The notes under the pieces are model-generated. The model saw nothing but the letters and a program-made list of their open reading frames with translations. It ran no database searches and was not told the origin of the DNA. The position numbers were made by a program, and so were the translations under genes. A stretch of 64,000 nt of DNA from Acidimicrobiia bacterium (GTDB lineage: Bacteria; Actinomycetota; Acidimicrobiia; IMCC26256; JAENVU01): positions 94,040 through 158,039 of the forward strand of contig JBBSAM010000005.1 of NCBI GenBank assembly GCA_038252255.1, read 5' to 3'. Below are positions 1 to 64,000 of this stretch, piece by piece. How positions within the stretch are numbered: position 1 is the first letter of the stretch; the number at the start of each line of letters is the position of its first letter.

Positions 1-840
1 TCGAAGCGGTTGCCCGACGACGAGCGGCGCCGGCTGCGCAAGGTGCTCGAGGGCATCCGGCCCGCGGACGCCGGCCTGATCGTGCGTACCGCGGCGGAAG
101 GCGCCACACCCGACGAGCTCGCCCGTGACCTGGCGCGGCTCCAGGACCAGTGGAAGCAGATCTCCGCACTCGCCGAGCGGGGCAAGCCGGCGAAGCTGCT
201 GTACCAGGAGCCCGCGCTCGTCGTCCGGGTCATCCGCGAGGAGTTCACCAAGGAGTACCGCTCGATCGTCATCGACGATCCCGCGCTCTACGAAGACGTG
301 AAGGGCTACGTGGAGGCGATCGCACCGGAGCTGGCGGAACGCGTCGAGCTGTACGACGACCCCGACCTTCCGGTGTTCGAGCGCTTCCACGTGCACGAGC
401 AGCTCCACAAGGCGCTCGATCGCAAGGTCTGGCTGCATTCGGGTGGTTCGCTCATCATCGAGCGCACCGAGGCCCTGACCGTGATCGACGTCAACACCGG
501 CAAGAACGTCGGCAAGTCGAACCTGGAGGAGACCGTCTTCGTCAACAACCTCGAGGCGGCCGACGAGGTGGCCCGCCAGCTCCGGCTGCGGGACATCGGG
601 GGCATCATCGTCATCGACTTCATCGACATGGAGATCCGCAAGAACCGCGACGAGGTGATCAAGGCCTTCCGGGAGGCGCTCGCGCGGGACAAGACCCGTA
701 CCCAGGTCTTCGACATCTCGGAGCTCGGTCTGGTCGAGATGACCCGGAAGCGGATCTCCGAGGGGCTGGTCGAGGCATTCTCCGAGACCTGCCCCAGCTG
801 CGCCGGGCGTGGTTTCCTGGTTGACGAGTCGATGCTGTAA
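1..840 (+). CDS. Ribonuclease E/G family protein, 3' part (5' end outside window)
   Basis: The frame is open from nt 1 (track ORF 10..840). The translation has RNase E/G catalytic-core style segments (TVIDVNTGK, DIGGIIVIDFIDM, CPSCAGRG). It sits in the conserved position upstream of rplU-rpmA-obg. Confidence 0.8.
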   Translation, partial: SKRLPDDERRRLRKVLEGIRPADAGLIVRTAAEGATPDELARDLARLQDQWKQISALAERGKPAKLLYQEPALVVRVIREEFTKEYRSIVIDDPALYEDVKGYVEAIAPELAERVELYDDPDLPVFERFHVHEQLHKALDRKVWLHSGGSLIIERTEALTVIDVNTGKNVGKSNLEETVFVNNLEAADEVARQLRLRDIGGIIVIDFIDMEIRKNRDEVIKAFREALARDKTRTQVFDISELGLVEMTRKRISEGLVEAFSETCPSCAGRGFLVDESML

Positions 841-882
841 AGTCCCCAGGTTCCCCCGCGAGTCTCGAGGATCTCACGCGCC

Positions 883-1191
883 ATGTACGCAGTGATCGCC
901 ACCGGCGGCAAGCAATACAAGGTTGAAGAGGGCCAGCGCCTCGACGTCGAGCGGCTCGGTGCCGCCGAGGGCGAGGTCGAGCTGCGCCCCGTGCTCCTCG
1001 TCGACGGGCCGTCCGTCCTCGCCACGCCGTCCCAGCTCGGCTCGGCGACCGTGACGGCCATGGTCGTGGGCGACGCCCGGGGGCCGAAGATCGACGGGTT
1101 CACCTACAAGCCGAAGACGAACAACCGGCGCCGGTGGGGCCACCGCCAGAAGTACACGACGATCGAGATCACGGCGATCACCAAGGGCTGA
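883..1191 (+). CDS. rplU: 50S ribosomal protein L21
   Basis: The N-terminus [17 protein letters not shown] is the classic bL21 signature. The protein is 102 aa and is followed directly by rpmA. Confidence 0.97.
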
Positions 1192-1211
1192 CCGGCCCGG
1201 AGGGAAGCACC

Positions 1212-1472
1212 ATGTCGAAGAAGAAGGGCGCCGCCTCCTCCCGGAACGGTCGCGACTCCAATGCGCAGCGGCTCGGGGTCAAGGTGTCGAGCGGTACCGT
1301 CGTGTCGGCCGGGACGATCATCGTCCGCCAGCGCGGCACGCGGTTTCACCCGGGCGAGAACGTCGGCCTGGGCAAGGACGACACGCTGTTCGCTCGCGCC
1401 CACGGCATGGTGCAGTTCGGGCACCGCAAGGGTCGCAAGCTCGTCGACGTGTTGCCCGCAACTCCTGCCTGA
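1212..1472 (+). CDS. rpmA: 50S ribosomal protein L27
   Basis: [24 protein letters not shown]... is the bL27 signature. The ATG at 1212 is preceded by GGAGGGAAG. The upstream extension of the track ORF (1134) was not used. Confidence 0.95.
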
Positions 1473-1504
1473 ACGGCTCGGAGGCGCAATAGCCTCTCTT
1501 CGTC

Positions 1505-2755
1505 ATGAGTAAGAGCGGGCACCGAGGTTTCGTCGACGAGGCGCAGCTCAACGTGCGCGGCGGCGACGGCGGCGCCGGGTGTGTCTCGATGCGGCGGGAA
1601 GCGCACGTCCCGAAGGGGGGTCCCGACGGCGGGGACGGAGGCAAGGGCGGCGACGTCTGGCTGAAGGCCGACCGCAACGTCGCGTCGCTGCTCGCGTTCC
1701 GCGATCACCCGCACCGCAAGGCGAAGTCCGGCACCCACGGCTCCGGGAACCAGCGCCACGGTGCGAGCGGCGAGGACCTCATCGTCCACGTGCCCGAAGG
1801 CACGACGATCAGGAACCATGAGACGCACGAGATCGTCGCCGACCTCATCAAGCACGGTGACACCTGGCTCGCCGCCCGCGGCGGCCGGGGCGGGCGGGGC
1901 AACACCCGTTTCCTCTCGAACGCGCGTCGCGCCCCGAGCTTCGCCGAGCAGGGTGAGTACGGCGAGCAGCAGTGGCTCGACCTCGAGCTGCGGCTCATGG
2001 CCGACGCCGCCCTCGTGGGCTTCCCCAACTCGGGCAAGTCGACGCTGATCTCGACGGTGAGCGCCGCCAAGCCGAAGATCGCCAACTACCCCTTCACCAC
2101 GCTCGAGCCGAACCTGGGCGTCGTGCGCTTCCAGGACCACGAGTTCGTCGTCGCCGACATCCCGGGGCTGATCGAAGGGGCGGCGGAAGGCAAGGGTCTC
2201 GGTCACCAGTTCCTGCGCCACGTCGAGCGGGCCCGGGTCCTCGTGGTGCTGCTCGACCTCGCACCCATGGACGACCGCAGCCCGCAGGAGCAGGAGCGCA
2301 TCCTGCTCGACGAGCTGCGCCGCTACCGGCCCGAGCTGCTCGGGCGGCCGCGGATCGTCGTGGGCACCAAGACCGATGTTGCGACGCATGAGTACGACGG
2401 CCTCTGCATCTCCGCCGTCGCGCACCAGGGTCTCGACGAGCTGCTCGGCCGGCTCGGCACCCTGATCGACGAGGCGCGCAACGTCGAGCCCGAGCCCGCA
2501 CCGTTCGTCGTGTACCGCCCCGAGGAAGAGGGCTTCGTCGTGCGGCGCGACGACGACGGTGCCTGGCGGATCAGCGGTCGCTCGGCCGAGCGGGTCGTCG
2601 CGGTCGCGGATCTCACCAACGAGGAAGCGCTGTCGTACGTGCAGGAACGGTTCCGGCGGATGGGCGTGGAGAAGGCGCTGGCCAAGGCGGGCGCGCAGGA
2701 AGGTGATCTGGTGCGCGTCGGGCCGGTCGAGCTCGAGTACGTCGAAGGCCTCTGA
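1505..2755 (+). CDS. obg: GTPase Obg/CgtA
   Basis: It has the Gly-rich Obg fold (GGDGGAGCVS, GGPDGGDGGKGG), the G1 motif GFPNSGKST, and a C-terminal OCT-like domain. Synteny follows rpmA. Confidence 0.95.
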   Translation: MSKSGHRGFVDEAQLNVRGGDGGAGCVSMRREAHVPKGGPDGGDGGKGGDVWLKADRNVASLLAFRDHPHRKAKSGTHGSGNQRHGASGEDLIVHVPEGTTIRNHETHEIVADLIKHGDTWLAARGGRGGRGNTRFLSNARRAPSFAEQGEYGEQQWLDLELRLMADAALVGFPNSGKSTLISTVSAAKPKIANYPFTTLEPNLGVVRFQDHEFVVADIPGLIEGAAEGKGLGHQFLRHVERARVLVVLLDLAPMDDRSPQEQERILLDELRRYRPELLGRPRIVVGTKTDVATHEYDGLCISAVAHQGLDELLGRLGTLIDEARNVEPEPAPFVVYRPEEEGFVVRRDDDGAWRISGRSAERVVAVADLTNEEALSYVQERFRRMGVEKALAKAGAQEGDLVRVGPVELEYVEGL

Positions 2756-2756
2756 C

Positions 2757-3842
2757 GTGCTCGCGGTGGTGAAGGTCGGTTCGTCGTCGGTCACGTCGGA
2801 CGCGGGCGAGATCGACGACGCGGCCCTCCGCAAGCTGTGCTCGGAGCTGGTGGCGGCCCGCCGCGCGGGTCACCACGTGCTGCTCGTGTGCTCGGGCGCG
2901 ATCTCGGCCGGATTGCCGGCCCTCGGTCTCGGACGCCGGCCGACCGACATCGGCACGCTGCAGGCACTTGCCGCGGTCGGCCAGCCGCGTCTGATGGAAC
3001 GGTTCGGGGCGATCCTCGCCGAGGAGCAGGTCGTCGTCGGTCAGGTCCTGGTCACGCCGTTCGACTTCGGGCACCGGACCCAGTACCTGCACGCGCGTGA
3101 GACGTTGCGCCGCCTGCTCGAGCTGGGTGTGCTCCCGGTCGTGAACGAGAACGACACGGTGGCCGACGACGAGATCCGCTACGGCGACAACGATCGCATC
3201 GCCGCACTGGTCGCGAACATGGTCCATGCCGAGGTGCTCGTGCTCCTGACCGACACCGCGGGTTTGTTCACCGCCGATCCGCGCCTCGACTCCGACGCCT
3301 CGCTGATCGAGGAGATCGCGGCGGTGGACGAGGCGCTCGAAGCCGTGGCGGGTGGCACCGGCTCGGCGCGGGGGAGCGGGGGCATGGCGAGCAAGCTCGC
3401 TGCGGCCAAGATCGCCTCCTGGTCGGGGGTCCGTGCGGTGATCGCGGGGGCGGACGAGCCGGGCGTGGTCATGGATGCCCTGGCCGGCAAGCCCGTCGGG
3501 ACCGTCGTGCAGCCCCACGCCGGACGCCTCCCGAGCCGCAAGCTCTGGATCGCGTTCGCGGTGGGCGCGGCCGGGCGGGTGGTCGTCGACGACGGGGCGC
3601 GCCGCGCGTTGGTGTCACAGGGGCGGTCGCTCCTGGCCGCAGGCGTGCGTGGCGTCGAGGGTGAGTTCGACGCCGACGACGCCGTCGAGGTCGTCGGCGA
3701 AGATGGCCGCCCGTTCGCCAAGGGGCTCGTGCGCTATCCCGCGGCCCGCTTGCGCGCGGTCGCGGGGTTGCGCTCCGGTGACTTGCCGGACGGCGCGCCG
3801 GCCGAGGTCATTCATCGCGACGACCTCGTCGTGCTCGCGTAG
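2757..3842 (+). CDS. proB: Glutamate 5-kinase (with C-terminal PUA domain)
   Basis: An in-frame GTG lies 1 nt after the obg stop. The N-terminus VLAVVKVGSSSVT... is amino-acid-kinase-like and the tail is PUA-like. The upstream part of track ORF 2559..3842 overlaps obg and was not used. Confidence 0.9.
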   Translation: MLAVVKVGSSSVTSDAGEIDDAALRKLCSELVAARRAGHHVLLVCSGAISAGLPALGLGRRPTDIGTLQALAAVGQPRLMERFGAILAEEQVVVGQVLVTPFDFGHRTQYLHARETLRRLLELGVLPVVNENDTVADDEIRYGDNDRIAALVANMVHAEVLVLLTDTAGLFTADPRLDSDASLIEEIAAVDEALEAVAGGTGSARGSGGMASKLAAAKIASWSGVRAVIAGADEPGVVMDALAGKPVGTVVQPHAGRLPSRKLWIAFAVGAAGRVVVDDGARRALVSQGRSLLAAGVRGVEGEFDADDAVEVVGEDGRPFAKGLVRYPAARLRAVAGLRSGDLPDGAPAEVIHRDDLVVLA

Positions 3843-4175
3843 CTGATCGTCCGTCGTCACGGCGGTTCCGGCGAGGACCGGACGCGATTCGCATGCAGCC
3901 GACCGCCAGCCACCCGGAGATCTTCTGAAGGCAGACGCGAGCGGGGCCGCAGCGACTGTGTCAGCTGCGACCCCGCGCTCCCCGACCTGCTGTGGGCCCG
4001 GTTACCCGTCTCCGCCCATTCCGTGCGATCCGGGTTCTTTCCGGGCCCTCCCCCCGTACCAGCAGGTGAGAACCACGCACAGTGTGACCTAGGCCACAAG
4101 AGAAGGCAACTACTTCCTTCTCTTCGACCGTGCTCCCGTCACGCTCCGAGGTTCTGCGGCGCCGAAATCTCAGGA

Positions 4176-4202
4176 CTTGACCGAGCGGTCAAGGATTACA
4201 CT
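4176..4202 (+). promoter_or_regulatory. Inverted repeat CTTGACC-GAGC-GGTCAAG plus TACACT -10-like hexamer 6 nt upstream of the proA ATG
   Basis: The 7+7 bp inverted repeat spans 4176-4193. TACACT lies at 4197-4202 and the ATG at 4209. The geometry fits an operator over a leaderless promoter. Confidence 0.3.
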
Positions 4203-4208
4203 CGGCCC

Positions 4209-5462
4209 ATGCCTGCTGCTGCCGTGACCGATCTGGGTCGCCGGGCGCAGCGGGCGGCGCGGGTCCTGGCGACGGCGTCCACCGGGGCCAAGGACGCCGG
4301 GCTCCTGGCCGCAGCCGAGGTGCTGGAGCAGCGGGCGCCGGAGGTGCTGGGCGCCAACCGGGCCGATCTGGATGCCGCGGCCGCAGCCGGGATCGAAGCC
4401 GGCCCCTTCGATCGGCTGCGCCTGACCGACGCCCGGATCGGGGCCATGGCCGCCGGCCTGCGCCAGGTCGCCACGCTGCCCGACCCCGTCGGGGAGATCC
4501 TCGACGGCTGGCGGCGGCCGAACGGGCTCGAGATCCAACGGGTCCGGGTACCCCTCGGGGTGGTGGCGATCATCTACGAGAACCGCCCGAACGTCACGTC
4601 GGACGCCGCGGGCCTGTGCCTCAAGTCGGGGAACGCCGCGCTGCTGCGCGGCAGCGGCACGGCACTGCGCTCCAACCTGGCCGTCGCGGGCGCGCTGCGC
4701 GAGGGGTTCGCGAAGGCGGGATTGCCCGAAGACGCGCTCGTGCTCGTGGACGACGTCTCGCACGAGACCGCGGTCGAGGTGATGCAGCTCACGGACTACG
4801 TCGACTGCCTCATCCCCCGCGGCGGTCCGGCGCTCATCCGCAGCGTCCGCGAGAACGCCACTGTCCCGGTCATCATCGATGGTGACGGCAACTGCCACGT
4901 GTACGTGGACGCGGCCGCGGATCTCGACACGGCGCTGGACATCGTGGTCAACGCCAAGACGCAGCGGCCCAGCGTGTGCAACGCGGCCGAGTCGCTCGTG
5001 GTGCACGAAGCCGTCGCCGATGCGTTCCTGCCCCGGGTCTGCGCGGCGCTGACCGCGGAAGGCGTGGAGCTGCGCGGGGATGCAGGGGCCCGCCGACGAG
5101 TCGCGAACATGGGCGTCGCAACCGATGACGACTTCGGGCGCGAGTTCTCGGCTCTGGTGCTCAGCATCGCGACCGTGCCGACCCTCGACGCGGCCATCGA
5201 TCACGTGAACCGGTTCGGGACCGGGCACACCGAGGCGATTCTCACGGGTGATCTCACGGCGGCCCGCCGGTTCACGCACGAGGTGGATGCCGCGGTGGTC
5301 GTGGTGAACGCCTCCACGCGGTTCACCGATGGTGAGGAGTTCGGCTTCGGCGCCGAGATCGGGATCTCGACCCAGAAGCTGCACGCGCGCGGCCCGATGG
5401 GACTGCGGGAGCTGACGACGTACAAATACGTCGTCTGGGGCGACGGACAGGTGAGGACTTAG
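4209..5462 (+). CDS. proA: Gamma-glutamyl phosphate reductase
   Basis: It starts at ATG 4209 (MPAAAVTDLGRRAQ...). It has aldehyde-dehydrogenase-like ProA sequence with the CNAAESLVVH active-site region. The 62 upstream codons of the track ORF look non-coding. Confidence 0.92.
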   Translation: MPAAAVTDLGRRAQRAARVLATASTGAKDAGLLAAAEVLEQRAPEVLGANRADLDAAAAAGIEAGPFDRLRLTDARIGAMAAGLRQVATLPDPVGEILDGWRRPNGLEIQRVRVPLGVVAIIYENRPNVTSDAAGLCLKSGNAALLRGSGTALRSNLAVAGALREGFAKAGLPEDALVLVDDVSHETAVEVMQLTDYVDCLIPRGGPALIRSVRENATVPVIIDGDGNCHVYVDAAADLDTALDIVVNAKTQRPSVCNAAESLVVHEAVADAFLPRVCAALTAEGVELRGDAGARRRVANMGVATDDDFGREFSALVLSIATVPTLDAAIDHVNRFGTGHTEAILTGDLTAARRFTHEVDAAVVVVNASTRFTDGEEFGFGAEIGISTQKLHARGPMGLRELTTYKYVVWGDGQVRT

Positions 5463-6365
5463 GTGGCCGAGCGTTTCAAGTCAGTCGACGACGTGGTCGA
5501 GCGCCTCCGCGGCGCGGACTACCTCGCGGATACCGGCATCGCGGGCGTCGTGTACCTCGCCGACCGGTTGGAGAAGCCGGTGCTCGTCGAGGGTCCGGCG
5601 GGGGTGGGCAAGACGGAGCTGGCCAAGGCGATCGCCGAGGTCACCGGCTCGCGGCTCATCCGGCTGCAGTGCTACGAGGGTCTGGACGAGTCCAAGGCGC
5701 TGTACGAGTGGAACTACAAGAAGCAGCTGCTGCGCATCCAGGCGGACCGTGAGCACGAGACGGACTGGGCCACGGTGGAGTCGGACATCTTCGCGGAGCC
5801 GTTTCTGCTCACGCGGCCACTGCTCGAGGCGATCCGCGCGGACGAGCCGATTGTGCTGCTCATCGACGAGGTCGACCGGGTGGAGATCGAGACCGAGGCT
5901 CTGTTGCTCGAGGTGCTCTCGGACTTCCAGGTCTCGATCCCGGAGCTCGGGACGATCGTCGGGAAGCAACGCCCGATCGTGGTGCTCACGTCGAACAACA
6001 CGCGCGAGCTGTCCGAGGCGCTGAAGCGGCGCTGCCTCTACCTCCACATCGACTACCCCGATCTCGAGCGCGAGAAGGAGATCGTGCGGGTGCGGGTGCC
6101 GGAGATCGACGAGGCACTCGCGGAGCAGATCGCGCAGGTGGTGCGTTCGATCCGGGCGCTGGACCTGAAGAAGGCCCCGTCGATCTCGGAGACGATCGAC
6201 TGGGCCCGTACGCTCCTGTACCTCGGGCACGGCGCGGTCGACCCGCAGGTGATCGGCGAGACGTTGCACGTCTTGCTGAAGTACCAGACCGACATCGCGA
6301 AGGCCCGCAAGGAGCTGGTCGAGCAGCCGAAGGTGGGCCCAGGTCTCCCGGCATCCCGGGGATGA
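5463..6365 (+). CDS. MoxR-family AAA+ ATPase (CoxD-like)
   Basis: It has Walker A GPAGVGKT and Walker B LLIDEVD, and is about 300 aa. The GTG start immediately follows the proA stop. A VWA/CoxE-like partner follows. Confidence 0.85.
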   Translation: MAERFKSVDDVVERLRGADYLADTGIAGVVYLADRLEKPVLVEGPAGVGKTELAKAIAEVTGSRLIRLQCYEGLDESKALYEWNYKKQLLRIQADREHETDWATVESDIFAEPFLLTRPLLEAIRADEPIVLLIDEVDRVEIETEALLLEVLSDFQVSIPELGTIVGKQRPIVVLTSNNTRELSEALKRRCLYLHIDYPDLEREKEIVRVRVPEIDEALAEQIAQVVRSIRALDLKKAPSISETIDWARTLLYLGHGAVDPQVIGETLHVLLKYQTDIAKARKELVEQPKVGPGLPASRG

Positions 6366-6375
6366 CTCGCGTGCG

Positions 6376-7899
6376 ATGCACTTCGAGAAGCTGACGGACG
6401 CAATGGCCCGGAACCAGATCGAGGTCGCGTCGGGCGTGGGCAGCGGCGTCATGCTCGACGTGCTGCAGGGATTCGTCCACGAGCTGCGCGCCGCGGGGCT
6501 CCCGGTCTCGATGACCGAGAACCTGGACGCGATGCGCGGGGTCGAGCAGATCCCGCTCACCGAGCGCGAGGCGTTCCGCGAGGTGCTCGCGGCCACATTG
6601 GTGAAGAGCTTCCGCCACCGCCGCGCGTTCGACACGGTGTTCGACGTCTACTTCTCGCTGTACACGGGCGGGGTGGACGGTGACGGCGAGCCGGGCTCCG
6701 AGATGGGCCAGGCGGACGAGCAGGGCGGGATCCCGGGCCAGCAGGGCAGCGGGGGGTCGGGCGAGGGAATGAGCAACGAGGAGCTCGCCGAGATGCTCCT
6801 CAACGCGCTCATGAACATGGACCAGGACCAGCTCCGCCAGATCGCGGCGATGGCCGTGACGCGCTTTGCCGGGATGGAGCCCGGGCGCCCGGTGGGCGGG
6901 ACCTACTACCTGTACCGAACGCTCCGTCAGCTCGACTACGACGGTCTGGCCGCGCGGCTGATGGAGCGCGCGCAGCAACAGGGACAGGGCCAGGGTGAGG
7001 GAGAAGGCGACGAGGGTGATCTCCAGGCCCGGTTCGCGCGCGACGAGTACGAGGCTCGCCTCCGTGAGCTGCGGGACATGATCGAGGCGGAGATCCGGCG
7101 CCGGCTCGTCGCCGATCGCGGGGTCGAGGCGATGGCGCGCACGCTGCGTAAGCCGCTCCCCGAGGACATCGACTTCATGCATGCGTCGCGCGAGGAGATG
7201 CAGCAGCTGCAGCGCGCAATCGAGCCGCTCACCCGCGCGCTCGCGGCCCGCCTGGCCCAGCGACGCAAGCGCAAGAACCGCGGACACCTTGACTTCCGCT
7301 CGACGGTCCGCCACTCACTGTCGTACGGGGGTGTGCCGGCCGAGCCGAAGTTCAAGAGCCCGCGACCGTCCAAGCCTGAGATCATGGTGGTCGCCGACAT
7401 CTCGGGCTCGGTCGCGAGCTTCGCCCGCTTCACGCTGCAGTTCGTCTACGCGATCGCGGGGCAGTTCTCGAAGGTGCGGTCGTGGGTGTTCATCGACGGC
7501 ATCGACGAGGTCACGCGCTTCTTCCAGGAGTCCGACGAGCTCACCGAGGCGGTGCAACGGGTGAACACGGAGGCGGACGTCGTCTGGGTCGACGGCCACT
7601 CGGACTACGGGCACGCGTTCGAGGTCTTCCGGGACCGTCACCTCGCCGAGATCACGCCCAAGACCTCGATCATCCTGCTCGGCGACGCACGCAACAACTA
7701 CCACGCCGCGCAGGCGTGGGTGTTGAAGGATCTGCGCCAGCGCGCGCGCAGGTTGTACTGGCTGAACCCCGAGCCGCGCGGCTACTGGGACACGGGCGAC
7801 TCGATCGTCTCCGAGTACGGCGTGCACTGCGACGGCGTCTACGAATGTCGCAACCTGCGCCAGCTCCAGCGCTTCGTGACGGCCGTCGTCGAGCAGTAG
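6376..7899 (+). CDS. VWA domain protein (CoxE-like)
   Basis: The C-terminal von Willebrand A domain has a MIDAS-like DISGS motif (VVADISGSV). There is a low-complexity acidic/Gly linker (QGQGQGEGEGDEGD). It is paired with MoxR. Confidence 0.8.
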   Translation: MHFEKLTDAMARNQIEVASGVGSGVMLDVLQGFVHELRAAGLPVSMTENLDAMRGVEQIPLTEREAFREVLAATLVKSFRHRRAFDTVFDVYFSLYTGGVDGDGEPGSEMGQADEQGGIPGQQGSGGSGEGMSNEELAEMLLNALMNMDQDQLRQIAAMAVTRFAGMEPGRPVGGTYYLYRTLRQLDYDGLAARLMERAQQQGQGQGEGEGDEGDLQARFARDEYEARLRELRDMIEAEIRRRLVADRGVEAMARTLRKPLPEDIDFMHASREEMQQLQRAIEPLTRALAARLAQRRKRKNRGHLDFRSTVRHSLSYGGVPAEPKFKSPRPSKPEIMVVADISGSVASFARFTLQFVYAIAGQFSKVRSWVFIDGIDEVTRFFQESDELTEAVQRVNTEADVVWVDGHSDYGHAFEVFRDRHLAEITPKTSIILLGDARNNYHAAQAWVLKDLRQRARRLYWLNPEPRGYWDTGDSIVSEYGVHCDGVYECRNLRQLQRFVTAVVEQ

Positions 7900-7910
7900 G
7901 TGGGTAGGGG

Positions 7911-8555
7911 TCAGCGGTCGAGGAGCTGCCAGGCGCGGTCGGCCACGCGGGCGAGCGCCATCAGCTGGGCGCGTTCGCGGAGCCGGAAGGTCTGGCCGGC
8001 CCGCCCGACGAGCAGCACCGCCCCCAGGTGCTCGAGTGCGGCGACCGCCAGGTCCACCGGCCCGGCCGCACCGTCGGCGACGGATGGCGACGCCAGCGTG
8101 CCGCGGGCGAGCGCCTCGAGCTGATCCGCGGCGGGCGCGTCACCGGCGACCGCGAGCAGCGCGGCGTCGCAGATCAGCGCGCTCCACTCCGCGAGGAACT
8201 CGCGACGGGTCTGGGCCACGAGCCGCTCGGCGAGTGCCATCGTGCTCTCCGCCTCGCAGAGCTTCGCCGCGGACTCGAGCGCATCGAGGCGCGGGTCGGG
8301 GAAGCGGCCGACGATCCGCACCTCCTCGACCGAGGCTCCGTCGACCTCTTCCACCTCGCGGACGAGGACCGAGAGCAGCTCGATGTCACCGAGGCGTACC
8401 GCGAACTCGTCGATGACGACACCCTCGCCGCGCTCCAGGACGTCGATGCCGACGATGTCGCCCCGCACCGCACCGATCCGAGAGGCCACGAGACCGAGCG
8501 CACCGGGCCGGTCCGGGAGCCAGACGCGCACGAGGACACTCGCTGCCTCACCCAT
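7911..8555 (-). CDS. ACT domain-containing protein (C-terminal GAF-like region)
   Basis: The N-terminal region LVRVWLPDRPGALGLVASRIGAVRGDIVGIDVL is typical of an ACT fold. Third-position GC bias is good. It is divergent from nadD. Confidence 0.65.
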   Translation of the reverse strand: MGEAASVLVRVWLPDRPGALGLVASRIGAVRGDIVGIDVLERGEGVVIDEFAVRLGDIELLSVLVREVEEVDGASVEEVRIVGRFPDPRLDALESAAKLCEAESTMALAERLVAQTRREFLAEWSALICDAALLAVAGDAPAADQLEALARGTLASPSVADGAAGPVDLAVAALEHLGAVLLVGRAGQTFRLRERAQLMALARVADRAWQLLDR

Positions 8556-8645
8556 CGCCCCACCTTACGGACTGCTGCAAATCGTCAGGGTTACGGCCCT
8601 GTGAACGGAATGCTCCCAGGAGTGTGACGGTCGTAGACTTCGGAC

Positions 8646-9224
8646 GTGCCGGAGCGACTGGGGATCCTCGGTGGCACCTTCGACCCGGTCCATGTCGGCC
8701 ACATCGTCGCCGCGGTCAACGTCCGAGCGGACCAGGGCCTCGATCGGGTGCTCGTGGTGCCGGCGGGGGATCCGTGGCAGAAGCGGGGCCTCGTCGTCGC
8801 CTCGCCGGAGCAGCGGCTCGCGATGGTCGAGCTCGCGTGCCACGGCCTCGAGGGGGTCGAAGCCTCACGGGTCGAGGTGGACGCCGCCGGGCCGTCGGTC
8901 ACCGCGGACACCCTCGAGCGGCTGGCGGCCCCGGATCGCGAGCTCTCCCTCCTGCTCGGTGCGGACGCAGTCGCGAACATGCCGACGTGGCGGCGGCTCG
9001 AGGAGACCCGAGACCTCGCCCGGATCGTGGTCGTGGAACGCGCCGGGGAGCACGCAGATCCTCCCGGCCCGGGTTGGCGATTCGAGCACGTGACGATTCC
9101 CAGGCTCGACGTCTCGTCCTCGGACATCCGGGACCGCGTCGCCGCCGGCCGGCCGATCGACGGCCTGACGGCGGCCGAAGTGGTGCAATTCATCCGGGAA
9201 CACGACCTCTACACTCTCGGCTGA
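8646..9224 (+). CDS. nadD: Nicotinate-nucleotide adenylyltransferase
   Basis: It carries GILGGTFDPVHVGH (the (H/T)xGH nucleotidyltransferase motif) and an SSSDIR (ISSTxxR-like) motif. Confidence 0.93.
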   Translation: MPERLGILGGTFDPVHVGHIVAAVNVRADQGLDRVLVVPAGDPWQKRGLVVASPEQRLAMVELACHGLEGVEASRVEVDAAGPSVTADTLERLAAPDRELSLLLGADAVANMPTWRRLEETRDLARIVVVERAGEHADPPGPGWRFEHVTIPRLDVSSSDIRDRVAAGRPIDGLTAAEVVQFIREHDLYTLG

Positions 9225-10507
9225 TGGCGCAACCCACGGGCCGTACGGTTCTCGAAGAGCCGGACCCGGGCACCCGGCGCCAGCGGCGCCAGCCGGCCCG
9301 TCCGGCCCGGGCTCACCGGCGCGGCGCTCGGGCGGCCGGCAGCCCTCCCGGTCCCGAGGGCAAGCGACAGGAGCGCCGGCTCGCCGCGGAGCGGCGCACG
9401 TTCTGGCTCGTGATCGTGCCCGCGGTCGCGATCGCGCTGGCGTTGACAGTCGCCGTGGGTGCCGCGATCCGATCGAGTGACGACGGCGGGAATGGTGCCC
9501 GCCGCGGTGCGGGCGCCGGTACCGGGACGCGCGGAACCAACACGCTGCTGCTCTCGCATCGCGGAGCCGACGGCCGGGTGGACCTTCTCGTCCTTACGGG
9601 GACGAACCGCCGGAGCGCGGCGATCCTGCTCCTGCCCACGGCGACCCAGGTCGAGGTCCCCTCCTTGGGGCCGACGGCGCTCGCAGACGTTCCGAACGAC
9701 GGCGGAGAGAGCCTGCTGCAGACGACGGTGGAGAACGTGCTCGGGGTCCGGATCACGAAGACGCTCTCACTCGACGACGCTGGGTTGAGCGCGGCGCTCG
9801 GCAAAGCGGAGCCGATCCCGACGGAGCTGCATCGCGCGGTGGCGTTCGACGAGACCTCGGGCGAGGTGTTCGCCGCCGGCAGCACGCATCTGACGGCTTC
9901 GGACGCGACGCAGCTGCTCGTCCACTCGCAGCCGGGAAGCGAGCTGGATCGGCTCGTCACGGTCCAGGACGTCCTCGATGGTTGGCTCGGCCAGCTCCGC
10001 CACGCCCGGGTGGCTCGGGCGACGGTCCGGGCGGACCCGCAGCTCGCGGCGTTGGTGGCGGTGGCCCGATCGCAGGATCGTCGTACCGACAGCCTCCCGG
10101 TCGAGTCGGTGGCCACCGGTGGCCCCGAACGGTTCGAGCCGCGGCTCAAGGAAGTCGCTCGCTACGTGTCCGGAGCGTTCGCCAACGCCCGGCTCGCCGT
10201 CGGCACGAGCCGGCCGCGGGTCGAGATCCTCAACGGCACCGGCGCCGTCGGGCTGGCCCAGTCGATCGCCGGCCGCATCGTGCCTGCCGGTGGCCAGGTG
10301 ACGCTCACGGGCAACGTGTCGAGCTTCGGGGTCGCGAGCACCCAGGTCGTGTACTACCGGGACTCGGCCCGGGCGGACGCGCAGCGGCTGCTCGGCGCGC
10401 TGGGCTGTGGTGTGCTCAAGAAGGCCGATCGGGCCCTCGGTGTGGTCGACGTGACGATCGTGGCCGGGGCAGACTGCTACGGAACCGGCGACTCGCCCGG
10501 TACCTAG
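9224..10507 (+). CDS. LCP (LytR-CpsA-Psr) family protein with LytR_C domain
   Basis: The ATG overlaps the nadD stop (TGATG). It has one TM helix, an LCP-like core (NTLLLSHRGADGRVDLLVL...) and a LytR C-terminal domain (VEILNGTGAVGLAQ...). The first 200 codons of track ORF 8624 overlap nadD and were rejected. Confidence 0.75.
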   Translation: MAQPTGRTVLEEPDPGTRRQRRQPARPARAHRRGARAAGSPPGPEGKRQERRLAAERRTFWLVIVPAVAIALALTVAVGAAIRSSDDGGNGARRGAGAGTGTRGTNTLLLSHRGADGRVDLLVLTGTNRRSAAILLLPTATQVEVPSLGPTALADVPNDGGESLLQTTVENVLGVRITKTLSLDDAGLSAALGKAEPIPTELHRAVAFDETSGEVFAAGSTHLTASDATQLLVHSQPGSELDRLVTVQDVLDGWLGQLRHARVARATVRADPQLAALVAVARSQDRRTDSLPVESVATGGPERFEPRLKEVARYVSGAFANARLAVGTSRPRVEILNGTGAVGLAQSIAGRIVPAGGQVTLTGNVSSFGVASTQVVYYRDSARADAQRLLGALGCGVLKKADRALGVVDVTIVAGADCYGTGDSPGT

Positions 10508-10544
10508 CTCGGAAGGAAACCACCTGGACGCGAATCGACGGGCC

Positions 10545-10889
10545 GTGATCGCCGCCAGAGCGGCCGCGGACAAGAAGGCCGAAGACACCCTTGCCCTCGA
10601 GGTGGGGGACATCATCGGCATTGCGGAAGTGTTCGTGATCACGAGCGGCACCAACACGCGTCAGGTGCGCACGATCTGTGATGAGGTGGAGCTGGCGCTG
10701 AAGCGCGAGGACGGCACCGCGCCGCGCAGCGTCGAAGGGCTGAGCGATGCGTCCTGGGTCCTGCTCGACTACGGCGACCTGGTCGTGCACGTGTTCCTCT
10801 CGGAGACCCGCGAGTACTACGCGCTGGAACGGCTGTGGACGGACGCCCCCCGCATCGCCTGGGAGCCGAGCTCCTCCGCCGCGCGCTGA
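10545..10889 (+). CDS. rsfS: Ribosome silencing factor RsfS
   Basis: It has AEVFVITSGTNTRQVRTI...DYGDLVVHVF...YYALERLW, the RsfS/iojap signature. Synteny follows nadD. Confidence 0.9.
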   Translation: MIAARAAADKKAEDTLALEVGDIIGIAEVFVITSGTNTRQVRTICDEVELALKREDGTAPRSVEGLSDASWVLLDYGDLVVHVFLSETREYYALERLWTDAPRIAWEPSSSAAR

Positions 10890-10890
10890 T

Positions 10891-10908
10891 CCCGAGATCT
10901 GTCTCGGG
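10891..10908. terminator. Short hairpin CCCGAGA-tctg-TCTCGGG between convergent rsfS and the hisF-like gene
   Basis: It is a perfect 7-bp stem 2 nt after the rsfS stop. There is no clear U-tract. Confidence 0.3.
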
Positions 10909-10949
10909 CGAGCTCCGGACCGCGATCGCCGGGCGCCCGTGAGCGGCCC

Positions 10950-11744
10950 CTAGTCCACCCAGGGACGCATCGGCACGCCCAGCTCACCGAGCGCATCCTT
11001 CAGCTCCCGGACACCCAGGTTCCGATCGAAGCGGGGCGAGTAGAGGATCGAGCTGATGATGGCAGCCGACGCGCCACCAGCTGTGAGGCCGTCGGCAATG
11101 TGCTCCGGCGTCCCCGCGCCACCGGACGCGATGACGGGCAGGTTGACGGCCGCGGCAACCGCACTCGTGATCTCGAGGTCGTAGCCCGACGCGGTGCCGT
11201 CCCGATCGATGCTGTTCACCACGATCTCACCCGCGCCCAGCTCCTCGCCGCGCTGAACCCACTGCAGCGCGTCCATCCCGGTCGCTACTCGCGCGCCGTC
11301 GATGAACACCTCGTATCCACTGGGGATGTCGCGGCTCGGCTCGACCCGCTTCACCTGCGTGCTCAGCACGATGCACTGGCGACCGAACGCTTCCGCGCCC
11401 TGGCGGATGATGTCGGGCTCGCGAACGGCCATCGAGTCGATGCTGATCTTCTCGGCGCCTGCCTTGAGGACCTCGAACATGTCGTCGATCGAGCGGATGC
11501 CCCCGCCGACCGTGAACGGGACGAACACGTGCTCCGCGACGCCGCGCACGGTGTCGAGATCGATCTTGCGCTTCTGGGCGCTGGCCGTGATGTCGTAGAA
11601 GACGATCTCGTCGATCTGATCCTCGTAGAGGAGCTGCGCGAGGTCCGAGGCGGGCGCGACGTCGATGTTGTCCTGGAACTGCCGGGCCTTGGTGACGCGG
11701 CCGTCCACCACGTCGAAGCAGGCGATCAGCCGCTTGGTCAGCAT
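10950..11744 (-). CDS. HisF-like (imidazole glycerol phosphate synthase cyclase-subunit paralogue)
   Basis: It starts at ATG 11744 (MLTKRLIACFDVVDGRV...). It has DITAS, TVGGGIRS and ASGGAG motifs. It is not in a his operon. The upstream 85 codons of the track ORF are Arg/Pro-rich shadow. Confidence 0.85.
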   Translation of the reverse strand: MLTKRLIACFDVVDGRVTKARQFQDNIDVAPASDLAQLLYEDQIDEIVFYDITASAQKRKIDLDTVRGVAEHVFVPFTVGGGIRSIDDMFEVLKAGAEKISIDSMAVREPDIIRQGAEAFGRQCIVLSTQVKRVEPSRDIPSGYEVFIDGARVATGMDALQWVQRGEELGAGEIVVNSIDRDGTASGYDLEITSAVAAAVNLPVIASGGAGTPEHIADGLTAGGASAAIISSILYSPRFDRNLGVRELKDALGELGVPMRPWVD

Positions 11745-12352
11745 TCGGCGCCGTCCCAGGCGGCGAAGCCGCGGAGCAGGCGCAACCCGAGCTCGCCGCT
11801 CTTCTCGGCGTGGAACTGGGTCGCGACGATGTTCTCCCGGGCGACGACGGAGCAGAACTCGACGCCGTACTCCGTCGTGCCGAGCACGTCGTCCTCGTCG
11901 GCCGGCGCCGCGTAGTACGAGTTGACGAAGTAGCAGTGGGTCGGGTCGGGCAGCCCGGCGACGACCGGGTGCTCCCGGCGGAAGCGCACCGCGTTCCAAC
12001 CGATCTGCGGCACCCGGTTTGTATCCGGGAACCGGCGCACCTCGCCTTTCAGCCAGCCGAGCCCGTCGGCGTCGCCCTCGGCGCTGCGTTCGAAGAGCAC
12101 CTGGAGACCGATGCAGATGCCAAGGAAGGGCACCTTGTCGTCGAGCACGCGACCGCGGAGGGGATCGAGCAGGTCCGACTCGGCGAGCGACGCCAGCGTC
12201 GCGCGGGCCGCGCCGACACCCGGGAGGATGAGCCGGTCGACCGGGGCCAGCTCGTCGGGCGCGGTGATGAGCCGCGCGTCGAGGCCCAGGCGCGAAAGTG
12301 CGTACATGACGCTCGGTGCGTTGCCGGCTCGATAGTCGATGACTCCGATCAC
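11738..12352 (-). CDS. HisH-like class-I glutamine amidotransferase
   Basis: The GTG at 12352 gives VIGVIDYRAGN... It has the GICIGLQ (Cys) and QFHAEKS (His/Glu) triad. It overlaps the hisF-like start by 7 nt. The remaining 450 codons of track ORF 11738..13723 are shadow over the next gene. Confidence 0.85.
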   Translation of the reverse strand: MIGVIDYRAGNAPSVMYALSRLGLDARLITAPDELAPVDRLILPGVGAARATLASLAESDLLDPLRGRVLDDKVPFLGICIGLQVLFERSAEGDADGLGWLKGEVRRFPDTNRVPQIGWNAVRFRREHPVVAGLPDPTHCYFVNSYYAAPADEDDVLGTTEYGVEFCSVVARENIVATQFHAEKSGELGLRLLRGFAAWDGAEC

Positions 12353-12420
12353 GGCGGCGAGTCTACGGAGCGCAGGCTGGAATGGGCACGAAGTATGGAA
12401 GCCGGAGCGACCATCGCCGG

Positions 12421-13989
12421 TCAGCGGGGTGTGATCGCGTAGACCTTCGCCCGGCCCTCGGTGTGCAGGAGCTGGAGCGGGTAGTGCGTGTCGGTGACGA
12501 GACACGTCGCGCCGTACCTGGCCGCGATGCGGTTGACCTGCTCGAGTGTGAGCGAGTTGAAGGCGTGCCGCATGTCCTCGAGGCCGCCGTGCCAGCCGCG
12601 ACCGTCGAAGTAGGACGCCCCGCCGACGAGCTGGTCGATGCGCCGCTTCCACTCGCCGAGCCGGTCGTAAGGGATCGCCTGCCAGTTCGCGACCTGAGGA
12701 ACTGCAGCCCGGTCGAAGGCGTCCTGGCGATCCACCGGAAAGATGCAGGTCGTGGTCGGCGGCAGGTTCCGGTGCACCCAGTCGAAGGTCATCGAGACGT
12801 TGTCGGAGGTGGTCCACGCCTGCACGTTGCGGCGGATCAGCCGCGGAGCCGCGAGGAGCGGGGCGGTGGGGAACACCGCGATGACGACGATGACGGCGAA
12901 AGCGAGGTAGCCGCGGCGCCGGGTCCGCCGTCTCCGCCGCCGGCTCGTGGTTTGCACACGCACCGCCTCGATCGCGAGCCGCACGGCTTGGAAGAAGAAC
13001 ACGAGTGGGACGATGAGCGGGAAGGAGCGCAGCGGCATCAGGCGCAGGTAGGCCCAGAAGTGAACCGCCCGCGCGAAGAACGCGAGCACGAACGGGACCG
13101 CGGCCGCGAGCTGGAACGCGGCGAAGAACCGTTGGGTGAGATCCCTGACCGACCGGCGGTACGCCCAGAGGTTGAACGCAAGCATCGCGACGAGCAGCAG
13201 CACGTGGAGCGTGATCTGGCCGAGGGGAAGCGTCGTGCCGCCGAAGAACGGATCGGTGTGGTACGGAATCGCCTGGAGCACCACGAAGCGCTGGACCGCC
13301 AGCGTCGTGCTCCCGAGGGCGGCGAGCGCCCCGACGATCCCGGGGATCGCGAGGATGGCCGCGAGCCAACACCATCGCAGGGTCGTGGCCCGGGTCTCGC
13401 GGAGGGCCAGCAGCGAGAGGCCGACGCCCCATGCTCCCCACATGCCCACCGCGGGATGGAAGCTCACGGTGAGGCCGAGGAGCGCGAGCGCGAGTGGGAT
13501 CCGCTTCGACGTGACGGCGAGCAACGCGCCGAGGAAGCAGACGTACGCCACCGTCTTGGCCTCGAACGTGCCGAGGATCCACTCGCCGCCCATCAGCGCC
13601 TGGTTGCTCACGATCCAGAGGCTCACCGCGGCCGCCGCGGGCCAGGGCTTCAGGCCGAGCCGGTTCCCGATCCGGATCAGCAACAGTCCGAGCACCGGCC
13701 AGAACACGAGACGGCCGATCCAACCGAACGCGGAGATCGAGACCGAGCCGGCGAGAGGTGCGAACAGGTGGTCGAAGAGCCAGTGCTCACCGAACGAGCC
13801 GGAGAAGGTCCAGTCGCCGGCGAGATAGGACGAGTCCGCGACCCGCCGTACGAGCGGGAGGTACAGCTCCTCGCTGAGCCGGGGAACCGGGCCGCCGTAG
13901 AGCAGCAGCGTCACGCCGAGCACGAGGAGGGTCGGGCCCAGGAGCCCCCGAGCGTCGGTCCTGCTTGCCGATTGGCCCCGCTCGATCAA
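12421..13989 (-). CDS. Large polytopic membrane protein (GT-C-like/O-antigen-polymerase-like topology; function unknown)
   Basis: It is 522 aa with about 11-13 hydrophobic segments followed by a C-terminal soluble domain of about 130 aa. Codon bias is good. It is co-oriented with the hisH/hisF-like genes. Confidence 0.7.
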   Translation of the reverse strand: MIERGQSASRTDARGLLGPTLLVLGVTLLLYGGPVPRLSEELYLPLVRRVADSSYLAGDWTFSGSFGEHWLFDHLFAPLAGSVSISAFGWIGRLVFWPVLGLLLIRIGNRLGLKPWPAAAAVSLWIVSNQALMGGEWILGTFEAKTVAYVCFLGALLAVTSKRIPLALALLGLTVSFHPAVGMWGAWGVGLSLLALRETRATTLRWCWLAAILAIPGIVGALAALGSTTLAVQRFVVLQAIPYHTDPFFGGTTLPLGQITLHVLLLVAMLAFNLWAYRRSVRDLTQRFFAAFQLAAAVPFVLAFFARAVHFWAYLRLMPLRSFPLIVPLVFFFQAVRLAIEAVRVQTTSRRRRRRTRRRGYLAFAVIVVIAVFPTAPLLAAPRLIRRNVQAWTTSDNVSMTFDWVHRNLPPTTTCIFPVDRQDAFDRAAVPQVANWQAIPYDRLGEWKRRIDQLVGGASYFDGRGWHGGLEDMRHAFNSLTLEQVNRIAARYGATCLVTDTHYPLQLLHTEGRAKVYAITPR

Positions 13990-14160
13990 TTCGCTCCTCC
14001 GGCTCGGACTTTACGTCCCCGGTGGCGCGAACCGGGACCACCGCGTCACCGCCCGCGCGCTGCGTAGGGGCGCTATCGGCAGGCGCGGGATCGTGACCGC
14101 GACCGGGTACCGGATACGGCATTCCTCGAAGCCGCGCAGGTCGCGTGGCGCGAGCCCCCA

Positions 14161-14238
14161 CGTCAACCGCAACCGTCAACCGCGACCGTCAACCGCGGGC
14201 GTGAACCGCGGTCGTTGACCGCGCTCGTTGACCGATGC
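14161..14238. repeat. Six tandem 13-bp units CGT-NN-ACCGC-NNN (central dinucleotide CA,CA,CA,GA,TG,TG)
   Basis: Units start at 14161, 14174, 14187, 14200, 14213 and 14226, an exact 13-bp period. They lie in the 545-bp spacer between the membrane-protein gene and tRNA-Ala. A (GCGTGC)x3 microsatellite follows at 14301-14318. Confidence 0.9.
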
Positions 14239-14534
14239 GGACGAAGCATCCCTCGGAGCCCAACACCGCGACGGCCCTCGGCCCCGAGCGGGTCGGGCGC
14301 GCGTGCGCGTGCGCGTGCTCACCGAGCGTGCGTCGCCACCGGTCGAACGGTGTGCGCTTTGCGGTGGGGCGCGGTATGCCGCTCCGGACGGGATGGTCAC
14401 CGCTCGGTTCGCGCCCGACGTGGGTTGACGGAGCCCACCGGCCGGATCGACGAGGAAGACCCATCGCCGGCAACGACGCCCGCGAGAGCAACCTATCGAT
14501 CGCCACAATCGATGAAGATCCGCCAATGGATCGG

Positions 14535-14607
<73 letters not shown>

Positions 14608-14754
14608 CGAAGGAGCCTCCAAGGTATCAGCCGTACCCTCGGGCAGCGGTGGCTCGCATACCGAGCGCATGCTCGGAACCCGGAGCTCGGGTAGGACAGC
14701 AGGTCCGCGCAATGACGGCAGCGCCACGCTGGGCTCCGCCTACGCTCGCCGACG

Positions 14755-17628
14755 ATGAGCGCTCCCGATGCAGACATCCCGCAGCACCGCTACGACGCGC
14801 GGCTCGCCAACGAGATCGAGGCGAAGTGGCAGGATCGCTGGCAGACGGAGCACACGTTCTGGGCCCCGAACCCGGCCGGCCTGCTGAGTGAGGGTTTCGA
14901 AGCGGTGGCGGACCGCAAGAAGCTGTTCGCGCTCGACATGTTCCCGTACCCGAGCGGTGCGGGGCTCCATGTCGGCCACCCGCTCGGCTACATCGGCACG
15001 GACGTCTACGCGCGGTTCAAGCGGATGACCGGCCACAACGTCTTGCACGCGATGGGCTACGACGCGTTCGGCCTGCCGGCCGAGCAGTACGCGTTGCAGA
15101 CGGGGCAACATCCGCGCGTCACGACCGAGTCGAACATCGCGACGATGCGTCGCCAGCTGCGCGCGCTCGGGCTCGGGCACGACCCGCGCCGGAGCATCGC
15201 GACGACCGACCCCGCGTACTACCGCTGGACGCAATGGATCTTCTTGCAGCTGTTCGGTTCCTGGTACGACGAAGACCTGGACCGGGCGCGGCCCATCGTC
15301 GAGCTGATCCCCGTCCTCGAAGCCGACCCCGAGAGCAACTGGGCCGCGTTGCCCTCGCGCGAGCGGCGCGAGCTCGTCGACTCGTATCGCCTCGCCTACC
15401 TCGACGATGCGCCGGTCAACTGGTGCCCGGCGTTGGGAACCGTCCTCTCCAACGAGGAGGTCACGCCGGAGGGGCGGAGCGACCGGGGGAACCACCCCGT
15501 CTACCGGCGCCCGCTGAAGCAGTGGATGTTGCGGATCACCGCGTACGCGGACCGGCTGCTCGCGGACCTGGAGCCACTCGACTGGACCGAGTCGATCAAG
15601 ATCATGCAGCGCAACTGGATCGGTCGCAGCGAGGGCGCGGAGGTCGACTTCGCGGTCGAGGGCCACGAAGACACGGTCATCACGGTGTTCACGACGCGCC
15701 CCGACACGCTCTTCGGCGCGACGTACATGGTGCTCGCGCCCGAACACCCGTTGGTCGACGAGATCACCCCGGCGGAGTGGCCGGGAGCGTCGATCGGGGA
15801 AGACATCAACGACATCCCGGCATCCTGGCGCGGGCTCTTCGGCGCGGAGGCCGGCCCGGCCGAAGCGATCCGCCGGTACCGTGAGTTCACCGCGCAGAAG
15901 AGCGAGCTCGACCGCCAGGCCGAGGGCAAGGAGAAGACCGGCGTCTTCACCGGCGCGTTCGCCACGAACCCGGTGAACGACGCGCCGATCCCGATCTTCA
16001 TCGCCGACTACGTGCTCATGGGGTACGGCACCGGGGCGATCATGGCGGTCCCGGCGCAGGACCAGCGCGACTGGGACTTCGCGCAGGAGTTCGATCTCCC
16101 GATCGTTCGTACCGTCGCGCCACCCGAAGGCTGGGAAGGCGAGGCGTTCCTCGGTGACGGGCTGGCGATCAACAGCGATTTCCTAGACGACCTGCCGGTC
16201 GCCGAAGCGAAGCAGGCGATGATCACGTGGCTCGAGGAGCAGGAGGTCGGGGTCGGCACCGTCACCTACAAGCTGCGTGACTGGCTCTTCAGCCGGCAGC
16301 GCTACTGGGGCGAGCCGTTCCCGATCGTCTACGACGAGGACGACCTGCCGGTCTCGCTCCCCGAGTCGATGCTCCCGGTCGAGCTGCCCGAGGTCACCGA
16401 TTTCGAGCCGGAGATCGTCGCCGACGATGTCGAGAGCGTGCCCGCACCGCCGCTCGCCCGAGCCGAGCAGTGGGTGACGGTGGAGCTGGACCTTCCGCAG
16501 CCCGAGTGGGCCGGCGACGCGGGCGGCGGGACGAAGACCTACCGGCGCGAGCTCAACACGATGCCGCAGTGGGCCGGGTCGTGCTGGTACTACCTGCGCT
16601 ACCTGGATCCCACCAACGAGAACGAGTTCGTCTCGCCGGCCGCCGAGCGGTACTGGATGGCGCCGGGGCCGGGTGGGGTGGACCTGTACGTCGGTGGCGT
16701 CGAGCACGCGGTGCTGCACCTGCTGTACGCCCGGTTCTGGCACAAGGTGCTGTTCGACCTCGGTCACGTGTCGACGCCCGAGCCGTTCCAACGCCTGTTC
16801 AACCAGGGCTACATCCTCGCTCCCACCTTCACCGACGCGCGCGGGATGTACGTCGAGGCGAGCGAAGTCGTCGAACGGGACGGGAGGTTCTTCCTCGGCG
16901 ACACGGAGGTGCAACGCGAGCACGGGAAGATGGGCAAGAGCCTGAAGAACGCGGTAGCCCCCGACGACATCTACCGCGACTACGGCGCGGACACGCTGCG
17001 GTTGTACGAGATGTTCATGGGGCCGCTCGACGCGAGCCGGCCGTGGAACACCTCGGACATCATCGGTGTGCACCGCTTCCTGCAACGGCTGTGGCGCAAC
17101 GTCATCGACGAGCAGACGGGCGAGCCGCGCGTCACGGTCGAACCCACCGATGACGAGACCCGGCGGCTGCTGCATCGCACGATCGACGCCGTGCGCACCG
17201 ACATGGACGACCTTTCGTTCAACACCGCGATCGCCCGGTTGTTCGAGCTCAACAACCGGCTCACCCAGGTGGTGGCCGAGACGGGAGACGCGCCCGAGGA
17301 GGTCGTAGTGCTGCTCGTGCTCATGACCGCCCCCTTGGCGCCGCACGCGGCCGAGGAGCTGTGGGAGCGGCTGGGGCACGAGCAGTCGCTCGCCCACGAG
17401 GACTTCCCGACCGCGGACCCGGCGTGGCTCACGGTCGAGACGGTCGAGATCGCGGTGCAGCTCAACGGCAAGGTGCGGGCGCGCCTCACCGTTGCGTCAG
17501 GTCTCGACGAAGCCGCTACCGAAGCCGCGGCGCGCGCTGACGCACGCGTCGCCGAGCTGCTCGACGGGAAGACGGTGCGCAAGGCGATCATCGTCCCCGG
17601 TCGGCTCGTCAACTTCGTCGTCGGCTGA
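14755..17628 (+). CDS. leuS: Leucyl-tRNA synthetase
   Basis: It is 957 aa with a HIGH-type motif ([12 protein letters not shown]) and KMSKS (GKMGKSLKN). Confidence 0.97.
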
Positions 17629-17637
17629 GTCCGTACC

Positions 17638-17982
17638 GTGCGGGCCCGTCGCCTGTCACCGGAGGCGGAGGCCGCATTCACGCACGTACCGACGATTGAT
17701 CGCGCCCGGGCCCGCGTCGTCGTGGTCCACCGGCTCACTCCCGGCGTGAGCGCGATGACGATCGGCCGCTGGATCTTCGTGCGTCGCGGTCATGAGCTCG
17801 ACGTCGGGCTCATCGCGCACGAGCTCGTGCACGTGGAGCAGTGGCGAGAGCAGCACGCGCTGCCGTTCCTGTTCCGCTATCTCGGTCAGTACCTTCGCTA
17901 CCGCGCTCGGGGGATGCGCCACTGGGCCGCCTACTCGGCCATCTCGTTCGAGCAGGAGGCCCGCGCCCGCAGCGGCGCCTGA
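17638..17982 (+). CDS. Small DUF4157-like protein with HExxH motif
   Basis: It is 114 aa. HELVHVEQW is the motif typical of the DUF4157 putative Zn-metallopeptidase-like domain. The GTG lies 9 nt after the leuS stop. Confidence 0.6.
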   Translation: MRARRLSPEAEAAFTHVPTIDRARARVVVVHRLTPGVSAMTIGRWIFVRRGHELDVGLIAHELVHVEQWREQHALPFLFRYLGQYLRYRARGMRHWAAYSAISFEQEARARSGA

Positions 17983-18139
17983 CCCCGCGTCCATTCCCCG
18001 CGACCCCCTCCCTCGTTTGTGCCATTCCGCTCCCTAGGGGCTCGATGCAGCACAAACGGGGGCGAGCAATGCGCTCTGGTACGGTCCTGGTCTTCCCCCC
18101 GCGCTTCCTCCGGTTGCCCTCACGCGCCCGGAGGTCGCG

Positions 18140-18868
18140 ATGCACGAGTCTTCTCCCACGGATCTACCGCCTGATCCGCGGCGTCTCGAGCTCCCGCGGC
18201 CGGTGCCGGCGCGCGGGCTCGAACGGCTACGCGAGCACTGGGACGACCCGCGGGTGCGGATCGGCGCGCTCCTCGTCGCCGCGCTGATCACCGGGCTCGT
18301 CTGGTACCAGCTCGGTGCCCACCAGAGTGCCGGGGGTGCGCCGCCCGCGCCGGCCGCGGCATCCACCTCGGATACTGCTTCCACCACCTCCACGCTCGCG
18401 GGCCCGCCGGCGTCGTCACGGCCGACGGGTGTCCTGCTGGTCCACGTTGCCGGCGCCGTCGCGCGACCGGGCGTGGTGCGCGTCTCGGCGGGCGACCGCG
18501 TCGTCGACGCGATCGATGCGGCCGGCGGCGGTCTGCCGGACGCGGACCTCGATCGGCTGAACCTCGCGGCCAAGGTCACGGACGGCGAAAGGGTCGCGGT
18601 GGCCAAGATCGGCGCGCCGGCCCCGATCGAAACCGGTGTGACGGGTGCCGGCGCGGGGGGAGATGGCGCCGCTGCCGGCCCGATCAACCTCAACTCCGCC
18701 ACCGCCGCGCAGCTCGAGGAGCTCCCGGGCATCGGTCCGAGCCTGGCCGCCGCGATCATCACCGAGCGGGACAAGCGGGGCGGCTTCAAGGCGGTCGCGG
18801 AGCTGCAGGATGTCCGGGGAATCGGGGAGCTCCGGTATGCCGACATCAAGGACCTGGTCTCGGTATGA
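18140..18868 (+). CDS. comEA: ComEA (helix-hairpin-helix DNA receptor)
   Basis: It has a C-terminal tandem HhH (INLNSATAAQLEELPGIGPSLAAAII...VRGIGE) and a SLBB-like middle region. Confidence 0.88.
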   Translation: MHESSPTDLPPDPRRLELPRPVPARGLERLREHWDDPRVRIGALLVAALITGLVWYQLGAHQSAGGAPPAPAAASTSDTASTTSTLAGPPASSRPTGVLLVHVAGAVARPGVVRVSAGDRVVDAIDAAGGGLPDADLDRLNLAAKVTDGERVAVAKIGAPAPIETGVTGAGAGGDGAAAGPINLNSATAAQLEELPGIGPSLAAAIITERDKRGGFKAVAELQDVRGIGELRYADIKDLVSV

Positions 18869-20328
18869 CGCGCGTCGGGCCTGCGTGCGCGCTCGGTGCG
18901 CTGGTTGCCGGCATTCTCGCGGGCGAGGCCCGTGGACCCGGTTCGGCGGGCCTGGCAGTCGGAGTCGCCGTCGCGCTGCTCGTCGCGGCGCTCCGGTGGC
19001 GCGGCGGGCGCGGGTTCCTGATCGCGTTGGTCGGGTGCGCGTTGCTCGGCGGCGCGGTGATGCAGCGCGCCTTGCACGGACTCGCGGTCTCTCCGCTCGT
19101 CACCGCGACCGAGCTCCGCACGCGGGTCGTGCTCGAGGGCACGCTCGCCGACGATCCGTCGGGCCCCCGGTTCGAGGTCCAGGTGCTGGTCCGGCTCGGA
19201 ACGGTCGACGGGGTATTGGCCGGCGATCGCACGGTGCTGCTCGTCGGCGGCGGAGACGTCACCTCGCGGCTCCGGGTGCTCGAGGCGGGCGACCACGTCA
19301 CGGTCGAGGGGACGCTCGAGCCCCTGTCCGGCTTCGACACCCGCTACCGGTGGCGGCACGCCGTCGCGCGCGTGCAGGTCACGGACCTCGTGGACTTCGG
19401 CCCGCCCCGCTCACCCCTTGGCCGGCTCGCGAACTCGGCGCGAGCGGCGGTCCTGGGCGGTGGTAGCGCCCTGCCGGCCACGGAACGCGCCCTGCTGGCC
19501 GGCTTTCTCCTCGGCGACACGCGTGCACTGCCCGACGACCTGGTCCACGACTTCCGTGACGCGGGGCTCAGCCACCTGCTCGCGGTCAGTGGCGCGAACG
19601 TGGCGTTCGTCCTCGCGATCGCCGGTCCGCTGCTGCGCCGGCTCCGGCTGGGCAGCCGGCTCGCGCTCGGGCTCGGGGTCCTGGTGCTGTTCGGCACGAT
19701 GACCCGCTGGGAGCCGTCGGTGTTGCGGGCTTCCGCGATGGCGGGCATCGCGATGGGAGCGACGTTCATCGGTCGCCCCGCCCCCGCGAGCCGGCTCCTC
19801 GCGTACGCCGCGTTCGGCCTGCTCGTCGCGGACCCGTTCCTCGTGCACTCGGTGGGGTTCCTGCTCTCCTGCGGCGCGGCCGCCGGCATCGTCGTGCTCG
19901 CACCCGCGTTCAGCGCCCGGATCCCCGGTCCCAGGGTCGTCGGCGAGGCCCTCGGCGTCACCGCCGCCGCGCAGATCGGGGTCCTCCCCGTCATCCTCTC
20001 GGTGTTCGGCACGATGCCGCTCATCGCGCTCCCGGCCAACCTGTTCGCCGCGCCGATCGTCGGTCCGCTCACGGTGTGGGGACTGGTCATGGGCGTGCTC
20101 GGTGGCCTCCTCGGCCCCGGCGTGGCCCGCGTGGTCCAGCTCCCGACGTACGCGCTGCTGCGCTGGGTCGAGACGGTGGCCCGGGTGAGCGCGTCCGAAC
20201 CGATCGCGATCGACGGCCGGGACCTCTGCGGGCTCGTCGCGCTCGGTTGCCTCGGCGCGGTGCTCCTCCGGATGCGGCGAGGGCGCCCCGGTAGGCTCGA
20301 TCGGGATGCCGCGCTTCCGCCTGGGTGA
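18865..20328 (+). CDS. comEC: ComEC/Rec2 family competence channel (no C-terminal metallo-beta-lactamase domain)
   Basis: It is a polytopic protein with the ComEC core (LLAGFLLGDT...LSHLLAVSGANV). Its start overlaps comEA. The ORF ends at 20328, inside the start of folP. Confidence 0.85.
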   Translation: MTRVGPACALGALVAGILAGEARGPGSAGLAVGVAVALLVAALRWRGGRGFLIALVGCALLGGAVMQRALHGLAVSPLVTATELRTRVVLEGTLADDPSGPRFEVQVLVRLGTVDGVLAGDRTVLLVGGGDVTSRLRVLEAGDHVTVEGTLEPLSGFDTRYRWRHAVARVQVTDLVDFGPPRSPLGRLANSARAAVLGGGSALPATERALLAGFLLGDTRALPDDLVHDFRDAGLSHLLAVSGANVAFVLAIAGPLLRRLRLGSRLALGLGVLVLFGTMTRWEPSVLRASAMAGIAMGATFIGRPAPASRLLAYAAFGLLVADPFLVHSVGFLLSCGAAAGIVVLAPAFSARIPGPRVVGEALGVTAAAQIGVLPVILSVFGTMPLIALPANLFAAPIVGPLTVWGLVMGVLGGLLGPGVARVVQLPTYALLRWVETVARVSASEPIAIDGRDLCGLVALGCLGAVLLRMRRGRPGRLDRDAALPPG

Positions 20329-21151
20329 CGTCGAGCACGACCTCACCACGCGCACGCTGGTGATGGGCATCCTCAACCGGACACCCGATTCCTTCTACGA
20401 CGCGGGGGAGACGTTCGCCCTCGACGCGCTCGTCGATCGGGCCGCGCGGCTCGTCGAGGACGGCGCGGACCTCCTCGACATCGGTGGCGTCAAAGCCGGT
20501 CCGGGGCCCGAGGTCGGCGAGCTGGAGGAGCTCGACCGGGTGATCCCGTCCATCGAGGCCGTCCGCGCCCGCTTCGACACCCCGATCTCGTGCGACACCT
20601 GGCGCGCCTCCGTCCTCGACGCGGCGTGCGCGGCGGGAGCCGTCGTCGGCAACGACATCAGCGGGTTCGCCGACCCCGAGTACCTCCCGGTCGCGGCGAA
20701 GCACGACGTGTCGGTCGTCGCGACGCACATCCGCCTCGCCCCACGGGTGCCGGATCCCGAACCGCACTACGACGACCTGGTGAACGACGTGCGGGACAAC
20801 CTGCTCGACCGCGCGCAGCGGGCCGAGGCCGCCGGTCTCTCTCCGAGCCAGATCTCGGTCGATGCCGGACTGGACCTTGGCAAGACGCCGGCGATGAGCG
20901 CCGTCCTGCTGCGCGAGAGCGAGTCCCTCGCGGGGCTCGGGTACGCCGTGCTCCTCTCCGCGAGCAACAAGCGGTTCCTCGGCGACACCCTCGGGCTCGA
21001 CATCGACGACCGGCGCGACGTGTCACTCGCGTCGGTGGCCTACGGGGTCGCGCACGGGTGCCGGATCGTCCGGGTCCACGATGTGGCAGGGTCGGCACAG
21101 GTCTGCCGGGTCGTGCAGGCCATCCTCGAGCAGCGCCGGGAGCGGCCGTGA
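20306..21151 (+). CDS. folP: Dihydropteroate synthase
   Basis: It has VMGILNRTPDSFYDAG and DIGG motifs and a pterin-binding TIM-barrel sequence. It overlaps comEC by 23 nt and holA by 4 nt. Confidence 0.88.
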   Translation: MPRFRLGDVEHDLTTRTLVMGILNRTPDSFYDAGETFALDALVDRAARLVEDGADLLDIGGVKAGPGPEVGELEELDRVIPSIEAVRARFDTPISCDTWRASVLDAACAAGAVVGNDISGFADPEYLPVAAKHDVSVVATHIRLAPRVPDPEPHYDDLVNDVRDNLLDRAQRAEAAGLSPSQISVDAGLDLGKTPAMSAVLLRESESLAGLGYAVLLSASNKRFLGDTLGLDIDDRRDVSLASVAYGVAHGCRIVRVHDVAGSAQVCRVVQAILEQRRERP

Positions 21152-22200
21152 CCTATCTCGTGAAGGCGGGTGATCCGACCCTGCGCTCCCGCGCCGCCCA
21201 GGCGCTCGTCGACGAGCTGGTCGGCGACGAGGACCGCACCCTCGTCGTCGAGGAGTTCACCGTGCCGTCGAAGGTGCGGGGCGGAGGCGACGACGACTCC
21301 GGCCCGCCGACCGACGAAGGCGCGCGCGGGCCCGTCGTCGCCGCGATTGTCAACGCGGCGCAGAGCCCACCCTTCATGACGAGCAAGCGGGTCGTGGTCG
21401 TCCGCGACTTCGAGCAGCTCACCGCCGACGAGTCGGCCCCGCTCGCCGCGTTGTTGACGGACCCGCTCGAGACGACGGTGTTCGTCTTCGTCGCGGGTGG
21501 TGGGCGGGCACCGAAGAGCCTGCTCGACGCACTGAAGGGCGCGGAGACGGTCGGGCCCGACTCCGAGAAGACGTCGGACGTCCTCGCCGCGGAGCTCGAG
21601 CGGGTGGACCTCGAGCTCGGCAATGATGCCGCCCGAGCAGTGGCGGTTCGCCTCGGCGACGACGCGGGCCGCGCCGCCGCGCTCGTCGACGTGCTCGTCG
21701 CCGCGTTCGGGCCGGGCGTCACGCTCAACGCCGCGGACGTCGAGCCGTATCTCGGCGAAGCGGGATCGGTTCCGGTGTTCCAGCTCACGAACGCGATCGA
21801 AGAGGGCCAGGTCGCGGGCGCGCTGAGCATCCTCGATCGGCTCCTCACGGTGACGAGCGCCCGCCAGCCCAAGCCGATGCACCCGCTGCAGATCCTCGCC
21901 ATGCTGCAGTCGCGCTACCGCAAGCTCCTGCACCTCGACGATCCGGCGATCCGGACGGTTGCCGAGGCCCACGCCGCGCTCGGCGGGAAGGGCAGCACCT
22001 TCCCGGCGAAGAAGGCGCTCGAGGCGTCACAGGCGCTCGGAACCGACGGGCTGCGCAAGGCGATCGACTCGCTGCACCGGGCCGACATCGATCTCAAGGG
22101 AGCGAGCGCGATGCCCGAGGACGCGGTGCTCGAGGTGCTCGTCGCCCGCCTCGCCGCGCTCCACGGCCGCAGCGCATCTCGCGCTGGCTCCCGCCGCTGA
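21148..22200 (+). CDS. holA: DNA polymerase III delta subunit
   Basis: GTG 21148 overlaps the folP stop (GTGA). The sequence is HolA-like (VTYLVKAGDPTLR...). Synteny is comEC-holA-rpsT. Upstream codons of track ORF 20590 overlap folP. Confidence 0.85.
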   Translation: MTYLVKAGDPTLRSRAAQALVDELVGDEDRTLVVEEFTVPSKVRGGGDDDSGPPTDEGARGPVVAAIVNAAQSPPFMTSKRVVVVRDFEQLTADESAPLAALLTDPLETTVFVFVAGGGRAPKSLLDALKGAETVGPDSEKTSDVLAAELERVDLELGNDAARAVAVRLGDDAGRAAALVDVLVAAFGPGVTLNAADVEPYLGEAGSVPVFQLTNAIEEGQVAGALSILDRLLTVTSARQPKPMHPLQILAMLQSRYRKLLHLDDPAIRTVAEAHAALGGKGSTFPAKKALEASQALGTDGLRKAIDSLHRADIDLKGASAMPEDAVLEVLVARLAALHGRSASRAGSRR

Positions 22201-22218
22201 CTCCTAAGGAAGAAACCG

Positions 22219-22262
22219 CCGGAGGGCACCGGCCAAATCCGGGTCGAGCGTTTGCCCTCCGG
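22219..22262 (-). terminator. Intrinsic terminator of rpsT (also closes holA)
   Basis: A perfect 10-bp stem CCGGAGGGCA/TGCCCTCCGG begins 7 nt after the rpsT stop. On the - strand it is followed by the U-rich CGGUUUCUUCCUU. Confidence 0.6.
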
Positions 22263-22268
22263 AGAACC

Positions 22269-22532
22269 TCAGGAGGCAGCCTTGTTCGCGGCCTTCATCA
22301 GGCGTGAGGTGCGGCGGGCCGCTTGGTTCTTGTGGATCATGCCCTTCGCGCCGGCTTTGCCCAACCGCTTCTGCGCGAGCGTGAGACGCTCCGACGCGTC
22401 CTCGCTTCCGTTCTCGAACGCCGTCGTGGCGGCCTTCGTCCGGGTCTTGAGCTCGGAGCGCACGGCGACGTTGCGTACCCGCCGCTTCTCGTTCTGAAGA
22501 TTCCGCTTCTTCTGACTCTTGATGTTCGCCAT
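22269..22532 (-). CDS. rpsT: 30S ribosomal protein S20
   Basis: MANIKSQKKRNLQNEKRR... is the bS20 signature. The protein is 87 aa. Confidence 0.96.
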   Translation of the reverse strand: MANIKSQKKRNLQNEKRRVRNVAVRSELKTRTKAATTAFENGSEDASERLTLAQKRLGKAGAKGMIHKNQAARRTSRLMKAANKAAS

Positions 22533-22657
22533 CGGGTGTCGCGACCTCGCAGTGCGTCTCGGGAACCGGGAAAGGCTATCAGGAGGCTCGGATCGGGCAC
22601 CGTTCGCCGCCCCGGGGCTCCCGCGAGGGACAATGAGCGCCCCGTTTCCGTCTGGAC

Positions 22658-24448
22658 GTGTCTGTGATCCCGCTCGACCACCTCCGCTGCCTGAGCATCA
22701 TCGCCCATATCGACCATGGGAAGAGCACGCTCGCGGACCGGATCCTCGAGATCACCGGCGCTGTCGAGATGCGGGACATGCGGGCCCAGTACCTGGACTC
22801 GATGGACATCGAGCGCGAGCGGGGCATCACCATCAAGGCCCAGAACGTGCGGCTGAACTGGAAAGACCACGTGATCAGCCTCATCGACACTCCGGGCCAC
22901 GTGGACTTCGGCTACGAGGTGTCCCGCAGCCTGGCCGCGTGCGAAGGCGTGATCCTGCTCGTGGACGCGAGCCAGGGGATCGAGGCGCAGACGCTGGCCA
23001 ATTGCTACCTGGCGATGGAGAACGACCTGGCGATCGTGGCCGCGGTGAACAAGATCGACCTGCCGGCTGCCGATCCCGACCGGGTCTCCGAGGAGATCGA
23101 GCGCGTGCTCGGCATCGCGGCCGAGGACGTGCTGCGGATCTCGGCGAAGTCCGGCGAAGGCGTGCCGGAGCTGCTCGACGCCGTGCTCGAGAAGATCCCG
23201 CCGCCGAAGGGCGATCCCGACGCGCCGCTCCAGGCGCTGATCTTCGACTCGTACTACGACCCATACCGCGGCGTCGTGAGTGCACTCCGCGTGTTCGACG
23301 GGACGTTGAACTCCGGCGCGCGGCTGCGCTTCCTCCAGGCGAGCTCGGTGTACGACGCGGAGGAGATCGGTGTCCGGCTGCCGGTACCGACGCCCGTTGC
23401 GACGCTCGGCCCGGGCGAAGTCGGGTACCTGATCGCGGGGATCAAGGACGTCGGTGAGGCGCGCGTCGGTGAGACGGTGACGACCAACGCCCGCCCCGGC
23501 GAGGTGCTCACCGGCTACCGCCACCCGAAGCCCATGGTCTTCTGCGGCCTCTATCCGGTGGAGGGCGACGAGTACGCCGACCTGCGTGAGGCGCTGGAGA
23601 AGCTTCGGCTCAACGACTCGTCGTTCACCTACGAGCCGGAGACGTCCGGCGCGCTGGGGTTCGGCTTCCGCTGCGGATTCCTCGGGCTGCTCCACATGGA
23701 GATCGTGCGCGAACGGCTGGAACGTGAGTACGACCTCGCACTCGTGGCGACCGCGCCGAACGTGGAGTACCTCGCGCACACCACGAATGGTGGCGTCGAG
23801 GTCGTGGACAACCCCTCGTCGCTCCCTCCCCTCAACGACGTCGTGTCGATCGAGGAGCCGTACGTCACCATCACGATCCTCACCCCGACCGACTACGTGG
23901 GGACGCTGATGGAGCTGTGCCAGGGGCGGCGGGGCGAGATGCAGAAGATGGACTACCTCTCCGAGGAGCGCGTCGAGCTCGTCTACGTCGTCCCGCTCGG
24001 CGAAATTGTCATGGACTTCTTCGACCAGATGAAGTCGCGCACCAAGGGCTACGCGAGCCTGGACTACGAGCGGGCCGGGTACCGCGAGTCGAAGCTGGTG
24101 AAGGTGGACATCCTGTTGAACAACGTGCCCGTCGACGCGTTCTCGTCGATCGTGCACCGGGACAAGGCGTACGACTACGGCAAGCAGATGACCGAGAAGC
24201 TGCGCGAGCTCATCCCGCGCCAGCTGTTCGACGTGCCGATCCAGGCCGCGATCGGCGGGCGCATCATCGCCCGCGAGACGGTGAAGGCGAAGCGCAAGGA
24301 CGTGATCGCGAAGTGCTACGGCGGTGACGTCAGCCGGAAGCGCAAGCTGCTCGACCGGCAGAAGGAAGGCAAGAAGAAGATGAAGCAGATCGGCCGGGTC
24401 GAGGTGCCGCAAGAAGCCTTCGTCGCCGCGCTGAAGCTCGGCGACTGA
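22658..24448 (+). CDS. lepA: Elongation factor 4 (LepA)
   Basis: It has the G domain [15 protein letters not shown] and DTPGHVDF, and the LepA C-terminal domain. Confidence 0.97.
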
Positions 24449-24460
24449 CCCCGAACCAGC

Positions 24461-24509
24461 TTTTTGGCGTCGCTACTTCACCGTAGAGGTGAAGAAACGA
24501 CGCCAAAAC
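24461..24509. terminator. Long AT-rich composite hairpin between convergent lepA and the acyl-CoA dehydrogenase gene
   Basis: The outer stem is TTTTGGCGTCG (24462-24472) / CGACGCCAAAA (24498-24508). The inner stem is CTTCACC (24476-24482) / GGTGAAG (24488-24494). There is a 3x3 internal loop and no free U-tail. Confidence 0.5.
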
Positions 24510-24539
24510 GTGAATGGGCCGAGAGAAGTGTTCCGAGTC

Positions 24540-25676
24540 TCAGTCGCGGGGGAGGCCCAGGATGCGCTCGGCGAGGATGTTGCGCTGCACCTCGCTCGTC
24601 CCGCCGCCGATGGTCAACGCGCGGCTGAAGAGGTATCCCTTCGCCCACATGCCGGTTGCCTCGCCGAAGGGGCCCTGGTCGAGGAGCAGGCCGCCGCTGC
24701 CCGCGAGCTCGACGGCGGCGGCCATCACGTGCTGGCCGTGCTCGTCGGCGAGGGCCTTGCGTACGGAAGCCTCCGGTCCCGGCTCGAGTCCCTGCACCTT
24801 GGCCGAGACGGTGCGCAGCCGGATCAACCGGAGGATCTCGGACTCGATGAAGAGCGCGGCGAGGCGTTGGCGCCGGATCGGGTCGGTGACCGTCCCGTGC
24901 GCGCGCACGAGGTCCAGCAGGTCGTGCGCGGTCGGGCCGATGCCCCAGAGCGCGCCTTCACCTGAGAGCGAGACCCGTTCGTTGCCGAGCGTCACCTTTG
25001 CCAGCCGCCACCCGTCGTTCTCGGTGCCGACGATGTCCGCCGCCGGGATGCGCACGTTGTCGAAGAAGACCTCGTTGAACGTCGCGTCGTGGTCCATCTG
25101 CTTGATCGGCCGGACCGTGATCCCGGGCGTCTGCATGTCGAGGGCGAAGTACGAGATGCCGCGGTGCGGCTCCGCGTCCGGATCGGTGCGCGCGAGCAGG
25201 ATGCCGTACCGGGCGAACTGCGCCAACGTCGTCCAGATCTTCTGGCCGTTGAGCACGTACTCGTCGCCGTCGCGCACCGCCGTCGTCCGCAACGACGCGA
25301 GGTCGCTGCCGGACTCCGGCTCGCTGAAGAGCTGGCACCAGATCTCCGAGCCGTCGAGCAGGCCGGGCAGGTAGCGCCGCTGCTGCTCGGGCGTTCCTGC
25401 GACGAGGAGCGTCGGGCCGGCCCAACCGATGCCGATCGGGTTCATCGGCTTCGGTGCGAGCGCCCGCTTCAGCTCTTCGTCGATCACGAGCTGCTCGATC
25501 GGTGACGCGTCACGCCCCCAGGGCCGGGGCCAGTGCGGGGCGACGTAACCGTTCGTGGCGAGACGATGTGTCCAATCGGCCGGGTACTTCCCGCCCGGCG
25601 CGTGCTCTTCGATGAACGCACGGATCCCGCCGCGGTACTCCTCGGCTTCGGGTGGCAGCTCGAACGTCAGGGCCAT
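24540..25676 (-). CDS. Acyl-CoA dehydrogenase
   Basis: It starts at ATG 25676 (MALTFELPPEAEEYR...). It has ACAD N/M/C-domain sequence, including the C-terminal TIGGGTSEVQRNI motif. Confidence 0.88.
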   Translation of the reverse strand: MALTFELPPEAEEYRGGIRAFIEEHAPGGKYPADWTHRLATNGYVAPHWPRPWGRDASPIEQLVIDEELKRALAPKPMNPIGIGWAGPTLLVAGTPEQQRRYLPGLLDGSEIWCQLFSEPESGSDLASLRTTAVRDGDEYVLNGQKIWTTLAQFARYGILLARTDPDAEPHRGISYFALDMQTPGITVRPIKQMDHDATFNEVFFDNVRIPAADIVGTENDGWRLAKVTLGNERVSLSGEGALWGIGPTAHDLLDLVRAHGTVTDPIRRQRLAALFIESEILRLIRLRTVSAKVQGLEPGPEASVRKALADEHGQHVMAAAVELAGSGGLLLDQGPFGEATGMWAKGYLFSRALTIGGGTSEVQRNILAERILGLPRD

Positions 25677-25707
25677 CGCCGTCCGAGGGTAGTGGGAGAC
25701 TGGCGGG

Positions 25708-26874
25708 ATGGCGCTCGGCGTGTACGTGCACATCCCCTTCTGTGCGACCCGCTGCGACTACTGCGACTTCGCCACGTGGACGGACCGGGCCCATCTGATC
25801 GACGAGTACGTGGACGCATGCGTCACCGACGCGCAGCGGCAGATGGAAGGAACGGCCCGCCCGGCCACGAGCATCTTCTTCGGCGGCGGCACCCCGTCGC
25901 TGATCCCGGCCAGGGGTCTCGCCCGGATCCTCGATGCGATCGAGCGGGAGCCCGGCGCCGAGGTGACCGTCGAGTGCAATCCGGACTCCGTCGAGCCGGA
26001 GCAGCTCGCGATCTATTCGGGCGCGGGAGTCAACCGGTTGTCCTTCGGGGTCCAGTCCTTGCAGCCCCACGTGCTCGCCGAGCTCGGGCGCACGCACGAC
26101 CCCGCCGGCGTGGCCCGGGCGGTGCAGTGGGCCAGGGAAGCCGGGTTCCGGCAGGTCAGCCTCGACCTCATCTACGGGACTCCGTGCGAGTCGATCGACG
26201 ACTGGCGGCGGACGCTCGACGGCGCGCTCGCACTCGCACCGGATCACGTGAGCGCCTACGCGCTGACCGTCGAGCCGGGCACTCCGCTCGGACGCGACGT
26301 CGCCGCGGGTGGGCGCCGCGCACCGGACGACGACGATCAGGCCGACAAGTACGAGATCGCGGACGACACCCTGCGCGACGCCGGGTTCGAGTGGTACGAG
26401 ATCTCGAACTGGGCCCGGCCGGGCGGGGCGTGCCGGCACAACCTCCTCTATTGGGAGCAGGGCGACGATCTCGCGATCGGTGGCGCGGCCCACGGTCACG
26501 CGGCGGGGCGACGGTCGTGGAACCTCCGCACGCCCGAGCGCTACATCGCCGCGATCCGCTCCGAAGCGTCCGCCGAAGCCGGGGCCGAGGTGCTCGACGC
26601 GGCGGGCCGGGCCGAAGAGGCGCTCATGCTCTCGATCCGCACCCGCTCCGGCGCCACGGTCCCGGCCGGCGCCACCGCGGTGGCAGCCGAGCTCGTAGCC
26701 GGCGGTCTCGTCGAGCGCATCGGGGACCGGGTGGTGCTGACCCGCCGGGGCCGATTGCTCGCTTCCGAGGTCACGACCCGACTCCTGGGCGCCCGCTCGC
26801 TCCAGCCTGTGCACTGCGTGCCCGCTCCTCCCACTCCTGGCGAGCGGGTAGCACTCGGTAGACTCGACTGCTAA
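25708..26874 (+). CDS. hemW: Radical SAM heme chaperone HemW (HemN-like)
   Basis: It has YVHIPFCATRCDYCDF, the CxxxCxxC radical-SAM motif. Synteny is lepA-hemW-hrcA. Confidence 0.92.
   Translation: MALGVYVHIPFCATRCDYCDFATWTDRAHLIDEYVDACVTDAQRQMEGTARPATSIFFGGGTPSLIPARGLARILDAIEREPGAEVTVECNPDSVEPEQLAIYSGAGVNRLSFGVQSLQPHVLAELGRTHDPAGVARAVQWAREAGFRQVSLDLIYGTPCESIDDWRRTLDGALALAPDHVSAYALTVEPGTPLGRDVAAGGRRAPDDDDQADKYEIADDTLRDAGFEWYEISNWARPGGACRHNLLYWEQGDDLAIGGAAHGHAAGRRSWNLRTPERYIAAIRSEASAEAGAEVLDAAGRAEEALMLSIRTRSGATVPAGATAVAAELVAGGLVERIGDRVVLTRRGRLLASEVTTRLLGARSLQPVHCVPAPPTPGERVALGRLDC
26848..26874. promoter_or_regulatory. CIRCE operator (HrcA binding site)
   Basis: The sequence is GTAGCACTC-N9-GACTGCTAA versus the consensus TTAGCACTC-N9-GAGTGCTAA (8/9 + 8/9). 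It lies 29 nt upstream of hrcA and its right arm contains the hemW stop codon. Confidence 0.85.
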
Positions 26875-26902
26875 CCGGGATCCCGCACCGCTAACGAACG
26901 AG

Positions 26903-27922
26903 GTGCACGACATGGACGTAGTCGACCGCCGAGCGGCGGTGCTGCGAGCGATCGTCGAGGAGTATGTCCAGACCGCCCAGCCGGTCGCCTCGCAAGCCAT
27001 CGCCCAGTCGCGCTCGTTGGGCGTCTCCAGCGCCACCGTCCGCAACGACATGACCCAGCTCGAGCGTGAGGGCTACATCGTCCAGCCCCACACCTCGGCC
27101 GGCCGGATCCCCACCGACCAGGGCTACCGCTACTTCGTCGACCACTTCACGAAGGCGGGCTCGCTCCCCGCGGCGCAACGCCGGGCCGTCGCCGAGTTCT
27201 TCGCTTCGGCGCACAGCGCGCTCGAGGACATGCTCCACGAGACGAGCCAGCTCCTCGCGCGGCTCACCCGGCACGCCGCGGTGGTCGTGGGCCCCCAGTT
27301 CGACGCCGCCCGGGTGCGCAGCGCCCAGCTCATCAACCTGCAGCCCGAGCTGGTGCTCGCAGTCGCGGTCCTCTCCAACGGCACGATCGAGAAGGAAGTG
27401 ATCTCGAACGCCGGCGACTTCAACGACGACCAGATCTCGCGCGCCAGCCAGACGTTCGACGCCGCGTTGCGGGAGTCGTCGCTCGGAGCCATCACCTCGC
27501 CCGAGCCCACGACGGATGCGGTGGTGGACCGGCTGGTGCAGCTCGGCGTCGAGGCGCTGTCCCGCCGGGCGACTTCGGGTGCCGAGCCTCTCTACGTGGG
27601 TGGCGCGAGCCGGATCGCCGCGGAGCACGACGCATTCGCGACGGCGGAACGCGCGTCCCGCCTGCTCGAGATGCTCGAGCAACAGGTGGTCGTGGTGTCC
27701 CTCGTCCGGGACCTGCTGGACCAGGGCGTCACCGTCAGCATCGGTTCCGAGAACGACGTGGACGAGCTGCGCGACTGCTCGCTCGTCCTCGCGCCCTACA
27801 GCGTCGACGGCCAGATGCTCGGCACCGTCGGCGTGCTCGGCCCGACCCGGATGGACTACCAGCAGGCGTTGGCCGCCGTCGCCGCAGTGTCGCAGCAGCT
27901 CGGCCGGCTGCTGCTCGGCTAG
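26903..27922 (+). CDS. hrcA: Heat-inducible transcription repressor HrcA
   Basis: It has a winged-helix N-terminus ([23 protein letters not shown]). Synteny is with dnaJ and a CIRCE lies upstream. Confidence 0.93.
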
Positions 27923-27930
27923 GCACCACC

Positions 27931-29037
27931 ATGGCTGCTGACCTCTACGCGCTGCTCGGTGTGGCACCGAACGCCACCGAAGACGAGCTGAAGCGCGCCT
28001 ACCGGCGGCTCGCGCGCGAGCTGCACCCCGACGCGAACCCCGGGAACCCGACCGCCGAGGCGCAGTTCAAGGAGATCACGGTCGCGTACGAGACGCTGCG
28101 CGACCCCGAGCGGCGCCGGCGCTACGACCAGTTCGGCGACGACGGGCGAGGAGGCGGCGCGCCCAACGCGGCCGACTTCGGGTTCGGCGACCTCTTCGAC
28201 GCGTTCTTCTCCGGGACGTTCGGTGGCGGTGGCGGAGCCGGCCCGGCCCGGGCGCCGGACGCCGAGGCGATCATCGAGCTCGATCTCGTCCAGGCGGCGT
28301 TCGGGATCACGGAGTCGCTCGAGCTGGTGCTGCCGAGCGAGTGCGACCGGTGCGAGGGCTCGGGCTGCGAACCCGGCACGCATCCCACGCGCTGCGAGAC
28401 CTGCGGGGGAGCGGGCGAGGTGCGCCAGGTGCGGCGGTCGGTCCTGGGCCAGCTCGTGACCGCGGCACCGTGCCACGCCTGCTCGGGAACCGGCCAGCGC
28501 ATCCCGAACCCGTGCAGCAGCTGCGGGGGTGACGGCCGGGTGCGCGCGACGCGCCACATCGAGGTGGAGGTGCCCGCGGGCATCGACGACGGCCAACGCC
28601 TGCGGCTCACCGGACGCGGCCCGGCCGCGCCGCGCAACGGCATGGCCGGCGACCTGTACGTCAGCGTGCGCGTGCGCCCGCATCCGACGCTCGAGCGCCA
28701 GGGCTACGACCTGGTGCACCGGCGCACCATCGCGATGACCCAGGCGGCGCTCGGGACGGTGCTCGAGGTCGAGACGCTCGAAGAGCCGGAAGCGGTCGCG
28801 GTGCCACCGGGGACGCAGCCCGGTCATGTCTTCCGGCTGAAGGGTCATGGCGTCCCGGTCCTCCAAGGCCGCGGGCGCGGCGATCTCCTGTTGCAGATCG
28901 ACATCGAGGTGCCCAAGCGCGTCTCGGACGAGGAGAGCGATCTCCTGCGCCGGCTCGCCGAGCTGCGCGGCGAAGACGTAGGTGCACCGCCCGAAGGTTT
29001 CCTCTCACGGATCCGGTCGACGTTCGGCGACCGGTGA
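27931..29037 (+). CDS. dnaJ: Chaperone DnaJ
   Basis: It has a J domain with HPD (ELHPDAN), a G/F region, and four CxxCxGxG zinc-finger repeats. Confidence 0.96.
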
Positions 29038-29825
29038 CCGTCGGCTTCAGCGCGACCGCGCCCGCGGTCGCGCACGTCTTCGTCGACGCTGAGACCGTCG
29101 ACCTCCACGACGACGGTGCGGTGACGGTCGACGGCGACGACGGGCACCATCTGCAACGCGTGCGGCGACTGCGGGTCGGCGAAGCAGTCACGGCGAGCGA
29201 CGGCCGAGGGTCGTGGCGCCTCTGCACGATCAGCGAGATCGGCGATGGTCGTGTGACCCTCACCCCGGCGGGGCCGATGACGCTCGAGCCGTCGTTGTCG
29301 CCACGGCTCACGGTCGCGTTCGCGCCCGCCAAGGGCGACCAGGCCGGTACCGTCGTGCACCAGCTGGTCGAGCTGGGCGTGGACCGGGTGATGCCGATCA
29401 CCCTCCGCCGATCGGTGGTGCGCTGGGACGAGTCCCGGGGGGACCGGGCCCGCGCCCGTCTGCGTCGCGTCGCCCGTGAGGCCGCGATGCAGTCCCGCCG
29501 GGCGCATCTTGCCGAGGTCGTGGAGGGCGAGCCGCTCGAGCTGCTCTGCCGCCATCCGGGCCTCGTCGTGGCCGATCCGGCCGGGACCGCGGCATCGGAG
29601 CTCGCTGCGCCACCGGGGGGCGAATGGCTCGTGATCGTCGGCCCCGAGGGCGGGTTCGACCCCTCCGAGTGCGCCGGCCTCGGGCCCGCGCCCCGGCTGG
29701 CGGTCGGCCCCTACGTGCTACGGGCCGTGACCGCGCCGGTGGCCGCCGCCGCCGCTTTGGTGGGGTTTCGGAGGGCGATCGCGGACACCCCTGGCGATTC
29801 GTCGCCTCTGGGCGAGTCGACCTAG
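29034..29825 (+). CDS. rsmE: 16S rRNA (uracil1498-N3)-methyltransferase RsmE
   Basis: It has a PUA-like N-terminus plus a SPOUT C-terminus ([10 protein letters not shown]). Its start overlaps the dnaJ stop. Confidence 0.85.
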
Positions 29826-29918
29826 ACGCGCTCAGCGCGCGAGATTGTCGACAAGCGGCGAGGTACGTGGGATAGTTTCGCCGGCCGGGGCGCACGAATA
29901 CGGGGGCAGCGGGAACCG

Positions 29919-30404
29919 ATGCATGGGGTCAACGTAGGCGAGCGGCTCCGGGCGATCCGTCGACAGAAGGGGCTTTCGCTCCACGACGTCGAAGCGCGAT
30001 CCGATCTCGAGTTCAAGGCGTCAGTCCTCGGCGCGTACGAGCGGGGGGAGCGCGCCATCTCCGTGCCGCGGTTGCTCCGCCTGGCCGAGATCTACGAGGT
30101 GCCGGCGGACCAGCTCCTGCCGCGCGACGCCGACATCGAGATCAACCTCACCGAAGGCACCGATCTCGATGCCGGTTTCACGATCGACCTCGTGAAGCTC
30201 CACGCCCTCGACGACCCCGAGGCCGCCGTCCTCTCGCGCTACGCCGCGACGATCCAGCTCCAGCGGCAGGACTTCAACGGTCGCCTGCTCACGATCCGGC
30301 GCGACGACCTGCGCGTGCTGGCCGCGGTGCTCGGTCGTCGGCCCGACGACCTGGGTGTGCGGCTCGACGAGCTCGGCCTGCGCGCCAGCACGACCACTGC
30401 GTAG
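29919..30404 (+). CDS. XRE-family helix-turn-helix transcriptional regulator
   Basis: It has the HTH_3 motif (GERLRAIRRQKGLSLHDVEARS...) plus a C-terminal domain of about 90 aa with unknown function. Confidence 0.75.
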   Translation: MHGVNVGERLRAIRRQKGLSLHDVEARSDLEFKASVLGAYERGERAISVPRLLRLAEIYEVPADQLLPRDADIEINLTEGTDLDAGFTIDLVKLHALDDPEAAVLSRYAATIQLQRQDFNGRLLTIRRDDLRVLAAVLGRRPDDLGVRLDELGLRASTTTA

Positions 30405-30457
30405 CGCAGCGTCTCTCGCGCTCCTCGCGCTCGCGCGACCGCTACCCTGATCTCGAC

Positions 30458-31420
30458 GTGACGCCAACGTCTTCGACTCAGGTCAAGATCCTCGTGCCGG
30501 GGAACCACCTCATGGTGGACCTACTGGGCCAACGCGACGAGCTGCTGCGGATCATCGAGGAAGCGTTCCCGGTGCACATTCTGGTCCGGGGCAACGAGAT
30601 CACCATCTCGGGTGAGCCGGCCGACTCCGAGTCCGTAGCGCGTCTGTTCGAGGAGCTCGTCGTGCTGCTCGAGCAGGGGCACACGCTGGACCGAGAGGGA
30701 ATAGGTCGGAGCATCGAGATGATGAAGTCGGATCAGATGCCGACCGCCGTGCTCTCGACCGAGGTGATGCGGGGCCGCAAGAGCGTGCGACCGAAGACCG
30801 CGGGGCAGAAGCGGTACGTCGACGCCGTCGCGACGCACACGATCACGTTCGGCATCGGTCCGGCCGGAACCGGCAAGAGCTACCTCGCGGTCGCGCTCGC
30901 GGTGCAGGCGCTTCAGGCCAAGGAAGTCCATCGCATCATCCTCACCCGACCCGCGGTAGAAGCGGGGGAACGGCTCGGGTTCCTACCCGGCGACATGCTG
31001 GCCAAGGTCGATCCGTACCTGCGTCCGCTGTACGACGCGCTCTACGACATGCTCGAGCCGGACGGGGTCGCGCGTCTGATGGAGCGTGGCGTGATCGAGG
31101 TCGCGCCACTCGCGTACATGCGCGGCCGGACGCTCAACGACTCCTTCATCATTCTCGACGAGGCGCAGAACACGACGGCCGAGCAGATGAAGATGTTCCT
31201 GACCCGACTCGGCTTCGGTTCCAAGGTCGTCGTCACCGGTGACGTGACCCAGATCGACCTGCCCGACGGACGGAGCCGCTCCGGGCTGCTCGCGGTGCGG
31301 GAGGTGCTCGAGGGGATCGACGGCCTGGCGTTCGTGGAGCTCGGCTCGCGTGACGTGGTCCGCCACAAGATCGTCCAGGACATCGTCGACGCCTACGAGC
31401 GGAACACTTCGCGACCGTGA
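30458..31420 (+). CDS. phoH: PhoH-like ATPase (YbeZ)
   Basis: It has Walker A GPAGTGKSYLA and the PhoH signature ILDEAQN. Synteny is with ybeY. Confidence 0.93.
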   Translation: MTPTSSTQVKILVPGNHLMVDLLGQRDELLRIIEEAFPVHILVRGNEITISGEPADSESVARLFEELVVLLEQGHTLDREGIGRSIEMMKSDQMPTAVLSTEVMRGRKSVRPKTAGQKRYVDAVATHTITFGIGPAGTGKSYLAVALAVQALQAKEVHRIILTRPAVEAGERLGFLPGDMLAKVDPYLRPLYDALYDMLEPDGVARLMERGVIEVAPLAYMRGRTLNDSFIILDEAQNTTAEQMKMFLTRLGFGSKVVVTGDVTQIDLPDGRSRSGLLAVREVLEGIDGLAFVELGSRDVVRHKIVQDIVDAYERNTSRP

Positions 31421-31558
31421 CGTCGGTGGGTGTGAAGCGGCGAGCGGCCCCAGGCCGGCACGCGGTCCAGCCTGGAGGGCTGCGAGCGTGACGTCGGTGG
31501 GTGTGAAGCGGCGAGCGGCCCCAGGCCGGCACGCGGTCCAGCCTGGAGGGCTGCGACC
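31417..31558 (+). repeat. Tandem duplication, 2 x 71 bp (70/71 identical), exactly at the phoH stop / ybeY start junction
   Basis: The units are 31417-31487 and 31488-31558. The 19-mer GCGA(C/G)CGTGACGTCGGTGG recurs at 31411, 31482 and 31553. Each unit encodes a 24-codon GTG...TGA mini-ORF (31417-31491, 31488-31562). Confidence 0.95.
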
Positions 31559-32074
31559 GTGACGTCGGTGGAGGTGTTCGGGGCGGATGAGCAGTCGGCG
31601 GTAGTGGTCGACGTCGTGCGGTGGATCCGGCTGGCCCGGCTCGTGCTGGCCGAGGAGCGGGTGCCGGGCGTCGCCGAGCTCTCGTTGATCTTCGTGGACC
31701 AGCAGTCGATCACGGACCTCAACGAGCGGTTCCTCGGCGGGACCGGTCCCACGGACGTTCTGGCCTTCCCGATGGACGACGACGTCGTGCTCGGGGGGCG
31801 CCAGCCGGACCAGGGCGGCCGGGGTCCCGGGGCGCCGGCAGAGGCGGGGGAGCCCCCCAGCCTGATCGGCGATGTCGTGATCTGCCCCCAGGTCGCGGCG
31901 GAGCAGGCACCGGAGCACGGATGGGGCACCGATGACGAGATCGCCCTCCTCGTCGTCCACGGTGTGCTGCATCTGCTCAACTATGACCATGCCGATCCGC
32001 GTGAGCATGCGGCGATGCAGCGGAGAGAGCGCGAGCTGCTCGCCCGCTTCCGCGAGCTCGAGCAGGGGGACTGA
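31559..32074 (+). CDS. ybeY: rRNA maturation endoribonuclease YbeY
   Basis: It has the HGVLHLLNYDH zinc-binding motif and is 171 aa. Confidence 0.93.
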   Translation: MTSVEVFGADEQSAVVVDVVRWIRLARLVLAEERVPGVAELSLIFVDQQSITDLNERFLGGTGPTDVLAFPMDDDVVLGGRQPDQGGRGPGAPAEAGEPPSLIGDVVICPQVAAEQAPEHGWGTDDEIALLVVHGVLHLLNYDHADPREHAAMQRRERELLARFRELEQGD

Positions 32075-32133
32075 CCACTGAGCACCGGTCCGCTGCCAAG
32101 TCCCGTGCCCCATCCGGCCAGTAGGGAAGCCAA

Positions 32134-33450
32134 GTGAGCGGAGCAGACTGGGCGATCCTCGTCGCAGTCATCGTGCTGTTCCTGGTGTCGATCGTCCTCG
32201 CGATGGCCGAGACCGCGTTCACGCGCATGAGCCGCATCCGCGCCCTCTCGCTCGAGGAAGAGGGCAAGAAGGGTGCCCGACGGCTCGCGCAGATGCTCGA
32301 GAAGCCCGAGCAGACCCTCAATGTGGTGCTGCTGCTCGTCCTGGTCTCGCAGCTGACCAGCGCGTCGCTGCTCGGTGCGCTCCTCGAGCGCTCGTTCGGC
32401 AGTGCCGGATTGTTCGCCGGCCTCGTGATCCAGATCGTCGTGTACTTCGTGATCGGCGAGGTCGCGCCGAAGACGTACGCGATCCAGAACCCGGACCGCG
32501 CCGCGTTGCGCGTCTCCGGGTTCCTCTGGGCCGTGACCAACTTCCCACCGCTGCGCCTGCTCTCACGCGGCTTGATCGGCCTCGCCAACGTCATGCTGCC
32601 GGGCAAGGGCTTGAAGCAGGGCCCGTTCGTCACCGAGGAGGATCTGCGCACGATGGCGGACGTCGCCGCCGACGAGATGGAGATCGAGCGGGAGGAGCGC
32701 CGTCTCATCCATTCGATCTTCGAATTCGGTGACACCGTCACGCACGAAGTGATGCGTCCACGGCCGGACATGGTCGCGATCGACTGCAACGAGACCGTCG
32801 AGGCGGGGATCGAGACCGCGATCGAAGGTGGGTTCTCACGTATCCCCTGCTACGAGGACGACACCGACAACATCATCGGGATCGTGTACCTGAAGGACCT
32901 CGTGCACCGATCCCGAGAGGGCGGTGGCAACGACCCGGTCCGCGTCGCCGTGCGCGACGCCGTGTTCGTCCCGGAGTCGAAGCGGGTGGCGGAGCTCCTG
33001 CGCGAGATGCGCACGCAGAAGTTCCACATGGCGATCGTCGTCGACGAGCACGGCGGCACCGCGGGCCTGGTGACGCTCGAGGACCTGCTCGAGGAGATCG
33101 TCGGCGAGATCGTGGACGAGTACGACACCGAGGAGCCCGGCGTCGAGCCGCTCGCGGGCGGCGGCATCCGGGCGCCGGGGCGCACGCCGATCGACGAGGT
33201 GAACGAGGTGCTCGGGGTCGAGCTCCCCGACACCGAGTGGGACACGGTCGGCGGGCTCGTCTTCAACCTGCTCGGCCACGTGCCCGAAGCCGGTGAGACC
33301 GTGAAGTTCCAAGGCCTGGAGTTCCGCACCGAACGGGTCGAGGGACGGCGGATCGCGTCCGTGGCGATCATCCCCGTGGCCGGCAACGGGAAACGCGTCG
33401 AGGGCAGCCCGGACCAGGCCGAGCCCCAACGCGCCGCCGGCCACCAGTAG
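32134..33450 (+). CDS. Hemolysin/CorC/TlyC family protein (DUF21-CBS-CorC_HlyC)
   Basis: It has an N-terminal DUF21 membrane domain, a CBS pair and a CorC_HlyC C-terminus. It sits in the conserved position between ybeY and era. Confidence 0.88.
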   Translation: MSGADWAILVAVIVLFLVSIVLAMAETAFTRMSRIRALSLEEEGKKGARRLAQMLEKPEQTLNVVLLLVLVSQLTSASLLGALLERSFGSAGLFAGLVIQIVVYFVIGEVAPKTYAIQNPDRAALRVSGFLWAVTNFPPLRLLSRGLIGLANVMLPGKGLKQGPFVTEEDLRTMADVAADEMEIEREERRLIHSIFEFGDTVTHEVMRPRPDMVAIDCNETVEAGIETAIEGGFSRIPCYEDDTDNIIGIVYLKDLVHRSREGGGNDPVRVAVRDAVFVPESKRVAELLREMRTQKFHMAIVVDEHGGTAGLVTLEDLLEEIVGEIVDEYDTEEPGVEPLAGGGIRAPGRTPIDEVNEVLGVELPDTEWDTVGGLVFNLLGHVPEAGETVKFQGLEFRTERVEGRRIASVAIIPVAGNGKRVEGSPDQAEPQRAAGHQ

Positions 33451-33457
33451 CGCTGCG

Positions 33458-34366
33458 ATGACCGAGCGCGAGTTCCGGTCGGGTTTCGTCAGCCTCGTGG
33501 GCCGGCCGAACGTGGGGAAGTCCACGCTCGTCAACCAGATCGTCGGGTCGAAGGTCTCGATCGTCTCCAGCCGGCCGCAGACGACGCGCACGCAGATTCG
33601 CGGCGTGCGCACCACCGCCGAGTCGCAGATCGTGCTGCTCGACACCCCGGGGATCCACAAGCCGCGCACGCTGCTCGGCGAACGGTGCAACAGCCGCTCC
33701 GTGCAGACGCTCGCGGAGGTGGATGTCGTGTGCCTCGTGGTCGAGGCGAACGCGGTGATCGGTGGGGGTGACCGGTTCATCTCCGAGCTCGTGCACCAGG
33801 TCCGCACCCCGAGCGTGCTCGTCCTGAACAAGATCGACGTCGCGAGCCACGCCGACGTCGCCGACCATCTCGGGCAGGTGACGGCCGAGCTGGGGGACTT
33901 CGAGGCGTTCGTCCCGCTCTCGGCCCGCACCGGTGAGGGCGTGCCCGCGCTCGTGGCCGAGCTCGAGGCCCGGCTCCCACCGGGTCCGGTGTACTACCCG
34001 GACGGGATCGTGAGCGACCAGCCCGAGACGTCGCTCGTAGCCGAGCTCGTGCGCGAGAAGCTCCTCGCGATCGCTCGCGACGAGCTGCCGCACTCGATCG
34101 TGGTGACGGCCGAGCCGCTCGACGAGGAGGGACCGGACGCGGGGGACGACGACATCCTGCGCTACCGGGTCGTCGTGCGGGTCGAGCGGGACTCCCAGAA
34201 GGGGATCGTGATCGGGAAGGGCGGGACGGTCATCCGCGACGCCGGCACGAAGGCCCGCCAGGAGCTCGAGATCCTCCTCGGCGCCAAGGTCTATCTGGAG
34301 ACCAAGGTCCGGGTGGATCCGGACTGGCAGCGCCGGGCCCACTCTCTCGACCGGCTCGGCTTGTAG
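33458..34366 (+). CDS. era: GTPase Era
   Basis: It has G1 GRPNVGKST, DTPG, NKID, and a KH C-terminal domain. Confidence 0.96.
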   Translation: MTEREFRSGFVSLVGRPNVGKSTLVNQIVGSKVSIVSSRPQTTRTQIRGVRTTAESQIVLLDTPGIHKPRTLLGERCNSRSVQTLAEVDVVCLVVEANAVIGGGDRFISELVHQVRTPSVLVLNKIDVASHADVADHLGQVTAELGDFEAFVPLSARTGEGVPALVAELEARLPPGPVYYPDGIVSDQPETSLVAELVREKLLAIARDELPHSIVVTAEPLDEEGPDAGDDDILRYRVVVRVERDSQKGIVIGKGGTVIRDAGTKARQELEILLGAKVYLETKVRVDPDWQRRAHSLDRLGL

Positions 34367-34486
34367 ACCTTGGCCCCAGAGTTGCCGCTCGCGAATCGGC
34401 CGGGGATAGAGTCGCCCGGCGCGCGTTCGGGGGTCGTTTCGGGGGGCCCTTCAGCTCCCGGCTCCGGTCCGCATAGGGAAGAGGGC

Positions 34487-35581
34487 ATGACGGATCCGCA
34501 GATCGGGAGACGCCTTCGACTGGCCGGTCTCCTCGTCGGCGCCGCCGCCGTCCTCACTGCCTGTGGGAACGACAACGGCCAGAATTCGCTCGATCCCAAA
34601 GGCCCCGCGGCCCAGAAGATCGACAACCTCTTCATCCCGATCCTGATCCTCGCCATCGTCATCGGGGTCGCGGTCATCACTGCGACCGTGGTCTTCGCCC
34701 TCAAGTTCCGCCACCGTGAGGGGAAGCCGGACAACCCGAAGCAGATCCACGGCAGCACACCGCTCGAGATCGGCTGGACGATCGTGCCGGCGCTGATCCT
34801 CGCCGTCGTCGCGGTCCCGACGATCGCCACGATCTTCGACCTCGCGAAGGTGCCGAAGGGTCCCCACGTCCTGCAGGTCCAGGTGGACGGCAAGCAGTGG
34901 TGGTGGCAGTTCCAGCTGCCGAAGCAGCCGATGGTCGACAAGAAGGTCGTCACCAGCACCGAGCTCCACATCCCGATCAAGACGAAGGTGTACCTGTCCG
35001 AGCAGTCGGACAACGTGATCCACTCGTTCTGGGTACCGGAGCTCGCCGGCAAGAAGGACGTCGTGCCGAATCACGACAACCACAACACGATCGAGGCCGA
35101 CAAGCCGGGCACGTTCCTCGGCGCGTGCGCGGAGTACTGCGGTCTTTCGCACGCCGACATGCGGTTCCGCGTCATCGCGCAGACGATGGACGACTGGAAG
35201 GCGTGGTTGGCCAGCGAGCAACAAGGCCCGGCTCAACCGTGGTCCGGCGAGATCAAGGACCTCACCGCCACGAAGTACTCGTGTACCCAATGCCACGTCT
35301 TCGACGACTCGACGAAGGACACGGGCCGCCCGAACCTCACGCACCTGGCCAGCCGCTCCACGTTCGCCGGTGGTACGTACACCGTGAACCGCAAGAACCT
35401 CACCAACTGGGTGATGGACGCGCCGTCGATGATCGCGATGGAGTCGCAGAAGTGCCGTCAGCCACCGGAGACGCCGTGCGTCGGCATGCCGTCGTTCACC
35501 AAGAACACGCCGAAGGGTCAACCCGTGATGACGCGAGCGGATGCGGACACGATCGTGACGTACCTGTTGGGAGAGAAGTAG
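34487..35581 (+). CDS. ctaC: Cytochrome c oxidase subunit II with fused C-terminal cytochrome c domain (caa3-type), lipoprotein signal
   Basis: ATG 34487 follows GGGAAGAGGG. It has the lipobox LTAC, the CuA site CAEYCGLSHADM, and the heme-c motif CTQCH. Confidence 0.9.
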   Translation: MTDPQIGRRLRLAGLLVGAAAVLTACGNDNGQNSLDPKGPAAQKIDNLFIPILILAIVIGVAVITATVVFALKFRHREGKPDNPKQIHGSTPLEIGWTIVPALILAVVAVPTIATIFDLAKVPKGPHVLQVQVDGKQWWWQFQLPKQPMVDKKVVTSTELHIPIKTKVYLSEQSDNVIHSFWVPELAGKKDVVPNHDNHNTIEADKPGTFLGACAEYCGLSHADMRFRVIAQTMDDWKAWLASEQQGPAQPWSGEIKDLTATKYSCTQCHVFDDSTKDTGRPNLTHLASRSTFAGGTYTVNRKNLTNWVMDAPSMIAMESQKCRQPPETPCVGMPSFTKNTPKGQPVMTRADADTIVTYLLGEK

Positions 35582-35600
35582 TGACGAAGGGAGCTCGCCG

Positions 35601-37592
35601 ATGACGGCCGTCCCCGAAGTCCTGGCCCCGCCCCGTCCGCGCCGGCTGGATCTCCTCCACCGGCCGACGCGAACAACTGGGTTCTGGTCGTGGTGGACGA
35701 CGGTCGACCACAAGAAGATCGCGATCCTCTACGGGGGGACCGCCCTCATCTTCTTCCTGATCGCGGGCATCGAGGCGCTGCTGATCCGCCTCCAGCTGGC
35801 CGGGCCGAACGGCACCGTCCTGACCCAGTCGCAGTACAACACGCTGTTCACCATGCACGGGACCACGATGGTCTTCCTCGTGGGAATGCCGCTCGCCGTT
35901 GCGTTCGGCAACTACTTCATCCCGCTGATGATCGGTGCGCGCGACGTCGCGTTCCCCCGGCTGAACATGTTCGGCTTCTGGGCGTTCCTGATCGGGGGCC
36001 TGTTCATCTACTCCGGCTTCGTGCTCGGCGGGGCGCCGAACGGCGGCTGGTTCGGCTACACGCCGCTCACGAGCACCCCGATGAGCCAGGGTGCGCTGCC
36101 CGGCCACGGTCCCGACTTCTGGACCGTCGGGCTGGTGATGCTCGGGTTCGGGTCGGTCACCTCCGGCATCAACTTCATCGTGACGATCCTGAACATGCGC
36201 GCGCCCGGCATGACGCTGATGCGGATGCCCGTGTTCGTGTGGATGATGCTCGTCACCGCGTTCCTGACCGTGTTCGCGATCCCGTGCGTGACCGCGGCCT
36301 TGATCATGGTCTTCTTCGACCGCAACTTCAGCACGAACTTCTTCCTGGCGGCCAACGGCGGTGACCCGTTGCTGTACCAGCATCTCTTCTGGCTGTTCGG
36401 CCACCCCGAGGTGTACATCCTGATCCTGCCGGGCATGGGCATCATCTCCGAGATCCTCCCGGTCTTCGCGCGCAAGCCGCTGTTCGGCTACGCGGTCGTG
36501 GTGTTCTCCGGGATCGCGATCGGGTTCCTCGGCTGGGGTGTGTGGGCGCACCACATGTTCGCGACCGGTCTCGGTCCCGTTGCCGTCTCCGCGTTCAGCC
36601 TGGCGACGATGCTCATCGCCATCCCGACCGGCGTGAAGATCTTCAACTGGCTCGGCACCGTCTGGGGCGGGTCGGTGCGCCTGAAGACCCCGATGCTCTT
36701 CGCGCTCGGGTTCATCGCGATGTTCACGATCGGTGGGCTCTCCGGTGTCACCCACTCGATCGTGCCGGCCGACACGCAGCAGACCGACACGTACTACGTG
36801 GTGGCGCACTTCCACTACGTGCTCTTCGGCGGACTGATCTTCGCGATCTTCGGCGGCTTCTACTACTGGTGGCCGAAGATCTTCGGCAAGATGCTCGACG
36901 AGCGGCTGGGCAAGCTGAACTTCTGGCTCATGCTCATCGGGTTCAACGTCACGTTCTTCCCGATGCACCTGCTGGGCCTCGAAGGTCAGCCGCGCCGCAC
37001 GTACACCTACGCCAAGGGCATGGGCTGGGACAACATCAACCTGCTGGTCTCGATCGGGTCGTTCATCATCGCCGCCTCGGTGCTGGTGTTCCTCGTCAAC
37101 GTGGTCCTCACGACCATTCGGGGCGAGCGAGCGCCGGCCGACCCGTGGGACGGCCGCACACTCGAGTGGTCGATCCCCACGCCGGTGCCCGAGTACAACT
37201 TCGCCGAGATCCCGGTGGTCCACGCCCGTGACGACTTCTGGGCCCGCAAGTACACCGAGGACGACCAGGGCCGCCTGGTGCGGTTGCCCGCAGGTGGCTC
37301 GGACAGCGGCACGACGGGTGCGGTCGCGGTAGCCGAGATCGAGCCGGACTCGGACTCCGGCGCCGGTGAGGGCGGCGACCTCGGTGGGCACGGCGAAGAG
37401 CCCGGTGGGACCGGTGGCCACGGCTTCCACATGCCGTCACCGTCCTTCTACCCGCTCATCCTCACCCTCGGTCTCCCGATCCTCGGGTACGCCGCGGTGT
37501 TCAAGAGCCCCTTCCTCGCGATCCCCGGGTTCATCGTCCTGCTGTTCGGCATGTACGGCTGGGCCATCGAGCCCGGCACGGCGGAGGACTGA
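35601..37592 (+). CDS. ctaD: Cytochrome c oxidase subunit I (with C-terminal two-helix extension)
   Basis: It has typical heme-copper oxidase sequence (WFFGHPEVYILILP-type: LFWLFGHPEVYILILPGMG). It is 663 aa. A Gly/Asp/Ser linker is followed by an extra hydrophobic module. Confidence 0.95.
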   Translation: MTAVPEVLAPPRPRRLDLLHRPTRTTGFWSWWTTVDHKKIAILYGGTALIFFLIAGIEALLIRLQLAGPNGTVLTQSQYNTLFTMHGTTMVFLVGMPLAVAFGNYFIPLMIGARDVAFPRLNMFGFWAFLIGGLFIYSGFVLGGAPNGGWFGYTPLTSTPMSQGALPGHGPDFWTVGLVMLGFGSVTSGINFIVTILNMRAPGMTLMRMPVFVWMMLVTAFLTVFAIPCVTAALIMVFFDRNFSTNFFLAANGGDPLLYQHLFWLFGHPEVYILILPGMGIISEILPVFARKPLFGYAVVVFSGIAIGFLGWGVWAHHMFATGLGPVAVSAFSLATMLIAIPTGVKIFNWLGTVWGGSVRLKTPMLFALGFIAMFTIGGLSGVTHSIVPADTQQTDTYYVVAHFHYVLFGGLIFAIFGGFYYWWPKIFGKMLDERLGKLNFWLMLIGFNVTFFPMHLLGLEGQPRRTYTYAKGMGWDNINLLVSIGSFIIAASVLVFLVNVVLTTIRGERAPADPWDGRTLEWSIPTPVPEYNFAEIPVVHARDDFWARKYTEDDQGRLVRLPAGGSDSGTTGAVAVAEIEPDSDSGAGEGGDLGGHGEEPGGTGGHGFHMPSPSFYPLILTLGLPILGYAAVFKSPFLAIPGFIVLLFGMYGWAIEPGTAED

Positions 37593-37595
37593 TCC

Positions 37596-38231
37596 ATGGC
37601 GCAGGCCACTCTCCCTGTCCCGAGCGGTTCGCAGCACGACGACCACGGCCACGGGCACGGTCACCCGGAAACGACGACGGGCACCACGAACACCAAGCTC
37701 GCGATGTGGGTGTTCCTCTCTTCCGAGTGCCTGTTCTTCGGTGCCTTCATCGCGACGTACCTGCTGTACCGCGGTCGGAGCTTGAAGGGCCCGACCCCGA
37801 AGGACGTCTACAACATCCCGTTCACCTCGGTGACGTCGTTCATCCTGCTGATGAGCTCGCTGACGATGGTGCTCGCGCTGGCCGCGATCCAGCGCGGCGA
37901 CCACCGGCGGTTCCGCGTCTGGCTCATCGCCACCGCGCTCTTCGGCCTCACCTTCATCTCCGGTCAGATCTACGAGTTCACGGAGTTCTACCGCGAGGGC
38001 CTCTCCCTCTCCACGAACACGTTCGGCTCGAGCTTCTTCGTCCTCACCGGAATCCACGGCATGCACGTGACCGTCGGCATCATCTGGCTCCTGTCCCTGT
38101 GGGGCCTCTCGATGCAGGGCAAGATCGAGGTGCAGCACTCCGAGAAGGTGGAGATCGCGGGCCTCTACTGGCACTTCGTGGACGTGGTGTGGATCGTGAT
38201 CTTCACCGTCGTCTACCTGATCCCGGCGTAG
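37596..38231 (+). CDS. ctaE: Cytochrome c oxidase subunit III
   Basis: It is 211 aa with 5 TM segments and subunit III-like sequence (FFVLTGIHGMHV, YWHFVDVVW). Confidence 0.92.
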   Translation: MAQATLPVPSGSQHDDHGHGHGHPETTTGTTNTKLAMWVFLSSECLFFGAFIATYLLYRGRSLKGPTPKDVYNIPFTSVTSFILLMSSLTMVLALAAIQRGDHRRFRVWLIATALFGLTFISGQIYEFTEFYREGLSLSTNTFGSSFFVLTGIHGMHVTVGIIWLLSLWGLSMQGKIEVQHSEKVEIAGLYWHFVDVVWIVIFTVVYLIPA

Positions 38232-38238
38232 GGGAGTC

Positions 38239-38334
38239 ATGAGCGCAGCGGGAACATCAAGCGGCTACGGCCGAGGAACCAGCGGAGCGTGGCCCGAGCG
38301 GCCCGGGCCGCAGGGCCGAGAGCGGGAGTCATGA
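38239..38334 (+). CDS. 31-codon mini-ORF / leader element, copy A (MSAAGTSSGYGRGTSGAWPERPGPQGRERES)
   Basis: ATG 38239 follows GGGGAG. Its TGA overlaps the next gene's ATG (ATGA). The 3' 54 nt are 47/54 identical to 44661-44714. Coding status is unproven. Confidence 0.35.
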   Translation: MSAAGTSSGYGRGTSGAWPERPGPQGRERES

Positions 38335-38729
38335 ACGGCGACGACCAGGCACTGCTTCCGGGGACCGTGGCGGAGCGGGAGGACGAGCTGGAGCACGGCC
38401 TCTCGGTGATCTCGCCCGACGAGGTGCCGCTGCTGCCGGGGGAGGAGCGGGCGCACCCGTCGCCGTTCCAGTACGTGATCATCTTCGTGATCCTGTGCGT
38501 GATCACCGCCCTCGAGATCGGCTTGTACTACCTCGAGGACGACCTGCCCTGGAGCCTGATCGTCGGGCTGCTCCTCGTCATGGCGCTCATCAAGTTCGTG
38601 ATGGTCGCGAGCTGGTTCATGCACCTGCGCACGGACAAGCCCATCTTCCGGCGCTTCTTCATCATGGGCGGCGTCGCGGCCATCACCCTCTTCACGATCG
38701 TCCTGACGACGTTCCGCGTCTTCGACTGA
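38331..38729 (+). CDS. Cytochrome c oxidase subunit IV family protein (prokaryotic COX4 type)
   Basis: It has three hydrophobic helices (YVIIFVILCVITALEIGLYY..., LLLVMALIKFVMVASWFMHL). I preferred the ATG at 38331. GTG 38289 is an alternative start. Confidence 0.8.
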   Translation: MNGDDQALLPGTVAEREDELEHGLSVISPDEVPLLPGEERAHPSPFQYVIIFVILCVITALEIGLYYLEDDLPWSLIVGLLLVMALIKFVMVASWFMHLRTDKPIFRRFFIMGGVAAITLFTIVLTTFRVFD

Positions 38730-38733
38730 CTGC

Positions 38734-39597
38734 TTGACTGACGTGATGGCCGCGCAGTTCCCTGCCTGGCAGCCGCACCCCGACGTTCTGCTGCTCGTCG
38801 GCCTGGTCGTCGCTGGCTACACGATCGCGCTCACCAGGATCGGTCCCCGGTACCTCCCGGGCGGCGCGGCGGTGGCGACGCGCTTCCAGGTCGTGTGCTT
38901 CGGGCTCGGCGCGTTCGGGATGCTGCTCGCGGCCGAGTGGCCGATGCACGACGTCGCCGAGGACTCCATGTACAGCGTCCACATGGTGCAGCACCTGTTG
39001 CTCACCATGGTGGTGGCGCCGCTGCTCCTGCTCGGCACTCCCGGCTGGCTGGCCCGCTGGCTGCTCCGCCCGGCGTGGTTCTTCCGGTCGGTCCGCTGGC
39101 TGTCCCGATTCGTCCCGGCCCTGATTCTGTTCAACGTCGTCATCGTGCTGGTCCACTGGCCGGCCGTCGTGGATCTGACCCTCCGTTCCGGCCTGGCCCA
39201 CTTCTTCGCCCACGCCGTGTTGCTGCTATCAGCGTTCATCATCTGGATGCCGATCGTGAGCCCGCTGCCGGAGATCCCGCGCCTCGTGGCGCCCCTGCGG
39301 ATGGCCTTCCTGTTCCTCCAATCCGTGGTGCCGACCATCCCGGCCTCGTTTCTCACTTTCGGGACCCACCCGCTGTATCGTCGCTACGAGTCGTTGCCGA
39401 AGCTGTGGGGAATCTCCGCGCTCGACGATCAGCTCATCGCCGGCCTCATCATGAAGATCGGGGCGGGACTGCTGCTCTGGGCGCTGATCGCGGTGATCTT
39501 CTTCCGGTGGGCAGCTGCTGAAGAGCGCCGGAACCGACCCGGCCCCGGAGTCCGGGACCTGGATCGGGAGCTGACCGAGATGGGACTGCGCGCGTAG
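38734..39597 (+). CDS. ctaG: Cytochrome c oxidase assembly factor CtaG (caa3_CtaG family)
   Basis: It is a polytopic protein with VHMVQHLLLTMVVAPLL typical of caa3_CtaG. The start is ambiguous (TTG 38734, GTG 38743, ATG 38746). Confidence 0.82.
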   Translation: MTDVMAAQFPAWQPHPDVLLLVGLVVAGYTIALTRIGPRYLPGGAAVATRFQVVCFGLGAFGMLLAAEWPMHDVAEDSMYSVHMVQHLLLTMVVAPLLLLGTPGWLARWLLRPAWFFRSVRWLSRFVPALILFNVVIVLVHWPAVVDLTLRSGLAHFFAHAVLLLSAFIIWMPIVSPLPEIPRLVAPLRMAFLFLQSVVPTIPASFLTFGTHPLYRRYESLPKLWGISALDDQLIAGLIMKIGAGLLLWALIAVIFFRWAAAEERRNRPGPGVRDLDRELTEMGLRA

Positions 39598-40581
39598 ATG
39601 ACCGACGAAGCAACGCCAGGGAAAAGCGAGAGCGGCGAGCCGGAGACCCCGGCCACGCCGGAGACGCCCGACGCGCCCGAGTCGCCGGCGGCTGACGCGC
39701 CGGCCGCGGCGGAATCCACCGCGACGGAATCCAGCGCGACGGAACCCAGCGCGGCGGAACCGGAAGCTGCGGTCCCGGCCCGGCGCGAAGAGGGTGCCGT
39801 TCCGGCGGCCGTCGAGATGGGGCCCGCGGCCGACCCGAGAGCGGAGGCCCGCAAGACCCGGATCGTGCTCCCGTTCCTGCTCCCGATCGCTGCGATCGGA
39901 GTCGTCGCGTTCTATTCGTTCAACATCTCGCGGATCTTCATCGCCGCGGCGGAGAGCGACACCACGGCGGCGGTGATCATCGCCGCGGGCATCACGCTCT
40001 CGATCCTCATCGGTGCCACCGTGATCGCCGCGCTCCCGGACATCCGCACCTCGTCACTCGTCGTCGGTCTCTCCGGAGTCATGCTCGTCGTGATGCTCGC
40101 GGGCTCACTCGTCCTGGGGACGAGCCAACCGAAGACCGAGGCGGCCGCGGGCTACGTCGAGCCCGCCGGCAAGGCGATCAACACGCTCGAGATCGATGCG
40201 CTCCCGGAGCTGAAGTTCCAGGCGACGAAGTTCAACGTCCCCGGCGGGATCAACCTCGTCAAGTACGTCGACAAGGGCGGCACGCACACCCTGGTCTTCG
40301 ACAACAACAAGGTGCCGGGCTTCGAGCTCCAAGTACCGAACGGGCAGAGCGCCGCGAAGGTCGACCTCACGGCCGGTCAGACCTACACGGTGTACTGCAC
40401 GATTCCCGGCCACCGGGCCGCCGGCATGCAGGCCGACATCATCGTCGGCCCGAACGGTGGGGCCCCGGAGCCGGGAACGCAGAGCCCGACGCAGACGACC
40501 GGCCCGGGCACCACGCAGACGACGGTCGCGCCCGGCACGAGCAACACCGACAAGGCGTCGCAGGCGAGCACGGGGTCCTGA
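39598..40581 (+). CDS. Membrane-anchored type-1 (blue) copper protein / cupredoxin with disordered N- and C-terminal tails
   Basis: It has an acidic Pro/Ala/Glu-rich N-terminus, 3 TM helices, and a cupredoxin domain with ligands H (GGTHTLVF) and C-x4-H-x4-M (YCTIPGHRAAGM). The tail is Thr/Gln/Pro-rich. Confidence 0.8.
   Translation: MTDEATPGKSESGEPETPATPETPDAPESPAADAPAAAESTATESSATEPSAAEPEAAVPARREEGAVPAAVEMGPAADPRAEARKTRIVLPFLLPIAAIGVVAFYSFNISRIFIAAAESDTTAAVIIAAGITLSILIGATVIAALPDIRTSSLVVGLSGVMLVVMLAGSLVLGTSQPKTEAAAGYVEPAGKAINTLEIDALPELKFQATKFNVPGGINLVKYVDKGGTHTLVFDNNKVPGFELQVPNGQSAAKVDLTAGQTYTVYCTIPGHRAAGMQADIIVGPNGGAPEPGTQSPTQTTGPGTTQTTVAPGTSNTDKASQASTGS
39706..39765 (+). repeat. In-frame 4 x 15-nt tandem repeat (AAEST/ATESS/ATEPS/AAEPE) in the cupredoxin N-terminal tail
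   Basis: The units are GCGGCGGAATCCACC / GCGACGGAATCCAGC / GCGACGGAACCCAGC / GCGGCGGAACCGGAA. Confidence 0.85.
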
Positions 40582-40584
40582 TCG

Positions 40585-40986
40585 ATGCTGAAGCCGGCAA
40601 CGAAGCGTTTCGTCGCGTCCGCCGCCCTCGCGCTGGGGCTGGTCGTGGCGCTCGCGGCGTGCGGAGGCGGCGGCTCCGGCGGTAGTGGGTACAAGCCGCC
40701 GACCGGCCCGGCCATCGCGACGGTGAAGCTCGAGTCGGGCAACACCTTCTTCAAGCCGAACAAGGTGACGGCTCCCGCGGGGATCATCAAGATCCAGGTG
40801 ACGAACATCGAGAGCGGCATCCACGACCTCGTGATCCGGAACATTCCCGGCTTCCAGGTCGAGGTGAGCGGCGAGGGTGACGTCGAGTCCCAGAAGGTGG
40901 AGCTCGCGAAGGGGAAGTACGAGTTCTATTGCACGATCCCCGGCCATGAAGAGGCAGGGATGAAGGGCACGCTCACCGTCTCGTGA
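40585..40986 (+). CDS. Lipoprotein cupredoxin (type-1 copper protein)
   Basis: It has the lipobox LAAC plus a Gly-rich tether. The ligands are H (GIHDLV) and C-x4-H-x4-M (YCTIPGHEEAGM). It is 133 aa. Confidence 0.82.
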   Translation: MLKPATKRFVASAALALGLVVALAACGGGGSGGSGYKPPTGPAIATVKLESGNTFFKPNKVTAPAGIIKIQVTNIESGIHDLVIRNIPGFQVEVSGEGDVESQKVELAKGKYEFYCTIPGHEEAGMKGTLTVS

Positions 40987-41711
40987 TCGACGGGATCGAT
41001 CCCGGTCGCGTTCCTCGTCACGTCGCGATCGTGATGGACGGCAACGGCCGTTGGGCGCAGAAGCGCGGTCTCAAGCGGACGGAAGGGCACGCGGCGGGAG
41101 AAGAGGCGCTGTTCGACGCGGTCGAGGGCGCGCTCGAGCTCGGGTTGAAGTGGATGACGGTCTACGCGTTCTCGACCGAGAACTGGCGGCGCCCGCTCGA
41201 CGAGGTCCGGTTCCTCATGCGGTTCAACGAGTCGCTGCTGCTCCGCCGCCGGGACGACCTGAACGAGCGGGGCGTGCGGGTGCGCTTCATCGGCCGGCGC
41301 GGCGGGCGCGTGCCGAAGCGGGTGGTGAGGCACATCGAGGACACCGAGGCGCTGACCGCGCGGAATCGGCGGATGACGCTCACGTTCGCGTTCAACTACG
41401 GCGGGCGGGCCGAGCTCACCGACGCGATGCAAGCCATCGCCCACGAGGTCTCGGCGCGACGGCTCAAGCCGGACCAGATCTCGGATCGCACGATCGCCAA
41501 GCACCTCTACGCCCCGGACATGCCCGACCCCGACCTGATGGTGCGAACGTCGGGGGAGTACCGCATCTCGAACTACCTCCTGTGGCAGAGCGCGTACTCG
41601 GAGTTCCTGTTCACCGACGTCCTCTGGCCCGACTTCCGTCGCGAGCATCTCTTCGACGCCGTGCGCGAGTTCCAGCGGAGGGACCGTCGCTTCGGCGCGG
41701 TCGACACCTGA
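40983..41711 (+). CDS. uppS: Isoprenyl transferase / undecaprenyl diphosphate synthase
   Basis: It has HVAIVMDGNGRWA and the SNYLLWQSAYSEF motif. The GTG overlaps the upstream stop. Confidence 0.94.
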   Translation: MIDGIDPGRVPRHVAIVMDGNGRWAQKRGLKRTEGHAAGEEALFDAVEGALELGLKWMTVYAFSTENWRRPLDEVRFLMRFNESLLLRRRDDLNERGVRVRFIGRRGGRVPKRVVRHIEDTEALTARNRRMTLTFAFNYGGRAELTDAMQAIAHEVSARRLKPDQISDRTIAKHLYAPDMPDPDLMVRTSGEYRISNYLLWQSAYSEFLFTDVLWPDFRREHLFDAVREFQRRDRRFGAVDT

Positions 41712-41729
41712 CGTGGCTGACCGGATCGG

Positions 41730-42291
41730 CTAACGCGGGTCGTCGCGGTCGAGGTTCCAGTGCCGCGACGCCGACGTCAGCCAGTCGGAGTCGCCGGCGG
41801 GGATGACGGCAAACCTGGTGATGACGCGCTGGCCGCCCTCGCCGTCGCCGTAGAGCATGCTGACCGTGAGGCTCTCGCGGTTCGTGATGGCCTCGACGAT
41901 CGCGTCGTGGTCGGGATCGTTCGTGTCGCGGATCGCGCCCTGCCAGAAGCCGGTGTCGCCGGCCGGGATGTTCGACGCGCCAGCCGCGCGGCACCGCGAG
42001 CCCGGTCCCCACGTTGCGCACCCCGATGATGAGGAAGACCATCCCGTCGTTCTGCTCGGCGACCGCGCGGCCACCGGCGAGCCGGAACCACCGCAGGTCC
42101 TGGAAGAGGACCTTCTCCTCCGGGTCGCCGAGGCGGGAGGGCACGAGCACCGGTCGGAGGCCGGCCAGCAGCGCGCGTTCCGCGACGCGAGCCGATCGGT
42201 TCGACGACCGGACCGCGCTGAAGGTCGCTGCCGCGAGCACGAGGGTCCCGCCCGCGGTGGCGAGCGACGAGATGGTGGTCCAATCGGCCAT
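41730..42291 (-). pseudogene. Frameshifted hypothetical membrane-anchored protein
   Basis: The N-terminal 100 or so codons are coding-like in the frame of ORF 41611..42291 (MADWTTISSLATAGGTLVLAAATF...IGVRNVGTGLAV). The C-terminal 80 or so codons are coding-like in the frame of ORF 41730..42299 (SNIPAGDTGFWQGAIRD...NLDRDDPR). The switch lies near 41975-42000. Confidence 0.5.
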
Positions 42292-42372
42292 GGGCGCAAC
42301 CTACGTGCGCTCCGGACATTTCCGTGCGCCCGAGACGGCTTCGACTTGCACGGTTGTAGTTACACTGTGGGC

Positions 42373-43092
42373 GTGCCGGGGCTGTATCGGGATCAGGGAG
42401 TCGTGCTCCGGACATGGAAGCTCGGCGAGACCGACAGGATCGTCACCTTCCTGACCCAGGGCCACGGCAAGGTCCGGGCGGTGGCCAAGGGCGTTCGCAA
42501 GAGCGGGAGCCGGTTCGGCGCCCGGCTCGAGCCCACCAGTCACATCGCGCTGCAGTGCTACCGGGGCCGCGAGCTCGACGTCGTCACCCAGGTCGAGACG
42601 ATCGACGCCAACCGGGCGCTGCGGGAGAGCTACGCGTGCCTCACCCATGCGGTGCCGATGCTCGAGGCGGTCGACCAGGTCGCCCAGGAACGCGAGCCCG
42701 CGCCGGCGTTGTACCGGATGCTCGTCGGGGCGCTGCGGACCCTGAGCGACCGCCCGTCACCGGTGGTGACCCCGGCGTTCTTCTGGAAGCTGCTGAGCCT
42801 CGAGGGATTCCATCCGTACCTCGACCTGTGCGTCCGTTGCGGCGAGGCCGGGCCCTTCATCGCCTTCGACCTCGTCGAGGGCGGGGTCCTCTGCGCGGGG
42901 TGCGGCCGTCTCGGAGGATGCCGGGTGGAGCCGGAGGCACTCGGCTTCCTCGGCCAGATCGTGGGCGGTGGGGTGCACCGGGCGATCACCGAGCCTCCGG
43001 CGGCCGAGCACGTGCACGAGATCGAGCGTCTCGGTGTCCTCGCGCTCGAGTACCACTCCGAACGCCGCCTCCGCTCAGCCGCCTTGCTCTGA
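42373..43092 (+). CDS. recO: DNA repair protein RecO
   Basis: GTG 42373 gives VPGLYRDQGVVLRTWKLGETDRIVTFLT... It has the Cys4 motif (CVRCG...CAGC). TACACT lies 6 nt upstream. The upstream part of track ORF 41857 was rejected. Confidence 0.88.
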   Translation: MPGLYRDQGVVLRTWKLGETDRIVTFLTQGHGKVRAVAKGVRKSGSRFGARLEPTSHIALQCYRGRELDVVTQVETIDANRALRESYACLTHAVPMLEAVDQVAQEREPAPALYRMLVGALRTLSDRPSPVVTPAFFWKLLSLEGFHPYLDLCVRCGEAGPFIAFDLVEGGVLCAGCGRLGGCRVEPEALGFLGQIVGGGVHRAITEPPAAEHVHEIERLGVLALEYHSERRLRSAALL

Positions 43093-43293
43093 GGATCCCC
43101 GGCGATCACTCTGAAGATCTCCGGCGGCCGAATGTTGGACCGTGATTGCCGCGCGGCCGCCGGCGGCCTCTATCTCCCGCGTGTTGTTTGTGTCATTACC
43201 CGTCGGAATCACGAGTTTTCGCACCAACGGCGGGCACGGTCGGCGAGCCAATGCTTCGGGCCGAATTGGGCCGCCCGACTACCCTGAACGGCT

Positions 43294-44622
43294 GTGGCCC
43301 GTCCCGACTTGATGGACCGCGTCGTCAACCTCGCGAAACGACGTGGCCTGGTCTTCCCCTCCAGTGAGATCTATGGCGGATTCCGTTCGACGTGGGATTA
43401 CGGACCCCTCGGCGTGCTCTTGAAGCGCAACGTCAAGGAGGCGTGGTGGCGGTCCATGGTCCAGCTCCGCGACGACGTCGTCGGCCTCGACGCCGCCATC
43501 CTCATGGCGCCCAGGGTCTGGGAGGCCAGCGGGCACCTGAAGACCTTCACGGACCCCCTCGTGGACTGCCGGAGCTGCCAGGAGCGCTTCCGGGCGGACC
43601 AGCTGCCCGATTCCGGCGCGTGCCCCAACTGCGGGGCCAAGGGCTCGTTCACGGAAGCCCGGAACTTCAACCTGATGTTCAAGACGTTCGTGGGCCCGGT
43701 GGAGGACGACACGTCCGTCGCCTACCTGCGCCCGGAGACGGCGCAGGGCATCCTCGTCAACTTCAAGAACGTGCAGACCACGACGCGCAAGAAGCCACCG
43801 TTCGGAATCGCGCAGATCGGCAAGTCGTTCCGCAACGAGATCACCCCGGGAAACTTCGTCTTTCGCACCCGTGAGTTCGAACAGATGGAGATGGAGTACT
43901 TCGTCCCGCCCGAAGACGCGCCGCACTGGTACGAGTACTGGTGCCAGCAGCGCTTCCACTGGTACCAGGACCTCGGAATTCCCGAGGAGATGCTGCGGCT
44001 CCGACCGCACGATCCCGACGAGCTCTCGCACTACAGCGTCGCGACGAGCGACGTGGAGTTCGACTACCCGTGGGGCTGGGGCGAGCTCGAGGGCATCGCG
44101 AACCGCACGGACTACGACCTCAAGCAGCACAGCGAGTTCTCCGGCGAGGACCTCTCCTACTTCGACCAGGAGGGCGACCGCCACTACGTCCCGTACGTGA
44201 TCGAGCCCGCCGCCGGCGCCGACCGCGCCACCCTCGCCTTTCTCCTCGCGGCCTACCACGAGGACGAAGCGCCGACCGCGGACGGCAAGGTCGAGAAGCG
44301 GACGGTGCTCCGCCTCGACCACCGGCTCGCGCCGAACAAGGTCGCGGTCCTGCCGCTGTCGAAGAACGAGAAGCTCGTTCCTACTGCCGGCGAGGTCGCC
44401 GCGGATCTCCGGCGGCACTTCCAGACCGACGTCGACGTCGCGGGGGCGATCGGCCGCCGCTACCGCCGCCAGGACGAGGTCGGTACCCCGTACTGCGTCA
44501 CGATCGACTTCGACACCCTCGACGATCGGGCGGTGACGGTGCGCGATCGCGACTCGATGGGCCAGGACCGGGTGTCGCTCGACCGCCTCGTCAACCATCT
44601 GCGGGAGCTGTTGCCCACATGA
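43294..44622 (+). CDS. glyQS: Glycyl-tRNA synthetase (class II, dimeric type)
   Basis: It has [17 protein letters not shown]... and class II motifs. ATG 43312 is an alternative start. Confidence 0.93.
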
Positions 44623-44714
44623 GTGAAGCGGACACCATTCCGATCCTCCGCCGTGTGTCGAGCGGAGCGGGGCCCGAGCGGCCCGGACCGAAGGGACGAG
44701 AGCGGAAGCGATGA
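44619..44714 (+). CDS. 31-codon mini-ORF / leader element, copy B ([31 protein letters not shown])
   Basis: Its ATG overlaps the glyQS stop (ATGA) and its TGA overlaps the next ATG (ATGA). It has the same 96-nt length as copy A. Coding status is unproven. Confidence 0.35.
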
Positions 44715-45802
44715 CCTCTGACCACTACGAGATCCTGGGCGTGGAGCCTGATGCGTCGAAGGACGAGATCAAGGCGGCGTACCGAGCCGAGATCGCCAAC
44801 GCCGACAGCGCGCAACGAGCGGAGCTGAACCGGGCCTGGAACATCCTCTCGGACCCGATGCAGCGCCAGCGCTACGACGCCGCCCGGATGGTGGGTGAGG
44901 ACGTCGACGACGCCGACGGGTTCGCGGAAGAAGCGCCGGGCGTCCCGGCCCGCCGGTTGACCGGTGCGCGTCGCGGTCCGGAGGCGACGGAGGTCGTCGG
45001 TCGCGGCAAGGACGGGGGCAGCTCGAACGGCTCGGGCTCCAACGGGAACGGCAAGGGTGCGAGCGGTGACGACGGGCGGCGCCGGCCGCCGCCTCCGACG
45101 GTCGAGCTCCCGGGCAACCTCGAGATGGCCGCGCCCAAGACACGCAGCCTCGCGATGCTCTTCGACTTCTCGGTCCTGCTCGTGATCTTCCTCGTGGTGC
45201 AGTTCGCCGGCGTTGCGCTGATCCAGAACCAGTACCCGAAGCAGACCGACCGGATCGACGCGCTGAGCAAGCAGCTCGACAAGGCCGACACGGCCAAGAG
45301 CAAGGCCGACGACGCCAAGAGCAAGGCGGACGACGCCCTCACCGCGGCGAAGAAGTCGCACGACACCGCGAAGGAAGCGGACGCGAAGGCCGCGGCCGAC
45401 CGCGCGGCGGCGAAGGCGAAGGCCGCGGACAAGAAGGACAAGGCCCTGAGCGACAAGCTCGTCAAGGCACAGGACGAGCTCAGGCCGATGTACCTGCTCA
45501 TCACCGGGGCGGTGCTCGTCCTGGCGCTGCTGTACACCGTGCCCATGTCTGCCAGAACGGGGCAGACGCTCGGCAAGAGGCTGCGCAAGTTGAAGCTGGT
45601 CAAGGTCGACGGCTCGGAGCCGGGTTGGAGCGCGTCGCTCATCCACTACGGCGTGCCGATCGTCCTGACGCTGGCGCTGTCGGGGTTCCTGGGCCCGATC
45701 GCCCTCGTCCTCGGCCTCGGCGGGGTCCTGTGGAACATTCGCGACCGGAACCGCCAGGGCATCCACGACAAGCTGGCCAAGACGTTCGTCGTCGACGCCT
45801 GA
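44711..45802 (+). CDS. J-like domain (no HPD) + coiled/low-complexity linker + RDD-family membrane domain protein
   Basis: The N-terminus is J-like (YEILGVEPDASKDEIKAAYR...WNILSDPMQRQRYD) but shortened and without HPD. The C-terminus is RDD-like (GKRLRKLKLV...RDRNRQGIHDKLAKTFVV). A 2 x 21-nt in-frame repeat lies at 45293-45334. Confidence 0.75.
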   Translation: MTSDHYEILGVEPDASKDEIKAAYRAEIANADSAQRAELNRAWNILSDPMQRQRYDAARMVGEDVDDADGFAEEAPGVPARRLTGARRGPEATEVVGRGKDGGSSNGSGSNGNGKGASGDDGRRRPPPPTVELPGNLEMAAPKTRSLAMLFDFSVLLVIFLVVQFAGVALIQNQYPKQTDRIDALSKQLDKADTAKSKADDAKSKADDALTAAKKSHDTAKEADAKAAADRAAAKAKAADKKDKALSDKLVKAQDELRPMYLLITGAVLVLALLYTVPMSARTGQTLGKRLRKLKLVKVDGSEPGWSASLIHYGVPIVLTLALSGFLGPIALVLGLGGVLWNIRDRNRQGIHDKLAKTFVVDA

Positions 45803-45827
45803 GCCGAGAAGAGACCGGAGAACGAAG

Positions 45828-48506
45828 ATGAAGTACGTCTACGCCTTCCACGAAGGCGGCAGGGAGCAGAAGTTCCTGCTCGGCGGCAAGGGCGCCAACC
45901 TCGCCGAGATGACGAAGCTGGGACTCCCGGTACCGCCCGGCTTCACGATCACCACCGAGGCCTGCAACGCGTACATGGCTGCGGACGAGACCCTTCCCGA
46001 CGGCCTGATGGACGAGGTCGCCGACGCTCTCCGGGCGCTCGAGGCGAACATGGGCAAGAGCCTCGGCGACGACGTGGACCCGCTCCTGGTCTCGGTCCGT
46101 TCGGGTGCGCCGTTCTCGATGCCCGGGATGATGGACACGGTCCTGAACCTCGGGCTCAACGACGCTTCGGTGCAGGGCCTGGCGAAGCAGACCGGCAACG
46201 AGCGTTTCGCGTTCGACTCCTACCGGCGCTTCGTGCAGATGTTCGGCAAGATCGTGCTCGACGTCCCCGGTGACGATTTCGAAGAAGCGCTGCACGAGCT
46301 GATGGAGGACCGCGGCGTCACCGTGGACACCGACCTCACCGCAACGGACCTGCGCGGTCTGGTGGGCACGTTCAAGGACATCGTGCAACGCGTCGCGGGC
46401 GTCGCGTTCCCCGACGAGCCGCACGCACAGCTCGGGTACGCGATCGAAGCGGTCTTCAAGTCCTGGAACGGCCGGCGGGCGCGCGACTACCGCCGGATGG
46501 AGCGGATCCCCGATGACCTCGGGACCGCGGTGAACGTCCAGACGATGGTGTACGGCAACAAGGGCGAGGACTCCGGCACGGGAGTCGCGTTCACCCGCAA
46601 CCCGTCGACGGGGGAGCGGGTTCCGTACGGCGACTTCCTCACCAACGCGCAAGGCGAAGATGTGGTGGCCGGCATCCGCATGACCGAGCCGCTCGACGCG
46701 ATGGCGAACGACTTCGCGGAATGCCACCGCCAGCTGCTCGACGTGATGGAGCTGCTCGAGCGGCACTATCACGACATGTGCGACATCGAGTTCACGATCG
46801 AGCAGGGCCGGCTGTTCATCCTCCAGACGCGCGTCGGCAAGCGCACGGCGATGGCGGCGCTGCGGATGGCCGTCGAGATGCAGTCCGAAGGGCTCATCGA
46901 CAAGCGGGAGGCGATCCTGCGGGTCCAGCCCGCGCAGCTCGATCAGCTTCTGCACCCGCAGTTCGATCCCGGGGCGAAGTACGACGTTCTGGCTACCGGG
47001 TTGAACGCGTCACCGGGCGCGGCCGTGGGCAAGGTGTCGTTCACCGCAGATGACGCGGAAGCGTCTGCCGCGGCCGGTGAGGCGGTCATCCTCGTGCGCC
47101 CGGAGACCTCGCCCGAGGATCTGCACGGCATGATCGCGGCCGAAGGGATCCTCACGTCGCGCGGCGGGCTCGTGAGCCACGCCGCGGTCGTCGCCCGCGG
47201 GATGGGCAAGCCCGCCATCTGTGGTGCGGACGCGTTGCAGATCGATCTGGCGAAGAAGGAGTTCCACGTTCTCGTCAACCGCGAGGTCGGCGGCGTGGTC
47301 AGCCCGGTGCGGGTCACCGTCCACGAGGGCGAAGTGATCTCGATCAACGGCGGCACCGGTGAGGTCGTGGTCGGCGAGGTGCCGGTCGTGACTCCCGAGC
47401 CGACCGGTCCGTTCGGCATCGTGCTCGGGTGGGCGGACGAGGTCCGCACGATGAAGGTGCGAGCGAACGCGGACCTTCCCGAGGACTCGTTGAAGGCGAG
47501 GGAGTTCGGCGCGGAGGGCATCGGGCTGTGCCGCACCGAGCACATGTTCCTCGGCGACCGGCTGCCGACGGTGCAGCGGATGATCCTGGCCGAGACCCCG
47601 GACGAGGAAGCCGCGGCGCTCGACGCGCTGCTCCCGGTCCAGCGGGCCGACTTCATCGGGATCCTCGAGGCGATGGACGGGCTGCCGGTGACCATCCGGC
47701 TGCTGGACCCGCCGCTGCACGAGTTCCTGCCCCGCCACGAGGAGATCCTCGGCCGCCAGGTCGACGCGTTCATCAACGGCGTCGGCGACCCGGAGGCAGA
47801 CCGTCTCATGGCCGCGCTGAAGCGATGGGAGGAAGCGAACCCGATGCTCGGCACCCGGGGGTGCCGGTTGGGGATCCTGAAGCCGGGCCTGTACCGGATG
47901 CAGGTGCGTGCCATCATCGAGGCCGCGGTCGAGCGCAAGCGGGCCGGCGGCGACCCGCAGGTCGAGATCATGATCCCGCTCACCGTCGCGAGGACCGAGA
48001 TGGCGATGCTGGACGGCTGGGTCCGTGAGGAGGCCGAGAAGGTCTTCACCGACCAGGGCGTCCGGGTGGACTACCTGGTCGGCACGATGATCGAGACGCC
48101 GCGCGCCGCGCTCGTGGCGGAGGAGATCGCCGAGATCGCGGAGTTCTTCTCGTTCGGCACGAACGACCTGACCCAGATGACGTTCGGCTTCTCGCGTGAC
48201 GACGTCGAGGGCCGCATGATGCCGGCGTACCTCGAGCAGGGCCTGCTGGCCGTGAGCCCGTTCGAGCAGCTCGATCGGGACGGGGTCGGCAAGCTGGTCG
48301 AGTGGGCGAAGATGCGTGGGCGTGCGGTGCGCCCGGATCTCAAGCTGGGCATCTGCGGGGAGCACGGCGGCGACCCGGCCTCGGTGCACTTCTGCCACGA
48401 GGTCGGCCTCGATTACGTGTCGTGCTCGCCGTACCGCGTCCCGCTCGCTCGCTTGGCCGCCGCGCATGCCGCGCTCGGTGAGGGTGGGCCCGGTACCACG
48501 GCCTGA
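45828..48506 (+). CDS. ppdK: Pyruvate, phosphate dikinase
   Basis: It is 892 aa with an ATP-grasp N-terminus, the phosphohistidine segment (TSRGGLVSHAAVVARG) and the PEP-utilizing TIM barrel (GICGEHGGDP). Confidence 0.96.
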   Translation: MKYVYAFHEGGREQKFLLGGKGANLAEMTKLGLPVPPGFTITTEACNAYMAADETLPDGLMDEVADALRALEANMGKSLGDDVDPLLVSVRSGAPFSMPGMMDTVLNLGLNDASVQGLAKQTGNERFAFDSYRRFVQMFGKIVLDVPGDDFEEALHELMEDRGVTVDTDLTATDLRGLVGTFKDIVQRVAGVAFPDEPHAQLGYAIEAVFKSWNGRRARDYRRMERIPDDLGTAVNVQTMVYGNKGEDSGTGVAFTRNPSTGERVPYGDFLTNAQGEDVVAGIRMTEPLDAMANDFAECHRQLLDVMELLERHYHDMCDIEFTIEQGRLFILQTRVGKRTAMAALRMAVEMQSEGLIDKREAILRVQPAQLDQLLHPQFDPGAKYDVLATGLNASPGAAVGKVSFTADDAEASAAAGEAVILVRPETSPEDLHGMIAAEGILTSRGGLVSHAAVVARGMGKPAICGADALQIDLAKKEFHVLVNREVGGVVSPVRVTVHEGEVISINGGTGEVVVGEVPVVTPEPTGPFGIVLGWADEVRTMKVRANADLPEDSLKAREFGAEGIGLCRTEHMFLGDRLPTVQRMILAETPDEEAAALDALLPVQRADFIGILEAMDGLPVTIRLLDPPLHEFLPRHEEILGRQVDAFINGVGDPEADRLMAALKRWEEANPMLGTRGCRLGILKPGLYRMQVRAIIEAAVERKRAGGDPQVEIMIPLTVARTEMAMLDGWVREEAEKVFTDQGVRVDYLVGTMIETPRAALVAEEIAEIAEFFSFGTNDLTQMTFGFSRDDVEGRMMPAYLEQGLLAVSPFEQLDRDGVGKLVEWAKMRGRAVRPDLKLGICGEHGGDPASVHFCHEVGLDYVSCSPYRVPLARLAAAHAALGEGGPGTTA

Positions 48507-48545
48507 GTCGGCGTTGCTGTCCCACCCCGTCGGTATCCTCGCGAC

Positions 48546-49730
48546 ATGAGTGGGGAACGAGATCTGCCTGATGTGCCTGATCTGACCGATCGGGCGCGGG
48601 GCTGGGCCGCCACGATGGACGGCTTCGCGACCGGGTCGTTCCGTCGGGCCCACGCGGACTCCGCCGCGAAGATCGGCGCGGTCGAGCTCTCGGACCGCCG
48701 CGCGCGCGAAGACCGGGAGGATGCCGACCTCGCGCCCGGCGCCACCCGCGCCCGCGGGTCCGGTCACCGCGCCCGCGCCGAGGAGCCGGACCGCGTGCGC
48801 ACGTGCTTCGAGCGCGACCGGGACCGCATCCTCCACGGCACCACAGCGTTCCGCCGGCTCGCGGGGAAGACACAGGTCTTCGTGTTCCCCGAGGATCATC
48901 AACGCACCCGCCTCACCCACGCGCTCGAGGTCGCGCAGGTGGCGTCGAGCATCGCCCGCGCGTGCCGCCTGAACGTCGCGCTCACCGAGGCGATCGCGCT
49001 CGGCCACGACTGCGGCCACGGCCCGTTCGGCCACGCGAGCGAGGATGCGTTCACGCCGTACGTCCCCGGTGGGTTCGATCACGCGGTCTGGGGCGCGGAC
49101 GTCGTGCTCGAACCCGTGAACCTCTGTTCCGAGACGCTGGACGGCATCCGGAACCACTCGTGGTCCCGGCCGGCGCCGAGCACGCCGGAGGGGGAGGTCG
49201 TCTCGTGGGCCGACCGCATCGCTTACGTGTGCCACGACTTCGAAGACGCGGTCCGGGCGGGGATCGTGAGCGCGGCGATGCTGCCCGCGTCCGTGTTGGC
49301 GCTCTGCGGTGAGCGCCGGAGCCGCCAGCTCGGCGCGTTCATCTCGTCCGTCGTGGATACCGCGTTGCGCACCGGTGAGATCGGCATGGACGGCGGGATG
49401 GCCGAGGCGCTCGCGGAGTTCCGTGCCTTCAACTACGAGCAGATCTACATGCGGCCGGCCTCGGTCGCTCAGGGTCAGGCCGTGGTCAGGGTGCTGCACG
49501 CGCTCGTCGAGTACTACGCCGACCGGCCGAACACGCTTCCGCTGCCCGAGTTGGCGGGTCACGCCCACCATTCCGGGGGCGCGAGCGCCGGGAGCAGCGC
49601 CGCGCTCCTCGAAGCCGTGACCTACGTCGCGGGAATGACGGACCGTTTCGCGTTCACGCAGGCCGTCGCCCATCTCGGCTGGGATCCCGCTTCGCTGCCG
49701 GCCGGTCTCGATGTCGCGATCGGTCGGTGA
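48546..49730 (+). CDS. dgt: dGTPase-like HD-domain triphosphohydrolase
   Basis: It has the HD motif (HALEVAQV...GHDCGHGPFGH). dgt-dnaG synteny is conserved. Confidence 0.88.
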   Translation: MSGERDLPDVPDLTDRARGWAATMDGFATGSFRRAHADSAAKIGAVELSDRRAREDREDADLAPGATRARGSGHRARAEEPDRVRTCFERDRDRILHGTTAFRRLAGKTQVFVFPEDHQRTRLTHALEVAQVASSIARACRLNVALTEAIALGHDCGHGPFGHASEDAFTPYVPGGFDHAVWGADVVLEPVNLCSETLDGIRNHSWSRPAPSTPEGEVVSWADRIAYVCHDFEDAVRAGIVSAAMLPASVLALCGERRSRQLGAFISSVVDTALRTGEIGMDGGMAEALAEFRAFNYEQIYMRPASVAQGQAVVRVLHALVEYYADRPNTLPLPELAGHAHHSGGASAGSSAALLEAVTYVAGMTDRFAFTQAVAHLGWDPASLPAGLDVAIGR

Positions 49731-49774
49731 ATCGCCACCCCGCGTGTTCGCGGCCTGACCTACCCTGAGGCGCG

Positions 49775-51574
49775 ATGGGAATTCTCGACGACGACGTCGT
49801 CCAGGTCAGGGAAGCCACCGACATCGTCGGGCTCATCAGTGAACGCCTCGCGCTGAAGCGTGCCGGTCGGCGCTTCGTCGGTCTCTGCCCGTTCCACACC
49901 GAGAAGTCGCCGAGCTTCTCGGTGAATCCCGAGCTCGGGCTGTACTACTGCTTCGGCTGCCAGGAGAGCGGCGACGCGATCACGTTCATCCGCAAGCTCG
50001 ACGGACTCGACTTCCCCGAAGCGGTCGAGCGACTCGCGGCCCGAGCCGGCATCACGGTGCGGTACGACTCCACCGCGGTCTCCCAGGACCGCCAACGCAA
50101 GGACCGGCTCTCCGCCGCGGTAGGCGCGGCGATCGACTTCTACCACCGCATCCTGCTCGAGCAACCCGAAGGCGGGCGGGCGCGCGGCTATCTGCGCAGT
50201 CGCGGCTTCGACGGCGACGCGGCGCGTCGCTTCGTGATCGGGTGGTCACCCGACAGCTTCGACACCCTGAGCAATCACCTCCAGGCCGAGAAGCACCGGC
50301 GTGACGACATCGTGGCCGCCGGGCTCGCGTTCGTGAACAAGTCGAACCGCTTGCAGGACAGCTTCCGGTCGCGCCTGATGTTCCCGATCTACGACCGGGC
50401 CGGGGTGGCGGTCGGGTTCGGTGGGCGCTCGCTGTCGGCCGACGGGCCGAAGTACAAGAACACCGCGGAGACGCCGCTGTACCACAAGAGCCGGTTGCTC
50501 TACGGCCTGAACTGGGCCAAGGCGGAGATCGGGGCGCGCGACGAGGTCGTGATCTGCGAGGGCTACACGGACGTGATGGGGTTCGCCCTCGCCGGCATCC
50601 CGAACTCGGTGGCCACCTGTGGAACGGCGCTCACCGAGCAGCACGTCCAGCTGTTGAAGAACTTCACCCGCAAGATGGTGCTCGCCTACGACGCCGACAG
50701 CGCGGGACAGAGCGCGGCGGAGAAGTGGTACGAGTGGGAGCAGCGATTCGACATCGAGGTGAAGGTCGCCGCGCTGCCTCCGGGGCGCGATCCCGGCGAT
50801 CTCTGGCGCGACGATCCGGACGTGCTGGTGAAGGCGGTGGAGGGAGCGCAGCGGTTCATGCAGTTCAAGATGGGCCGGGTGCTCTCGGCCGCGGATCTCA
50901 CCGGGCCGGAAGGCCGCGCCCGCGCGGCCGAAGCGCTCGTGCCGGTGTTGCGCGAGCACCCGAGCGAGCTCGTGCGCGAGCAGTACATCCAGACCGCGGC
51001 GGGAACACTCGGCATCGACCACGCGTGGTTCAAGCAGGCGATCTCGCGCAGCCCGGCGCCGCGGCGCGGCGGTGGTGGCGAGGAAGACGCGGTCTTCGAG
51101 AGCCGGGAGGAGCGAGCGGAACGGCCCCGGCCGGTCGTCGTCGATCCTCGCGAGGAGGACGTGCTGCGGTGGACGATCCATTCGCCGGAGCTCGTGCACG
51201 ACTGGCTCGACGCGACGCTGTTCGTCGACCCGGTGGCTCGCGCGGCTTTTGTGCAGCTCTCGAGCTCGGCCGAGCTCCATGAAGCGCTCGCGACGAGCGA
51301 GGGCGAGGTACGCGCACTGCTCGAGCGACTCGCGGTGGAGGAGCCGGAGGTGGACGACGAGCCCGAGACCGTTCGAGCCCGGCTCGTCGTCAATCTCGTC
51401 GAGCCGGCCGCCGAACGCCTGTTGCGTCAGCTCCTGGCGGACGGCGACGACCGCGCGAGCCAGGTGAAGGTCCAGCTCGACATCGTGCGGGGCCAAGCCG
51501 CGAGCGGATGGGCCTCCGGCGAGGAAGCAGCGATGCAATTGGTACGCTGGATCACTCAATGGACGCCCCGATGA
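49775..51574 (+). CDS. dnaG: DNA primase
   Basis: It has the CHC2 zinc finger ([11 protein letters not shown]...CFGC) and a TOPRIM domain ([10 protein letters not shown]). Confidence 0.96.
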
Positions 51575-52941
51575 CCTCCCCCGAACCGGACCCCATACCG
51601 GCGCCGCCGCTCGGTGCGGTCGCCACGTCGAGCGACGCGTCTCCAGCCGACATCGAGGCGTTGATCGCACGAGTCAAGGATCGCGGGTTCGTCACGACAG
51701 GCGAGATCTTCGCCGCGCTGCCGGACCTCGAGCCCGAGACGGCAGAGCTCGCGGCGATCTACGCAAGCATGGAGAGCAACGGCGTCCAGGTCGTCGACGA
51801 GATTCTCGAAGAGCTCAAGCGCGAGGACGAACGGCGACACGGACGTGGCGAAGCGCCGTCGAGCACCGTGACCGACGCGGTGGACGCCGCAGTCGAACGC
51901 GCGCGGAAGCCGGCAACCCGGCCGGGCGCCGCGGCTGCTCCCGTGTCCGAGGAGCCACTGCCGGTTCCGGTGCCCGCGGTGCGGCCGAGCCGGGCGCGCG
52001 CGGAACGTCCGAGTGGCTTGGGCGAGGGCAGCTTCGACCCGGTGCGGATGTACCTGAAGGAGATCGGGAAGGTCCCGCTCCTCACGGCCGGGCAGGAAGT
52101 GAGCCTGGCCAAGCGCATCGAGGCCGGTCTCGACGCGGTGGACCGGGTGGAGCAGGAACAGCACCTCACCGAGTCGCAGCGGGCGAGCCTCCGCGCAGTG
52201 ACGCGTGACGGTGAGCTCGCCAAGAGGCAGCTGACCGAAGCCAACCTTCGGCTCGTGGTGTCGATCGCCAAGCGCTACGTGGGTCGGGGGATGGCGCTGC
52301 TCGACCTGATCCAGGAGGGCAACCTCGGTCTCATCCGTGCGGTCGAGAAGTTCGACTACACGAAGGGCTTCAAGTTCTCGACCTACGCGACGTGGTGGAT
52401 CCGCCAGGCGATCACTCGAGCGATCGCGGACCAGGCGCGCACGATCCGGATTCCCGTTCACATGGTCGAGACCATGAACAAGGTGATGCGGATCCAGCGC
52501 CAGCTCCTCCAGGAGCTCGGTCGAGAGCCGACGGTCGAGGAGATTGCCGCGAAGGTGGAGCTCACCCCGGACCGCGTGCGCGAGATCCAGCGCCTCGGTC
52601 AGGAGCCCGTGTCGCTCGAGACGCCGGTGGGAGACGACGACGACTCGTTCCTAGGTGACTTCGTCGAAGACCCCAACGCGACCGCGCCGGCAACGGCCGC
52701 AGCCCGCGCGCTGCTCACCGAGGCGATCGAAGAGGCGCTCGAAGAGCTGAACGACCGCGAACGGCAGGTCGTGCGCCTGCGCTTCGGTCTCGACGACGGT
52801 CAGGTGCGCACGCTCGAAGAGGTGGGCAAGGAGTTCGGCGTGACGCGGGAGCGGATCCGCCAGATCGAGTCGAAGACACTGGCGAAGCTGCGTCACCCGA
52901 CGCGTTCCCAGCGCCTGCGCGACTACCTCGAAGAGCCCTAG
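51559..52941 (+). CDS. rpoD: Principal (group 1) RNA polymerase sigma factor
   Basis: Regions 1.2-4.2 are present ([56 protein letters not shown]). The start is ATG 51559 or ATG 51571, the latter forming an ATGA overlap with dnaG. Confidence 0.93.
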
Positions 52942-53165
52942 AGAGAGTCGGCGACCGGGTCGACGAGACGGAGGTGCTCCGTCTCGTCGTCGGGCCGGAG
53001 GCGTTCCACGCCGAGCTCCACGGCCGCCTGGAGGCGATCGAAGAGCCGGCTGTCCCGGAGCCGCTCGAGCCGGCGGCGGATCTGCTCGTAGCGAGCCCGC
53101 CCGGCCTTGGCGCCGAGGTAGTAGCCAATGCCGAAGCCGAGCACGAGACCGATCCGGAACTTCAT
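52938..53165 (-). CDS. Small single-pass membrane protein (75 aa)
   Basis: ATG 53165 follows AGGAAGAGAG. It has an N-terminal TM segment ([17 protein letters not shown]) followed by a charged helical tail. GC3 bias is good. A LexA box lies 46 nt upstream. Confidence 0.65.
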
Positions 53166-53210
53166 GCTCTCTTCCTACCGCATCCATCGACCGCGCGCGG
53201 GTTTCGGGTG

Positions 53211-53228
53211 AACGAACATATGTTCGTT
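53211..53228. promoter_or_regulatory. LexA SOS (Cheo) box, perfect 18-bp palindrome AACGAACATATGTTCGTT
   Basis: The core CGAAC-ATAT-GTTCG (53213-53226) matches the Gram-positive/actinobacterial LexA consensus CGAAC-N4-GTTCG. It abuts the TATGCT -10-like hexamer (53228-53233), which lies 6 nt before ATG 53240. It sits between the divergent genes. Confidence 0.8.
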
Positions 53229-53239
53229 ATGCTCCGACC

Positions 53240-53890
53240 ATGGGCTACCGCGGCAAGGTCGAGCAGCAGGAGCAGGCGCGGTTGCTACGCGCGCAGAACC
53301 GGACACTCGCCGACATCGCAGCCGAGCTGGATGTCAGCAAGTCCTCGGTATCCCTCTGGGTACGTGACGTCCCCTTCACCGCATCCAAACGCCGCTACGG
53401 TCCCCGCCGCCGCCCGCATCCACAGCAAGCAGCCAAGATTCTGGAGATCGAGAAGTGCGCCGCTGAAGGCCGAACCCGCTTCGAGGCATTGAGCGAAGAC
53501 GCGTTCTTCGCCGCTGGAGTTGCGCTCTATGCGGGCGAGGGTTCGAAGACCGATGGTTCGGTGTCGTTCGCGAACTGCGATCCCGACATGATCCGGTTCT
53601 TTGCTGCGTGGCTCCGCCGGTTCTTCGATGTCGATGAACCCCGACTACGGGTGCAGGTCTATCTGCATCAGGGGCTCGATCTCGATGCAGCACACCACTT
53701 CTGGTCTTCGGTCACGGGTGTTCCGCTCGGCCAGTTCCGCAAGGGTCATCGTGCGGTCGCGGATCCGACGATCCGGCACAACAAGCATGAGAATGGCTGC
53801 TGCTACCTGAGATACCACTGCTCGCATACCCACCGGAAGGTCATGGGTCTGGTGCGGGCGCTGCTATCGTCAGACGCCATTCCGGGGTAG
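53240..53890 (+). CDS. HTH + LAGLIDADG-like (homing-endonuclease-like) protein; stop codon inside tRNA-Asn
   Basis: It has an N-terminal HTH (RTLADIAAELDVSKSSVSLWVRDV) and a central motif AGVALYAGEGSKTDGSVSF resembling a single LAGLIDADG helix. It is visibly less GC-rich, with more A/T-ending codons than its neighbours. The functional call is tentative. Confidence 0.6.
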   Translation: MGYRGKVEQQEQARLLRAQNRTLADIAAELDVSKSSVSLWVRDVPFTASKRRYGPRRRPHPQQAAKILEIEKCAAEGRTRFEALSEDAFFAAGVALYAGEGSKTDGSVSFANCDPDMIRFFAAWLRRFFDVDEPRLRVQVYLHQGLDLDAAHHFWSSVTGVPLGQFRKGHRAVADPTIRHNKHENGCCYLRYHCSHTHRKVMGLVRALLSSDAIPG

Positions 53891-53956
53891 CTCAATCGGC
53901 GGAGCAGCGCACTGTTAATGCGACGGCTGAGGGTTCGAGTCCCTCCCCCGGAGCCA
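53881..53956 (+). tRNA. tRNA-Asn (anticodon GTT), CCA encoded
   Basis: Hand-folded: TCCGGGG/TA/GCTC-AATCGGCG-GAGC/A/GCGCA-CTGTTAA-TGCGA/CGGCT/GAGGG-TTCGAGT-CCCTC/CCCCGGA/G/CCA. Confidence 0.92.
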
Positions 53957-53957
53957 T

Positions 53958-54545
53958 CTACGCGAAGCCGAAACGGGACTGCTCGCCTCGCGGGCCGGCT
54001 CGGCCGGGCCGTTCGATCTCGTCGATGAGCCCGTAGGCGAGCGCCTCCTCGGCGTCCAGCCAGGCGCCGCGCTCGAGATCGGCTTCGACGCGCTCGAAGG
54101 GCCGCCCGGTGGCGCTCGCCAGCCGGTTGACGAAGACCTCGACCGTGCGCTGGTGCTCGCGCGCGTTGCGTTCGACGTCAGTGGCACCGCCGGCGAAGGC
54201 TACGTCGGGCAGGCCGAGCCGGAATCGCGCATGGGGTGTCGCGGATCGATGAGGCGCGACCGCGACGATGCCGACGGCGGCGTTCTCGGCGCGCACGCAG
54301 CGGGCGCGGACAGGCACGCCGAGCAGGTCGATCACGTCGATGACCATGAGCGCGGCCTGAATCGTTCCGCCCGCGCAGTCGACCTGCAACGTGATGCCCT
54401 CGTCGCCGGCCGCGTCGAGCGCCATGAGCTCCGTGGTCGCAGTAGTGGCGGACACGTCGTCGAGCTGGCCACTGAGGAGAACGACCCGCCGGTCCCACAG
54501 CTGCGCTCGCATCCACTCCACCCCACCGAACTGCTCTTGGTTCAT
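53958..54545 (-). CDS. ClpP-family paralogue lacking the Ser-His-Asp triad (ClpR-like pseudoprotease)
   Basis: It aligns along its length with the adjacent ClpP. In my hand alignment the catalytic Ser motif GMSAAA becomes ENAAVG (S->A), MIHQG becomes RLGLP (H->G), and DRDYFM becomes ERGAWL (D->G). Its ATG overlaps the XRE stop (ATGA). Confidence 0.75.
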   Translation of the reverse strand: MNQEQFGGVEWMRAQLWDRRVVLLSGQLDDVSATTATTELMALDAAGDEGITLQVDCAGGTIQAALMVIDVIDLLGVPVRARCVRAENAAVGIVAVAPHRSATPHARFRLGLPDVAFAGGATDVERNAREHQRTVEVFVNRLASATGRPFERVEADLERGAWLDAEEALAYGLIDEIERPGRAGPRGEQSRFGFA

Positions 54546-54808
54546 CGAGGCTTCCGTTGCAGGCGCCAGTCGAGCTGGTGGCCCAGTGCGGCGACATAGC
54601 GCTCCAGGGTCGAGAGGCGGACGTCCGCGTCGCCCGACTCGAGGCGCGCCACGGCGGACTGGGACGTCCCCATGCGGGCGGCCACCTCGGTCTGGGAGAG
54701 CCCGAGCGCGACGCGCTCGCCGGCCAACGTGCCGGCCAGGTCGCGGCGGCGCGCGGCCGCTTCCTTGAACCCCGGGAAGACCGGGTCATGTCTCCGCTCA
54801 CTCGTCAC
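54542..54808 (-). CDS. XRE-family HTH regulator (ClgR/PopR-like by context)
   Basis: It has the HTH_3 motif (LGLSQTEVAARMGTSQSAVARLESG). I preferred GTG 54808, which follows GAGAGGTG. TTG 54823 is an alternative. It is divergent from clpP. Confidence 0.75.
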   Translation of the reverse strand: MTSERRHDPVFPGFKEAAARRRDLAGTLAGERVALGLSQTEVAARMGTSQSAVARLESGDADVRLSTLERYVAALGHQLDWRLQRKPR

Positions 54809-54827
54809 GCGAACACCTCTCAACCTA

Positions 54828-54850
54828 TCGAATATGGTATCTCGAATATG
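54828..54850. promoter_or_regulatory. AT-rich direct repeat TCGAATATG (x2, 14-bp period) with embedded ATCTC-N6-GAGAT, in the XRE/clpP divergent promoter region
   Basis: The copies lie at 54828-54836 and 54842-54850. This is the most AT-rich stretch in the window and is flanked by CTATC...GATAG. Confidence 0.45.
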
Positions 54851-54892
54851 AGATAGTCACCAGGACCCGACTGCGGAGAAAGGCGTGACCCC

Positions 54893-55540
54893 ATGGACCT
54901 TCGCCAATCGCTCATCCCGACCGTCCTCGACGAGTCGGCCCGGGGAGACCGGGCCTTCGACATCTTCTCGCTGCTGCTCCGCGAACGGATCGTCTTCCTC
55001 GGCCAGGAGGTCGACGACCACATCGCCAACCTCATCATCGCCGAGATCCTCCACCTCGAGGCGCGTGATCCGGACAAGGAGATCCAGCTCTACATCAACT
55101 CGCCCGGGGGCGTGGCGTACGCCGGGATGGCGATCTACGACGTGATGCAGCACGTCAGGCCGCCGGTCTCCACGATCTGTGTCGGGATGGGGATGTCCGC
55201 CGCCGCGATGATCCTGTGCGCGGGTGCCCCGGGGAAGCGATTGGCGCTGCCGAGCGCCAAGATCATGATCCACCAGGGCTCCGCCGGGACACGCGGCGCG
55301 CCGAGCGACATGGAGATCCAGCTGCGCGAGGTGCTGTCGACGACGAAGCGGATGGCGCAGATCATCGCCTTCCACTCGGGTCGCTCATTGGAGCAGGTGG
55401 AGCGCGACCTCGACCGCGACTACTTCATGACCGCGCACGAGGCGCTCGAGTACGGGATCATCGACGAGGTGCTCACGCCACGTCGCGGTGTCTCGGCCGA
55501 GCTGTTGGAGCTGGCGGACCAAGCCGCGACCGGGTCGTGA
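54893..55540 (+). CDS. clpP: ATP-dependent Clp protease proteolytic subunit (catalytically competent)
   Basis: It has the Ser (GMGMSAAAM), His (IMIHQG) and Asp (DRDYFMTA) motifs. The RBS GGAGAAAGG lies upstream. Confidence 0.92.
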   Translation: MDLRQSLIPTVLDESARGDRAFDIFSLLLRERIVFLGQEVDDHIANLIIAEILHLEARDPDKEIQLYINSPGGVAYAGMAIYDVMQHVRPPVSTICVGMGMSAAAMILCAGAPGKRLALPSAKIMIHQGSAGTRGAPSDMEIQLREVLSTTKRMAQIIAFHSGRSLEQVERDLDRDYFMTAHEALEYGIIDEVLTPRRGVSAELLELADQAATGS

Positions 55541-55584
55541 TCAGCAGCCCGACTCGCGGCACGCGTACTAGACATTGGTGTTTC

Positions 55585-55657
55585 GGGGCCGTAGCTCAGT
55601 GGTCAGAGCAGGGGACTCATAATCCCTCGGTCGAAGGTTCGATCCCTTCCGGCCCCA
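55585..55657 (+). tRNA. tRNA-Met (anticodon CAT; elongator type, could be lysidine-modified tRNA-Ile2)
   Basis: Hand-folded: GGGGCCG/TA/GCTC-AGTGGTCA-GAGC/A/GGGGA-CTCATAA-TCCCT/CGGTC/GAAGG-TTCGATC-CCTTC/CGGCCCC/A. The 1:72 positions are paired and 31:39 is A-U, so it is not an initiator. Confidence 0.88.
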
Positions 55658-55702
55658 CGCAGGCTATGGACTGGCCCGCCAGATGGTCGACGGCGGCGAT
55701 GG

Positions 55703-56752
55703 CTACTCGGGGAGGAGTCCGCCGCCAGGGCGGATGACTTCGGCGACCGTCGTTCGCGTCACCATCCATCGCTCGCCTGAGTGGACGACCGTCCCGACGA
55801 ACGAGAACCGGGCTCCCGTGTTGAGGACCAGCACGAAGCCGGCTGATGCGGCCGTGTCAGTCGTGAAGCGCACCCGGTCCACGACCACCTCGGAGACGCG
55901 GACGTCGCCGAAGCGCGCCCCGAACTCCAGCATGATCGGGACGAGGTGCTCGCCGTCCTCCAGGAGCTCGATGGCCTCATCGTCGAGTGCGGGACCAAAG
56001 ACGACGGTCAGCGCGTGGACGATCTCTTCGACGGCACGTGGATCGTCCGCCGGCGGGCTCCCGAACACTCGCGGCGGCAACACCAGGAGGCCGGTGTCGT
56101 CGGGCGCGGCTTCGAGGGCGACGTGCGCCGCGATGATGCACACCTCGCACATGAGTGCTGCGTTCGCGGCGACGTAGTGGCGGACTTCCCAGAGGTCTCG
56201 ACCGCAGAACGAGCAGGACGGCGCCAGCCCGCCACCAACGACACTGCCGATCGGTCGGTGCACTTCGAACGGAGCTTCCACGCCGGTCGCGGCACCAGCT
56301 GCGGGCTCGACTCCCGGATTGCCCGACAGCAGCTGGATCACGCGTTTCCGCACCACCGCCAGATCGGCGCCGAGGTTCGCGAGCGCCTGCGCGCCCACGC
56401 CCTCTCCCTCTCGGATGAGGCCCAGCAAGATGTGCTCGGTGCCGATGTAGTTGTGGCCGAGCTCCAGCGCCTCTCGCAGCGAGAGCTCAAGAACCTTCTT
56501 GGCCCGCGGTGTGAAGGGGATGTGACCCGACGGCGCTTGACCGCCATGACCGATGATCTCGTGGACCTGTGTGCGCGCGTCGTCGAGCGAGATCTCGAGC
56601 GATTCGAGCGCCTCGGCTGCGACGCCCTCACCTTCGTGGATCAGACCAAGCAGGATGTGCTCGGTGCCGATGTAGTTGTGGTTGAGCAGGCGTGCTTCTT
56701 CCTGCGCCAGAACCACAACGCGTCGGGCCCGGTCGGAGAAGCGCTCGAACAC
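55703..56752 (-). CDS. ClpC1-type N-terminal domain (2 Clp_N repeats) + ClpX-type C4 zinc ribbon + unknown C-terminal domain; no AAA+ module
   Basis: Residues 1-143 (MFERFSDRARRVVVLAQEEARLLNHNYIGTEHILLGLIHEGEGVAA...VIQLLSG) closely track the canonical actinobacterial ClpC1 N-domain. CSFCG-x18-CEVC (C180, C183, C202, C205) matches the ClpX zinc-binding domain pattern. The C-terminal 130 aa or so are unassigned. Confidence 0.8.
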   Translation of the reverse strand: MFERFSDRARRVVVLAQEEARLLNHNYIGTEHILLGLIHEGEGVAAEALESLEISLDDARTQVHEIIGHGGQAPSGHIPFTPRAKKVLELSLREALELGHNYIGTEHILLGLIREGEGVGAQALANLGADLAVVRKRVIQLLSGNPGVEPAAGAATGVEAPFEVHRPIGSVVGGGLAPSCSFCGRDLWEVRHYVAANAALMCEVCIIAAHVALEAAPDDTGLLVLPPRVFGSPPADDPRAVEEIVHALTVVFGPALDDEAIELLEDGEHLVPIMLEFGARFGDVRVSEVVVDRVRFTTDTAASAGFVLVLNTGARFSFVGTVVHSGERWMVTRTTVAEVIRPGGGLLPE

Positions 56753-56832
56753 ACCTGGATCCTACGTCCGTCGCCGGTGCAACGGACCGGCCGATCCGCC
56801 CCCAACACGCGCGAGGAAGGAAACGACCTCCG

Positions 56833-58251
56833 TCACGGTGCCGTGAGATCCAGGACCGCGCGCGCCCAGGCGTCGGAGCTCTGGCGCGCTTCCTCGTACC
56901 GGTCGACGAGCTCGGGATCGGGTTCGACCCGGGCGATGATCGGGTTCAACGTGTCGAGGTCCACTGGCGCTCCGACCGCGTCACCCACGACGACCCGGGC
57001 GCCGACCGATGCCGCGTCGTCGATCTCCCGCCGCACGAGCGGGAGCTGGGTCGTGGCGGCGAGGACCTCGCGCCAGAGCATGCCCTTCGCCCCGCCACCG
57101 GCGATGACGAGCGCGGTCGCGCCGCGCGCGATCAGCTCGAGGCAGCGGGACACGTCGTAGGCCACGGACTCGATGACTGCACGGGTGAGCTCTCCCGGTC
57201 CGTGGGCACTGGTCAGGCCGGCAAACGCCGCGTGCGCGTCGGGCTGCCACCAGGGCGCACGCGCTCCATGGAGCCACGGCAGCGCGATCACCCCGTTGGC
57301 GCCCGGGGGAGAGGCCGCGGCTTCGGTGAGCAGGACCTCGGTAGGTCGCCCGGTGAGGCGCTCCAGCCAGTCCAGCGCGGCGCCGCTCGCGGACAACCCG
57401 GCTTCGACGACGTACCCGCGCCGGGCACCCCGGGACACCGCGGCCACCATCGGGAGCATGCCGATCGGACCGGGGTGAGGGATCGAGACATTCGTCGTCG
57501 TGCCCCAGGAGACCATCGGGGTCTCGTCACCTGCGCCGGTTCCCACGACCTCGCAGGCCCGGTCGCCGCCTCCGAGCACGACGGTCGTGCCGGACCCGAG
57601 GCCGAGATCGGCGAGGCCGTTGGCGGAGCCATCCAGTGCGACGACCGTCGTCGCGGTGACCACCGGGGGAAGCAGTGAGCCGATCTCATCGGCCACGCCC
57701 ACGGTGCCGTCCAAGCCGTACAGGCCGGTGCGCGACGCCAGGGTCTCGTCCGTCAGCACCTGGCCGGTCAGGCGCGCGGCAACGAAGTCGCGCGGTGCGA
57801 GCAGCCAGCGAGCGGACTTGACGAGATCCGGTTCGTGGTCGACCAGCCAGGCCACCTTGGCCGCGCAGCACGCGGCGTTGAGCACGACGCCGGTACGGGC
57901 GCGGAAGTCGTCCGGGTCGCCGAAGTGCAGCACTCCCATACCGCCGCGTTGGTCGGACCACAAGATTCCCGGCCCGAGAGGCTCGAGATCCCGGCCGAAC
58001 AGCGCGAACGTCTCACGCGCGGCCGAGAAGCCGATCGCCTCCACCTGCTGATACGCGTCGGGCGCGTCGTCGCGCAGCTGCGCGCACGCGTCGACGACCG
58101 AGCCCCACCAGTCCCGCGGGTCCTGCTCGGCCCAACCCGCTCGCGAATGGGTGGTGTCGATCTCGCTGCGGGCGATCGCGACGAACCCGTCGTCGTCCCA
58201 GAGGGCTGCCTTGGTCGCGCTGGTACCGAGGTCGAGCGTGAGCACCGTCAT
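56833..58251 (-). CDS. FGGY-family carbohydrate kinase
   Basis: ATG 58251 gives MTVLTLDLGTSATKAALWD... FGGY N- and C-domains are present. The 232 upstream codons of track ORF 56833..58947 overlap the next gene and were rejected. Confidence 0.85.
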   Translation of the reverse strand: MTVLTLDLGTSATKAALWDDDGFVAIARSEIDTTHSRAGWAEQDPRDWWGSVVDACAQLRDDAPDAYQQVEAIGFSAARETFALFGRDLEPLGPGILWSDQRGGMGVLHFGDPDDFRARTGVVLNAACCAAKVAWLVDHEPDLVKSARWLLAPRDFVAARLTGQVLTDETLASRTGLYGLDGTVGVADEIGSLLPPVVTATTVVALDGSANGLADLGLGSGTTVVLGGGDRACEVVGTGAGDETPMVSWGTTTNVSIPHPGPIGMLPMVAAVSRGARRGYVVEAGLSASGAALDWLERLTGRPTEVLLTEAAASPPGANGVIALPWLHGARAPWWQPDAHAAFAGLTSAHGPGELTRAVIESVAYDVSRCLELIARGATALVIAGGGAKGMLWREVLAATTQLPLVRREIDDAASVGARVVVGDAVGAPVDLDTLNPIIARVEPDPELVDRYEEARQSSDAWARAVLDLTAP

Positions 58252-59132
58252 CGCGCGGCGAGAGCTCGGATCACCTTCGCCATGGCAGAGAAGTCCTCCC
58301 GGCCGTACCCGGCCGCGCTCGCCGAACCGAGGATCTGGCGGACGATCCCGGATGTGAACAACGGCGTACCGGATCTCGCGGCGTAGTCGATCGCCAGGTC
58401 GAGGTCCTTCGCCATGAGGTCGGTCATGAACCCGGGCGCCCACCCGTTGGAAGCCGGGCTGTCCGGGATCGCGCCCTCGGCGGGCAGGCGGGTCCGCACA
58501 GCGACGCAGTCGCCCGTCGCGTGCGTGAGGATCTCGTACAGCTGCGCCATCTCTACGCCGGCTTGCTGTGCCATGACGGTTGCCTCGGAGGTCGCGAGCA
58601 TCTGCGCGGCGTAGATGAGGTTGTTGCAGAGCTTGACCACTTGGCCCATTCCCGGCCCGCCGACGTGGACGACCAGTCCGGCGAACGGGTCCAGCGCCGG
58701 TCGCGCCGCGGCCAGTGTCGCTTCCTCGCCTCCGACCATGAGCGTGAGCTGACCCTTCTGCGCACCGACCGTCCCGCCGGAGAGAGGAGCCTCGAGGTAG
58801 CCGGCTCCGGTGGCGGACACCCGTTCGTGCTGCTCGCGTTCCACGTCCGGATCGATCGTCGAGGTGTCCACCACGACCTTTCCCGGACCCAGCGCGCGGA
58901 GCGCGACATCGAGCACGGCGACGACATCGGGCGAGCTCGGCAGGCACAGGATCGTGACGTCGCTCACGTCTACGACATCCGCCGCGTCGGTGCCTTCCCG
59001 CGCGCCGAACGCCAACGCGGCTTCGATCGGCGACCGGCTTCGCGACGCGATCGTGACATCGTGTCCGGCCTCGACGATGTGGCGTGCCATCGGCAGACCC
59101 ATGGCGCCCAATCCGATGAATCCGACGTTCAT
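58248..59132 (-). CDS. NAD(P)-dependent beta-hydroxyacid dehydrogenase (3-hydroxyisobutyrate/tartronate semialdehyde reductase family)
   Basis: ATG 59132 gives MNVGFIGLGAMGLPMA (Rossmann GxGxxG). The catalytic Lys region is GQVVKLCNN. It forms an ATGA overlap with the kinase gene. Confidence 0.85.
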   Translation of the reverse strand: MNVGFIGLGAMGLPMARHIVEAGHDVTIASRSRSPIEAALAFGAREGTDAADVVDVSDVTILCLPSSPDVVAVLDVALRALGPGKVVVDTSTIDPDVEREQHERVSATGAGYLEAPLSGGTVGAQKGQLTLMVGGEEATLAAARPALDPFAGLVVHVGGPGMGQVVKLCNNLIYAAQMLATSEATVMAQQAGVEMAQLYEILTHATGDCVAVRTRLPAEGAIPDSPASNGWAPGFMTDLMAKDLDLAIDYAARSGTPLFTSGIVRQILGSASAAGYGREDFSAMAKVIRALAAR

Positions 59133-59214
59133 AGACCCACTCCGACCCACGGCGCGACTGGTGGTGCGACCAGCGATCTTGACGCTACCAGCGGCCCTCC
59201 GTACGGTGACGTCC

Positions 59215-59706
59215 GTGTCAGGCTCTGATCGCCAGATCGCACCCACGAGCATCGCCGCGCGATTGGCCGAGCTCGGGCTCGAGCTCCCGGGTCCGTACCT
59301 GCCGCATGAGCCATTGGACGCGGTCGTGATCCATGAGGGTGTGGCGCGCACCTCGGGCCAGCTTCCCCGGGACGCATCCGGGAACCTGGTGCATCCCGGT
59401 CGGCTGGGCGACCCGCTCACGGTGGAGCAAGGCGCAGAAGCCGCGCGCTGGTGCGCGCTCAACGCACTCTCCGTGCTGAACGCGGAGCTGGGTGGCCTCG
59501 ACGGCATCAAGCGCGTCCTCACGGTGCTTGGTCTGGTCGCGTGCGAACCCCACTTCCTCGAGCAGCCCGCGGTGATCGATGGTGCGAGCCGCCTGCTCTA
59601 CGAGGTGTTCGGCTCCGCGGGTCGGCATTCGCGTTCAGCAATCGGGGTTGCCGCGCTGCCGCGTGGTGGCGCCGTCGAGATCGAGGTCGCGGTTGCGCTC
59701 CGGTGA
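59215..59706 (+). CDS. RidA/YjgF-family protein
   Basis: It has YjgF/L-PSP-like sequence (...ARTSGQLPRD...RSAIGVAALPRGGAVEIEV). GTG 59215 is preceded by TTGACG-17 nt-TACGGT. GTG 59206 is an alternative start. Confidence 0.7.
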   Translation: MSGSDRQIAPTSIAARLAELGLELPGPYLPHEPLDAVVIHEGVARTSGQLPRDASGNLVHPGRLGDPLTVEQGAEAARWCALNALSVLNAELGGLDGIKRVLTVLGLVACEPHFLEQPAVIDGASRLLYEVFGSAGRHSRSAIGVAALPRGGAVEIEVAVALR

Positions 59707-59763
59707 CCCCGGGTACCGGCGAGTCGACGCGCTGGCCGCTGGCCACCGACTGCTACACCTCAG

Positions 59764-60525
59764 GTGAACGACCTCGCGTGCACCGTCGTGGTCGAGAGCG
59801 ATCTCGACGTGCTCGCTCGGCACGCAGCGCGAACCGCCGCTGACGCGATCGGCGCAGGCATCGCCGAGCGCGGTACCGCCAACGTGATGTTCGCGTCCGG
59901 CACGTCGCAGCTCGCATTTCTCGCCGAGCTCGCGAAGCTCCCAGAGGTCGAGTGGTCCTCCGTCACCGGGTTCCACATGGACGAGTACGTCGGCGTGGGA
60001 TCGGATGAGCCGCCGAGCTTCGCCCGCTACATGCGGGAGCGCGTCGCGGAGACGGTGCATCCGCGCGAGTTTCACTACCTCGACGGTGCCGCGCTGGACC
60101 CGACCGCCGAGTGCGCCCGCTACGGGGCCCTGCTCGCCGACCACCCGCTCGATCTCTGCTGCCTCGGCATCGGCGAGAACGGTCATCTCGCGTTCAACGA
60201 TCCGCCGGTTGCGGACTTCGAGGATCCCCAGACCGTGAAGGTCGTCGAGCTCGACGACGCCTGCAAGCGCCAGCAGGTGGGGGAGGGGCACTTCCGCTCG
60301 GTCGACGCGGTGCCACCGTACGCGATGACCGTCACGATCCCCGCCCTGCTGCGGGCGACGGTCGCATTGGCGATCGTGCCCGAGCGCCGCAAGGCGGTTG
60401 CGGTCCGTGACGCGCTCGAGGGACCGGTGAGCACTCGCTGCCCAGCTTCGATCCTGCAGCGCACCCCGCACGCCGTCCTGTATCTGGACTGGGACTCGGC
60501 GTCGCTCCTTAGACTCGATCGATGA
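59764..60525 (+). CDS. Glucosamine-6-phosphate deaminase/isomerase family protein (NagB/6-phosphogluconolactonase-like)
   Basis: It has the ASGTSQ, MDEYVG and GIGENGHLAFNDP motifs. Confidence 0.82.
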   Translation: MNDLACTVVVESDLDVLARHAARTAADAIGAGIAERGTANVMFASGTSQLAFLAELAKLPEVEWSSVTGFHMDEYVGVGSDEPPSFARYMRERVAETVHPREFHYLDGAALDPTAECARYGALLADHPLDLCCLGIGENGHLAFNDPPVADFEDPQTVKVVELDDACKRQQVGEGHFRSVDAVPPYAMTVTIPALLRATVALAIVPERRKAVAVRDALEGPVSTRCPASILQRTPHAVLYLDWDSASLLRLDR

Positions 60526-61208
60526 GCACCCGCCGCGATCGGATCCGCGCGGCGAACCCGGACCTGACCGTCCTCGGCTTCCCCGGCGTCGTCGAGCTCC
60601 GCCGCCGGCTGCCCCGCCTCGCCGTGGGTCTGCTCGCGCTGGGTGTCGGGATCGCGCTGATGGTAGAGGCGCGACTGGGCGTGAGCCCCTACGACGTGTT
60701 GCACCAGGGTCTCGCTGACCTCACCGGCCTGAGCTTCGGCACCGTCGTGATCGGGCTCGGCGTGATCGTCCTCTTCCTCTGGATCCCGCTCGGTCAGCGC
60801 CTCGGCATCGGGACGGTGATCAACACCCTCACCGTCGGTCTCATCGTCGACGCGTTCCTGGGCTGGACCCCGGATCCGCACACGATCGGCCTGCGCTGGG
60901 TGTACCTGCTCGGCGGGATCGTGATCATCGCGTTCGGGGTCGGGCTGTACATCGGTGCGGGGCTCGGTCCGGGTCCACGGGACGGGTTGATGACGGGCAT
61001 CGCGGCCAAGGGGTACCCGCTCTGGCTCGTCCGCACCGGGCTCGAGCTCACTGCGCTCGTCGCGGGTTGGGTCCTCGGCGGTGACGTCGGTGTCGGGACG
61101 CTGCTGTTCGCGTTCGGGATCGGCCCGCTCGGCCACTTCTTCCTGCTCCGGCTCCACCTGGGGGTCGGCGGCGGTGACCCCGACCCGACCGCGACCATCG
61201 GCGAGTAG
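60522..61208 (+). CDS. YczE/YitT-like integral membrane protein
   Basis: It has about 6 TM segments and a GVSPYDVLHQGL motif. It overlaps the upstream stop. The family assignment is tentative. Confidence 0.6.
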   Translation: MSTRRDRIRAANPDLTVLGFPGVVELRRRLPRLAVGLLALGVGIALMVEARLGVSPYDVLHQGLADLTGLSFGTVVIGLGVIVLFLWIPLGQRLGIGTVINTLTVGLIVDAFLGWTPDPHTIGLRWVYLLGGIVIIAFGVGLYIGAGLGPGPRDGLMTGIAAKGYPLWLVRTGLELTALVAGWVLGGDVGVGTLLFAFGIGPLGHFFLLRLHLGVGGGDPDPTATIGE

Positions 61209-61220
61209 CCCGATCTCAGG

Positions 61221-61268
61221 TTCTCGGCACGCTGAAGGGGCTCTGGGGCCCTTTGAGCGTGCCGAGAA
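61221..61268. terminator. Bidirectional hairpin between convergent genes
   Basis: It has a perfect 13-bp outer stem, TTCTCGGCACGCT (61221-61233) / AGCGTGCCGAGAA (61256-61268), with an inner AAGGG...CCCTT stem. Confidence 0.55.
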
Positions 61269-61278
61269 GGGCCTTGGT

Positions 61279-64000
61279 CTAGCCGGGGGTGCCGGCCATG
61301 AGGGCGAAGGCGGTCTCCCAGCCGATCGCCCGCTGCTCGTCGGCCGGCGCGGCGCTGTCGAGTGCGGCGCGGGCGAGCCGTACGACGAACTGGTCGAGCG
61401 GTGAGTGCGTGGATTCGACGACGTTCGCGGCGCGGTCGAATGCTGCGTGTGCGGCACCCGTGTCGCCCATGCGGTGCAGCGCGAACCCTCGCGCGAGCTC
61501 CAGGCGGTAGCGGTCCACGAACGTGACCACCAGGTCGTCGGCCTCCGCGCAGATCTCGAGTGCCTCCTCGGCGTCCCCGTGCGCGACGAGCGCCGCCGCG
61601 AACGCGACATCGGCAGCGGCTTCCGGTCCGCGGCTCTCGGTAGCCGCGCGCGCGGATCGGAGCGTGGAGACGGCGCCGGCGACATCACCGTGCTGCAGCT
61701 GGGCGAGCCCCCAGAGCGTGTGTTGCTCGTCGGTGAGGAACCGGTCCTCGACGGCACGGAGCTCCTCGAGCATGCCGGCCGCCAGCTCGAACGCTTCGGG
61801 ATCTCCGGCTTGGACGGCGAGCGCGACGCGCAGCACGGTGGCCAGGCGTCGCATGGACTGATCCGGCACCCGTCGGGCGACCACGTCTGCGTCGTCGACC
61901 AGCGCCCGGGCCTCGGTCGTCCGGAGGCACGCGTTGAATGCGATCGTCGCCGGTCCGACCGATTGGAGCTCGCCCCACGGGTCGCCGAGCTCCTGGAAGA
62001 CCGTGCGCGCCTCGGCGGCAAACGAGATCGCATCCATCGGCTCGCCCCGCCAGAGCGACACGTTGGCGAGCAGCACCCGCATGATCGCCGCAGCCCAGCG
62101 ATTCCCCAGCTCGGTGGCCTCCTGCAGGATCCGTTCGGCGAGCACGGCGGCTTCGTCGAGTCGGCCCTGAGTGAACCGGACCCACGCGAGGAGACCGAGC
62201 GCCCAGCTCATCCCGCCCCAGTCCCCGAGCTCCCCAAACGCGGTTGCGGACGCGTCGAGCCGCCGTTCGGCTTCTTCGGCGTGGCCGCGTACGAACGAGA
62301 TCCACGCGAGGTTCTGCAGGGCCCAGGCCTCACCGCGCAGGTGCTCGATCGCGCGGAAGATGTCCAGCGCCTCGTCAATGAACACCGCCGCACCATCCGG
62401 GTTCCCACCGAACAGCTCGGTGAGCCCGCGGAAGCGCAGCGCGTCGCCCAACCCCCGCTGGTCGCCGAGCTCACGCCAGCGGGCGACCGCGTCGTCGAGT
62501 GACTTCGCCGACCCGACGAGGTCGCCCTCCTTGTACTGCACGTCGCCGAGAACGGTCCGCGCCGCGGCCATCGCGGGGCGGTCGTCCAGGTCCTCGGCGG
62601 TCGCGAGCACGGTGACGAGGTCTTCGCGCGCACCGGCACAATCGCGCAGCTCGGCGCGCGCCCTGGCGCGCGCGAGTCGGAGCGCAAGCTGGCTGACGAC
62701 GTCGCCGTGGTCGATGAGAGGGATCGCGTGACTCAGGTACTTGTCGGCGGTGGTCCAGTCGTCGCGACGCTCGGCCTTCTCGGCCGCGCGCGTGAGGAAG
62801 CGGATACCGGCCGGGACCATCCCGCTGGGCAGGCCGTCGATCGGGCCGAGCTCGGCCATGAGCGACGCCGCGAGGTTGAAGTGGTATGCGAGCCGATCGA
62901 GCACCTCCTCGATCCGGTCGTTGGCTTCCGCGTCCTCGGCAAGCAGCTTCGACACCGAGCCGTGGCGCCGCGCGCGTTCGGCTTTCGTGAGCGTCCCGTA
63001 GGCGACGTCCCGGGTGAGCTCGTTGCGGAAGCGGAACTCGTCGCCGTCGATCTCGAGCAGATCCCGCTCGGCGAGGCGGGCGAGCGGGGGATCGGCCTCG
63101 TTGCCGCGGCCGTGGGCCAGGGCGCGCACCAGGTCCAGCGGGCCTGTGTTGCCGATGACCGCGGCATCTTCGAGCGTGACCCGATCGAGCGGCTCCAGCC
63201 GGTCGAGGCGGGCGGCGAGGAGGCCGTGCAAGGTGGCAGGGAGCTCGCGGGCGCCATCGGTGGCCGGCGCCTCGCCGAGCATCGCGACGAGCTCCTCGAT
63301 GAAGAACGGGTTGCCGCCACTGCGCTCACGGAGGATGGTCACGAGCTCGGTGTCCGCATCGGGCAGCAGCGAGCGGAGCAGCTCGTCCGTGTCTTCGTTC
63401 GCGAGCGGGTCGAGGTTGACGTGCAGCGTGTTGTGGCGGCCCGCTGTCGGCGTCCAGCGGTCGGTCAGCTCCGGTCGCGTCGTGCCGACGAGCACGACCG
63501 GAGCCGAGGCGAGATGGGCGAGCAGGCGCGGGAGGAACTCGAGCACCTGGTCGTCGGCCCAGTGGAGGTCGGAGAGAACGAGGAGGAGCGGCCGATCGCT
63601 CGCGAGCCCGGCGAAGAACGTCAGCGCGGCGCGCGATGCCTCTTCACGCGCCCGCGTGGGATCGACACCCTCGCCCGGGTCGCCCTCGAGCATCAGGTAG
63701 AGGAGCCCTTCGGTGATCCGGCCGATCTCGGGGTCGGATTCCTCCAGCGCCAAGCTCCGCTGCACCGCACTGCGGGTGCATGTCGGCACCTGCGCGCCGG
63801 TGTCGGTGAGATCCACCTCGCACGCGTCGGCCACCATCGCCGCGATCGGCCACCAGATGTTCGTCTCTCCGTACGGGATGCACTGCCCGTTCAGGACCCG
63901 CGCCCCCTGCTCGCACTGTGCGATCGTGCCGAGCTCGGATGCGATCCGCGACTTGCCGACGCCGGCCTCGCCCGTCACGAGGACGAGGTGGGCCCGCTTG
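61279..64000 (-). CDS. STAND-type P-loop NTPase with long TPR-like C-terminal region (N-terminus outside window)
   Basis: The Walker A motif GEAGVGKS lies at the window edge and the frame continues past 64000. It has Walker B-like LLLVLSDLHWAD and more than 500 aa of TPR-like helical repeats. Confidence 0.8.
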   Translation of the reverse strand, partial: KRAHLVLVTGEAGVGKSRIASELGTIAQCEQGARVLNGQCIPYGETNIWWPIAAMVADACEVDLTDTGAQVPTCTRSAVQRSLALEESDPEIGRITEGLLYLMLEGDPGEGVDPTRAREEASRAALTFFAGLASDRPLLLVLSDLHWADDQVLEFLPRLLAHLASAPVVLVGTTRPELTDRWTPTAGRHNTLHVNLDPLANEDTDELLRSLLPDADTELVTILRERSGGNPFFIEELVAMLGEAPATDGARELPATLHGLLAARLDRLEPLDRVTLEDAAVIGNTGPLDLVRALAHGRGNEADPPLARLAERDLLEIDGDEFRFRNELTRDVAYGTLTKAERARRHGSVSKLLAEDAEANDRIEEVLDRLAYHFNLAASLMAELGPIDGLPSGMVPAGIRFLTRAAEKAERRDDWTTADKYLSHAIPLIDHGDVVSQLALRLARARARAELRDCAGAREDLVTVLATAEDLDDRPAMAAARTVLGDVQYKEGDLVGSAKSLDDAVARWRELGDQRGLGDALRFRGLTELFGGNPDGAAVFIDEALDIFRAIEHLRGEAWALQNLAWISFVRGHAEEAERRLDASATAFGELGDWGGMSWALGLLAWVRFTQGRLDEAAVLAERILQEATELGNRWAAAIMRVLLANVSLWRGEPMDAISFAAEARTVFQELGDPWGELQSVGPATIAFNACLRTTEARALVDDADVVARRVPDQSMRRLATVLRVALAVQAGDPEAFELAAGMLEELRAVEDRFLTDEQHTLWGLAQLQHGDVAGAVSTLRSARAATESRGPEAAADVAFAAALVAHGDAEEALEICAEADDLVVTFVDRYRLELARGFALHRMGDTGAAHAAFDRAANVVESTHSPLDQFVVRLARAALDSAAPADEQRAIGWETAFALMAGTPG

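What the first reader, a model, noticed from the sequence alone, without database searches (positions are those of the whole stretch)
53240..53956. Compositionally foreign HTH/LAGLIDADG-like gene whose stop codon lies inside tRNA-Asn
The 216-aa ORF is visibly less GC-rich than its surroundings and has many A/T-ending codons. It combines an N-terminal HTH with a motif (AGVALYAGEGSKTDGSVSF) resembling the single LAGLIDADG helix of homing endonucleases. Its last three sense codons and its TAG (53888-53890) lie within the first 10 nt of tRNA-Asn (53881-53956). If the two are co-transcribed, RNase P cleavage at the tRNA 5' end would remove the stop codon. That would leave a non-stop mRNA, a substrate for tmRNA tagging and Clp/Lon degradation. 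Maturation of the tRNA and production of stable protein would then be mutually exclusive. Alternatively, an endonuclease-like gene may have inserted against the tRNA gene. The ClpR-like gene on the other strand ends only 1 nt after the tRNA CCA, so the tRNA is squeezed between two accessory genes.
Basis: partly seen in the sequence, partly recalled or inferred. Interest (0 to 1): 0.6.

Follow-up and report, generated by a model that had tools for sequence, protein, structure and literature searches.

The report
SOS-controlled endonuclease-like gene welded to tRNA-Asn
The gene belongs to a very large, unnamed family of DNA-binding, homing-endonuclease-like genes that sit directly in front of one particular tRNA gene, and here it looks DNA-damage-inducible and was swapped together with its tRNA between near-identical genomes, so it is probably a selfish cassette and not a device coupling tRNA maturation to protein decay.

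Summary
A 216-aa ORF (53240-53890) ends with a TAG that is nucleotides 8-10 of tRNA-Asn(GTT) (53881-53956). Its GC3 is 0.74; neighbours have 0.82-0.92.

The overlap is a by-product. The last ~8 codons are the tRNA's own extended -10 promoter (TGCTATCGT), its leader and its 5' end. ORF-less relatives carry the same promoter.

The ORF belongs to an unannotated family with thousands of members: an N-terminal HTH plus a domain with an invariant YxxEGxK...NxDP...W...H...W...F...G pattern. Each subfamily lies directly 5' of one co-oriented tRNA: Asn, Lys(CTT), Gln(TTG) in Streptomyces, Pro, Thr, or Arg(TCT).

The LAGLIDADG assignment has only weak support. Three sub-significant signals agree in register. 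Pfam and PDB Foldseek searches find no LAGLIDADG fold.

The gene is present, absent or decayed at one syntenic site. It is under purifying selection (dN/dS about 0.2). A LexA box precedes it in ORF-bearing loci only.

Two genomes that are 95-100% identical in the flanks differ by about 32% across the ORF, and by 19% in the tRNA.

Best reading (about 0.5): an SOS-timed, homing-endonuclease-like ORF-plus-tRNA cassette. Nuclease activity is untested, and no RNA data were available.

The parts
53213..53226 (.). LexA (SOS) box CGAACATATGTTCG, 14 nt upstream of the ORF start
   Evidence: This 14-mer palindrome occurs 31 times in the genome against about 5 expected. It precedes lexA (twice), recA, two dinB genes, rmuC and DUF222 genes. 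An exact GAAC-N4-GTTC lies 16-54 nt before the ORF in 19 of 71 family loci, and in none of 11 ORF-less or remnant tRNA-Asn loci. It matches the actinobacterial consensus tCGAAC-N4-GNNCGa (PMC9380542).
53228..53233 (+). -10-like hexamer TATGCT (TAnnnT) of the ORF promoter. The ATG lies 7 nt downstream, which suggests a leaderless mRNA.
   Evidence: Read from the sequence. The same order, SOS box then TAnnnT then 5-7 nt then ATG, is seen in G151, G160 and G148. This is an inference; no transcript data were available.
53240..53890 (+). 216-aa ORF: N-terminal HTH plus a LAGLIDADG-like core domain
   Evidence: 3736 homologues, most exactly 216 aa; 3692 representative clusters. dN/dS is 0.13-0.22. 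The AF2 model has pLDDT 88.
53258..53374 (+). Helix-turn-helix DNA-binding region (residues 7-45)
   Evidence: Pfam HTH_23, HTH_38 and HTH_3 matches. In this protein they are sub-threshold; 23 of 30 aligned members match, with best E 6.7e-7. The model has three helices, 7-18, 23-30 and 34-40.
53483..53866 (+). Core domain (residues 82-209) with invariant Y97, E100, G101, K103, N112, W124, H143, W155, F166 and G186
   Evidence: Alignments A1 and A2. The domain-only AF2 model has pLDDT 90.8 and pTM 0.84. E100 and K103 align with residues 117 and 120 of I-DmoI. hhalign puts LYAGEG in register with LFDADG of LAGLIDADG_3.
53862..53870 (+). Extended -10-like promoter element of tRNA-Asn (TGCTATCGT), lying inside ORF codons L-L-S
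   Evidence: TAnnnT falls within -20..-16 of the tRNA 5' end in 39 of 48 distinct tRNA-Asn loci and almost nowhere else. All 9 ORF-less loci carry TGnTAnnnT. In a same-genus pair, homology between filled and empty sites resumes at about -24.
53881..53956 (+). tRNA-Asn(GTT) with encoded CCA. Nucleotides 1-10 are also the last three sense codons and the TAG of the ORF.
   Evidence: ARAGORN and the sequence.
53308..54002 (+). Window equivalent of the block that was replaced between two near-identical relatives: ORF from about codon 23, the tRNA, and about 45 nt beyond it
   Evidence: G151 versus G160: nucleotide identity is 95-100% outside the block and 50-75% inside the ORF, with 81% for the tRNA. 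ORF dS is 1.3 against 0.07-0.37 in the flanks.

Best explanation
The ORF is a member of a large, undescribed family of free-standing, homing-endonuclease-like genes. Each has an N-terminal HTH and a single, probably LAGLIDADG-derived, dimerising core with a conserved Glu/Lys pair. Their niche is the immediate 5' flank of one specific tRNA gene.

What the sequences show:
- The gene body ends where the tRNA-Asn promoter begins. Translation simply runs on through the native promoter, leader and first 10 nt of the tRNA until it meets the conserved U8-A9-G10 = TAG.
- In this lineage the gene sits behind a LexA box and a -10 element placed for a leaderless mRNA.

What is inferred:
- The gene is silent until DNA damage or incoming single-stranded DNA induces the SOS response. 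At that moment RecA-dependent repair is also induced.
- The protein recognises and cuts tRNA-locus alleles that differ from its own. Repair from the ORF-bearing copy then converts the locus.
- This would explain why the ORF and the adjoining tRNA are replaced as one block between otherwise near-identical genomes, why alleles are extremely diverse, and why copies are found intact, decayed or cleanly absent at one syntenic site.
- Read-through transcripts would be cut by RNase P upstream of the stop codon. This probably keeps protein levels low as a side effect, not as the purpose of the arrangement.
For: tRNA linkage:
- All 26 class-level loci and 35 of 39 phylum-level loci have a co-oriented tRNA directly downstream. 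The tRNA is specific to the subfamily: Asn, Lys-CTT, Gln-TTG, Pro or Thr.
- For a 30%-identical low-GC branch, 68 of 74 metagenomic loci precede tRNA-Arg(TCT).

Patchiness and decay:
- The gene is found in 24 of 151 class genomes, 58 of 401 phylum genomes and 49 of 61 Streptomyces genomes. Some copies are fragments or carry internal deletions.
- The rpoD-small75-[ORF]-tRNA-Asn synteny is kept in both filled and empty genomes.
- The presence/absence boundary lies at about -24 from the tRNA.

Selection and exchange:
- dN/dS is about 0.2.
- ORF dS exceeds 1.1, while flanking genes have dS 0.07-0.6.
- In G151 versus G160 a sharply bounded divergent block covers the ORF, the tRNA and about 45 nt beyond.

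Nuclease-like features:
- The Glu at the C-terminal end of a small-residue-rich helix, followed by Gly, and a Lys three residues later are invariant in the aligned members and are also present, by eye, in the Streptomyces and P0257 sequences. They align with I-DmoI residues 117 and 120; Lys120 is functionally crucial in I-DmoI (PMC5758106).
- hhalign puts the motif in register with LAGLIDADG_3 (P 0.019).
- The top BFVD hit is a homing endonuclease, and several intein or LAGLIDADG proteins follow.
- Tandem [HTH-domain]x2 fusions exist, mirroring the single- and double-motif LAGLIDADG enzymes.

SOS control:
- The LexA box is validated within this genome and travels with the ORF.

Composition:
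- GC and GC3 are lower than in the neighbours.
Against: - No nuclease activity or target site is shown.
- No Pfam, NCBIfam or PHROG nuclease family matches, even for the isolated domain.
- PDB Foldseek on two confident models returns OmpA-like and YfiB folds (TM 0.36-0.44) and no LAGLIDADG structure in the top 50.
- The sequence and profile links to LAGLIDADG are sub-significant: E about 0.1, P 0.019, E 0.057.
- The ORF tree is poorly resolved. AU tests do not reject monophyly of the genus or the family (p 0.29 and 0.11), so vertical descent with losses is not excluded.
- No copy was found on phage or plasmid records.
- The 5' halves of the tRNA in filled and empty sites read the same by eye (not analysed formally), so no immunity difference is evident.
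- The LexA box is absent from many subfamilies, including Streptomyces.
Confidence: 0.5

Rival explanations
1. Domesticated DNA-binding protein. On this reading the HTH plus a degenerate nuclease-like domain acts as a cis-linked regulator or architectural factor at the promoter of the adjacent tRNA, for example adjusting tRNA-Asn output during the SOS response. The gene would be inherited mostly vertically and lost repeatedly.
For: - The gene abuts the tRNA promoter in every subfamily.
- It is under purifying selection.
- It is common in Streptomyces, 49 of 61 genomes.
- The tree does not reject vertical descent.
- No copy was found on plasmids or phages.
Against: - A housekeeping regulator would not be expected to show ORF dS 4 to 18 times that of its immediate flanks, or a sharply bounded replaced block that includes the tRNA.
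- It would not be expected to show clean absence and decay in close relatives, or foreign composition.
- The acidic and lysine residues that domesticated LAGLIDADG proteins typically lose are invariant here.
Confidence: 0.2
2. On this reading the stop codon is placed inside the tRNA by design, so that RNase P maturation of a co-transcript removes the stop. The mRNA then becomes a tmRNA substrate, and tRNA maturation and stable protein production become mutually exclusive.
For: - The stop does lie inside the tRNA.
- No terminator-like site was found in 53100-54100, and there is no room for one between the ORF and the tRNA.
- The overlap is conserved across the tRNA-Asn subfamily.
- The genome has a tmRNA.
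- Any full-length mRNA must therefore enter the tRNA.
Against: - The tRNA has its own conserved promoter, independent of the ORF.
- The overlapped codons are native tRNA flank and encode an unstructured tail (pLDDT about 70).
- The TAG is simply the conserved U8-A9-G10.
- Variants lacking it read through the whole tRNA.
- The tRNA-Gln copies examined and several tRNA-Lys copies stop 8-47 nt before the tRNA.
Confidence: 0.1
3. A hypervariable gene with another function, for example defence or a fold with different chemistry. On this reading balancing or frequency-dependent selection keeps deep allelic lineages, and tRNA genes serve only as recombination landmarks.
For: - Allelic diversity is extreme. 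Nearly every 90% cluster is a singleton, and the best non-self hit is 80% identical.
- The neighbouring ClpP-like and XRE genes also evolve fast.
- PDB Foldseek prefers non-nuclease alpha/beta folds.
- Invariant His143 and Asn112 are not canonical LAGLIDADG residues.
Against: - Defence islands do not explain a fixed position 10-50 nt 5' of, and co-oriented with, a subfamily-specific tRNA across distant phyla.
- No match was found in NCBIfam or PHROGs beyond the HTH. PADLOC was not searched.
Confidence: 0.15

Closest known systems
Free-standing homing endonuclease SegB of phage T4 (GIY-YIG), located in the T4 tRNA gene cluster (PMC2330249)
   Same: Both are free-standing endonuclease-type genes embedded among tRNA genes. 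SegB's action leads to preferred inheritance of the gene together with the flanking tRNA region. Here the ORF and its tRNA are replaced as one block between close relatives.
   Different: - The protein family is different: HTH plus a LAGLIDADG-like core, not GIY-YIG.
- The element is chromosomal in free-living bacteria, not in a phage, and no phage or plasmid copies were found.
- Its position is fixed, directly 5' of one specific tRNA, and it overlaps that tRNA's promoter.
- It is under LexA control.
- Cleavage has not been demonstrated.
LAGLIDADG homing endonucleases (I-DmoI second motif; single-motif homodimers such as I-CreI)
   Same: - A small-residue-rich helix ends in an invariant Glu-Gly followed by a beta strand.
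- A Lys three residues later aligns with the functionally crucial Lys120 of I-DmoI.
- Both single-domain and tandem-fused forms exist.
   Different: - No significant profile or fold match was obtained.
- The predicted beta1-beta2 hairpin is very short.
- A helix-containing insert of about 40 residues lies between the third and fourth main strands.
- An N-terminal HTH is attached.
- The gene is not in an intron or intein.
WhiA (LAGLIDADG-derived transcription factor with an HTH in Gram-positive bacteria)
   Same: It combines a LAGLIDADG-type scaffold with an HTH in Actinomycetota, and so offers a model for a non-catalytic, DNA-binding outcome.
   Different: WhiA has two degenerate domains lacking the catalytic acids and a C-terminal HTH, and it is a near-universal core gene. 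The present family has one domain, an N-terminal HTH and a retained Glu/Lys pair. It is patchy and hypervariable.
LexA-regulated selfish nuclease-type genes of Actinomycetota (DUF222/HNH '13E12-type' genes)
   Same: In this same genome at least five DUF222/HNH-type genes carry the identical LexA box. SOS control of nuclease-like accessory genes is therefore a theme of this genome.
   Different: The fold and the genomic niche are unrelated. Those genes are dispersed repeats and are not tRNA-linked.

Membership tests
LAGLIDADG homing endonucleases | Matches a curated LAGLIDADG profile (Pfam LAGLIDADG_1/2/3/WhiA, NCBIfam) | tested here: not met
   No LAGLIDADG family at E <= 1-10 for the whole protein in the listed output (the member table shows only 25 of 52 families), and none at E <= 10 for 9 isolated core domains. 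PF14528 finds other loci in this genome but not this ORF.
LAGLIDADG homing endonucleases | LAGLIDADG helix ending in a conserved acidic residue plus Gly at the subunit or domain interface | tested here: inconclusive
   The motif AGVALYAGEG has invariant Y97, E100 and G101, and E100 is the last helix residue in the model. It aligns in register with the I-DmoI second motif (E about 0.1) and with LAGLIDADG_3 (P 0.019, probability 2.4%). None of these is significant.
LAGLIDADG homing endonucleases | alpha-beta-beta-alpha-beta-beta-alpha fold recognisable by structure comparison | tested here: inconclusive
   PDB Foldseek on models with pLDDT 88 and 91 returns OmpA-like and YfiB folds at the top (TM 0.36-0.44) and no LAGLIDADG in the top 50. 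BFVD Foldseek returns 'homing endonuclease' as the top hit (E 0.057, probability 0.98, TM 0.38) and several intein or LAGLIDADG proteins.
LAGLIDADG homing endonucleases | Site-specific double-strand DNA cleavage of a long target | not testable with these tools
   This needs purified protein and substrates.
Free-standing homing endonuclease genes (mobile by gene conversion) | Presence/absence polymorphism at one homologous site, with degenerating copies | tested here: met
   Filled, empty, 3'-remnant and internally deleted states are all seen between small75 and tRNA-Asn with conserved synteny. Streptomyces copies include fragments.
Free-standing homing endonuclease genes (mobile by gene conversion) | Co-conversion of flanking DNA, and discordance between the element and its flanks | tested here: met
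   G151 versus G160: flanks are 95-100% identical. The ORF is about 68% and the tRNA 81% identical. ORF dS is 1.3 against 0.07-0.37 in the flanks, and the boundaries are sharp. This is one clear pair. The tree-level test is not significant.
LexA (SOS) regulon | Operator matching the clade's LexA consensus in the promoter, and the same motif upstream of lexA and recA in the same genome | tested here: met
   CGAACATATGTTCG at 53213-53226. The same 14-mer pattern precedes lexA (two boxes), recA, dinB (two genes) and rmuC. The consensus is tCGAAC-N4-GNNCGa.
LexA (SOS) regulon | Induction by DNA damage, and LexA binding | not testable with these tools
WhiA-type domesticated LAGLIDADG regulators | Two degenerate LAGLIDADG domains without catalytic acids, a C-terminal HTH, and core-gene distribution | tested here: not met
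   This family has one domain, an N-terminal HTH and invariant Glu/Lys. It is present in only 24 of 151 class genomes.

The most novel reading that the evidence does not exclude
The thousands of HTH plus YxxEGxK-domain genes form a previously unrecognised class of chromosomal homing cassettes. They occur from Acidimicrobiia and Streptomyces to low-GC uncultured lineages. Each would consist of an endonuclease gene fused to the promoter and 5' end of one specific tRNA gene, and each would drive replacement of the resident tRNA allele by gene conversion. In this lineage LexA would time the process to DNA damage or to incoming DNA. On this reading these cassettes are natural gene drives acting on tRNA genes in free-living bacteria.
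Probability: 0.35. Interest if true: 0.85.

Novelty: new variant of a known kind. Interest (0 to 1): 0.7.

Why it matters
If the family encodes active endonucleases, it would be a major and so far unannotated class of mobile elements. It is present in about one in seven sampled Actinomycetota genomes and in most sampled Streptomyces genomes.

It would reveal a new niche for homing, the 5' flank of tRNA genes. That would explain hypervariable alleles next to tRNA genes.

It would link the SOS response to selfish gene conversion.

It could also supply new compact, long-target DNA-recognition scaffolds.

Even if the proteins prove non-catalytic, a tRNA-specific, cis-linked family of DNA-binding proteins spanning phyla would be a new layer of tRNA gene biology.

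The Streptomyces homologue, upstream of tRNA-Gln(TTG), makes the question directly testable in a genetically tractable organism.

Tried and rejected
- Pfam, NCBIfam and PHROGs scans of the whole protein, of 30 relatives and of 9 isolated core domains gave HTH matches only.
- A PDB sequence search with the single protein found nothing. With the profile it gave only weak I-DmoI and MamA hits.
- Foldseek against PDB with the full and the domain-only models gave OmpA-like top hits with poor TM. I do not take these as homology.
- An E. coli-type promoter and terminator scan found nothing. The promoter inference therefore rests on comparative conservation.
- The ORF tree and AU tests could not show horizontal transfer.
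- The genome-contig scan with the single protein gave only 3 loci, so I used the genome search instead.
- Phage and plasmid collections gave no match. The viral-contig scan gave 4 weak relatives; 1 of them had a same-strand tRNA (Leu-CAG) within 200 nt, 136 nt downstream.
- Looking up P0257 and P0198 in earlier findings by sequence returned nothing.
- A PD-(D/E)xK reading of E-G-x-K plus D114 was considered and dropped. The motif order and spacing do not fit.
- Literature searches found no description of a tRNA-linked HTH/LAGLIDADG-like family. The library is limited to open-access papers.
Full report
**Observation.**
- The window holds a 216-aa ORF at 53240-53890 (+) and tRNA-Asn(GTT) at 53881-53956 (+).
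- The last three sense codons (I-P-G) and the TAG occupy tRNA positions 1-10. The TAG is U8-A9-G10.
- The ORF has GC 0.625 and GC3 0.742, against GC3 0.82-0.92 for its neighbours.
- A ClpP-like gene on the other strand ends 1 nt after the encoded CCA.

**What the protein is.**
- Curated libraries see only an N-terminal helix-turn-helix at residues 7-45. No family matches the remaining 170 residues, even when the core is scanned alone in nine diverse members.
- The family is nevertheless very large. There are 3736 relatives in the 90% clusters, most of them exactly 216 aa. There are 3692 clusters at the 50% level.
- An alignment from 26% identity upward shows these invariant residues: Y97, E100, G101, K103, N112, W124, H143, W155, F166 and G186.
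- AlphaFold models are confident: pLDDT 88 for the whole protein, and pLDDT 90.8 with pTM 0.84 for the core. Their topology is helix, short hairpin, helix, strand, helix, strand, strand, helix. E100 is the last residue of an Ala/Gly-rich helix.

**Is it LAGLIDADG?** Three independent but sub-significant signals agree in register.
- A family profile hits the second LAGLIDADG motif of I-DmoI with E about 0.1. This places E100 and K103 on residues 117 and 120. Lys120 is functionally crucial in I-DmoI (PMC5758106).
- hhalign against an intein LAGLIDADG_3 alignment that I built from class genomes aligns LYAGEG with LFDADG (P 0.019, probability 2.4%).
- Foldseek against viral models puts a 'homing endonuclease' first (E 0.057, TM 0.38), with several intein or LAGLIDADG proteins behind it.
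- Against this, Foldseek against the PDB returns OmpA-like and YfiB folds (TM 0.36-0.44) and no LAGLIDADG structure in the top 50, for either model.
- Tandem [HTH-core]x2 fusions exist (P0200, P0238, P0254, P0264). This implies a dimeric working unit, as in single- versus double-motif LAGLIDADG enzymes.
- I rate a LAGLIDADG-derived fold as likely but unproven.

**The family rule: one subfamily, one tRNA.**
- In 26 loci from the class, every homologue has a co-oriented tRNA downstream. In nearly all it is directly adjacent; in the truncated copy L025 the gap is about 260 nt.
- The close group (above 44% identity) precedes tRNA-Asn(GTT). A 26-38% group precedes tRNA-Lys(CTT).
- A profile search of 401 Actinomycetota genomes finds the family in 58. 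In 35 of 39 loci examined, a co-oriented tRNA follows within 100 nt. The tRNAs are Asn, Lys(CTT), Gln(TTG) in Streptomyces, Pro(TGG) and Thr(GGT).
- The Streptomyces gene is annotated only as 'hypothetical' or 'HTH domain-containing'. It is found in 49 of 61 genomes at 52-83% identity, with about eight fragmentary copies.
- For P0257, a 30%-identical low-GC relative, 68 of 74 metagenomic loci precede tRNA-Arg(TCT), with a median gap of 28 nt.
- Earlier notes from this scan describe the same kind of arrangement in candidate-phyla-radiation and archaeal windows. I treat those notes as leads. The counts above are my own.

**Why the stop codon is inside the tRNA.**
- tRNA-Asn carries an extended -10-like element (TGnTAnnnT) ending about 10 nt before its mature 5' end. 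TAnnnT falls within -20..-16 in 39 of 48 distinct loci and almost nowhere else.
- All nine ORF-less relatives have this element.
- In a same-genus pair, one filled (G148) and one empty (G162), homology resumes at about -24 from the tRNA.
- The last ~8 codons of the ORF (L-L-S-S-D-A-I-P-G-stop) are therefore the native tRNA promoter, leader and 5' end. The structured protein ends at about residue 209, and the tail has low confidence.
- Where the tRNA has TGG at positions 8-10 (L007, L010, P0009), the ORF reads through the whole tRNA to about 250 aa.
- In other subfamilies the stop lies 8-47 nt upstream, or at the same U8-A9-G10, depending on the frame.
- The overlap is thus a by-product of abutting a promoter whose spacing is fixed. 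The tRNA does not depend on ORF transcription.
- Read-through ORF transcripts would still be cut by RNase P before the stop codon, and the genome has a tmRNA.

**Presence, absence and decay at one site.**
- The order rpoD, a 75-aa gene on the minus strand (small75), [ORF], tRNA-Asn is kept in both filled and empty genomes.
- Nine relatives lack the ORF cleanly. Two keep only its last 15-22 codons (L037, L052). One has an internal deletion (G148). Others carry frameshifts, some possibly long-read errors.

**SOS control.**
- A perfect palindrome, CGAACATATGTTCG (53213-53226), lies 14 nt before the ATG. It is followed by TATGCT and then 6 nt, which is the spacing expected for a leaderless mRNA (inference).
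- In this genome the 14-mer pattern occurs 31 times against about 5 expected. It precedes lexA (two boxes), recA, two dinB genes, rmuC and several DUF222/HNH genes.
- It fits the actinobacterial LexA consensus (PMC9380542).
- GAAC-N4-GTTC lies 16-54 nt upstream of the ORF in 19 of 71 family loci, including tRNA-Lys-linked ones. The background is 31 of 1644 windows.
- It is found in none of 11 ORF-less or remnant tRNA-Asn loci, so it belongs to the cassette.
- It is absent from the four Streptomyces loci examined.

**Evidence of exchange.**
- Within the genus, rpoD is 97-99% identical in protein, small75 is 86-92% and ClpP2 is 93-99%. The ORF is only 51-72% identical.
- dN/dS is 0.13-0.22, but dS exceeds 1.1.
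- The clearest case is G151 versus G160. Nucleotide identity is 95-100% through rpoD, small75, the SOS box and the first ~70 nt of the ORF. It then falls to 50-75% across the ORF, is 81% for the tRNA (with differences in the anticodon and T stems), and stays low for about 45 nt beyond. After that it returns to 90-98%.
- Flank dS is 0.07-0.37, against 1.3 for the ORF.
- This is a replaced block containing the ORF and its tRNA.
- The ORF tree, however, is weakly resolved. It does not reject monophyly of the genus or the family (p 0.29 and 0.11).
- No copy lies on known phages or plasmids. Long-range transfer is therefore not demonstrated.

**Mechanism.**
- Shown: the family-wide tRNA linkage, the independent tRNA promoter, the cassette-bound LexA box, purifying selection, and the presence/absence/decay pattern. 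One sharply bounded block replacement was also found.
- Inferred: the protein is a dimeric, sequence-specific endonuclease. It is made when LexA is inactivated and cuts non-self alleles of the tRNA locus. RecA-mediated repair then copies the ORF and the tRNA.

**Comparison and novelty.**
- The closest functional analogue is T4 SegB, a free-standing endonuclease in a tRNA cluster that drives inheritance of the tRNA region (PMC2330249).
- The closest structural candidates are I-DmoI and single-motif LAGLIDADG enzymes.
- The differences are a chromosomal niche fixed at the 5' flank of a specific tRNA, an added HTH, an insert in the core, and LexA control.
- I found no published description. Other agents of this scan have noted the same kind of genes in other phyla.
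- I class it as a new variant of a known kind.

Noticed in passing
window 53958-54823 (minus strand): A ClpP-like gene and an XRE-type HTH gene (Pfam CLP_protease and HTH_3) lie between tRNA-Asn and clpP2. By eye, the ClpP-like gene has lost the catalytic Ser and His. Within the genus these two genes are 64-86% and 78-91% identical, against 93-99% for ClpP2. In several relatives (L002, L011, L013, L016) tRNA-Asn and tRNA-Met lie 10-75 nt apart. The genes now lying between the two tRNAs in this genus therefore look like a later insertion.
   Followed up: partly
own genome, contig C69:7175-7246: A second, very different tRNA-Asn(GTT) lies on a 7.7-kb contig with no ORF of this family upstream. 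It could be a true second gene or contamination of the assembly.
   Followed up: partly
own genome, e.g. C3:54373, C6:11186, C10:61341, C12:35904, C21:72601: At least five DUF222/HNH-type ('13E12-like') genes carry the same LexA box as recA and lexA. Pfam confirmed DUF222 for one of them; the others were identified by eye. SOS control of nuclease-like accessory genes seems to be a theme of this genome.
   Followed up: partly
L037 (G124) and L085 (G530): In these two genomes tRNA-Asn is inverted relative to its usual neighbours. In L037 the tRNA and a 22-codon ORF remnant are inverted relative to rpoD and small75. In L085 the tRNA is convergent with an intact ORF.
   Followed up: no
P0200, P0238, P0254, P0264 (proteins): These 396-576-aa proteins consist of two tandem [HTH + core domain] units. 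They are the fused counterpart of the single-domain genes. Their genomic context was not examined.
   Followed up: no
L007, L010 (G035, G040) and L055, L056: These tRNA-Asn alleles read TGG in place of TAG at positions 8-10, with a changed D-arm (GGCGCAA). In the ORF-bearing ones (L007, L010) the ORF reads through the entire tRNA to 252 aa.
   Followed up: partly
L017-L027, L086-L103: The tRNA-Lys(CTT)-linked subfamily sits between a divergent tRNA-Pro(TGG)-Gly-Arg-His cluster and tRNA-Lys/tRNA-Leu. The ORF therefore lies inside a conserved tRNA array.
   Followed up: no
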